This document shows positions 1 through 38,195 of a DNA stretch of 38,195 bases, piece by piece. The notes below the pieces were generated by a model. It saw only the letters and a list, made by a program, of their open reading frames with translations. It searched no databases and had not been told where the DNA came from. This stretch comes from a virus: the UHGV virus genome UHGV-0058093; one strand, written 5' to 3'. Numbering within the stretch: position 1 is the stretch's first letter; every line of letters begins with the position of its first letter. Both the position numbers and the translations under genes were made by a program.

Positions 1-55
1 GTTTAGTTTTTAGTTTAGTTTAGTTTGCTTTTTAGTTTATTTTTAGTTTAGTTTA
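1..55. repeat. Degenerate (GTTTA/TTTAG)n short tandem array at the left end
   Basis: Sequence reads gtttagtttttagtttagtttagtttgctttttagtttatttttagtttagttta. Confidence 0.8.
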
Positions 56-366
56 AAAAAGAATTTTCAATACACCCCCTAGAGCGTCGATTGAAATTCT
101 TGAGAAAATATTTTGTATTGGGATGGTACCTACCGCAATTGTTAGACCAACTAAAAGACGCTTAGTGAGCTTAATACCTACCCCGATACAACCATTAACC
201 ATCCTCTAAGAGGTGAATAACCGATACCTGAAAATGGTAGATATATTGAGTTTAGAATTAATCTTTCAAAAGAAAATAACCCCCTATATATACTTTAGTA
301 TATACAACTCCCCCTAAAAGAAAATATTTTCTTAATAAGAAAAAGTGACGAAAATGTTTTTAAATA

Positions 367-375
367 TGGTATAAT
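367..375 (+). promoter_or_regulatory. Extended -10 promoter (TGnTATAAT) for the left arm
   Basis: TGGTATAAT about 25 nt upstream of ORF 400, which has a purine-rich RBS. Confidence 0.55.
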
Positions 376-399
376 ATAAGTAGGGAAGGGGATAAGTAA

Positions 400-714
400 A
401 TGAGTTTAGAGAAAGAATTAGATATCGTAGATGAGATGAAAGAGATTAGAAAGAACGCAAAAAAGTTCGGTATTGAATTAGAATTAGTAAAAGATAGTAT
501 TTTATTTGATGAAGATGTATTAGATGTAATTGTTATTAATGTGAGTAAAGGAAATAATACTTTAACAGAAGTAGCCGTACCAAGTGAAGTAAGTAAAGAT
601 GATATTATTTTAGCTGTAAGACAATTATTAATGATTATGGTGGATGAGGAAGTATTTAATAAAGCGGTTACTAAGGAGGTAGGAGATGTACATAGAGGAA
701 TATTTAAGAAATAG
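400..714 (+). CDS. Hypothetical protein
   Basis: 104 aa ORF with RBS, first gene of the + arm. Confidence 0.7.
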   Translation: MSLEKELDIVDEMKEIRKNAKKFGIELELVKDSILFDEDVLDVIVINVSKGNNTLTEVAVPSEVSKDDIILAVRQLLMIMVDEEVFNKAVTKEVGDVHRGIFKK

Positions 715-973
715 ATTACTCTACAATAATACAAAGAACTATAAGACTTTATGTAGAGTAGCTAAGTGGGTAGAGAGTTCTGGTGATTGTGAAGTATATG
801 TATATGAAGATTTTAATGAAGAAAGCAGAACAAATAAACAATTCTATAGAATAGATATTATAGGTAATAATAAAGAAATATATACTAGAACTAATATAAT
901 ATTTGGATGGTTAGTAGCCCACTTTGTGGAAGATATGAAGAGAGTAAGAGAGAATGTTGAAGCACGAGCTTAA
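686..973 (+). CDS. Hypothetical protein
   Basis: 95 aa ORF preceded by AAGGAGGTAGGAG. Confidence 0.7.
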   Translation: MYIEEYLRNRLLYNNTKNYKTLCRVAKWVESSGDCEVYVYEDFNEESRTNKQFYRIDIIGNNKEIYTRTNIIFGWLVAHFVEDMKRVRENVEARA

Positions 974-1106
974 CTTTACTGATGAGAATTTATTTAACTG
1001 GATAGATTTATTTGTAGATATAAACTATATCAAATCAAGAAAGCGTCTTTCACCTCAAAGGTTAAAAGAATTATTAAAGAAGAATATAATGAAGTCTTGT
1101 AAATAA
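954..1106 (+). CDS. Small hypothetical protein (50 aa, MLKHELNFTDENLFNW...)
   Basis: Translated by hand; overlaps the end of the previous gene and fills the gap; not in the ORF track. Confidence 0.45.
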   Translation: MLKHELNFTDENLFNWIDLFVDINYIKSRKRLSPQRLKELLKKNIMKSCK

Positions 1107-1118
1107 GTTCACTACCAT

Positions 1119-1205
1119 TACTACATAAGGATTTAAGACGGTTAATGAAATTAAATTTTAAATAACTAAAAGGTAGTTAAAATAGACTTCAAGCCTTATG
1201 TAGTA
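1119..1205. repeat. Inverted repeat TACTACATAAGG / CCTTATGTAGTA with 63-bp AT-rich spacer
   Basis: Perfect 12-bp arms at 1119-1130 and 1194-1205, extending imperfectly to about 19 bp. Confidence 0.8.
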
Positions 1206-1237
1206 TGAGAGAGAGCTAAATTTTTTAAAAAGGCGGA

Positions 1238-1254
1238 TGTGGTATAATTATAAT
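1238..1254 (+). promoter_or_regulatory. Extended -10 promoter upstream of the packaging/late operon
   Basis: TGTGGTATAAT followed by a second TATAAT; no clear -35. Confidence 0.55.
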
Positions 1255-1303
1255 AGAAGTAAAATTCTCAAAATACCTTTCCTCCTTTATGGTAGATAAT
1301 GAC

Positions 1304-1345
1304 TAGTTAAGGTTAGAGAATTATCCTTAACTTTTTCTTTTTTTT
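1304..1345 (+). terminator. Intrinsic terminator/attenuator in the late-operon leader
   Basis: Stem AGTTAAGG / CCTTAACT followed by a long T tract directly before the terS RBS. Confidence 0.6.
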
Positions 1346-1355
1346 AGGAGTATTT

Positions 1356-1736
1356 ATGATAGATGCGACCCATCAAAAGTTTATAGACTTTTATCTTCAA
1401 TCCTATAGCCCAGAGCTTGCAGCAATTAAAGCAGGATATCCAAAGGAGGAAGCTTTAAGTATAGGGATTGACTTGCTGGCTAATGATGAGATAGCGGAAG
1501 CAATATCAGTAAGAGAAGCTCAACTTGATAAAGCAGCAGCTAATATGAAGATGACAAAAGAAAAACTCCTAAGGACGTTATACTACCAATATTCACAGGC
1601 GGTTAAGTTTAACAAGACTACAGACGCTCTGAATATACTAGAGAGGTTAGCTAAGTGGAGTGGGTTACAGCCTGATGAGTTGGTTATCAACCCAGTTAAT
1701 CTGGTTATTAATAATGTAGAGGAAGGTAAATTATAA
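1356..1736 (+). CDS. terS: Terminase small subunit
   Basis: HQKFIDFYL...AAIKAGY...LL N-terminal HTH pattern typical of Terminase_2; lies upstream of terL. Confidence 0.85.
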   Translation: MIDATHQKFIDFYLQSYSPELAAIKAGYPKEEALSIGIDLLANDEIAEAISVREAQLDKAAANMKMTKEKLLRTLYYQYSQAVKFNKTTDALNILERLAKWSGLQPDELVINPVNLVINNVEEGKL

Positions 1737-1739
1737 AAG

Positions 1740-1897
1740 AGGTTGACTGCTCGTAAGTCCAAACAACTAAGTTGTTCAAGGGTAGAGTACCTAACACCGA
1801 CTAGGGGGTGAGTAGGCTATCGAAATACCAGATAGATAAGGTCTTTTGGAGATTTGACTGTTCGAATAAACAGTACTGGTAATCCCTAAGGGGATAT
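1740..1897 (+). ncRNA. Candidate structured RNA between terS and the AP2/terL genes
   Basis: Non-coding, less AT-rich, with contiguous stems GACT/AGTC, AACAAC/GTTGTT, CCTA-CACC/GGTG-TAGG, TACCAG/CTGGTA enclosing AGGTCT/AGATTT and ACTGTT/AACAGT, and ATCCC/GGGAT. Confidence 0.5.
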
Positions 1898-1910
1898 AAA
1901 GGAGGTAAAG

Positions 1911-2174
1911 GTGGCAGAATATATTATAAACTCAAGGAAATATGGTAAACAAGTAGTTCTGCTTGATGATGAAGATTATGAAAGAGTAATAAAAGAAAAG
2001 TATTCATTATCAGTAACGTATGATAAAACTATTAATGGATTTTATGTAGCAAGAGTAAATAGAAAACAGATACGTTTAGGAGCTTTTAAAACGTTTGAAG
2101 AAGCTGTTAAATGTAGAATACAAGCAGAGGAAAAATATTTCCCTAACTCTAAGGAGGTGAGGTTTGATAGATGA
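1911..2174 (+). CDS. AP2-domain protein; HNH-AP2 homing endonuclease remnant lacking the HNH core
   Basis: N-terminal LLDDEDYERV joined directly to AP2-like RKQIRLGAFKTFEEAVKCRIQAEEKYF; strong RBS AAGGAGGT; GTG start. Confidence 0.7.
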   Translation: MAEYIINSRKYGKQVVLLDDEDYERVIKEKYSLSVTYDKTINGFYVARVNRKQIRLGAFKTFEEAVKCRIQAEEKYFPNSKEVRFDR

Positions 2175-3551
2175 GTTATGTTGTTAATTTATTACCAGCA
2201 CAGAAGGAGTTTTGGGAGATACCCCATAACTACGACAGAGACGTGGCTCTCTATCAATGACCGAGGGGGTTTTGGAAGCGGCAAGACTTTTTGTGGAAGC
2301 CTTCTTGGTATAACATTAGCTCTCAAGTATGCTGGTATTAAAGGATTAGTCGGAGCACAAACATTACCTCTTTTAAGAGATACAACACTAGCTACATATA
2401 TTGAACATTTAGATAAGTTAGGATGTCCTTATACTTATTTAAAGAGTGAAAATAAATTAGTATTCCCTAATAAATCTGAAATACTATTCAGGTTCTTAGA
2501 GGAAGATAGCAAACTTAAATCTTTAAACTTAGGTTTTATTGAGATTGAAGAAATGAGTGATACCCCTGAAAGTACATTCAGGATGTTGTTATCACGTCTA
2601 CGTCAAGAGAAGAAACCTGAATGGGGGAAAGATTTTAAGTATAGATTATTTGGTCACACAAACCCCCAACAATCTTTAGGATGGATATATGAGTATTTTA
2701 AGAAAAACCCACAACCTAATTATCGACGTATTATTGCTCCCACCGCTCAAAACATATATTTACCTGCAGGGTATCTTCAATCGCTAAAAGAAGTTTACTC
2801 TGATGAGTATTATAGAATAAATGTTTTAGGCGAGGATTGTAGCGAAACAGATACGCTAGTCACAAAAGGTTTCAATAAAGAAGTTCAAGTACGAGATGAT
2901 TTGAAATTGGATAAATCTTTACCAATCCACATTACCTGCGACTTTAACGTAGACCCTATGTGTTGGTATATAGCTCAAATTAAAGATGGTAATATATATT
3001 ATCTTTATGAAGTTGTTAGAGAGAATACAACTACAGACGCTACAGCACAGGACGTAGCCGAGCTACTTTATGATTGCAAACATTTACCAATAGAGATAAA
3101 CGGAGACGCTTCTGGAGACTTTAGAACTACTAAAGGTGTTGACTATGTTTACTTACGTAATAACTTAGAACGTAATGGTTTTAAGAATGTTAGTTTAAAA
3201 GTAACCCATAAGAACCCTCCGATTGAATACAGGATATCTTGTTGGAACAATATGATTAAAGGTGCTGGTGATACCCACCATATCTTTATTCACGAACAAT
3301 GTAAATATTTAATTTACAATATTGAGAACCTAGAAGTTCAAGCTGGTACAAGTAAACCTAAGTTACCAACTGCTTCAAGGATTAAGAGCGATAGCAAGGC
3401 TAAGTTCTTAGGACACCCAATAGACGCTGCAAGTTATCTTGTATGTTTATATTTTCCAGTTAAACGTATGACAGTAGATAACTTCAAAGAACAATCAAAT
3501 AATATGGGTGTTGATATATTTGGTGGTAAGTACGATAAAAGATTAATATAG
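2171..3551 (+). CDS. terL: Terminase large subunit, split reading frame: segment 1 at 2171-2257, 7-nt insert at 2258-2264, segment 2 at 2265-3551
   Basis: Adenine-binding motif LLPAQKEF in segment 1; Walker A GGFGSGKT, Walker B FIEIEEM, coupling motif HTNP and RNase H-like nuclease (CDFNVDP, GDASG, HPIDA) in segment 2. Confidence 0.9.
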
Positions 3552-3562
3552 GAGACAAAACC

Positions 3563-4153
3563 TTGGTGAGTTTTATATGTAAACATTGTGGCAAAGAATA
3601 TCACAAACCTGAATGTTTTACTAAAATAGGTTCATCATTTTGTTCTAGAAAATGTAAGGATAATTACAATAAAAATAAACATAAAACATTTAAGAACAAT
3701 ACTTTTAAAATAGTAGATAATTATTGTTTACTTAATAATTATTTTAAAATAGATATAGAAGATATTCTTAGAATAGAAAAATTAAATTGCTATATATCTA
3801 AAATGAATACTGGTTATGGTTGTTTTGTTATGAATAAAAAACATATATTACTTCATAGATGGTTATTAGACTGTCCAAAAGATTTATATGTCGACCATAG
3901 AAATAGAGATAAGTCAGATAACAGAAAATCTAATCTTAATATTGTTACTCCATCTAAGAATACTCAAAACAGAAAAAGACAAAGTAATAATAAAACTGGA
4001 TTTATAGGAATACATAAAACAAAATATGGATATAGAGCGGGCATTCAAGTAGCTGGTAAGGAAATAAGAAAACATTTTCCTGATTTAATACAAGCTGTTA
4101 AATGGAGAAAGAAAATGGAAAAAGAATTAAATTATTATAAAGGGGGTGTCTAA
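3563..4153 (+). CDS. Free-standing HNH homing endonuclease with N-terminal Zn-finger and C-terminal AP2-like domain
   Basis: CKHC...FCSRKC; LLHRWLL...VDHRNRDKSDNRKSNL; NNKTGFIGI; lies between terL and portal. Confidence 0.9.
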   Translation: MVSFICKHCGKEYHKPECFTKIGSSFCSRKCKDNYNKNKHKTFKNNTFKIVDNYCLLNNYFKIDIEDILRIEKLNCYISKMNTGYGCFVMNKKHILLHRWLLDCPKDLYVDHRNRDKSDNRKSNLNIVTPSKNTQNRKRQSNNKTGFIGIHKTKYGYRAGIQVAGKEIRKHFPDLIQAVKWRKKMEKELNYYKGGV

Positions 4154-5996
4154 AATCGTAAGCTATTTCTATAAGGCAAATAGGAAAGTAAGATTAACTC
4201 CTGAAAAGAGAGATACGATATCAAGTGAAATTAATAACCTTTTTAAATCTTACTATACTGATTTAGAAGTACCAAAGGATGAGACAGCAGCTCTACTTAA
4301 TGAGTTGTATCCTTCTTTGAAAACTAATTCAGATAAGATTAATAAGATACCTAGTATCTATGAACAATATAAAACTTATATGAGTGCTTTACACAGAGCT
4401 TGCTATCCTAGCTTAGAAGCTATCGTAGATATTAGAGGTTTAGACTTAAGAAGTAACGATTTAGCAGGTACTTACAAAGCAAGTCTTATCTATGATTGGT
4501 ATAATATAGATTTAATCTCAACACTAGATAAAGTGCTTGATGATTGGGTTAAAAAAGGTGAAGCTGCTTTATATGTTTGCTGGAAAGAAGAAACTGTACA
4601 GATAGAACAGGATGTTCCAGTAGTTGAGTATGATGTAGAGAATATGATACCTAAGCTTTCTACTGAAACAGTTAAGAGAGATTTACAAACCTTCAAGGCT
4701 GTAGATGTAAAAAGGATAGACCCATTTAATCTATACTTCGATAAATCCCAAGTAGATAACTGGGAGCACTGTCGTAAGATATACAGAGACTTTGTTCCTG
4801 TTGAAACAGTGTTAGCTAATGAGGGATATAATCTAACTAAAGAAGAACGTAAAGATATTAGAGAGCTTGTATATAAATCTAACAAACAAAACAAAAACCA
4901 ATATGAAACTAAGATAGACGAGAATACTAAAGTATACGGTTCTACTGTTGAAGTATTGGAATTTGAAGGCGATTTTATTGACCCTGATACTTGTGAAGTA
5001 CTTTATAATATGGAAGCTACAGTAGTAGCTGGCAAGTATCTAGCAAGATTTGAGAAGTCAAGTAAACCTCAAACATCTATTATTTGGGGAGCATATCTTA
5101 AAAGGCCAGATACAGGTAGAGGTCAATCTCCTTTAACAATCCCTTCAATATTAAACGCTGTACAGAATATGTGTGCGGATATAATGATGACATCTTGGAA
5201 GCTAAATACTTATCCAACATTCTTAGCTCCTAAAGGTGCATTACCTCTCTACACAGATGTACAAGCAGGAAGAGTCGTAGAATATGAACCAGATATGATG
5301 AGTGGGGCTACGCCTACTAAGTTAGACTTTACTTCTGGGTTAAGAGGATTTGAGTTCTCTGATTTCTTCCAAAGAAAGATGGAGAATGCAACAGGTATTA
5401 ACCAGTATATGCAAGGTGCTAATGATGGTAGCGTAAGAACTGCTAGTGAAGCAAGTTATATTCATAGTGGTGCTACAATGAGAATGGCAGAAGAGTCTCA
5501 CCTATTTACCCACAACATAATATACAAGTTGGTTAGGAAGTATGCTTTGTTTAAAAAGGTATATGATACTGGTAATATTGAAATACCAGTTGGCCCTAAT
5601 CAGTATGCTAAAGTAACAGATGAAGTAAGAAATGGTAATTACTACTTTATCATTGGGGGTAGCCAGTCTGCTGTAGAGAGAGATGGTGAAACCCAAAAGT
5701 TGTTTAACTTATTAGGTAGTCCAGTATTCCAATCATTATCTGCTGTACTAGACCCAGTTACCGCAGCAGAGTTTATGAAGTGGATATTGAATAGAATGAA
5801 TTTCCAAGACACTGACCAAGTGATGGAACTAATGACACTTAATGGACAGCTCTATAAGATAGCAGCTCAACTAGGAATTTCTAATAGTAGCTTCGCTGGA
5901 TTTAGAAATGATATGTTAGCTAGGTTCCCAGAGCAAGTACCTAATATAGTTAATCAAATGCTTGCAGAGAAAAGAGCAAATGAAGTTCAACAATAA
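4146..5996 (+). CDS. Portal protein (podovirus type)
   Basis: 616 aa after terL; RIDPFNLYFD, GRGQSP and MENATGINQYMQG...RTASE patterns typical of podoviral portals. Confidence 0.85.
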   Translation: MSKIVSYFYKANRKVRLTPEKRDTISSEINNLFKSYYTDLEVPKDETAALLNELYPSLKTNSDKINKIPSIYEQYKTYMSALHRACYPSLEAIVDIRGLDLRSNDLAGTYKASLIYDWYNIDLISTLDKVLDDWVKKGEAALYVCWKEETVQIEQDVPVVEYDVENMIPKLSTETVKRDLQTFKAVDVKRIDPFNLYFDKSQVDNWEHCRKIYRDFVPVETVLANEGYNLTKEERKDIRELVYKSNKQNKNQYETKIDENTKVYGSTVEVLEFEGDFIDPDTCEVLYNMEATVVAGKYLARFEKSSKPQTSIIWGAYLKRPDTGRGQSPLTIPSILNAVQNMCADIMMTSWKLNTYPTFLAPKGALPLYTDVQAGRVVEYEPDMMSGATPTKLDFTSGLRGFEFSDFFQRKMENATGINQYMQGANDGSVRTASEASYIHSGATMRMAEESHLFTHNIIYKLVRKYALFKKVYDTGNIEIPVGPNQYAKVTDEVRNGNYYFIIGGSQSAVERDGETQKLFNLLGSPVFQSLSAVLDPVTAAEFMKWILNRMNFQDTDQVMELMTLNGQLYKIAAQLGISNSSFAGFRNDMLARFPEQVPNIVNQMLAEKRANEVQQ

Positions 5997-6005
5997 GGAG
6001 GAAAG

Positions 6006-6350
6006 ATGAATTACGAAATGGCTCAAAGAGTTAAAAAAGAAAGACGTTCTGAAAACACTAAACAGGAAGAACTAAAAGCAAAAGCAGAGAAAGAAAAGTT
6101 TGAGGAAGCTAAGCGCTTTATAGAAACTAGAAAGATATTTGCAGACCTACTTGAAGGTAGAGAAGATTTATTTAAGCAATGTAGGGAGTTCTTAATCCTT
6201 AATACTTTAATCCCAGAGATAGGGATGAATGATTTAGTAGACGCTAAGTTTGCTGCTGGTTACAGGCTGGCTCTTGAAACAATAGAAGCTGTAGCTAAAC
6301 AGTACAAGACTTATCTAGAACGTTATGAAGAATTGAGACCAAACAAATAA
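6006..6350 (+). CDS. Hypothetical head-module protein
   Basis: RBS AAGGAGG; lies between portal and scaffold. Confidence 0.7.
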   Translation: MNYEMAQRVKKERRSENTKQEELKAKAEKEKFEEAKRFIETRKIFADLLEGREDLFKQCREFLILNTLIPEIGMNDLVDAKFAAGYRLALETIEAVAKQYKTYLERYEELRPNK

Positions 6351-6365
6351 GGAGGAAAGTAAATA

Positions 6366-7292
6366 ATGTCAGAAGAAATTACAAATGTTAATACGGTACA
6401 ACAACCAACCACAACAGAAGGACAAACTGGGGCAGCGCCAGCTACCCAAGAAAACTCAATGGTTAATGTTAGTACAGAAAACAATACAGTAGATAATGTG
6501 CAACCTGCTGTAGGGGAACAAGTTGAAAATGCACAAGCTACAGATATTACTGATAAGTTTGTAGAACCTAAACAAGATGTAAATGTGGAAGCTCTACAAA
6601 AACAAGTTCAGGAATATCAAGCAAAAGAGCAAGAGACAAGAGAACTGTTAAGCCGATTAGGTACTGACGGCAACACAGATATTCAAGTCTTGGAAGCTAT
6701 CAAGCAACGTGATATAATTGATAACCAAGCTCAACAGGCTTATGTAAAGCTTTGTAATAAGTATGGTGTTGATTATAGAGCAGAGAATATTGAAGCTTCT
6801 GCTAAAGCTCTTAAAGAAAAAGACCCACAAGCTTATTATGATTTACAGTATGAACTAGGTCAGCTAGACAATATTGTAAATGAAAAGAGAGGGGTTATAG
6901 ATAATTTTATAACACAGAAACAAGTTCAAACAAGTTTAAATAAGTATGGACAATTACTTAATGCTAGTCCAGCTTTAAAACAACAATTGAACTCTTATCT
7001 GAATACAGTACCATTAACTGACCCTGTTAATCAAATAGATACCTTTATGCAAATGGCTACAGCTATTCAGCGTGAAGCTATCGAGATTGGAAAGATACTT
7101 GCTCAACAGCAAGCACAAGCACAGTCTCCAGCTAACGTACTAAACAATAGCGTAATGGCTCAACAAACTTCATACGCTGCTACTCCTCCAAAGACTTGGA
7201 CTAGACAAGAGATAGCTGCTATGAGTGATAAAGAATTTGCTAAGTATGAAAAAGAGATTGATAGGGCGGTACGAGAAGGTAGAGTAATTTAA
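6366..7292 (+). CDS. Capsid scaffolding protein
   Basis: Acidic, Q-rich, helical; C-terminal WTRQEIAAMSDKEFAKYEKEIDRAVREGRV; immediately precedes the capsid gene. Confidence 0.75.
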   Translation: MSEEITNVNTVQQPTTTEGQTGAAPATQENSMVNVSTENNTVDNVQPAVGEQVENAQATDITDKFVEPKQDVNVEALQKQVQEYQAKEQETRELLSRLGTDGNTDIQVLEAIKQRDIIDNQAQQAYVKLCNKYGVDYRAENIEASAKALKEKDPQAYYDLQYELGQLDNIVNEKRGVIDNFITQKQVQTSLNKYGQLLNASPALKQQLNSYLNTVPLTDPVNQIDTFMQMATAIQREAIEIGKILAQQQAQAQSPANVLNNSVMAQQTSYAATPPKTWTRQEIAAMSDKEFAKYEKEIDRAVREGRVI

Positions 7293-7309
7293 TACGAAAG
7301 GATAAAACA

Positions 7310-7438
7310 ATGACCAATATTACCCCAACTAATACAATCTCTGCTATGATACCAGAGGTATATACCAAGAAACTAGCAAGACAAAATAAACAATATACTA
7401 GATTTATTGAAAGAAACTGTAACCGTAACTGGGAAGGT
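7310..7438 (+). CDS. Major capsid protein, exon 1 (43 aa, MTNITPTN...MIPEVYTKKL...CNRNWEG)
   Basis: RBS GAAAGGA; splicing restores NRNWEG-EIRGFGDVVNI, a typical capsid N-terminal motif; missed by the ORF track. Confidence 0.9.
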
Positions 7439-8104
7439 AACCTATAATTTTGCCTTCCGACTAAAAACTCCGCTAAACGGGGAAGCCCTTCAAATTAATG
7501 GGTAATCCCGTACCAAGCTATCATAGCGATATGTAGAGAGGTCTAACGACTAGAGCTGAAACTCACGTAGTTAATAATGCTCCACGAAAACGGAGGATAG
7601 AATGAAAGAATATCAAAATAGAGAATTATTAACCCAAGCTTATGAAACTTTAGGTTCATTACAAAAAGTAGCTGACTATTATAAAGTTAGTAAGAAGTTA
7701 ATTCTCAACTATATGAAGAAATTAGATATACCAAGAAATAAAAGAATAAAGAAAATTAAACCACCTGATACTTATCATAAAGGTTATATAACTACTTGGA
7801 ATGGATATAAAAAGGTTAAAGCGCCTATAGACCATCCTTACAAAGATAATAAGGGTTATATAATGGAGCATAGATTAGTGATGGAACAAAGCATTGGTAG
7901 GTATCTAGATAAGAATGAAGAAGTTCATCATATAGATTATAATAAGATGAATAATGATATTAGTAATTTACTATTAGTTACTAAAACCGAACATAGACGT
8001 ATTCATCTAAAAGATAGTATTCATCCTATTAAGATATAGTCTGAACTAACGGGATGATAAACCGTTAGATGTATAGGATAAAGAGCCTATACGATAACAC
8101 AATG
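7439..8104 (+). mobile_element. Group I intron (666 nt) in the major capsid gene
   Basis: Exon ends in U; P1 GGAAGGT/GCCTTCC with U-G wobble; R-like CTAACGACTAG; S-like AAGATATAGTCTG; P9 hairpins; terminal G at 8104; in-frame splice. Confidence 0.92.
7602..8039 (+). CDS. Intron-encoded HNH homing endonuclease with N-terminal HTH
   Basis: MEHRLVME...EEVHHIDYNKMNNDISNL; RBS GGAGG; stop overlaps the intron S element. Confidence 0.9.
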   Translation: MKEYQNRELLTQAYETLGSLQKVADYYKVSKKLILNYMKKLDIPRNKRIKKIKPPDTYHKGYITTWNGYKKVKAPIDHPYKDNKGYIMEHRLVMEQSIGRYLDKNEEVHHIDYNKMNNDISNLLLVTKTEHRRIHLKDSIHPIKI

Positions 8105-8947
8105 GAAATCAGAGGATTTGGCGATGTAGTTAATATCGCACTTCCTAAAGCAGATAACATCTCTGTTGCTATTACTGCTGATACAACTGATGTATGTCCA
8201 GTAGCTGCTGGTGTAACTGCTGATAACTTGAGATTGACTATCAATAACGTAGCAACTTTCTCTATGAAGTTCTCTGATACAGAACAGGTACAATCACAGT
8301 TCAATCTTCTTGATGGTTATGGTGCATTGGCTATGCAGAAACTTGGCGACTTGAAAGATAAACAGGTTATGAAATATGTTATCAACAAAGTTGTTACTGC
8401 TGGTACTAACCTAATCGGTACTGCTGCTGCTCCACAGGCTGTAACTAAAGATGATATCTATGATTATGTAGTTGACCTTGCTGTAATTCTTACAGAAGCA
8501 GGTGCATTAAATGGAGATGGTTACTACACATTTGCCGGTAATGAAGAGGAACCTGAATACTTAATGCCTGTTCTTACAGTAACACCTAAGATATTTGGTC
8601 TTATGTTGAAATCAACTCAACTTACTCATCCGACTGCTGCTGGTGATGAAGTTGTTAAACGTGGTGAACAGAGTATGATGGGTGGATTTGAAATCGACAA
8701 AAACACTGTACTTGCTAAATTCACTTCTACTGATATTACTGGTTTAGCAGCTGGTGCACAAATTTGTATCGCTTCTACTAAGATGGCTACAACTTATGCT
8801 AACCAACTTACTAAAGTAGAAAAATTGAGAGACCCTGATTGCTTCGCAGATATCGTTCGTGGTATTGAGCTTTATGGTTTTGAAGTAATTCACCCGGAAG
8901 CTGCTGCTGTAGCATTCTTTAAAATTGGCGCTGCTGCTACTGAATAA
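8105..8947 (+). CDS. Major capsid protein, exon 2 (280 aa; spliced product 323 aa)
   Basis: C-terminal VEKLRDPDCFADIVRGIELYGFEVIHPEA capsid motif; codon usage of a highly expressed gene. Confidence 0.9.
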   Translation, partial: EIRGFGDVVNIALPKADNISVAITADTTDVCPVAAGVTADNLRLTINNVATFSMKFSDTEQVQSQFNLLDGYGALAMQKLGDLKDKQVMKYVINKVVTAGTNLIGTAAAPQAVTKDDIYDYVVDLAVILTEAGALNGDGYYTFAGNEEEPEYLMPVLTVTPKIFGLMLKSTQLTHPTAAGDEVVKRGEQSMMGGFEIDKNTVLAKFTSTDITGLAAGAQICIASTKMATTYANQLTKVEKLRDPDCFADIVRGIELYGFEVIHPEAAAVAFFKIGAAATE

Positions 8948-8954
8948 TAACTTC

Positions 8955-8992
8955 GCTATAGGGGGTAAAACCTCTATAGCTCTTGTTAATTT
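8955..8992 (+). terminator. Hairpin/terminator after the capsid gene
   Basis: GCTATAGGGGGT-AAA-ACCTCTATAGC followed by a weak T tract. Confidence 0.7.
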
Positions 8993-9009
8993 AAAGATGG
9001 AGTAGATTA

Positions 9010-9744
9010 ATGGGTAAAGGAAAAAATTATTTTGAATTATGTAACGATATTCTAACAGAGTTATTCTATGAAAAGATAGCTACATTTGAAGAGTTGGATA
9101 CGTTACCAGAAGGAATTAAAGTTAAGCAAGACCTTAATAATGCTTTATCTTTTATTTGTAATAATGAAGAAAGAGCTTGGAAGTTTAGAGAGGTAAGTAG
9201 ATTTCTACAGCTAGTAGCAAAGCAAGGTGCTTATCCTCTAGAGAATGGCTTTATTAAATACCTAAGATATGCTGATATGCCTATAGTATTAAGCTATATT
9301 GAAGGTCACGAATACTTAGCTTATGCAGAAGGAATGCCATTGAATTACTGGATGGATGATGGAGAGATTAATCTTTATCCTGTACCAAGTGAAGACCAGA
9401 ATGGTAGATTAATTAAGGTAAGCTTATTAACTTACGACTATGCTAAAGATAAATGTGGTGTAGCTAAACCTTTAATGGAATATGAGACTGATGAACCTAT
9501 TATCCCAGCTCATCATAGAGATATACTTAAATGGAGAGTATGTTCTGACTGGAGAGGAAGCGTTAATGACGCTAAGGCTGCATTCTATGAAAGGAAGTAT
9601 AAGAAAGCATACGCTGCATTATGTAACGACCAAAGATTAACAAGTGGTTATCCTGCTGGATTTGATATAATGCCTTCAAATAACACAGCACAGAATGCTA
9701 TAATGAATGCGTTTTACAACCCTAGAACTAGGAGAATTATTTAA
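9010..9744 (+). CDS. Head-tail adaptor / tail tubular protein A-like
   Basis: Position after the capsid gene; size; INLYPVP and DEPIIPAHHRDIL adaptor-like patterns. Confidence 0.7.
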   Translation: MGKGKNYFELCNDILTELFYEKIATFEELDTLPEGIKVKQDLNNALSFICNNEERAWKFREVSRFLQLVAKQGAYPLENGFIKYLRYADMPIVLSYIEGHEYLAYAEGMPLNYWMDDGEINLYPVPSEDQNGRLIKVSLLTYDYAKDKCGVAKPLMEYETDEPIIPAHHRDILKWRVCSDWRGSVNDAKAAFYERKYKKAYAALCNDQRLTSGYPAGFDIMPSNNTAQNAIMNAFYNPRTRRII

Positions 9745-11528
9745 TGGCTGGAACTATTTCATACTTCAACCTAACTGGTGGACTTAATACAATTCAAGGA
9801 TTGGGTACAATTAACCAGACTAACAAACGTACCGAAAGTCCCGATATGAAGAATGTTGAGTATTATAAACTTGGTGGTTTAATTACTATGAATGGTAATA
9901 CTCAATTTGGAGATACCTTCGATAGTCCAATCTCGTTAGGTTATGAATATATATATGGTAACAATAAATATATGATTGTTATTACTACCAATAGTGAAGT
10001 GTTTATATACGATAAAGTATCTGGTAGTTTTAAATTAATATTCAAGTTTGAGAATAAAAACACACGTCATAGTATCTGCTCTTTTAATAACGGTATTATA
10101 ATGAGTAACGGTATTGACGATTTAGTCTTCTACCAGTATGGAAGAAAGGATTTAATAGCAACCAGCGTAAGTACAACAGGTGCTAATAATAAAGTTACAG
10201 GTACTAATACAAATTTCCTCACAGAGCTGTCTGTAGGTGATTATATCATACTTGGAAATGATGAGGATATATTTGCTAATAAATATAGAATAGTCTCAAT
10301 AGAAAGCGATACAGAGCTGTCTCTAGATAGAAATTATCCTACTGCACAAACTTCTGTAGCTTTATATCTTAGTGATTTATCAGCTTGTAATGCTGTATTT
10401 AAAACACAAGGAGAAAGTCCTGTAGAAACTGACGTAAGAGGTTTAGCCTTAAACTCTTATAACGGTAGAATATTTGTAGGTGGTACTGATGGTATTCTTT
10501 ACTACTCAGAGGTAGGACTTATCCACGGATGGGAACAACAATATGGAGCTGGTGCTATCCCTGCATTCTATGATGATAACTCTGACTTTACAGCACTGGG
10601 ATTGTTTGATAAGTATTTAATAATCTTTAAAAGAGAAAGATGTTATCTACTAGATGGTAATGATACTAATGATACTAATTGGACAGTAACACCGTACTCA
10701 TTATATACTTGTGATAGTCAACAGTCTTGGATAGACGCTGATAGTTCTTTATTAGTATATTCAAGAAATGCTGGTGGTATTTATCCTGTATTAAAGCGTA
10801 CAATATATAACCCTATCTTTCAAGGTAGTGAGTTGTCAATGAAGATTAGAGATAGTTTTCAGTTTATCAATGAAGCTAGATTTGATTATATATTCCCAGT
10901 ATATCATCCAGAAAAGAAGTACGTTATGTTTTATGTGCCGTTATTAACTGGTAAAGGTTCTAATACAGCATTTATTTATGATGTTACTTCTAAGACTTGG
11001 CTAAAAAGAGAAGTATCTCAAAATGTTACGATAGCTTTTAGGTTTGATAATGAAATCTATATAGGTACTACTGATGGTAAAATTCTTAAAGAGTTTTCTG
11101 GTTTAACTTTTGACGGAAGTCCTATTGAATTCTACTGGAAGTCACCTTCATTTACATTCGGACAAGGTACTAACTTCTTATCAGCTAGAGAGTTTAGAAT
11201 AAAGATGAGTGAGGAATATACCAATAACTTTAGGGTAAGAAACTCTAGGGATGGTAAGACTACTTATACCGAAAGAAAGATAAACAGTAATGAGAATGCT
11301 TTTATTGGTCTTGTATGGGATGTAGATGAGAATACAGAAAGTATTACAGATACCGTATGGGATGAAGATAGTTGGGTAGTAAGTAGTTATATTACTAAAC
11401 GATTTCCTTTAATGAACCAGATATTTCAGACTATGAGTGTTGAGTTTTACGGTAATGGTTTGAATGAAGCTATGTGTATTTATGGGTTTGAAATAGATGG
11501 GGTACAATTAGAGGAAGTACCTTGGTAA
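9744..11528 (+). CDS. Tail nozzle / stabilisation protein (tail tubular B or P22 gp10-like beta-propeller)
   Basis: N-terminal FNLTGGLN...ESPDMKNV; beta-rich; YNGRIFVG...LYYSE; synteny. Confidence 0.7.
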   Translation: MAGTISYFNLTGGLNTIQGLGTINQTNKRTESPDMKNVEYYKLGGLITMNGNTQFGDTFDSPISLGYEYIYGNNKYMIVITTNSEVFIYDKVSGSFKLIFKFENKNTRHSICSFNNGIIMSNGIDDLVFYQYGRKDLIATSVSTTGANNKVTGTNTNFLTELSVGDYIILGNDEDIFANKYRIVSIESDTELSLDRNYPTAQTSVALYLSDLSACNAVFKTQGESPVETDVRGLALNSYNGRIFVGGTDGILYYSEVGLIHGWEQQYGAGAIPAFYDDNSDFTALGLFDKYLIIFKRERCYLLDGNDTNDTNWTVTPYSLYTCDSQQSWIDADSSLLVYSRNAGGIYPVLKRTIYNPIFQGSELSMKIRDSFQFINEARFDYIFPVYHPEKKYVMFYVPLLTGKGSNTAFIYDVTSKTWLKREVSQNVTIAFRFDNEIYIGTTDGKILKEFSGLTFDGSPIEFYWKSPSFTFGQGTNFLSAREFRIKMSEEYTNNFRVRNSRDGKTTYTERKINSNENAFIGLVWDVDENTESITDTVWDEDSWVVSSYITKRFPLMNQIFQTMSVEFYGNGLNEAMCIYGFEIDGVQLEEVPW

Positions 11529-11545
11529 AATATGGAGATTAAATA

Positions 11546-12412
11546 ATGGGTAAGAAAACACCTTCAAGACCACAGTATGAGCAATTAGCTGATACTCCGT
11601 GGATTACAAGAAATAGAGAATTAAATACTAATTCTTATGCAAATCTTAATACTGCTCTTAATGATTTCCAGAACTTTAATGTAAACAATAATGACTATTA
11701 TCAATCAATAGCAGACGCTTATACTAATGCTCAATGGAATGATTTAAATAGAGCTTATACTCAACGGGCTAATCAATTAGCAGCTAGAGAAAGACAAAGA
11801 CTAGGTACATCAGGCTCTAGTTCATCCGCTTACAACACAGATAGTCTCAATAGAAACTATGATTACTTAGCAAGTCAAGTAGCTGCTAACACTGCTAACC
11901 AATATAATAATTTAGTTAATCAAGCTTACAATAGAGGATTAGCTAATATTAATCTCTACAATACTTTGTTCAACAATTCAGGTACTGAAACTCAAAGAGT
12001 AGATGAAAACAACTGGAAGATAAGATTACAGAACCAACAGAACAAATGGTTAGATGAGGTTGATGACGCTAATAGCGGTTTTAATATTGGTGGTGCTTTA
12101 ACAGGTGCATTATCTGGTGCTACCTCTGGATTTGCTATGGGTGGCCCTTGGGGAGCATTAGGAGGAGCTGTAATAGGTGGAGCTACTGGAGGTTTTGGAG
12201 GTAGTAACCAGTCCAGTTCAACACTAGGAGGACAAGCAGGAGGCTTTTTAAATTCTTTAAATAGTGGTTCTACCTCTAATATATCAAGTCCTAATACTTA
12301 TCAAACTTTCTCTGGTATAGGAAATACAAATACTGGATGGGGATTAAATACAAGTGATTTAACTAATAATCTTTCTAATAGTAACTTTGAAGATATATGG
12401 GGTAGGATATAA
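11546..12412 (+). CDS. Internal virion / DNA ejection protein with glycine zipper
   Basis: N/Q-rich helix plus GGALTGALSGATSGFAMGGPWGALGGAVIGG; synteny. Confidence 0.6.
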   Translation: MGKKTPSRPQYEQLADTPWITRNRELNTNSYANLNTALNDFQNFNVNNNDYYQSIADAYTNAQWNDLNRAYTQRANQLAARERQRLGTSGSSSSAYNTDSLNRNYDYLASQVAANTANQYNNLVNQAYNRGLANINLYNTLFNNSGTETQRVDENNWKIRLQNQQNKWLDEVDDANSGFNIGGALTGALSGATSGFAMGGPWGALGGAVIGGATGGFGGSNQSSSTLGGQAGGFLNSLNSGSTSNISSPNTYQTFSGIGNTNTGWGLNTSDLTNNLSNSNFEDIWGRI

Positions 12413-14406
12413 TGGCAACAATAGAATGGTTATATAACAATTATAAATCAAGATTTCCTGATGGTAGACCTGACCAGTTTCTTAATTTAATGAAAAGGAA
12501 CTTTCCTAAACAATACAATCAGGCTAAACAATATATAGAAAGAATGGCTAAACAAATAGAGGAAGTTGTAGAAAGAACTACAGAACAACCTAAACAAGAA
12601 AAACCTAAACAGTCTACCAAGAAAGTATCCACCTCTAATACCAACATAAATAAAGATTTAGATATTCTCTATGGTAATCAGAATAACAAACCTAAGCTTG
12701 ATGATATTAAACAAAAGGTTGGTGGTGCTACTAAGTCAGCTCCTAAAGCAACTCCTAAAGCTGGTGGTGTATTAAAAGGTGTAGGTGGTAAGGTTGCTCC
12801 TGCTGCTGGTATAGCATTAGAACTTCCTTCTTACTGGAAGAATGTTACTGATGAGAATGCTGACTGGATGTCTCGTTCATTAGATACCTTAGGCTTATTA
12901 ACTAAAGGTGGGTCTATTATAGCTGGTGCTACTGGTGTAGGATTACTTCCTGCTGTAGCTGGATATACGGGTGGTGCTGGATTACAAAAAGCAGCAGGAG
13001 ATATTAGAAGTAGAAACGCAACTGATAAACTTCTAGCTAAAGATAGTCTAAAACCTTTAACTCCAGAAGAACAACAAAGATATAATCAGTATATTATAAA
13101 CAATCAAGATAAAATGATTGCACAAACAAAACAACAGATGAAGGACTTAGATGGGATTAGGAAGTTTTATGAAGGTGCTGAACAAAGATTGTCTGCTATA
13201 GATGATACGCTAAACACATCAGAAGCGTCACAATCGATTTTAAGAGGGGTTAATTTTAATGGGAATGTAAATACACCTAAAACTAATTTACCCCCTGTTA
13301 AAACGCAATCTGGAGCGTCTGGTAATATTTCTAATAATGTTCCTGTACAACAAAATAATACGGTGGATAAAATTATGGCTAATAATATAAATAGAAATAA
13401 TACTTTATTAAATGATATAGTAGGTATTTCAAATGTTATTAAAGGAGCTCAAGCTGGTTATCAACAACCTAATGTTGGTGTTACAGAGGAGGAAGTTAAT
13501 GCTTACTTAAATGCGCTAGAACAAGCAGGTCAAAACTTAACAAGACAAAACCAATTTATCCAAGATTACAGAAATGCTGTAGCTGCTGATGATAGAGCAT
13601 TAAGACAAGCTCAATTTAATGATGCGTTGCAAGATATAACAAATAAGTTGCAAATGCCTAGCCAAGTATCTTGGGTATCTCCAGAAGGACAGTTAAGAAC
13701 TATTAATGTTGAGACTAACGCAAGTCCTGCTAATAACGTAGCTAATCTAAAAGCACAACCAACTAATGTAGAGAGATTAGCAAAGGATTACCAACTATCA
13801 TCTAACTTAGCTGCTGCACAGAACGAAGCTTTACAAAAGAGAGCTGAATTAGCTAGTGCTATGAGGTTAAGTCAAGAGACTGGGCTACCTCTTAATATAG
13901 CAGCTAATATGACAGGTACTGATTATGTTAATTACCTTAAACCAATTCAAGAAACTCAACAGAAATTAACTACGCAAGGTACACAAGGTATTATTGACTT
14001 AATTAAACAAGAAAGAAATAATATAGCTACCGCTGAAAGAGAAAATGCTAAGGCAATAGCAGACTTAACTACTGAACAGTATAAACAACTTAATGAAAAT
14101 CAAAGAGCTACTCTTGATAACTGGATGGATTATAAGATTGCTCAAATAGATAATGCCACTAAGTTAGATGTTGCTAGACAATTAGGTGTCAACTCACAAG
14201 ACCTAGAGAAGTTAAAACAATCAGACCCGTTAGCAGCTATGAAGATTAAAGCTCAACTTATTGAAGCTGCTACTTATTATAACGACCCAATAGGTCAAAC
14301 AATGTTGAAGGATGTATACGCTCAATTATATCCTGAACAACAAACTGAACAAAACCCTACTGGTATGACTAGAGACCAGTTAGATTATTGGAGACAATTT
14401 AAGTAA
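12412..14406 (+). CDS. Internal virion / DNA ejection protein
   Basis: 664 aa, A/Q/N-rich and helical with a Gly-rich hydrophobic segment; synteny. Confidence 0.55.
   Translation: MATIEWLYNNYKSRFPDGRPDQFLNLMKRNFPKQYNQAKQYIERMAKQIEEVVERTTEQPKQEKPKQSTKKVSTSNTNINKDLDILYGNQNNKPKLDDIKQKVGGATKSAPKATPKAGGVLKGVGGKVAPAAGIALELPSYWKNVTDENADWMSRSLDTLGLLTKGGSIIAGATGVGLLPAVAGYTGGAGLQKAAGDIRSRNATDKLLAKDSLKPLTPEEQQRYNQYIINNQDKMIAQTKQQMKDLDGIRKFYEGAEQRLSAIDDTLNTSEASQSILRGVNFNGNVNTPKTNLPPVKTQSGASGNISNNVPVQQNNTVDKIMANNINRNNTLLNDIVGISNVIKGAQAGYQQPNVGVTEEEVNAYLNALEQAGQNLTRQNQFIQDYRNAVAADDRALRQAQFNDALQDITNKLQMPSQVSWVSPEGQLRTINVETNASPANNVANLKAQPTNVERLAKDYQLSSNLAAAQNEALQKRAELASAMRLSQETGLPLNIAANMTGTDYVNYLKPIQETQQKLTTQGTQGIIDLIKQERNNIATAERENAKAIADLTTEQYKQLNENQRATLDNWMDYKIAQIDNATKLDVARQLGVNSQDLEKLKQSDPLAAMKIKAQLIEAATYYNDPIGQTMLKDVYAQLYPEQQTEQNPTGMTRDQLDYWRQFK
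13220..13320 (+). repeat. Copy of dispersed ~100-bp degenerate element, embedded in-frame in a CDS
   Basis: ACAATCGATTTTAAGAGGGG...ACCTAAAACTAATTTACCCC...TTAAAACGCAATCTGG aligns with 20311-20412 (reverse complement) and 22031-22143. Confidence 0.6.
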
Positions 14407-14417
14407 GGATTTATTAG

Positions 14418-17309
14418 ATGGTTGAATTTAATAGACAAGAAGCTATAAAGGGTGCTATAGAAGGTGGACAATCTATTGCAGATATTAATAGAGGTTTATC
14501 TTCTATAGGGCAAGACCCTCTTAGTGAATATGAGCAAACTCTTATTAATAGAGATAGATACGGAATGAATGTTGCTCAAAGGTTTGGTACAGGTGCTAGA
14601 GACTTTGCAGCAGGTCTTGCAACTATTCTCGGTAGTCCGTATGTATATGCTACTAATGAAAACTTTAGAGATACTGTTAATCGGAATGTAGCTAATTATG
14701 CAGGTCAAGTAGCACGTGGTGAAACTAATGTAGTAAATGATTTTGCTAATATGGTGTTATCTCCTTATGGTGTTACTACAGAAGGTATAGCTAATAATCC
14801 AATACAATCTGCTAAGACCGCTGTATATAACGCAGGTGCTGACCCTTTTAATGCTGTGTTGGATACTATCACATTAACTCCTAAAGGTAGTATAGCTAAG
14901 GCAGCCTCTAAGTTAGATAATATTCCTACAGTTAGACCTATTAGAGAAGCTTTGTTACCTACTCAAAGAGAAAGAGAAATAAATAGTATCCTCAATATCG
15001 GAGACTTGGATGTAGGTAAAAGAGCAGCAAGACAGAACTTTAAAGCTGCTGACCTTGCCAATAGAAAAGGAATTGATAAAGCTGTAGAGGGTTTAACTAC
15101 TGGTAAATGGGATGAGAAGTATATAGACTTAACCCAAGAACTTAAAGCCTACTCAGATGAGATAGGTAAAGAATTAATAGACTTAGGAGTAGACCCTACC
15201 TTTATTAAGAACACTGCAATAGGACAGTTTGTTTTAGAAAATCTAGACCCTAGTAGAACAAAGAATGTGTATCTACAGAATATACAAAAAGCTATTGAAA
15301 ATCCTACAAAGGAAAACCTAGCTAATATTGGAACTACTCAAAAGACTTTAAATGAGTTGGTTCAAAGAGGAACTAAACTATACGATGAAGGTAAGATAGC
15401 TCCTATTACTCAAAGAGGTTTATTTAAAGCTGGGGATAAAACCTTAGTCGATTTAACTGATATAGGTAAAGGCTTATCAACAGAGAGAGTTTATGGTTAT
15501 GGTACTACTCAAGAAGTAGCAAGTAACTTAGACAGAGGTTATAGGCAATTAGTATCGGAGATAGAAAGAGCTAAACAAGCTCAAATATCTTTTGAAACTC
15601 TAGCAGAGAAGTTTGGCAATAGAATTAATAAAGCTGACGCTGCTAAGATAAGTAAGAATGAAGTAGTTATATCTCCAAGAGAATTTAAAGACGGGGTTAA
15701 GACTTTATTTAATACTGGTAGACAAAGTGAGATAGGTAACTTCACTAAACAATTATCACAAGGTGGAAGTCCTTCTACTTTAAAGAAGTATGCTAATGAT
15801 TTATACGTAGTACCTAAGAGAGACTTAGAAGCCTTTACAAATAGGGTTAGAGGTCTTGACCCTAATAGTACAGTAGGAAAGATTTCTGCTGCTGTTAAAC
15901 CGTTAATGGGTGCGTTTAAATCAAGCGTATTGGTTAAGCCTCAATATATTGTAGGTAACAGAGTTGGTAACTTTGCATTAGGTAGTATAGGTGGTGCTGA
16001 TTATATTAGTGCATATAGACCTTCACTACAAAAGTATTTACCAGAATATCTATTAACATCCACCACATATAAAGGTTTAGCTCCAGTATTTGAAGACGTC
16101 CCTCTTGCTACTACCTTTAAAGATGTGACTAGAGAACTTAAACAATCAGCAGACTTATTAACTAACCCTAAGAGTACATTCGCTCAAAGATTACAGGGTG
16201 CTGGTGGTATAGTTAAATCTTCACAAGACTATTTAGCTAGACCATTATTCCAAGCTGAAAGTACGTTAGAAACATTTGATAGAGCTGCTGTGTATTTCAA
16301 TCAAGCTAAGAAAATGGCTAAAGAATTAAAGGTAGATGTTGATGATTTACTTGAAAGAAGTCTTACAGACCAGAATATACAAAGACAATTGATTGATAGA
16401 ACTAACTCTGTGTTAGGGGATTATGTAGGTAAGAACTATTATATCTCTCCTGAGTTGCACGAGCTTGGTGCATTATCATTCCCATTCTACAAAGTAGCTA
16501 CTACTTCTAAGGATGTATTGATAAATCAATTAAGAGATAACCCATTAAGACTTCAAGCATTCGCTAGAAACCCTGCAAGGATTGGTAATGAATTAGAACA
16601 ATTTGATGTGACGGTAGGACAACAACCAGATGATAGAGATATAAGAGGTGGGTTGACTGTTAAACCTACATATACAAAACGCTTCCCAGCTCAAAAGGTT
16701 TACTTCGACTACCATCCTCTATCAGCTCCATTCCAAACATTAAGTAATATATTACCTACTGGTAAGGCTAACGAACCATCCGGAATTTCCGGAGCGTTGG
16801 ATATGTTGAGTGGTAATATCAATCCATTAACAGGATTATTTAATGCTATGACAGGTAAGGACGCTTGGGGTAATCCAGTTGTAGGTTCTAATAGTTATGT
16901 TGTAAATGGTAAAGTAATAACTCTTGATAATAATGGTAATCCAATTCCTCAAAAGGAACCTGATGTATTAGGTGGGTTTACTGGATATTTGTCAAGAAAC
17001 TTTAGTCCAGTAGCTACATTCTTAAACCAAGCATTATTACCGACGATAGCTACAAGAAGTGGACAAGTATATTATCAACCAACTAACAGAAGTATATTAG
17101 GTCAAATTGGAGATAATCGGATACCTTATCTAATGGAAGGTAACCCTAATAAACCAATACTTACTCCTATTGAGAATGAGTTTAGAGTAGGTGGATTTAG
17201 ATTTAGAGATAGTTACTTCCCTTATGATAAGAGAGTTACTCCAAGAGATATTAATATGTTAATAAGACGTAGAGGTCGTAATTATAGACTACAAGAAAGC
17301 AGGAGGTAG
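14418..17309 (+). CDS. Large internal virion / DNA ejection protein
   Basis: 963 aa, third in the ejection triad before the fibre genes. Confidence 0.55.
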   Translation: MVEFNRQEAIKGAIEGGQSIADINRGLSSIGQDPLSEYEQTLINRDRYGMNVAQRFGTGARDFAAGLATILGSPYVYATNENFRDTVNRNVANYAGQVARGETNVVNDFANMVLSPYGVTTEGIANNPIQSAKTAVYNAGADPFNAVLDTITLTPKGSIAKAASKLDNIPTVRPIREALLPTQREREINSILNIGDLDVGKRAARQNFKAADLANRKGIDKAVEGLTTGKWDEKYIDLTQELKAYSDEIGKELIDLGVDPTFIKNTAIGQFVLENLDPSRTKNVYLQNIQKAIENPTKENLANIGTTQKTLNELVQRGTKLYDEGKIAPITQRGLFKAGDKTLVDLTDIGKGLSTERVYGYGTTQEVASNLDRGYRQLVSEIERAKQAQISFETLAEKFGNRINKADAAKISKNEVVISPREFKDGVKTLFNTGRQSEIGNFTKQLSQGGSPSTLKKYANDLYVVPKRDLEAFTNRVRGLDPNSTVGKISAAVKPLMGAFKSSVLVKPQYIVGNRVGNFALGSIGGADYISAYRPSLQKYLPEYLLTSTTYKGLAPVFEDVPLATTFKDVTRELKQSADLLTNPKSTFAQRLQGAGGIVKSSQDYLARPLFQAESTLETFDRAAVYFNQAKKMAKELKVDVDDLLERSLTDQNIQRQLIDRTNSVLGDYVGKNYYISPELHELGALSFPFYKVATTSKDVLINQLRDNPLRLQAFARNPARIGNELEQFDVTVGQQPDDRDIRGGLTVKPTYTKRFPAQKVYFDYHPLSAPFQTLSNILPTGKANEPSGISGALDMLSGNINPLTGLFNAMTGKDAWGNPVVGSNSYVVNGKVITLDNNGNPIPQKEPDVLGGFTGYLSRNFSPVATFLNQALLPTIATRSGQVYYQPTNRSILGQIGDNRIPYLMEGNPNKPILTPIENEFRVGGFRFRDSYFPYDKRVTPRDINMLIRRRGRNYRLQESRR

Positions 17310-17312
17310 AAT

Positions 17313-18173
17313 ATGGTATGGGAGATACCCTATACATTTATAGCTGGTACTAAAGCAAAAGCTAATGAGGTAAATGGTAACTTTACTTCTATTAAGCAAT
17401 TTGTAGACCAGCTTGAAAGTAACTTAGCTACAGCAGAGTTGGATATAAACAATCTTGAAACTAATAAAGCGGATATTAATGGTAGTCAAAATGAAGTGTT
17501 TCAAGTAGCTAACGCAGAAAATAATAAAGACGCTGTAAACCTAGAAACATTAAAAGCTCAAACAGTAAATAGCTTAGACGTAATTAGAGGGTTTATTCCT
17601 TTTATGAGTAATGCTACAACTATATCTTGTACAGCAGGTAATTGTTGGGATAGTACCTGTGAACAAATGATAAATTCTTATACTGTATTATCACTACAGG
17701 ATACTGCATTAGCTGCCAATACTACTTATTATATATATGTATGTTATGATAAGGAAACCTCTAGTTGTAAGTTAGCATTCTCGACTAATAGTACAACACC
17801 AACATTACCAGCAGGATATGATTACTTTAGAATAGTTGGTAGTTTTACAACAAACAGTAGCGGTAATATAGATACAGTTTATCCGATTGGTTCAGTTGAT
17901 TTATCAAGTAGAACTGGATTTATTGGTACGTACATTGGTGCTCTACCAATAAATTCAACAACTGTAGCAACACAAAACTGTTTTGTATATACTAAACTTG
18001 CTGGCAACGGTGCTTACATTATAGTACAAATAAATGGTGTAGAAGTATCTTGCCAAACTAGTGGAAGTAAATGGTATAACACAACTACTACTCTAATTCC
18101 TGTTAAAAAAGGACAAATTATTACTATAGCAGGTAATGGTAGCGTAGGAGCGAGCCTTATAAATATGATTTAG
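17313..18173 (+). CDS. Tail fibre / tail attachment protein
   Basis: IPYTFIAGTKAKANEVNGNF attachment motif; PTLPAGYDYFRIVGS; IPVKKGQ C-terminus. Confidence 0.75.
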   Translation: MVWEIPYTFIAGTKAKANEVNGNFTSIKQFVDQLESNLATAELDINNLETNKADINGSQNEVFQVANAENNKDAVNLETLKAQTVNSLDVIRGFIPFMSNATTISCTAGNCWDSTCEQMINSYTVLSLQDTALAANTTYYIYVCYDKETSSCKLAFSTNSTTPTLPAGYDYFRIVGSFTTNSSGNIDTVYPIGSVDLSSRTGFIGTYIGALPINSTTVATQNCFVYTKLAGNGAYIIVQINGVEVSCQTSGSKWYNTTTTLIPVKKGQIITIAGNGSVGASLINMI

Positions 18174-18183
18174 GAGTATAACT

Positions 18184-18588
18184 ATGGTAGATGATTGCAA
18201 TAGATTAGTAGTAGAAATAAAACAAGGAGAAGCTAGAGGGTTTGGATTTACTATACAACAAAAGGTGTTCAATACAGAAACACAAGAGTATGAAATAAAA
18301 CCTTTTGACCTCACAGGTATGGAAGTACATTTCCAAGTTAAGATTGCTCCTTACTTTAATCTACCTAGCTTGATAGATAAAATAATATCCGAAACATCAA
18401 GCGAAGTGGATGTTGGTCTAATATCTTATCCAACAGAAGGTAAGTTTAAGGTACAAATAACAGAACAAGAAGCATTACGTAATCCTTATGATTATGCTTT
18501 AATTATAACGGTAGTAGATAAAGATACTAAGTATATTATTTCTGGTGAAGGTAATACATCTGGTATCTTTAGAGTTTGCAAACAATAG
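18184..18588 (+). CDS. Small virion protein (BppU-N/Ig-like adaptor)
   Basis: IKQGE...PFDLTG...FQVK...GKFKVQIT pattern. Confidence 0.5.
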   Translation: MVDDCNRLVVEIKQGEARGFGFTIQQKVFNTETQEYEIKPFDLTGMEVHFQVKIAPYFNLPSLIDKIISETSSEVDVGLISYPTEGKFKVQITEQEALRNPYDYALIITVVDKDTKYIISGEGNTSGIFRVCKQ

Positions 18589-18598
18589 GAGATATAAG

Positions 18599-19672
18599 AT
18601 GGCAACAAATGAAAATAATCCTTGTACCTGTACTACTCCAGAGTATACAATAATATTAAATCAACAAGGCCCTTCTGGTAGGCAAGGAGCAACAGGACAG
18701 AATGGATTTAGTCCAATAATAGCTGTTGGTACAAATACAAGAGATACATATAATCTAGTAATTACTACAGCAGATGGTGTTATAACAACTCCTAACTTAA
18801 TATCAGAACCGATACCTAGTGGTGGTATTAATGGTCAGGTATTAACTAATTTTGGTAATGATGTTTATGGTTGGGGTACACTGCCTAATGCTACAACCGA
18901 GTCACAAGGGGTAGTATATTTATCAACTGATGAAGATTTTCAACCTGATGAAGAAGGTAATGTGGATGACACTACAGCTTGTACTCCACAAACAGTAGTT
19001 GATTATGTTCAGAGTGTGGGCTTACCTATTGCTTCTACTACTACTCTTGGTGGAATTAAAGTAGGTGATGGATTATCGATAACAGATGATGGAGTACTAA
19101 GTGCTAGTGGTGGAGGAAGTGAACTAAACCACATTCAAGATACTGAACTCGGTGTTCAAATAGATGATGGAGACCCTATACCTCAAACTGGAACTTATTA
19201 TTATAAAAATATAGAATTAAGGAGTGTCTCTTCTGCTAGCATAAGTGACCCGAGTGTACAGATTGAAGCTTACGTATACACATATCAGGATGGTACTCTT
19301 GAGCAAAGAAATCAAGAAACTATTATAAATGTTAGTTCTGGACAGTTTTCGGTAGGGAATTCTAATACACAATTAAGACTACATAGTAGTGATGAAATAC
19401 AAGCAGAGGTAGATTTAGGAGTTCCTAAGGTTGTAACTACTGGACTAAGATATAAAACTCTAACTAGTACAGAATATGAGGCATTATCAACAAAAGACGC
19501 AGATACAATGTATAGACTTACTGATACTAATGAAGTATATCTAGGCACTATCCCTTTAACAGGTGGAGCTAGTGCTCAATATAAAACATTACTAATAAAC
19601 AATTATGATAATGCTACTCAAACAAACTTAGGCGGTAGCACTACAGTACAAGTAACAGATACGGAGGTATAA
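18599..19672 (+). CDS. Tail fibre protein
   Basis: Short collagen-like GPSGRQGATGQNGFSP; LPIASTTTLGGIKVGDGLSITDDGVLSA fibre repeat; start moved to ATG 18599 after RBS AGGAG. Confidence 0.75.
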   Translation: MATNENNPCTCTTPEYTIILNQQGPSGRQGATGQNGFSPIIAVGTNTRDTYNLVITTADGVITTPNLISEPIPSGGINGQVLTNFGNDVYGWGTLPNATTESQGVVYLSTDEDFQPDEEGNVDDTTACTPQTVVDYVQSVGLPIASTTTLGGIKVGDGLSITDDGVLSASGGGSELNHIQDTELGVQIDDGDPIPQTGTYYYKNIELRSVSSASISDPSVQIEAYVYTYQDGTLEQRNQETIINVSSGQFSVGNSNTQLRLHSSDEIQAEVDLGVPKVVTTGLRYKTLTSTEYEALSTKDADTMYRLTDTNEVYLGTIPLTGGASAQYKTLLINNYDNATQTNLGGSTTVQVTDTEV

Positions 19673-19675
19673 CGA

Positions 19676-20251
19676 ATGTTATTAAATAATTTTAGAAGGG
19701 TATTGGTAAATACAATATCGGGCAACCTTGGCCTATCTCAAACAAGGGGTATGACTGGAGAAGTAAAAACAACTGGGGGTTCAGTGTATAAACCCAGTAG
19801 CCCAAATTATATAGACTCTCCACAAATAGGTGGTTTACAGTCCAACTGTAATATTTGCACAAGCGGTACAAATTATGATAGTACAAGTATTCCAACTGGG
19901 AATTTTAGTTTACAAGGGTGTGAAATATATTTAGGTACTGGTAATGTTACTCCAACTATTGATGATTATAAACTTTCAGGGGAGCTAGTAACTGTCTTAA
20001 AATCTCAAGAACAAAGTACAACTGCTAATAATAATAGTATTACATTTTCTGCTATAGCAACAAATAATACCGAAAGTCCTGTAACTATAAAGGAAATAGG
20101 GTTAGGAGGATATTATAGTAATCCTAATTGTGTATTCCTATTAACTAGAGATGTGTTAGCTACTCCTGTAACTCTAAATACTGGAGATAGTAAAACATTC
20201 TCGATTACAATAGACCTTAGAAGTTTAACAGATACTACAGTAAATGAATAA
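19676..20251 (+). CDS. Fibre-associated virion protein
   Basis: IYLGTGNVTPTIDDYKL...VTIKEIGL...LLTRDVLATPVTL pattern seen in tail proteins. Confidence 0.55.
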   Translation: MLLNNFRRVLVNTISGNLGLSQTRGMTGEVKTTGGSVYKPSSPNYIDSPQIGGLQSNCNICTSGTNYDSTSIPTGNFSLQGCEIYLGTGNVTPTIDDYKLSGELVTVLKSQEQSTTANNNSITFSAIATNNTESPVTIKEIGLGGYYSNPNCVFLLTRDVLATPVTLNTGDSKTFSITIDLRSLTDTTVNE

Positions 20252-20269
20252 CTAGGAAGGAGATATTTG

Positions 20270-20305
20270 ATGGCTTGTAAGAAAAGACGTAAAAGAGGTA
20301 AATAG
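20270..20305 (+). CDS. Basic micropeptide MACKKRRKRGK
   Basis: Strong RBS AGGAAGGAG at canonical spacing; 11 codons then TAG. Confidence 0.5.
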   Translation: MACKKRRKRGK

Positions 20306-20310
20306 TTAGT

Positions 20311-20412
20311 TATTAAATCTAAGGGTACTAGAAGGCGTCTCAAGACGGGGTAAATATTAAACTATCCTGTCTTAAACAAACCCTTCTTAAAATTGATTGT
20401 AGATACCTTAAA
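20311..20412 (-). repeat. Copy of dispersed ~100-bp element (reverse orientation)
   Basis: Shares a perfect 17-mer TTTAAGGTATCTACAAT and a similar far end with 22031-22143. Confidence 0.7.
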
Positions 20413-20429
20413 TAAAAGGAGATATATTT

Positions 20430-20729
20430 ATGGGATTATTTAATAAAATTAAAAACTGGTTTATCAAACGTAGGATAGAAAGAATTAAAAGAGACTTACC
20501 TAAGTTTAAAAATAAACTAAGAACAGTACTACTTGTAGGATTACAGAAACTAGATACTGATAAGGTTGATAAAGTAGAGACTCAACTTATCATCTTGGGT
20601 ATTCAAGCAGCTCAATCTTACTTTGGTTGTAATGTATTAGATGATGAGATTAAGAAAACAATAGCAGAAGAAGTAGTAGAAATACTAGGTAAGATAAATC
20701 GTAAAGCACAAGATATAGTGGAGGGTTAA
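20430..20729 (+). CDS. Hypothetical protein
   Basis: RBS AAGGAG; 99 aa with an amphipathic basic N-terminus. Confidence 0.7.
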   Translation: MGLFNKIKNWFIKRRIERIKRDLPKFKNKLRTVLLVGLQKLDTDKVDKVETQLIILGIQAAQSYFGCNVLDDEIKKTIAEEVVEILGKINRKAQDIVEG

Positions 20730-20732
20730 TAG

Positions 20733-21023
20733 ATGGATATAAACAATATAGTATCACCAGAATTATTAAGACAATATCAGTCTTATACCCAACGTTTTCC
20801 AGAAGGTACTTCCCAACAATTCTTTAATTATATAAGAAGAAACCAACCTCAACTAGCTAATTATGCAAGAAGATTATTAGGTACAGAAGCTAGAACATTG
20901 AGAGGTCTTGGACCCGTTGGAGATATTGTTTATTATGGAACGCTTCCAATGAGAAAGGATGAGATACTTAAAGAGTATAATATGTATATAGATGATAATG
21001 GAAATATAACAGGTAGGATTTAA
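20733..21023 (+). CDS. Hypothetical protein sharing its N-terminal motif with the 12412 ejection protein
   Basis: YQSYTQRFPEGTSQQFFNYIRRNQP versus YNNYKSRFPDGRPDQFLNLMKRNFP. Confidence 0.65.
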   Translation: MDINNIVSPELLRQYQSYTQRFPEGTSQQFFNYIRRNQPQLANYARRLLGTEARTLRGLGPVGDIVYYGTLPMRKDEILKEYNMYIDDNGNITGRI

Positions 21024-21566
21024 ATGTCAATAGATATAGATAAACTAGATAAAACAAAAACATATGTAGTACTTGAATGGGGAACATCAAAGATATCTAA
21101 ACTAATAGACAGGTTTACAAGAGAGTTCTTTCCTTCTGCTAGCTTTAGACCTTCCCACGTACTAGCTCTTATATACAATAGAGGTTGGTGGATATACGAG
21201 AGCCACCTCAAACCAGAACCTAAGTATAAGATACCTAGTGGTACAAGGAAGTATAGATGGAAGATATTTGAAAAGGTATTCCCTAAGATTATATATTCTA
21301 CTGGTGCAGTATATCCGTTAGAGTTAGATGTTAAGCAACTAGAGAATAACTTAGGATTACCTTATGGGGTTAAGGATATTATAGAGTTTGTCAAAGTAGT
21401 TCTCTCTCCTCATTACGACCAGATGAATAGAAAAGGTATGATATGTAGTGAGTATATAGCTACTGGATGTACTGCTATAAGAGAATATTTTAAATCAGCT
21501 CCTTATAAAATAACTCCAGCTCATTTCTTTAAATACTTTATAGAAAACAAAATCCACCCAGTATAG
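21024..21566 (+). CDS. Permuted papain-like amidase (YiiX/YaeF, C92-like)
   Basis: SHV...IYES precedes MICSEYIA...ITP, the His-before-Cys order of permuted NlpC/P60 enzymes. Confidence 0.65.
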   Translation: MSIDIDKLDKTKTYVVLEWGTSKISKLIDRFTREFFPSASFRPSHVLALIYNRGWWIYESHLKPEPKYKIPSGTRKYRWKIFEKVFPKIIYSTGAVYPLELDVKQLENNLGLPYGVKDIIEFVKVVLSPHYDQMNRKGMICSEYIATGCTAIREYFKSAPYKITPAHFFKYFIENKIHPV

Positions 21567-21575
21567 GAGGAAGGT

Positions 21576-22016
21576 ATGAAAATAAACAAAGAAGGTTTAT
21601 CTATAATTAAACAATGTGAAGGTTGTAGGTTAAAAGCTTATTTATGTCCTAGCCTAATACCTACAATCGGCTATGGTCATACTACTGGTGTTAAATTAGG
21701 AGACATTATAACACAAGCTGACGCAGATAGATACTTACTTCAAGATATAAAAAGATTTGAACAAGCTGTTTCTGCGTTAGTTAAAGTACCTATTAATGAA
21801 AACCAGTTCTCCGCATTAGTATCTTTTGCTTTTAATGTTGGAGTTGGCAATCTTAAATCTTCTACATTACTAAAGAAATTAAACCTTAGAGATTATAAAG
21901 GTTGTAGTAATGAATTTGATAGATGGGTATATGGTAGTAATAAAAAACCATTAGAAGGTTTAAAGAAAAGGAGAAAGTTAGAAAGAGAATTATTTAATAA
22001 GAGTGTAACCCAGTAA
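21576..22016 (+). CDS. Endolysin, GH24 lysozyme
   Basis: EGCRLKAYLCP..IPTIGYGHT; NQFSALVSFAFNVG; GLKKRRKLERELF. Confidence 0.95.
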   Translation: MKINKEGLSIIKQCEGCRLKAYLCPSLIPTIGYGHTTGVKLGDIITQADADRYLLQDIKRFEQAVSALVKVPINENQFSALVSFAFNVGVGNLKSSTLLKKLNLRDYKGCSNEFDRWVYGSNKKPLEGLKKRRKLERELFNKSVTQ

Positions 22017-22030
22017 TAGCTTAACGATTA

Positions 22031-22143
22031 ATTTTAAGGTATCTACAATACGAATTGACAAGGGTAGGATATGATTAGGATAACTTATACCTAAAAAGTA
22101 TTTAAGCTGTCTTAAATCTAATCCTAGCCCTTTATGATTTAAT
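22031..22143 (+). repeat. Copy of dispersed ~100-bp element
   Basis: TTTAAGGTATCTACAAT...AAGGG...TACCTAAAAAGTATTTA...GTCTTAAATC...CTAG...GATTTAATA. Confidence 0.7.
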
Positions 22144-22154
22144 AATTTAATAGA

Positions 22155-22198
22155 CAAAAAGAAATCCCCCTCCGTTATGGAAGGGGATATTTTTATTA
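22155..22198. terminator. Bidirectional intrinsic terminator where the two arms converge
   Basis: A tract, ATCCCCCTCC-GTTAT-GGAAGGGGAT hairpin, T tract. Confidence 0.85.
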
Positions 22199-22405
22199 TT
22201 TAAATTTACTTTTCATATCCAAGATAGCTGATGCGATATCTTCTTGTACTCTATTAGGTTGTACTGTTTTATAATCGTACTCAAACTTTTTAGCTAGGTT
22301 ACCTACTATAACATTAATAGTTAATACATCATCTTGAAGTCCTGCTGTACAATTACATTTCTGTTTACGTACATAATCTACAATACTCATAACATCTATT
22401 CCCAT
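22196..22405 (-). CDS. Hypothetical protein
   Basis: Coupled to the upstream gene; RBS AAGGAGG. Confidence 0.65.
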   Translation of the reverse strand: MGIDVMSIVDYVRKQKCNCTAGLQDDVLTINVIVGNLAKKFEYDYKTVQPNRVQEDIASAILDMKSKFK

Positions 22406-22695
22406 TATTTATCCTCCTTAATAAACTTTACTGTTGCTAAACCTCTTGCAATAAAATCTATTTGTTCTTCTGTTAGAGAATGTTCACCATTCATAATCCA
22501 ATCAATTGCGTGGAGTATTTCGTGGTAGTAACATTCCTTCTTTTGTTGTTTATGTTGGTCATTTCTTATTTGTATTTTTTGTTCAGGTGGGTTGCAAGCC
22601 CCTAGACATTCTTGATTATTGACTATAATTATTCTATCATCTTCTATAAAATCTACCTCATATTTATACCCCAGAATTTCTACGTGCTTAATCAT
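22405..22695 (-). CDS. Small HEXXH zinc metallopeptidase-like protein
   Basis: LGAC...QKIQI...YYHEILHAI...EE. Confidence 0.7.
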   Translation of the reverse strand: MIKHVEILGYKYEVDFIEDDRIIIVNNQECLGACNPPEQKIQIRNDQHKQQKKECYYHEILHAIDWIMNGEHSLTEEQIDFIARGLATVKFIKEDK

Positions 22696-23192
22696 TACTC
22701 CTCCTTTATAAACTCAGTATAACTAAAACCTTTAGATACTTCTGTAGCACTAGCCATCATTAATCTCGTGAGTGCGTGGGATAGATGGTCATCCTGTGTA
22801 TCTCCACTATATAAAGCTAGTAAATGAAGTAATGCGTGGTTAACGTGTTCCTCTTGTGGGATTAGTCTCCAGTTATTAGGAGCATATCTTGTAGCTCCAT
22901 ACTGTAAAGTCTTGCCAATCATCATTAACCTTTTAGAGAAATCAGGTTCTAACGTTGATGCAGCAGCTGTAAAGCCATCTTTTTCTTGGTGATACATTCC
23001 CCAACATATAAGTTTAATTGCTTCCAAAATGTTACAAGGTTTGTCTAACTCTGATAATATATCTTCACATTCGTTACCTAAGAATAATGGGTCTATTAAA
23101 TGGATGGCTGCTGGAGATTTAGATTGTTTACCACCATCTTTATTAGTTACTATCTCTGCGTCTGTTCCCATACCTTCAAATAAATCATCCAT
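22695..23192 (-). CDS. DUF5664-like dATP/dGTP diphosphohydrolase domain protein
   Basis: GKTLQYGATRYAPNNWR...HALLHL...DDHLSHALTRLMM. Confidence 0.7.
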   Translation of the reverse strand: MDDLFEGMGTDAEIVTNKDGGKQSKSPAAIHLIDPLFLGNECEDILSELDKPCNILEAIKLICWGMYHQEKDGFTAAASTLEPDFSKRLMMIGKTLQYGATRYAPNNWRLIPQEEHVNHALLHLLALYSGDTQDDHLSHALTRLMMASATEVSKGFSYTEFIKEE

Positions 23193-23503
23193 TAGTTTCC
23201 TCCTAATCTAAATTCCTTTAATAAGTCATCACCCCAAGTACAAGCCCTTAGAAAATTAAACAATCTCTCCTCCATCTGTTCTTTTACAATCAAAGCATTA
23301 AATCTATATACTACTTGTGTATCTTTATCTACATACTTAAGTTCATAATAATAATCATCAGCCACCATTAATCCTCCCTATCCTCTGATAGTATATCTAT
23401 TAAATCTTTTTGTTCTTGTATTTTTCTCATTAACTTCTTACATAAAGATTTATATGTTTTGTTTTCTATTTCAAGCTCTATAAACTTAAAATAGTACTTT
23501 AAT

Positions 23504-23677
23504 CTATTCACTCAATACACCTCTTAAACTTTCTAACTGAATACATAGCTGCCTATCTTCTGCATTAACACAGTTAGGATATAATATCTTAATAGATAAC
23601 TCATCTCCTATTACCCAAGCTACTGGTATAAAAGCTACTATAGCAAATCCTAATAAAAATTTTAATCCTTCTGTCAT
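23504..23677 (-). CDS. Small membrane-anchored protein (57 aa, MTEGLKFLLGFAIVAFIPVAWVIG...)
   Basis: Translated by hand; RBS AGGAG; one N-terminal hydrophobic helix. Confidence 0.5.
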   Translation of the reverse strand: MTEGLKFLLGFAIVAFIPVAWVIGDELSIKILYPNCVNAEDRQLCIQLESLRGVLSE

Positions 23678-23812
23678 TTCTTTACTCCTATTGTTTTTAA
23701 ATAAATACTTAACATATATCTCTTTAATAATTTATTGTTTACGTATTTATAACGACTATTAAACATAATATTACTAAATAAATATTGATAAAGATTATAT
23801 AAATCATATCCT

Positions 23813-24046
23813 TTATATATCCTTCTTTTTATCACTAGGTAAATTCTCCCAACATTCCTGACAAATAAACATATAAGGTGTTTCGTATCCACTAACAAAT
23901 TCTGTTTTAAGTTTATATCCTGCCATCTTCATATCTTCTAAACACATATTACATCTATGGGGGTATTTAGATTTCTCATACATATCTTTTGTTCTCTTGA
24001 TACCTATGATATCTAGTGCCTTAGCAAACATTTCATCTTCTACCAT
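23813..24046 (-). CDS. Hypothetical protein with two CxxC motifs
   Basis: CNMC...CQEC; RBS AAGGAGG. Confidence 0.6.
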   Translation of the reverse strand: MVEDEMFAKALDIIGIKRTKDMYEKSKYPHRCNMCLEDMKMAGYKLKTEFVSGYETPYMFICQECWENLPSDKKKDI

Positions 24047-24103
24047 ATATAAACCTCCTTAATATTACTGTTGTTATACTTGTAATTAAAATAAATTCTA
24101 CCA

Positions 24104-24574
24104 TTACTTATTCTCTAACTTCTTTATTATCTCCTTTAATACTACCTTTTTGTACTGGCTCATATCACTTCGATTATCCATATCATATACAAATATATCT
24201 ACTCTTGGATTGTCAACTTCTATACTACCAGAAGTATATACAACGAAAGGAATGTTTTTTGAATTATCATCTGGTAAATGTCCTAGCTCTACCATAGCGT
24301 CCTCAAAAAACTTCTGATGGATTGCCAGTATATTGCCTATATCGTGCCTTCTTTTATCCCCTTTATGAACTTTGTAAACTATCATAACCTTATTGTATAC
24401 TGGTTTATCTTTTAATTGTTCAGCTATTAATTCTTTATATCTTATCTTAGCTGTGTTTAGTAGCCTGAAATGAAAGTTACGATACTGATTTGTATTTAGA
24501 ATAAATTTAACATCTTTATCTTTCTTCTTAGAGTGGGCTACTACTATCTCTAATGGTGATTGTATTTTGTACAT
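24104..24574 (-). CDS. rusA: RusA-family Holliday junction resolvase
   Basis: KRRHDIGN...KFFEDAMVELGHLPDDN...NPRVDI. Confidence 0.8.
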   Translation of the reverse strand: MYKIQSPLEIVVAHSKKKDKDVKFILNTNQYRNFHFRLLNTAKIRYKELIAEQLKDKPVYNKVMIVYKVHKGDKRRHDIGNILAIHQKFFEDAMVELGHLPDDNSKNIPFVVYTSGSIEVDNPRVDIFVYDMDNRSDMSQYKKVVLKEIIKKLENK

Positions 24575-24642
24575 TACCCCTCCTTATTAATCTTTGTAAA
24601 ATGTTTGAAAATCTATATTCATTGATACAATATTTTCGCTCA

Positions 24643-24993
24643 TTATTCACCTTCACTTTCTTCTAATTGTTTTCTTGCTTCCTTCATAATCATTTCTGCT
24701 GTTAGCTCTGCTACTGCATAAGGACTTTTGTTTATTTGTTTCTTGAAGCAATCAGGGTTTTTAACTTTCCAATCTACAGATAAACCTTCTATTATATAAG
24801 GAAATACTACTGTTATTATATGGGAAGCATCTTCTATATAATAATCAACCATAGCTCCTCTCAGTCTATAATCCTCACATCTACATAATTGAGAATATAG
24901 CATCTGTTTTAGTATTATAAACTCTTTACTTAACTTAGGAGCTACAACATCTTTAGTTTCTTTCTTGAATAATGATTTAATATTCTCTAACAT
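24643..24993 (-). CDS. Hypothetical protein
   Basis: Start moved to MLENIKS after RBS GAGGAG. Confidence 0.6.
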   Translation of the reverse strand: MLENIKSLFKKETKDVVAPKLSKEFIILKQMLYSQLCRCEDYRLRGAMVDYYIEDASHIITVVFPYIIEGLSVDWKVKNPDCFKKQINKSPYAVAELTAEMIMKEARKQLEESEGE

Positions 24994-24995
24994 AT

Positions 24996-27593
24996 CTACT
25001 CCTCTAACAATACACATTTAATCTTACCATCAACAATTGGTATTGGTGTTACTGCAAAGCTATCCTTTTCAACATATCCATATAATATCCCAGCCTGCCA
25101 GTTGGGGTCGTCTATATATTCTGGGTTTAAATCACAAAGACAGAAGCTTTCAAACCAAGCTAGATATCTCTCAGGAGTACGGTAATAGTATGCCCCACCT
25201 CTATGGGTATTTTGAGTTACTAATGTTTTCCCCTTACTTCTGACTATTAAAGTCCCATTATCTACTGATACACAACTTACTCGTCCGTTATATGGTACTA
25301 CTGTAACGTTGTCCCTAGTGATACAAGTTAATGGATTAGTGTTTACTGTTAGTATTGAATGGTTTAATCTTTTAAGTTGACTGCTTCTAATACCGTTTTT
25401 ACTAAATATTTCTTGCAATAAATCTAGTTCAGTAGTTTTCTTGCTACTTATTTGATAGCTATTCTTAGCGTCTTTATTTTTATTACCATCAGTAAGAGAA
25501 TATTCATCAAGAATAATTAATGCTTGTTCCTTATTAGCATCCTTTAGAATAGTTGGCAAATGTTTACCAGTAGGGAAGTAAGTGTTTATAATAGGCTTTG
25601 CATATCTAGTCTTAATTCTGATTTTAGTAGTTCCAAATTTTGTTTTTGCCTCACTATAATCATACCCCAACTCATTTAATAACGCTTTTAGGTGGGTTAT
25701 TTTTCTTTCCTTTTTTAAATGAAATCTTACTCCATAGTCCTCTAAACTACCATCTGCTGAGATGTTAACCAATAAACGTATAAAAGCTTCTGATAAATCT
25801 ATTCCTTTTGACTCATTATTCAATGCCCCACACATAAACTTGTAACGCTTACTAGTAGTTGCAAGATACTTAGCATCAAATTCTTCTAGTTTATTACTAT
25901 CCTTATTAAAGCCTAACAATCCGTGCTTATCGGTAACCATTATATCGACAACTGTAGATTTTATATGGTACAGTTCTTTATAATTATCATAAACAAACTT
26001 GTCGTTTACTTTGTTAAATTCAAAGGCTTGAGTATCTTTATTGATAGTCCCTACAGTGTCTCCGATATTAACATCAATAATAGGCACCCACCCAGTTGGT
26101 GTTAATACTTCAACATCCTCTGAAAAACAATGCGAACTAATACCACTACTGTCGTGCTTTTCCAGTTCTCCACGTGCTGTATATGCTGAGAACTTCCTAA
26201 CCATATCACCGTGGATAATCTTAAGACTCCCTAGTTTAAAACCTTTGTCTTTATATTCGATATTAAATTTATCTAACCCTAAAAGATTAGGAAGCTTTAG
26301 TGCGTCAAGACTATACAGCTCAGGATGTTTCTTAAGATAGCGTTCTAGCCTTGAACAATTACCAGTGATAGCCACCTTTCCGTCTATCCTAGTTATTAAT
26401 GTTCCATTTTTTGTAGTCAGGCAATAACTGTAATTGTTATAACTAATCTTTTTTATTGATTGTTGTTGTCTTCCATATTTGTAATTAGTTTGAAACATTA
26501 ATGTTTTAGTTCTATTTTTACCATTAAAGCCACTTGTGGACTCTACTTTAATTTTAGTTGCATAACCGTTTTTAATACAAACCTCTTGAAGAATATCTAA
26601 GTCATTATCGTTTACACTATAGAAATAATTTCTTTGGTCTTTTTTAGAACCATCAGTTATTACAATAGTATTAATGAATGCTTCAAAATGTTCACCTGTT
26701 AGGTTTTTAAATTCTTGTGGAAATTGTTTCTTGCCATTTAGTAGATTGAATATTACTCTTGCATCCTCTCCGTAAATTCTAATATAATAAGGTTGTAATT
26801 TATTGACACCATATTTCTTGCAAAGTCTAAAGGTATATTTAATATTCATCTCTTCAAGTAAATCCTTGAGTGCTTCTATTTTTCTAGGCTTGCTTAATTT
26901 AAATTGTATTCTCTTCTTTCTATCACTATAATTTACAATACATCCATCTGTTACAACCCAAGTTAATAATCGGACTTCGTTGACAGAGAGCTTACCATTA
27001 TAAGGGATTAGAGTATTTGAACACGGCTTTATTAAATGGGCAAGATTTTTTGTCTGCTCATTATATATATCTTTAGCTAATACTTTTTCATCTCCTAATA
27101 AGACTTGATGCCTATCAGATACTACTTGTTTACTCATTCTAGTTTCTATCTCAATCATCTCTTTTTGGTATGATTTAATATAATCCTGAATAGTATCAGT
27201 AACAACACAATCTCTTTGGATATCGTAATTTAATAAAGTAACTTTCCTGCGCTGTTCAACAATATCTTTAACATTAACCCACCCATCAGTTGTTAATATA
27301 TCAGTTCTTTTATCTAAGCAATGATTCCCTTTTACAAAGACTATACGTGCATTTGGGGCAAGTTGGCGTAGTTTCTTAAAGAACTTTTGAGCCATATCTA
27401 TCTCTTTCTGTAAGCTATTAATTCTAGCAGGGTCTTTATCAAAAGAACTTACATCATAGAAATCTAAGATATCTCCGTTAAGAATTATTGTATCAATTGG
27501 ATGTTGTTCTAAGAATTCATAAACAGCCTTTAAAGCTTTATCATCTTGATAAGGAAAGTGTATATCACTTAGTACTATAAACTTATTCTTCAT
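24996..27593 (-). CDS. Calcineurin-like metallophosphoesterase interrupted by two inteins (spliced product about 237 aa)
   Basis: SDIH, GDILD, GNH|C, IIHG and SH|TH motifs are restored once both inteins are removed. Confidence 0.92.
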   Translation of the reverse strand: MKNKFIVLSDIHFPYQDDKALKAVYEFLEQHPIDTIILNGDILDFYDVSSFDKDPARINSLQKEIDMAQKFFKKLRQLAPNARIVFVKGNHCLDKRTDILTTDGWVNVKDIVEQRRKVTLLNYDIQRDCVVTDTIQDYIKSYQKEMIEIETRMSKQVVSDRHQVLLGDEKVLAKDIYNEQTKNLAHLIKPCSNTLIPYNGKLSVNEVRLLTWVVTDGCIVNYSDRKKRIQFKLSKPRKIEALKDLLEEMNIKYTFRLCKKYGVNKLQPYYIRIYGEDARVIFNLLNGKKQFPQEFKNLTGEHFEAFINTIVITDGSKKDQRNYFYSVNDNDLDILQEVCIKNGYATKIKVESTSGFNGKNRTKTLMFQTNYKYGRQQQSIKKISYNNYSYCLTTKNGTLITRIDGKVAITGNCSRLERYLKKHPELYSLDALKLPNLLGLDKFNIEYKDKGFKLGSLKIIHGDMVRKFSAYTARGELEKHDSSGISSHCFSEDVEVLTPTGWVPIIDVNIGDTVGTINKDTQAFEFNKVNDKFVYDNYKELYHIKSTVVDIMVTDKHGLLGFNKDSNKLEEFDAKYLATTSKRYKFMCGALNNESKGIDLSEAFIRLLVNISADGSLEDYGVRFHLKKERKITHLKALLNELGYDYSEAKTKFGTTKIRIKTRYAKPIINTYFPTGKHLPTILKDANKEQALIILDEYSLTDGNKNKDAKNSYQISSKKTTELDLLQEIFSKNGIRSSQLKRLNHSILTVNTNPLTCITRDNVTVVPYNGRVSCVSVDNGTLIVRSKGKTLVTQNTHRGGAYYYRTPERYLAWFESFCLCDLNPEYIDDPNWQAGILYGYVEKDSFAVTPIPIVDGKIKCVLLEE
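25209..26129 (-). mobile_element. Intein 2 (307 aa) with LAGLIDADG endonuclease
   Basis: Starts CFSEDVEVLTPTGW; block B VTDKH; LVNISADGS and EYSLTDGN; ends VTQN with +1 Thr. Confidence 0.92.
26358..27320 (-). mobile_element. Intein 1 (321 aa) with LAGLIDADG endonuclease
   Basis: Starts CLDKRTDILTTDGW; block B VSDRH; LTWVVTDGC and TIVITDGS; ends ITGN with +1 Cys. Confidence 0.92.
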
Positions 27594-27822
27594 TATTCAA
27601 TCTCCTATTAGTTTCATCTACTATATCTTTCCAATAAGGGTCTATTTCTACTGGGGTATAACAAGAATAAATCCCTTTATTACATTGTGACTTACCAATA
27701 CCTCCCCACGTAACAATTAGTTTATTTATTTCACAATCTATACACGAACCATATTCCATTGTTCCATCAGGATGACTTTTATACATCCACGTTATTCTTC
27801 TAAAATGTTTACAACGTCTCAT
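27583..27822 (-). CDS. Cys-rich hypothetical protein
   Basis: Overlaps both neighbours in a coupled arrangement. Confidence 0.6.
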   Translation of the reverse strand: MRRCKHFRRITWMYKSHPDGTMEYGSCIDCEINKLIVTWGGIGKSQCNKGIYSCYTPVEIDPYWKDIVDETNRRLNNEE

Positions 27823-29126
27823 TCCTTAACCTCTATAAACTCTGTAACGCTACCATTAAAGTAATAGGGTATAACTCTACAAGCGCCTTCTCTATTCTTT
27901 AGTACAATGACTTCTGCTGTACCTTTGTTATGTGGGTTATATATCTCATCTCTATATAATCCTATTACTACATCTGCGTCTTGTTCTAAGTCTCCACTCT
28001 CTTTTAAGTCAGATAGGATAGGTCTCTTATCTGGTCTAGCTTCTAATGCTCGGGATAATTGTGCTAGTGCTATAATAGGTACATCGTATTTTAAAGCTAA
28101 ACGTTTTAGACCTGTTGATATCTCCCCTACTTTCTCCCTCTTATCTTGTTGGTATCTATTATCTGATTGCATTAATTGGATATAATCTATAACAACTAAA
28201 TCACAACTCCCCTTGTCCTGTTGTATTTTAATTATATTTTTCTCTACTGTTGATAGAGTACACTTAATATTATCATCTATAAATAAATTTAAATTAGTTA
28301 TACTATCACCAACACTGGCTATTTTGTCAAACAATATATCATCTTTAACGTTAGCATTACTAATCATATCGTTATTAATCTTAGCTCTCCTGAATACACT
28401 ACGCTTAGTATATTGCGATACCTTCATCTCTAAAGAATGGAATAATACATTATGGTCTTGTGCTACATATTCTGCTATCTGTTGTACTATTGATGATTTG
28501 CCCAACCTCGGTCTTGCTCCTATGATGTATAGTCTACCCTTGCATAATCCTGAAATGGTTTTGTCTAGCTTAGGAAATCCGGTAGAGAGACCAAAGATTT
28601 TATCTTTAGAGTATACAACCTTCTCAACCTCATCTATAACATCCATAAATCCTGACGCTAAACTATTAAGATTAGTAGTAGTTTTAGATAATAGTTTAGT
28701 AGTGATAGTATTTTCTATATATTTCAATACATCATCTACGTCTTCTTGTTTTTCTAATAATCCTTCACATTCCTTTAAGATAGAACTAAGAAATCTTTTC
28801 TTGCTGTACTTAATTATAATCTTAATTAATTGTTTATAGTTAGCTACAGTAATTATGTTATCAATTAATTCTTGTAACTTTTCCTTACCGCCTGATTGTT
28901 CCAACTGTTCGGAAAATCTTAATTGTTCAGTAAGAGTAACTATATCTACTTGCTTACCCTTCTTTGCAAGGACTTGAATGTTTTCAAATATAGTTCTTAG
29001 TTGTCTATCAAAGAAGTCTTGTGGAGATAACTCATTAACTATTATACCTAACTTCTCTTGTGAGGTTAAGCATATAGCTATTATATTTTCTTCTGCTTCT
29101 TTATTATATAGTGTATCTATTTCCAT
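27819..29126 (-). CDS. dnaB: Replicative DnaB-like helicase
   Basis: EAEENII N-domain; GARPRLGKS; HSLEM; VVIDYIQL; LAQLSR; RPILSDLKESGDLEQDAD; KNREG. Likely start is MEIDTLY at 29126. Confidence 0.95.
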   Translation of the reverse strand: MEIDTLYNKEAEENIIAICLTSQEKLGIIVNELSPQDFFDRQLRTIFENIQVLAKKGKQVDIVTLTEQLRFSEQLEQSGGKEKLQELIDNIITVANYKQLIKIIIKYSKKRFLSSILKECEGLLEKQEDVDDVLKYIENTITTKLLSKTTTNLNSLASGFMDVIDEVEKVVYSKDKIFGLSTGFPKLDKTISGLCKGRLYIIGARPRLGKSSIVQQIAEYVAQDHNVLFHSLEMKVSQYTKRSVFRRAKINNDMISNANVKDDILFDKIASVGDSITNLNLFIDDNIKCTLSTVEKNIIKIQQDKGSCDLVVIDYIQLMQSDNRYQQDKREKVGEISTGLKRLALKYDVPIIALAQLSRALEARPDKRPILSDLKESGDLEQDADVVIGLYRDEIYNPHNKGTAEVIVLKNREGACRVIPYYFNGSVTEFIEVKE

Positions 29127-29127
29127 A

Positions 29128-29445
29128 TTAATATTCCCAGTTTGTTTTTCTAATAGTTTGTTTAACATATCTACCAAAATATTTACAAATATTAATAAAG
29201 TTAATCAGTTGGATTAAGAATGTTCTTTTATCAGCAAACTTAAACTCAACACTTTCACATAATAATTGTGAAATTGTAAATTTAACACCACATATTTTCG
29301 GTAAAGAAAGTTCAAATAACTTTATAAAATTGTTATTGTTATCTTCAAAGTCGGGATATATTTCAATGTCATTTAATTCATAGTCTTGTATTATTTCGGG
29401 TTTAACTCCGCAAACATTACATAGCTGCTGTGATAGGTTAATCAT
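29128..29445 (-). CDS. Hypothetical protein
   Basis: Fits the operon; RBS AGGAG. Confidence 0.6.
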   Translation of the reverse strand: MINLSQQLCNVCGVKPEIIQDYELNDIEIYPDFEDNNNNFIKLFELSLPKICGVKFTISQLLCESVEFKFADKRTFLIQLINFINICKYFGRYVKQTIRKTNWEY

Positions 29446-29448
29446 TAT

Positions 29449-30012
29449 CTATTCTCCTATAATTAAATTAGGGTACTGTACTAATAAGAACTCTACTTCT
29501 GGATTGTTTATTCTAAGGGGGCTAGGAAGCTCATTAATATATCTTTGTGCCTGCTCCTCATTACTTATATCCTGAAAGCATAAAGTCTTGTTTACGAGGC
29601 TTGTAGCAGCCTGAGGATTTTCTTCTTCAAATCTTTTAGCAACCCAACCTTTAGTTAGTCTATAGTAATGGGAAATTTTATTATATTCTTTTAATCTTTG
29701 TCTAGCTACCAACTCATATGGAGCCTTTTCTTCTAGGTAAACTATGTAATCATATAGTATCTCTATTGTGCGGTGGAAATATAAATCACCTAGTTCTTCT
29801 AATATCCTTTGATATTCCTTAGAAGTAAGTCTTACCTTCCCATTCACATCCTGAATACCTTGTCGGTTAAACTTTAAACATCTAGCTCTATGGATATCAA
29901 ATCTTTCTAGTAATATCTGGTATGCTTCCTTAGCATTCTTTTCTGATAAGGTACTAACATAAGCTATTAATGTTTCTTTAGCTGTTAGTTTAGCTGGCTT
30001 AATCTTTTTCAT
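29449..30012 (-). CDS. Replication-initiator C-terminal-domain-like protein (paralog of 31977-32534)
   Basis: KVRLTSKEYQRILEELG...ILYDYI...SHYYRLTKGWV pattern. Confidence 0.5.
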   Translation of the reverse strand: MKKIKPAKLTAKETLIAYVSTLSEKNAKEAYQILLERFDIHRARCLKFNRQGIQDVNGKVRLTSKEYQRILEELGDLYFHRTIEILYDYIVYLEEKAPYELVARQRLKEYNKISHYYRLTKGWVAKRFEEENPQAATSLVNKTLCFQDISNEEQAQRYINELPSPLRINNPEVEFLLVQYPNLIIGE

Positions 30013-30319
30013 ATTCTATTATTCCTATATCATCTTGTATTTCTATTACTTCTAATATCTTTTCTATTGTAGTACCATCATCTTGTTCTACCCACATATT
30101 GTCTCCAACCTTAACAAAGAACTCATCAGGATAACAAACTTCTACTGTTTTATCTTCTACTTCAAACCATTCATCATCCATCATTCCTTCTATTGGGGCT
30201 GGGGAACTGTGAAGATAACCATATCCTGTTACTAAAGTATTAATTGTTTCAGTTTTATTATTGGATAGTTCAGCTATTAAGGTTGCTAATCCTTTTATCT
30301 TAACGTAATGTTTACTCAT
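29999..30319 (-). CDS. Acidic hypothetical protein
   Basis: RBS GAAAGGA. Confidence 0.6.
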   Translation of the reverse strand: MSKHYVKIKGLATLIAELSNNKTETINTLVTGYGYLHSSPAPIEGMMDDEWFEVEDKTVEVCYPDEFFVKVGDNMWVEQDDGTTIEKILEVIEIQDDIGIIEYEKD

Positions 30320-30336
30320 CGTTACCGTCCTTTCGC

Positions 30337-30843
30337 TTAGTCGATTATGTCGAGAATAGTTTTTGCAATTCTTCTAACATAATCTTCACCATCCAGAATT
30401 TGTTCACAAATTCCAGCAATATCACTTAGTTTGTTTTCAAGCTTTCTGTTCTCTATAGTTAGTCTTATAGACTTTTTCGCAAGCTCCGTGTCCAAGCCTT
30501 TAAAGTATTCATCCTGATTTGTAAAATTAAAATTATTTTCTGTCATTTCTAACTCCTCTAAGGCTTGTATTGATATCTTAAGTTTTTTCTCTAAATCTTT
30601 AATTACTTCTCGTTGCTCTTGTATATATTCAACTTTAAATTTCAATTCAGTATGCAGCTCCTCGCATTCCTGCGTCTTGCGGGCAAGTTGTTTGTAATAA
30701 CAATTATGTCTGTTTTTGCATGATGAAATTATATGTGTGTCTTCTTCACAATTACAAGCGTAACCGTAGAGCTGATTAACTATTAATTTATCACATTTAC
30801 TTACATCCACGCCGTTTATTATTATCTGTTCTTTATCTGTCAT
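30337..30843 (-). CDS. Hypothetical protein with Cys-rich N-terminus and coiled coil
   Basis: IIINGVDVSKC...CYYKQLARKTQECEEL. Confidence 0.65.
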   Translation of the reverse strand: MTDKEQIIINGVDVSKCDKLIVNQLYGYACNCEEDTHIISSCKNRHNCYYKQLARKTQECEELHTELKFKVEYIQEQREVIKDLEKKLKISIQALEELEMTENNFNFTNQDEYFKGLDTELAKKSIRLTIENRKLENKLSDIAGICEQILDGEDYVRRIAKTILDIID

Positions 30844-31387
30844 ACATCACCTCTATCTTTCTAATATTCTTTACTCTACTAATTGTACTAGGATGGGTTA
30901 GTGTTTGTTTACCTATAAATTTTTCAGGTACTATTCTTAATAACCCTTCATCTAATTTACTAGGATGACCTTTTGATAAAAGTAAATGAGTAGCTAATGT
31001 ATCTGCTTCTATCTCATTATATACTTTATGATTTTTAAATTCCCACATAGATATAGGTAATCTTTTATTTAATAACTCTCTTGTACGTTGAGGATGTTGA
31101 AGTAGTATATGTGCTAGTTCGTGATATAAGATACTTCTTAATTCATCCTTAGATAATCTTTCAAGTATTCCTGTATAGATAAAGATAGTTACTCCATCTG
31201 TATAAGCATTAAGTTCATTTCCTTTTATTGTTTTAAATAAACATACTCTTTGATTTTCTATACAAGTATTACTAACATCCTTTAATACTTCTATTTGTTC
31301 TTCTTCTGTAGCACTGAATGCTGTTAGTGTAACAGAAAAAGATAATATAAATCCTATTAATAATGCTTTTAATAATCTACTTATCAT
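30833..31387 (-). CDS. M48-family zinc metallopeptidase with signal peptide
   Basis: NAY...IFIYTGILERLSKDELRSILYHELAH...EIEAD...THPSTISR. Start MISRLLKALL at 31387 has an ATGA overlap and ends in AFSA. Confidence 0.85.
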   Translation of the reverse strand: MISRLLKALLIGFILSFSVTLTAFSATEEEQIEVLKDVSNTCIENQRVCLFKTIKGNELNAYTDGVTIFIYTGILERLSKDELRSILYHELAHILLQHPQRTRELLNKRLPISMWEFKNHKVYNEIEADTLATHLLLSKGHPSKLDEGLLRIVPEKFIGKQTLTHPSTISRVKNIRKIEVMYDR

Positions 31388-31767
31388 AACATATCCTCTG
31401 TATCTACTGGGTTTAAACCATTCCCATTCTTGTAATACTTCATCCAATCTTCTTTATAAATTAAATCTACTTGTGTTATTCTTTCACTACAATTATATTT
31501 CTTATTATATATACTATCTGTTCTACCTACTATAAATATATTATCACCTACATCTATTTCAGCTAGTACATAATTAATTAGTTGTCCTTTAATAAAACAT
31601 CTTACTGTTGCGTCTGTTAGTTTAATTCCTGATGGACTTGTAGTATGACGTACCATTATCTTTGTTTTACCAGTGATAATCATAAAAGGTCTCTCATTCA
31701 TTGAAAAGTCTGTTATTTCTTTTACAGTTAAATGGAGGTATTCGTTGCTCCCCTGACTTATGTACAT
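31384..31767 (-). CDS. SSB-like OB-fold protein
   Basis: VRCFIKGQLINYVLAEIDVGDNIFIVGR resembles the SSB core; acidic tail DTEDML. Confidence 0.5.
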   Translation of the reverse strand: MYISQGSNEYLHLTVKEITDFSMNERPFMIITGKTKIMVRHTTSPSGIKLTDATVRCFIKGQLINYVLAEIDVGDNIFIVGRTDSIYNKKYNCSERITQVDLIYKEDWMKYYKNGNGLNPVDTEDML

Positions 31768-31976
31768 CCTTCCTCCAGTTCTCTTCTGCTTTATTTATTT
31801 CCTTTGTTTTATATTTACATAATAAAACATACTTACAACCTTATTATATAACTTAATTAAGAACTCCAAAACATCTACTCTTATATTTACTCTATCAATT
31901 CTTTGTGCTATATATACCAATAACAATAAATTATAAATAGTCACAACCGTAGATATTATCATCATATATAACATTA

Positions 31977-32534
31977 TTATATCTCCTGTATATTAAACTT
32001 ATCTCTAAGGTACTTACATCCTTCATCTACACTCCGTAAATAATACGGAGTACCCATTATGTATTGAATTGCTTTTTGTCTATCTTCTATTATCTTATAA
32101 TCCACTTGCGTTGCAGCTCTGATAATGTTATCAGTATATTCAGATATCCTTTCCTTCATAGCTAGGTTGATACCCCATTCTTTTAGTTTTTTATATGGGT
32201 TCTTGAATGTTCTACCTGTCTTAGCTATAAGTTTATCCAACAATACGCAAGCATTACTTGTAATCTCAAATCCATATTCTTTAATCAAACCATTATATTG
32301 TTTATTAGTAATCATAAAGTTTTCAAACTTCGTATATCCTGTTGTAAGTTTTATTTGCTTGTATTCTTTTAGTTGCTCTTTAGTTAGTGACTTAATTGCT
32401 ATCTTTTCTTTTCTTTCAAGATGGTTAAGTATCTCATTAAGATTATTAAACACAATCATCAACATATATCTATTGACTAGGAGTTCGTGTACGATGTTTA
32501 TTCTAGTATATAGTTCTTTATATCCATTACTCAT
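31977..32534 (-). CDS. Replication-initiator C-terminal-domain-like protein (paralog of 29449-30012)
   Basis: FENFMITNKQYNGLIKEYG...LLDKLIAKTGRTFKNPYKKLKEW. Confidence 0.5.
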   Translation of the reverse strand: MSNGYKELYTRINIVHELLVNRYMLMIVFNNLNEILNHLERKEKIAIKSLTKEQLKEYKQIKLTTGYTKFENFMITNKQYNGLIKEYGFEITSNACVLLDKLIAKTGRTFKNPYKKLKEWGINLAMKERISEYTDNIIRAATQVDYKIIEDRQKAIQYIMGTPYYLRSVDEGCKYLRDKFNIQEI

Positions 32535-32817
32535 CTAATACAACCTTTGTTCCTTTAACTATTATCTTGCCTTCTTTTTTTTGTATCTCTATCAATCCCA
32601 TCTTCTGTAGTTTATTTAATGCTTTCCATAATCCTGATTTACTTTCATATCCAAAGTAATCATAGTCTGTTGAATAACCAGTAAATACTACATAATCTAT
32701 TACTCCATAGTACACATCTATAAACTCTGATAAGAGTTGTTCATATAACCTTAATAATCTAGGTCTCTTCATTAGTTCTATAAATTTTAGTATTGGTAAT
32801 TCTATTGCACTGTACAT
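32527..32817 (-). CDS. Winged-helix DNA-binding protein
   Basis: FGYESKSGLWKALNKLQKMGLIEIQK. Confidence 0.65.
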   Translation of the reverse strand: MYSAIELPILKFIELMKRPRLLRLYEQLLSEFIDVYYGVIDYVVFTGYSTDYDYFGYESKSGLWKALNKLQKMGLIEIQKKEGKIIVKGTKVVLDE

Positions 32818-33014
32818 AATATCTTCCTTGCTATTTTTTGTATAAACTGTTTTGCTCTATCATCAGATACTTCTATATACTTTGTAGGTTTATCGTTCAC
32901 CATTAAGGAAAAGGTTTTAGTATAAGTATCGTAATTTAATAACTTGTAATCATTAGCAATCCAACACGTTGTATAAGAATTAGTATCATAACTACCGTAT
33001 AAATTAAATCTCAT
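32802..33014 (-). CDS. Hypothetical protein
   Basis: RBS AAGGAGG. Confidence 0.6.
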   Translation of the reverse strand: MRFNLYGSYDTNSYTTCWIANDYKLLNYDTYTKTFSLMVNDKPTKYIEVSDDRAKQFIQKIARKILCTVQ

Positions 33015-33091
33015 TTGAAGTTTCCTCCTTTTTACTGTACGGTAAATTTCATATTGATTTATTACCCTTAAAACTCTTTTATTACCGAGCG

Positions 33092-33136
33092 GTAAAAGAA
33101 AATAGGCTGGTCTTATGGACTGTTTCCTGCCAGCCC
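33092..33136 (-). terminator. Terminator/attenuator hairpin after the GNAT gene
   Basis: Minus strand GGCTGG...CCAGCC followed by TATTTTCTTTT. Confidence 0.5.
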
Positions 33137-33151
33137 TTACCTTCCCCCCTC

Positions 33152-33688
33152 TTATTTAATTATCAATCCATACACTAACTCATCATACAACTTCGGATTA
33201 TTATTCTTATCTAAGTAAACTAAGTTTTCTTTCATTGTACCTTCGTGTTGAAATCCTAAGTCTTTAAGTAGTTTAATTATACCATATCCACATTGAGGTA
33301 CTGTTGCGATAAACTTCCTGATATTGAAATTAAGAACTGCATAATCCTTGAAGTATTTCATTATCTCTCTTGATTGTTTACCCCAGAATTGTTTAGGTAT
33401 TATAGCGTGTACTTTGCAAGTTATTACCTGACCTTTATATTTCCACATATCACCGAGTGAAAATACTCCACATATATTATTATCATTATTTAATACAACG
33501 AACACATTAGTAGAACGTATTAAATCTTCAAGGTAATTTCCTAGTGTTACTCCACTATCCTGACAAGTTAGGTCTAGTATCTTATTCCTTTGCTCATCAT
33601 ATATATTATAGATAGCTTCTATCTCTGTTTGATAAGCTCTATCCCATTTAATAGGTACCACCGTGTACTCTGTTATTAAACTTTCCAT
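33152..33688 (-). CDS. GNAT (RimL-like) acetyltransferase
   Basis: KQFWGK motif A; IKLLKDLGFQHEGTMKE. Confidence 0.8.
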   Translation of the reverse strand: MESLITEYTVVPIKWDRAYQTEIEAIYNIYDEQRNKILDLTCQDSGVTLGNYLEDLIRSTNVFVVLNNDNNICGVFSLGDMWKYKGQVITCKVHAIIPKQFWGKQSREIMKYFKDYAVLNFNIRKFIATVPQCGYGIIKLLKDLGFQHEGTMKENLVYLDKNNNPKLYDELVYGLIIK

Positions 33689-33747
33689 CTATTACTTTCC
33701 TTTTCTTTTCACAAAAGATACATAGCTTATTGTTTAAAGTTATTGTT

Positions 33748-34029
33748 TTAATTTTTCTTACCTCTCTTATTCTCTAATATAAAAGATGTTACCCAAGGGC
33801 CTAAAAAGAACGCATAATCCGCAGGGTCTAATCCTCTAGCTTTAATTGTATCCATAAATACTTGATACACATCTAATCTTTCATTAATAAATTCTTCTGG
33901 AGTAGGTAGTGGAGGTGGTGGAGTTTGTTGTTGATATCCTCCCTGTTGTTGGTATCCACCTTGCTGTTGTTGATAACCTGCTTGTTGTTGTCCATAACCT
34001 TGATTGTTTTTTCTGTAACCGTATGCCAT
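33748..34029 (-). CDS. Hypothetical protein with (GGYQQQ)n low-complexity N-terminus and polyproline linker
   Basis: Translation; RBS GGAGG. Confidence 0.7.
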   Translation of the reverse strand: MAYGYRKNNQGYGQQQAGYQQQQGGYQQQGGYQQQTPPPPLPTPEEFINERLDVYQVFMDTIKARGLDPADYAFFLGPWVTSFILENKRGKKN

Positions 34030-34328
34030 TACTTGTCCTCCTTTGTTTCTTTAATTAGTTTGTTTAACTTCTCTATATTTTTTATGCGCTGTTTGATTAA
34101 GTAATCTATAAAATTTATTACATCTGGGTTACCTTTTATATCGACACTATAATAAAACCCTACGGTAAAAGATGGTTCGTATTCATATATAACGTATTCA
34201 TTGTACTTACTTTTATACAATTCTCTATACTCAATATTATATTCATCTAATAAATTGGTAATAAAGGTTTTATATACTGGTTCGTAATCACCAAGATGGT
34301 ATTTATATTCTTTTTCCTTCTCAGCCAT
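34029..34328 (-). CDS. Hypothetical protein
   Basis: Coupled to both neighbours. Confidence 0.6.
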   Translation of the reverse strand: MAEKEKEYKYHLGDYEPVYKTFITNLLDEYNIEYRELYKSKYNEYVIYEYEPSFTVGFYYSVDIKGNPDVINFIDYLIKQRIKNIEKLNKLIKETKEDK

Positions 34329-35088
34329 TGGGCAACTCCTGATATTCTTTATAGTTTACGACTCCTGTTTGTTGATTGTACTTGTTATATCCTATAATAG
34401 TTGCAAGTATTCTATTCTTTTCAAAGTCTGTTTCTTCCAATCCATTATCAAGGTATAATTGCTTTACTGATTGGTAGGTTAATATCTTTTCCTCACATAC
34501 TTTATCAAACTTCTTTTCTCCAAAGTTAGGAATACCTTTATATCCATCACAAGTATCACCTGTTAGTATCTGTTTAAATAAGAATAGTTGTGCTTCTTCT
34601 GGAGATATAACTTCATAATCGTTATTGTTATTCAAATCTCTAAACACATTACAAGGGAATGAATAAAAGTCTTTATCGACTGTTACAAGTATTTTCTTTT
34701 GTCCTTGATGGAAGAGCGGGTCTTCAAACATTATCCGGCAAGTGTCATCACCTTCGAGGTTAGGTAGTGATATCAAATCAAAGTTCTTTTCTACTAACTC
34801 TTTTAACTTATACCATATATCAGGTTTAGCAGGTCTATTAGATTTATAATCTGGATATAATTGCTTCCTGAAATTATCTTTATCTGATACTACTAGATAA
34901 AAGTTATTAGTTAGTAGCGTACTACATAATCTATCTATCTCACCATCAAGAAAGTCTAAACTCTTATCTAAGTCAAATACTTCTGTATAGATATTTTTTT
35001 CAATAGGAAATAAAACCTTACTTGCTGTCATAGCTTTATAGATATAACTATCAAAGTCTATTATTAATACTGGTGAATTATAATTCAT
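34321..35088 (-). CDS. 5'-3' exonuclease (T7 gp6 / FEN-like)
   Basis: LIIDFD; NFRKQLYPDYKSNR; LEGDD; VDKD; GDTCDGYKGIPNFG. Confidence 0.92.
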   Translation of the reverse strand: MNYNSPVLIIDFDSYIYKAMTASKVLFPIEKNIYTEVFDLDKSLDFLDGEIDRLCSTLLTNNFYLVVSDKDNFRKQLYPDYKSNRPAKPDIWYKLKELVEKNFDLISLPNLEGDDTCRIMFEDPLFHQGQKKILVTVDKDFYSFPCNVFRDLNNNNDYEVISPEEAQLFLFKQILTGDTCDGYKGIPNFGEKKFDKVCEEKILTYQSVKQLYLDNGLEETDFEKNRILATIIGYNKYNQQTGVVNYKEYQELPNG

Positions 35089-35089
35089 T

Positions 35090-35683
35090 TTATCCTACCT
35101 TCCTTAGAATTACATTAGGAGTTTTCTTTGGTTTAAAATTTCTATTCTTAATACTTCTCTTAACAGAATTAATAAACTGTTTTCTAATATAATCAAATTC
35201 TCTTGTAGTAAATTCTGTGCGTTGTTCTATTTCTTTTGGAGTATATCCTTCAACAAAATTCATCTTTAATAATTCTTTTTCATCTTCACTAGATATATAT
35301 TCACTATCAATCAATTCTAATACTAGCTTCTTAATATAATCAACATCTTTTAATTGAGTAGTATCTTCAAGACTTAATTCAATCTCATCTACATTAAGGG
35401 AAGAATTAATAAGTAATTGTTCTTTGTTTAATTTTCTTTTTAATTCTCTTTTTAATCTAGGGAATAGATATGTAGTTAACTTACAAGGTTTACCTGATGT
35501 TATCCATCTTTGAATTTCAATTAATAACAACTCATATAATATACTTTGTTTATCTTCAAAGGATAATCCAGAAAAGTTTCTTACACTTTTTAATACCTTA
35601 TATATAAATCCTTTTTCATTCTTCAATATCTTTAATGCTTCTGTGTTACGTTCTTTGATTATGTTATTCATTAAGACCTCCAC
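35090..35683 (-). CDS. Sigma-70-like (ECF-size) transcription factor
   Basis: Region-2-like FEDKQS...KLTTYL and region-4-like EKELLKMNFVEGYTPKEIE HTH; preceded by TATAAT boxes. Confidence 0.6.
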   Translation of the reverse strand: MEVLMNNIIKERNTEALKILKNEKGFIYKVLKSVRNFSGLSFEDKQSILYELLLIEIQRWITSGKPCKLTTYLFPRLKRELKRKLNKEQLLINSSLNVDEIELSLEDTTQLKDVDYIKKLVLELIDSEYISSEDEKELLKMNFVEGYTPKEIEQRTEFTTREFDYIRKQFINSVKRSIKNRNFKPKKTPNVILRKVG

Positions 35684-35736
35684 ATTTATATTATACCTTA
35701 AATAAAGTATATTATAACAACTTTTACTTTATATCT

Positions 35737-35937
35737 TTACATATTGTTACAAACTAATTCTTGTGCGTTGCTTATCCTTAATAGCTTAACCAATTCCCAA
35801 TATTGTTTATCTTCAAACAAACCTATGTCAATCATTTCACCATTAAATCTAGTTATACTTTCCATAGTTGCTCCGCAATCCAACATATATTTAATCGCTT
35901 GCATATCTTTATTATAAATAACTAACAAACTTCTCAT
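35737..35937 (-). CDS. Hypothetical protein
   Basis: RBS GGAGGT. Confidence 0.6.
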   Translation of the reverse strand: MRSLLVIYNKDMQAIKYMLDCGATMESITRFNGEMIDIGLFEDKQYWELVKLLRISNAQELVCNNM

Positions 35938-35958
35938 TGTACCTCCATTAATAATTAT

Positions 35959-36471
35959 TTACCATCCATATATTTGTTTTACGTATCTTCTTAAACTTCT
36001 TGTGTATCTATTTAATGTTGCTTTACTTATAGGTTCATTGTTATAAATCTTATCAAATAGTTTTTCAATATCAACATCAGGTCTAACTTCTCTAAACATT
36101 ATATGATTAGTACCATCGTGATGGCTTGCTTTTTTATACACATTAAACCCATCGTAATATAGATGGTTGAAGTCTTTATTACCACAATATAATATTTCTT
36201 TTAGGTTATTTTTATATAGTATCGCATATCCTGAACATCTACCATTCCATAAACCCATACTAGCAATAGCTATAATTTCACCTTCTGTATCGACATTAAG
36301 GTCACGTAACCCTTCATCATAACTATATTCTATATCATTATATATATACTCCCATACATCTTTATCAGGTATATTTCCATCTTCATAGTCATACATTTCT
36401 ATCATACATTTTTTTATCCCATCAAAATCATATTCAGCAGGGTCATCATTTATTATAGTCTTAATTGTCAT
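35959..36471 (-). CDS. Hypothetical protein with GLWNG and HHDGTN motifs
   Basis: RBS AAGGAGGT; motif-rich ORF of unknown function. Confidence 0.7.
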   Translation of the reverse strand: MTIKTIINDDPAEYDFDGIKKCMIEMYDYEDGNIPDKDVWEYIYNDIEYSYDEGLRDLNVDTEGEIIAIASMGLWNGRCSGYAILYKNNLKEILYCGNKDFNHLYYDGFNVYKKASHHDGTNHIMFREVRPDVDIEKLFDKIYNNEPISKATLNRYTRSLRRYVKQIYGW

Positions 36472-36534
36472 ATTATACCTCCTTTATGTTTCCATTTATA
36501 TTGATTTATATTTTGGTTATATCCTTGTAATCCT

Positions 36535-36705
36535 TTAGTCTTGCGTATATCCTAAGGCTTCGATTATCGTTTCCATTGGTACATAACCGTCAAGAAACAA
36601 TTGAAATAAATCCTCTATCAATATGTCTTTGTTGTCTAGTCTATATTTTATTTCACTATCATAATTATTGCAATCAAGTTTTAAAAAGTTATCTTCTAAT
36701 GCCAT
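36535..36705 (-). CDS. Small acidic hypothetical protein (56 aa, MALEDNFLKLD...)
   Basis: Translated by hand; RBS GGAGGT. Confidence 0.5.
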   Translation of the reverse strand: MALEDNFLKLDCNNYDSEIKYRLDNKDILIEDLFQLFLDGYVPMETIIEALGYTQD

Positions 36706-36707
36706 TG

Positions 36708-36980
36708 TTACACCTCCAAATTTATTTTCTTATCTAATTGATACCAGAATGTCCTTATTGTTCTTAATGTTCCATCTGATGATGTTGATATATTACGAAT
36801 ATAATTATCCTCATATTGTACACTTTCCTCACTACCCAAACTTCTAAACCATTTGATAGTTTCTTTGCATACGACATTATGCAAATGTGTCTGATTGACC
36901 AACTCTACATTGTGTTCTACTGTTACCCATTCATTGCCTTGCTTTTCTTGATGTTTAGTTTCTAATAAATAATCGCTCAT
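36708..36980 (-). CDS. Hypothetical protein
   Basis: RBS GAGGT. Confidence 0.6.
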   Translation of the reverse strand: MSDYLLETKHQEKQGNEWVTVEHNVELVNQTHLHNVVCKETIKWFRSLGSEESVQYEDNYIRNISTSSDGTLRTIRTFWYQLDKKINLEV

Positions 36981-37049
36981 ATCTATTTTACCTCTATATT
37001 ATCTATATACCCATTTATTATACTTGTCTAACATACTCGTAACATATCT

Positions 37050-37361
37050 TTACATAAAACTAGCTTGTATTAATTCTTTAGTAACAAGAATACTCTCTTG
37101 ATTAAGTCTTGTTTTTAATTTATCGCAATTTATTTTTATTATATTGTCATTAAACTCTTTTATATTATCAGTTATTAAAGTAATAACAAAACATTGCTCA
37201 ATAGTTTTATAACCATTAGCATTAGTAAAATATCTTTTACCCTTTTGCAAAGTAAAATCTTTAAACGAGGTTTGAAATACAAATATAAAATCATTATCAG
37301 ATAATTCTTGCTTTAAAGTATCCTTATCGTTACAACCGATATAATAAGTTATTCTATACAT
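37050..37361 (-). CDS. DUF3574 / phage SAM-lyase-like protein
   Basis: YIGCNDKDT.KQ...FT...E.CFVI...LK..LNQESILV pattern; among the first early genes. Confidence 0.5.
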   Translation of the reverse strand: MYRITYYIGCNDKDTLKQELSDNDFIFVFQTSFKDFTLQKGKRYFTNANGYKTIEQCFVITLITDNIKEFNDNIIKINCDKLKTRLNQESILVTKELIQASFM

Positions 37362-37934
37362 AGTTTAATTCTCCATTAATTAAATACTTTTATTGCGTAC
37401 ACTTTATTCCTCAGACCGTCAATATATTTTTTATAATAAGGTAATTTGAAATCATCTTTAAGTAATACTCTAATTATATTATTAGTATTCTTGTCAATAA
37501 TTGCATAATATATTCTATTCATTATTCATCCTCCCCATAATTATATAATTTTAATATTTTTAAATATAATTCTTGTAATTGTTCTTTATATGTTTTCAAA
37601 TATTTTATTTCATAACTATTGTTTATAAAATTAATTTTCTCTCGAATTAAAGTTTGAAAAATATTTAATTCTGAGTTCGTAAATTTTTTCATATTATTTT
37701 ACCTCCTTTATATTATTATTATTCCACAAACATATTACTTTATAACATATTGTTATTCAATTCTTTACAATTCTTAATAAACTATTAAAACCATTAGACT
37801 ATTAAGGGAAGAGAAAAGAGAAGACCATTAGGGAATATTCCTTTTTTCTTTTTATATATTTTTCTTTTTTCCTTAAAGGGTAAAGGGATAAGATAAGAGT
37901 TCGGATAAAGGGTTAAGGAATTAAGGAATTAATA

Positions 37935-37996
37935 AACTACTTTATCAATAGTATATAAAGTAGTTGTATTATAAACTCTACTATTAAAGTTTATAA
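37935..37996. repeat. Two adjacent inverted repeats in the right-end non-coding region
   Basis: AACTACTTTAT/ATAAAGTAGTT (37935-37965) and TTATAAACT/AGTTTATAA (37969-37996). Confidence 0.75.
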
Positions 37997-38195
37997 TACT
38001 TCTTTTGTTATAAAGATATATTGATACAATATAAAATCAATATTTACTTTTCTTATTTAAGTTTAGTTTAATATATCTTATCCTGCTTTACGTATAGTTT
38101 AATGGATTTTATTTTTCGTTATCCTCAGCTTATCTTCACTCACTCTCTACTTTTATTCTCTACTTTTAAACGTAAATTTTTAAACCTTTTTTTTA

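Follow-up and report, generated by a model that had tools for sequence, protein, structure and literature searches.

A stop-led gap of 7 nt ahead of Walker A in a phage terminase gene, likely delivered by a homing cassette and likely hopped by ribosomes

Introduction

How can a phage produce its large terminase subunit (TerL) when the gene is interrupted, immediately before Walker A, by a stop codon and a change of reading frame? This question is raised by the window analysed here, which comprises 38,195 of the 38,250 bases of a complete virus record with terminal repeats. An earlier reading, made from the sequence alone, had described a stop-containing insert of 7 nt at this position and had put forward ribosomal hopping as the leading mechanism. 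The insert is confirmed by the sequence, by alignment with a continuous homologue and by its presence in separate contigs, and the follow-up supports the hop as the mechanism that we infer. The 7 bases are probably a non-coding gap in the only terL of the phage that was brought in by a homing cassette, and ribosomes probably hop it. What is new here is a helix of the start region that co-varies with the position of the gap and is a candidate bypass signal. Literature searches, outside whose coverage most subscription journals lie, retrieved no publication on these gaps or on the start-codon helix.

Layout of the terL locus

The terL start codon (ATG, 2171-2173) shares bases with the TGA that ends the upstream ORF (ATGA), and the frame opened there encodes MSYVVNLLPAQKEFWEIPHNYDRDVALYQ, 29 codons ending VALYQ, before it meets TGA 2258-2260. 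The 7 extra nucleotides are followed by GGG GGT TTT GGA AGC GGC AAG ACT in the +1 frame, which reads GGFGSGKT and onward to 3551 (Table 1). Two pieces of the window, 2171-2278 in one frame and 2262-3548 in the next, align with the continuous homologue L377, and no further match between L377 and the window was found; therefore, this is the sole terL of the phage. L377 also matches PDB entry 4idh, 'Gene 2 protein', weakly (E 0.012), with Walker A aligned. The alignment with L377 from 2171 agrees with the start that the sequence-only reading had preferred to 2178. The 2178 start was rejected as the gene because its frame is not conserved and contains a stop in L002, whose terL body is 99% identical.

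Table 1. Features of the terL locus in the window
Feature	Position	Strand	Evidence
terS, terminase small subunit	1356..1736	+	Pfam PF03592, E 3e-11
HNH-AP2 homing endonuclease gene, HNH core lost through an in-frame deletion of 76 codons	1911..2174	+	Stop overlaps terL start
Extended Shine-Dalgarno (SD) of terL, partly pairing with the insert (predicted: 2156-2158 with 2260-2262)	2150..2162	+	Sequence, pair table
5' arm, covers the start codon and complements 2241-2257	2164..2181	+	Pair probabilities 0.88-1.0; synonymous null 1/1000
terL ORF1, 29 codons, with the LLPAQ motif and the strand before Walker A	2171..2257	+	Aligns to L377 N-terminus; purifying selection
Putative take-off codon CAA	2255-2257	+	Last codon of terL ORF1
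Inner hairpin, predicted inside the long-helix loop	2208..2231	+	-8.0 kcal/mol
Target (3' arm) of the long helix; its last bases are the take-off codon	2241..2257	+	Folds
7-nt coding gap: stop TGA 2258-2260, putative landing triplet CGA 2262-2264	2258..2264	+	Homology placement
terL ORF2, Walker A onward (ATPase and nuclease)	2265..3551	+	Pfam PF04466 (Terminase_3), E 1e-13

ORF2 has no start codon near Walker A. Comparison with three relatives showed that terL is the only shared gene that is broken, leaving aside intron and intein-like insertions; the portal gene is unbroken against three relatives. Reassignment of stop codons was considered and rejected, because each type of stop ends conserved genes in the window (20 TAA, 11 TAG and 3 TGA). 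Annotated phages gave no blastn match, and the search of the whole window against Rfam at E values up to 1 returned no match and also missed the real intron of the capsid gene.

A family of short inserts in related terminases

Relatives were drawn from viral, metagenome and genome collections and duplicates were removed. Among 197 distinct 5' ends that were parsed, 21 were broken. A later search yielded 147 loci, 41 of them encoding this terL and 16 of these new, and all 16 are continuous, which brings the count to 21 broken genes out of 213. Thus, the alignment of related terminases that had been suggested from the sequence alone reveals that other short inserts recur. Pattern searches, which selected for extra length and did not require a stop, gave 56 matches that were mostly unrelated or already known; they contributed the new alleles L349 and L354, and L346 came from a separate search. 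Apparent breaks in L015/L182, L093, L114, L179, L196, L228 and L230 were discarded as false, being due to a wrong upstream motif. A distant group of continuous genes (about 50% identity) is found mostly in Gastranaerophilales/Melainabacteria genomes.

The 21 broken genes contain 17 distinct inserts, to which the contigs of two sequencing runs add an 18th. The inserts are 4-10 nt long, fall in all three phases and occupy five junctions of the motif YQGG(F/Y)GSGKT: after Q (6, 7 and 10 nt), after the second G (8 nt), after Y (4 nt), after the next G (8 and 9 nt) and after S (5, 6 and 9 nt). The first triplet is a stop in frame with ORF1 in every one of the 18 (13 TGA, 3 TAA and 2 TAG). Three genes, L018, L020 and L185, carry two inserts, located 15 nt apart (L018:3890-4030 and likewise in the other two).

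The sequence-only reading had kept an assembly error among its alternatives. However, the same insert is present at the same site in separate contigs, namely L001, L002 and two DNA contigs of run X1, which show changed letters but no gap, and for this reason it is not such an error. All 176 continuous homologues read YxGG(Y/F/V/M)GSGKT without a single indel, and therefore extra residues look untolerated at this place. In 10 of 12 pairs, ORF1 displays a pS of 0.56-1.04 versus a pN of 0-0.24, the other two pairs being nearly identical, and both parts of terL are under purifying selection. The recurrence of the inserts, the lack of natural indels and the selection on ORF1 together exclude an assembly error and make both decay and tolerated extra residues unlikely. 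As judged from sequence comparison, the insert family is real, selected and mobile, and its mode of translation is what the following sections propose. The sequencing-run data consist of contigs, most of whose 'RNA' labels were guessed. One contig of run X17 keeps a 4-nt insert; as no X17 contig bridges the capsid intron to prove its RNA origin, this contig says nothing on excision.

An HNH-AP2 homing cassette and a swapped 5' tract

The ORF directly upstream of terL (87 aa) is 95% identical to a 163-aa protein of L001 outside the 76-codon gap, and the L001 protein gives an HNH_3 match and a below-cutoff AP2 match in Pfam. By tblastn, an HNH-AP2 gene or remnant is located directly upstream of 12 of the 21 broken genes (five of which supplied queries and two of which are weak remnants) compared with none of the 176 continuous ones. 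Nine broken genes have no endonuclease match; remnants are visible by eye in five of them and in four no remnant is visible. The continuous terL of L015 and the endonuclease of L016 start behind one and the same ribosome-binding sequence.

A quick tree of the terL body with 106 rows (all broken genes, the continuous genes of at least 50.5% identity and three added rows) placed the 21 broken genes in one clade of 30 rows, where at least eight gains or losses are needed. Identical terL bodies carry different inserts (L002 and L003), and near-identical bodies occur with an insert (L016) and without it (L015). The divergence within these pairs stops at the GKT codons: L016 and L015 differ in 42 of 140 columns before these codons versus 6 of 261 after them, and L002 and L003 in 37 of 137 versus 5 of 261. 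This pattern indicates that the 5' tract has been swapped between lineages, as in T4 mobA/gene 60, and the gap likely arrived with the HNH-AP2 homing endonuclease cassette. From the end of the tract at GKT and the precedent of MobA, we infer that Walker A DNA is cut by the nuclease and protected by the insert. As with MobA and the gap of gene 60, the insert would disrupt the nuclease target, which would lie in the Walker A codons. The proposal from the sequence alone that the insert may destroy a homing-endonuclease target is in this way strengthened by linkage and by the tract swap.

The terL start is coupled to the upstream ORF in 16 of 21 broken genes versus 71 of 168 continuous ones, so that coupling is enriched, not universal. 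As a requirement it was rejected, because it is absent from 5 of the 21. In L007, L009, L020 and L185, deletions of the endonuclease leave mini-ORFs of 13-27 codons whose ends still coincide with the terL start, and this hints at selection for continued translational coupling. The spacer between terS and terL (1737-1910, + strand) is occupied by unrelated, structured-looking sequence in different lineages; that of L015 (G002) holds a tRNA-Met, with similar sequence there in L016, L037 and L185. A role of 1737-1910 as a trans-acting RNA was rejected, because unrelated sequence replaces it in other insert-bearing loci.

Other mobile elements populate the same genome. The major capsid gene is interrupted by a group I intron (7439-8104, + strand) whose 5' exon ends in T, which itself ends in G and which displays S- and R-like motifs; it carries an HNH ORF (7602-8039). 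A second free-standing HNH gene (3563-4153, + strand) lies between terL and the portal gene and is optional, since a contig of run X17 joins across 3573-4166. An 865-aa ORF (24996-27593, - strand), presumably a metallophosphoesterase-like gene, matches a 236-aa protein of relatives in three separate segments, and its two large in-frame insertions are probably inteins. Further, a homologue of the window ORF 9744-11528 in G001:C115 (ORF about 18728-21334, + strand) contains an in-frame insertion of about 270 aa.

A helix that connects the start codon with the gap

The sequence TAAGGAGGTGA occupies 2150-2160, upstream of ATG 2171. The sequence-only reading had the start region pairing with the bases that precede the stop, over 21 bp between 2161-2182 and 2240-2262. 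Such a long helix is indeed predicted, with a core of 17 bp between the two arms of Table 1 (2164-2181 with 2241-2257), a bulged U2172 and probabilities of 0.88-1.0; the figure of 21 bp was slightly generous, because ACC 2260-2262 is predicted to pair better with 2156-2158 than with 2161-2163. Compared with dinucleotide shuffles, the region is modestly stable (z -1.85, 10 of 200 as good), and its arm-target duplex was equalled by 1 in 1000 sequences of a synonymous-codon null. The inner hairpin noted earlier is also predicted (Table 1). In contrast, the GGCTCTCT/AGGGGGTT hairpin that was thought to loop out the insert did not hold as a general feature: with -5.3 it is weak, the long helix competes with it, and it is not conserved in the 18 loci, where local folds around the insert range from -2.6 to -8.1 kcal/mol and have no common shape.

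Comparison of alleles extended this picture. The arm-target duplex has a mean of -18.6 kcal/mol in 18 broken genes versus -9.2 in 100 continuous 5' ends, and reaches -20.4 to -23.3 kcal/mol in three alleles found later. For the same two sets, pairing of the SD with an anti-SD sequence scored -17.0 and -6.2, respectively. Full-context folds of 15 alleles had the bases at -10 to -4 from the stop paired with the start region at a mean probability of 0.70-0.73; in 169 continuous genes this pairing is at most 0.15 at any position. Start regions are predicted to be complementary to 8-18 bases before the stop in nearly all alleles. Eight alleles from three sites have a common register, picked after inspection of the data, in which the start-codon G is opposite the fourth base upstream of the stop. 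These alleles differ in sequence on both strands, L007 and L008 by a synonymous two-sided change. Within this register, each arm forms 6-8 of 8 pairs with its own target, none of 38 cross-site pairs reaches 7, and the continuous genes scoring at least 7 number 7, 0 and 0 of 169 at the three sites. L346, L349, L354, L013 and the group of the window use other registers with 8-18 pairs. L003 and L010 have arm and target in common, and the loop between them follows each host lineage. The start-region arm thus appears to be rewritten when the insert moves, although P-values overstate the independence of the alleles because these are related.

The helix is dominant in 11 of the 15 full-context folds and not in the other 4. 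The duplex of L017 is no better than its synonymous null (480 of 1000), and the own target is the best partner of the arm in only 6 of 12 alleles. Strong duplexes also occur in the continuous genes L023 (-20.2), L116 (-18.0), L024 (-17.7) and L484 (-25.3). The continuous L377 (1390-1510) keeps a very strong SD (-19.0), and in L116 the start-region duplex ends at the YQ codons; both genes are possible precise revertants. In the double-insert gene L018, inspection by eye suggests that the SD region pairs before the first insert and the start arm before the second, pairings that would form in sequence or as a pseudoknot.

How the gap may be skipped

That every insert opens with a stop suggests ribosomes pausing while the A site is empty. 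The insert-final triplets pair with the anticodon of the take-off codon at 29 of 54 positions versus 14-15 expected (18 versus 7.7 after collapsing to 10 alleles), which fits re-pairing in the P site, with the confounding that pyrimidine-rich insert ends also pair with the SD; a matched landing triplet can also arise by duplication. The sequence-only reading had suggested re-pairing at a near-matched triplet. As the key signal in general, such re-pairing is not sustained: the landing is cognate in 3 of 18 inserts, the CAA/CGA of the window is near-cognate, and four landings (CAA/CAG to CTT/CTC) match at one position of three. Since cognate landings are few and the SD may confound the statistic, we propose that the hop is driven mainly by the helix. 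A mini-SD located 5-7 nt before the landing codon is absent in the window; the Gly-Gly codons provide one, by eye, in the 4-nt alleles.

According to the proposed mechanism, the ribosome would stall when CAA occupies the P site and UGA the A site; it would then slide over 7 nt, re-pair loosely with CGA and restart decoding at GGG. The start-region arm would re-pair with the mRNA leaving the paused ribosome and pull it forward like a ratchet, which would make a matched landing codon dispensable over 4-10 nt. Once closed, the helix would hide the SD and the start codon and so act as an initiation gate that limits trailing ribosomes, and the very strong SD together with, in most alleles, coupling to the upstream ORF would compensate for the hidden start. 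Success would be needed from only a fraction of ribosomes. Both roles of the helix, as driver of the hop and as gate, are put forward as hypotheses. The hop predicts the junction peptide DVALYQGGFGSGK, and a +1 frameshift would instead yield DVALYQDR.

A bolder reading, which we hold only tentatively and consider rather doubtful, is that the start arm acts as a rewritable guide that alone sets the skip of 4-10 bases, either through the ribosome or by marking a micro-intron. If this reading is true, some ten base changes at the start of the gene would re-target the skip with no need for matched codons, and the arm would represent a new class of programmable recoding signal that has been re-targeted at least five times within one gene.

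The helix often extends up to or into the stop, a stretch that a paused ribosome would be expected to cover. This keeps removal at the RNA level alive, because a guide fits such a reach at least as well. The helix would then direct a cut-and-join reaction in which micro-introns of 4-10 nt are removed by a nuclease of host or phage and a ligase or by a trans-acting ribozyme, an explanation that we regard as improbable. It would agree with a helix that, in most alleles, ends close to or at the 5' edge of the insert and that follows the insert when it moves, with the capacity of both flanks to pair with the arm in L017, bulging the insert out, and with the poorly matched landing triplets, which would need no explaining. 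However, the base before the insert can be A, G, C or T, so there is no shared splice-site base, and none of the 18 inserts ends in G under homology placement, one alternative placement in the window doing so after an A. The geometry at the 3' edge varies, and a stop as first triplet, found in all 18, would not be needed. G003 carries a 7-nt insert and lacks the capsid group I intron, and G001 carries the intron and lacks an insert; as the excising ribozyme the intron was rejected, since G003 has no match to the intron ends, which leaves room for a ribozyme unrelated to it.

Ordinary recoding would consist here of a +1 frameshift at CAA-UGA-C (YQ-D-R-GG) and elsewhere of readthrough or a -1 shift, with a TerL that tolerates one to three additional residues. 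As in prfB, +1 frameshifting is usually triggered by a stop that immediately follows the shift codon; most alleles of 4, 7 and 10 nt leave the +1 frame open, and in that frame the difference between the window and L001 is synonymous (CGA/CGT). Nevertheless, we consider recoding quite unlikely, because the three phases would require three different mechanisms, many inserts lie inside the P-loop, where the continuous homologues have no indel, the +1 frame meets TAA in L020 and L185, and the genetic code is not reassigned in the window.

Skipping by RNA polymerase, in which the helix would zip up to the nascent 3' end and push the polymerase until the RNA re-anneals 4-10 nt downstream, is very unlikely: the geometry would be suited by a helix extending as far as the take-off position and by a downstream triplet that matches in part, but the codon-phased stop at the first position of all 18 inserts is left unexplained, a translating ribosome would cover the arms and no run of U follows the helix. 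A split or dead gene (ORF1 and ORF2 made separately, defective phages using a helper terminase, or an artefact) might be imagined from records that are all uncultured assemblies, but is hardly credible given an ORF2 without a start near Walker A, a 2178 frame that is not conserved, purifying selection on both parts, the integrity of the other genes shared with three relatives (intron and intein-like insertions aside) and the recurrence of inserts in many records and runs.

Significance

Natural translational bypassing has been documented for only a few systems and, in the literature as far as available, the determinant of the landing site is debated for gene 60. The clade described here constitutes a natural allelic series with 18 gaps of 4-10 nt at five sites, with landings from matched to nearly unmatched, single and double gaps and near-identical uninterrupted sisters, and the cassette, of about 130 nt, fits a reporter. 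With ribosomal hopping as the preferred reading, homing endonucleases gain a further route into a conserved motif, one that involves neither an intron nor an intein. Gene-calling programs cut these terminases short or assign them a wrong start. A short skip signal that can be re-targeted would be a useful tool.

Comparison with known bypass and excision systems

The terL gap works like the T4 gene 60/MobA cassette, yet it is not a member of that family, because the size of the gap, the host gene, the matched codons and the take-off hairpin do not correspond. As far as the accessible parts of the sources describe them, both systems have the stop directly after the take-off codon (in 18 of 18 inserts here), a gap within a conserved motif of an essential gene, an upstream free-standing HNH gene that is often decayed or lost, and a cassette that replaces the 5' part of the gene and moves between lineages. 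For MobA, the gene 60 gap protects the nuclease target and the cassette is mobile (10.1101/2022.08.31.505936); for terL, cleavage is put forward by analogy. In gene 60, pairing of the exiting mRNA has been proposed as the forward driver, the nature of which is still debated (10.1101/2024.12.09.627546). Pairing behind the ribosome is likewise proposed here, in the form of a long-range helix with the start codon. Unlike the 50-nt gap of gene 60, found at one junction (plus or minus one codon), the terL gaps measure 4-10 nt and occupy five junctions. The codons for take-off and landing always match in the gene 60 family, as the available portion of that work describes (10.1101/2022.08.31.505936), and landings are mostly near-cognate in terL, which also has no room for a take-off stem-loop and whose helix uses the SD and the start codon. 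Gene 60 encodes a topoisomerase, and the word 'terminase' does not occur in the main text of the gene 60 study (10.1101/2022.08.31.505936).

Other systems resemble the terL gaps in single aspects. As in group I introns, a helix is located at the 5' boundary, and a genuine group I intron resides in the capsid gene of the same phage. In group I introns and in trans excision-splicing, the helix marks the 5' boundary next to a U at the 5' site, and a G is terminal. The terL inserts lack a U at the 5' site, a terminal G and a catalytic core, and they occur independently of the capsid intron (G001, G003). Unlike the prfB +1 frameshift, they fall in three phases, lack an SD before CAA and correspond to no natural indel. 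The byps of Magnusiomyces mitochondria are also many short skipped inserts that, in the material available, tolerate looser matching of take-off and landing, but they belong to a eukaryotic organelle. Their trigger is avoided sense codons, and the inserts are longer.

The closest parallel in gene and size comes from the Streptomyces phage phiHau3 and two prophages, where terminase gaps of 7 and 10 nt were described in 3 of 100 genes, and mass spectrometry showed bypass in E. coli of a 10-nt gap whose UUA had been replaced by UAA (PMC10732093, available part). Both cases have a short gap at a conserved junction of the large terminase and two gaps in one gene, and in both the conserved junctions argue against frameshifting. 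The phiHau3 trigger is the rare UUA, read as a sensor of the host state, whereas all terL triggers are stops, and the description accessible for phiHau3 includes neither a homing endonuclease nor a start-codon helix (PMC10732093). A 2016 review, in its accessible part, knew of no natural in-frame stop hop (PMC5009743), and the 6- and 9-nt alleles of terL would be natural hops of exactly this kind.
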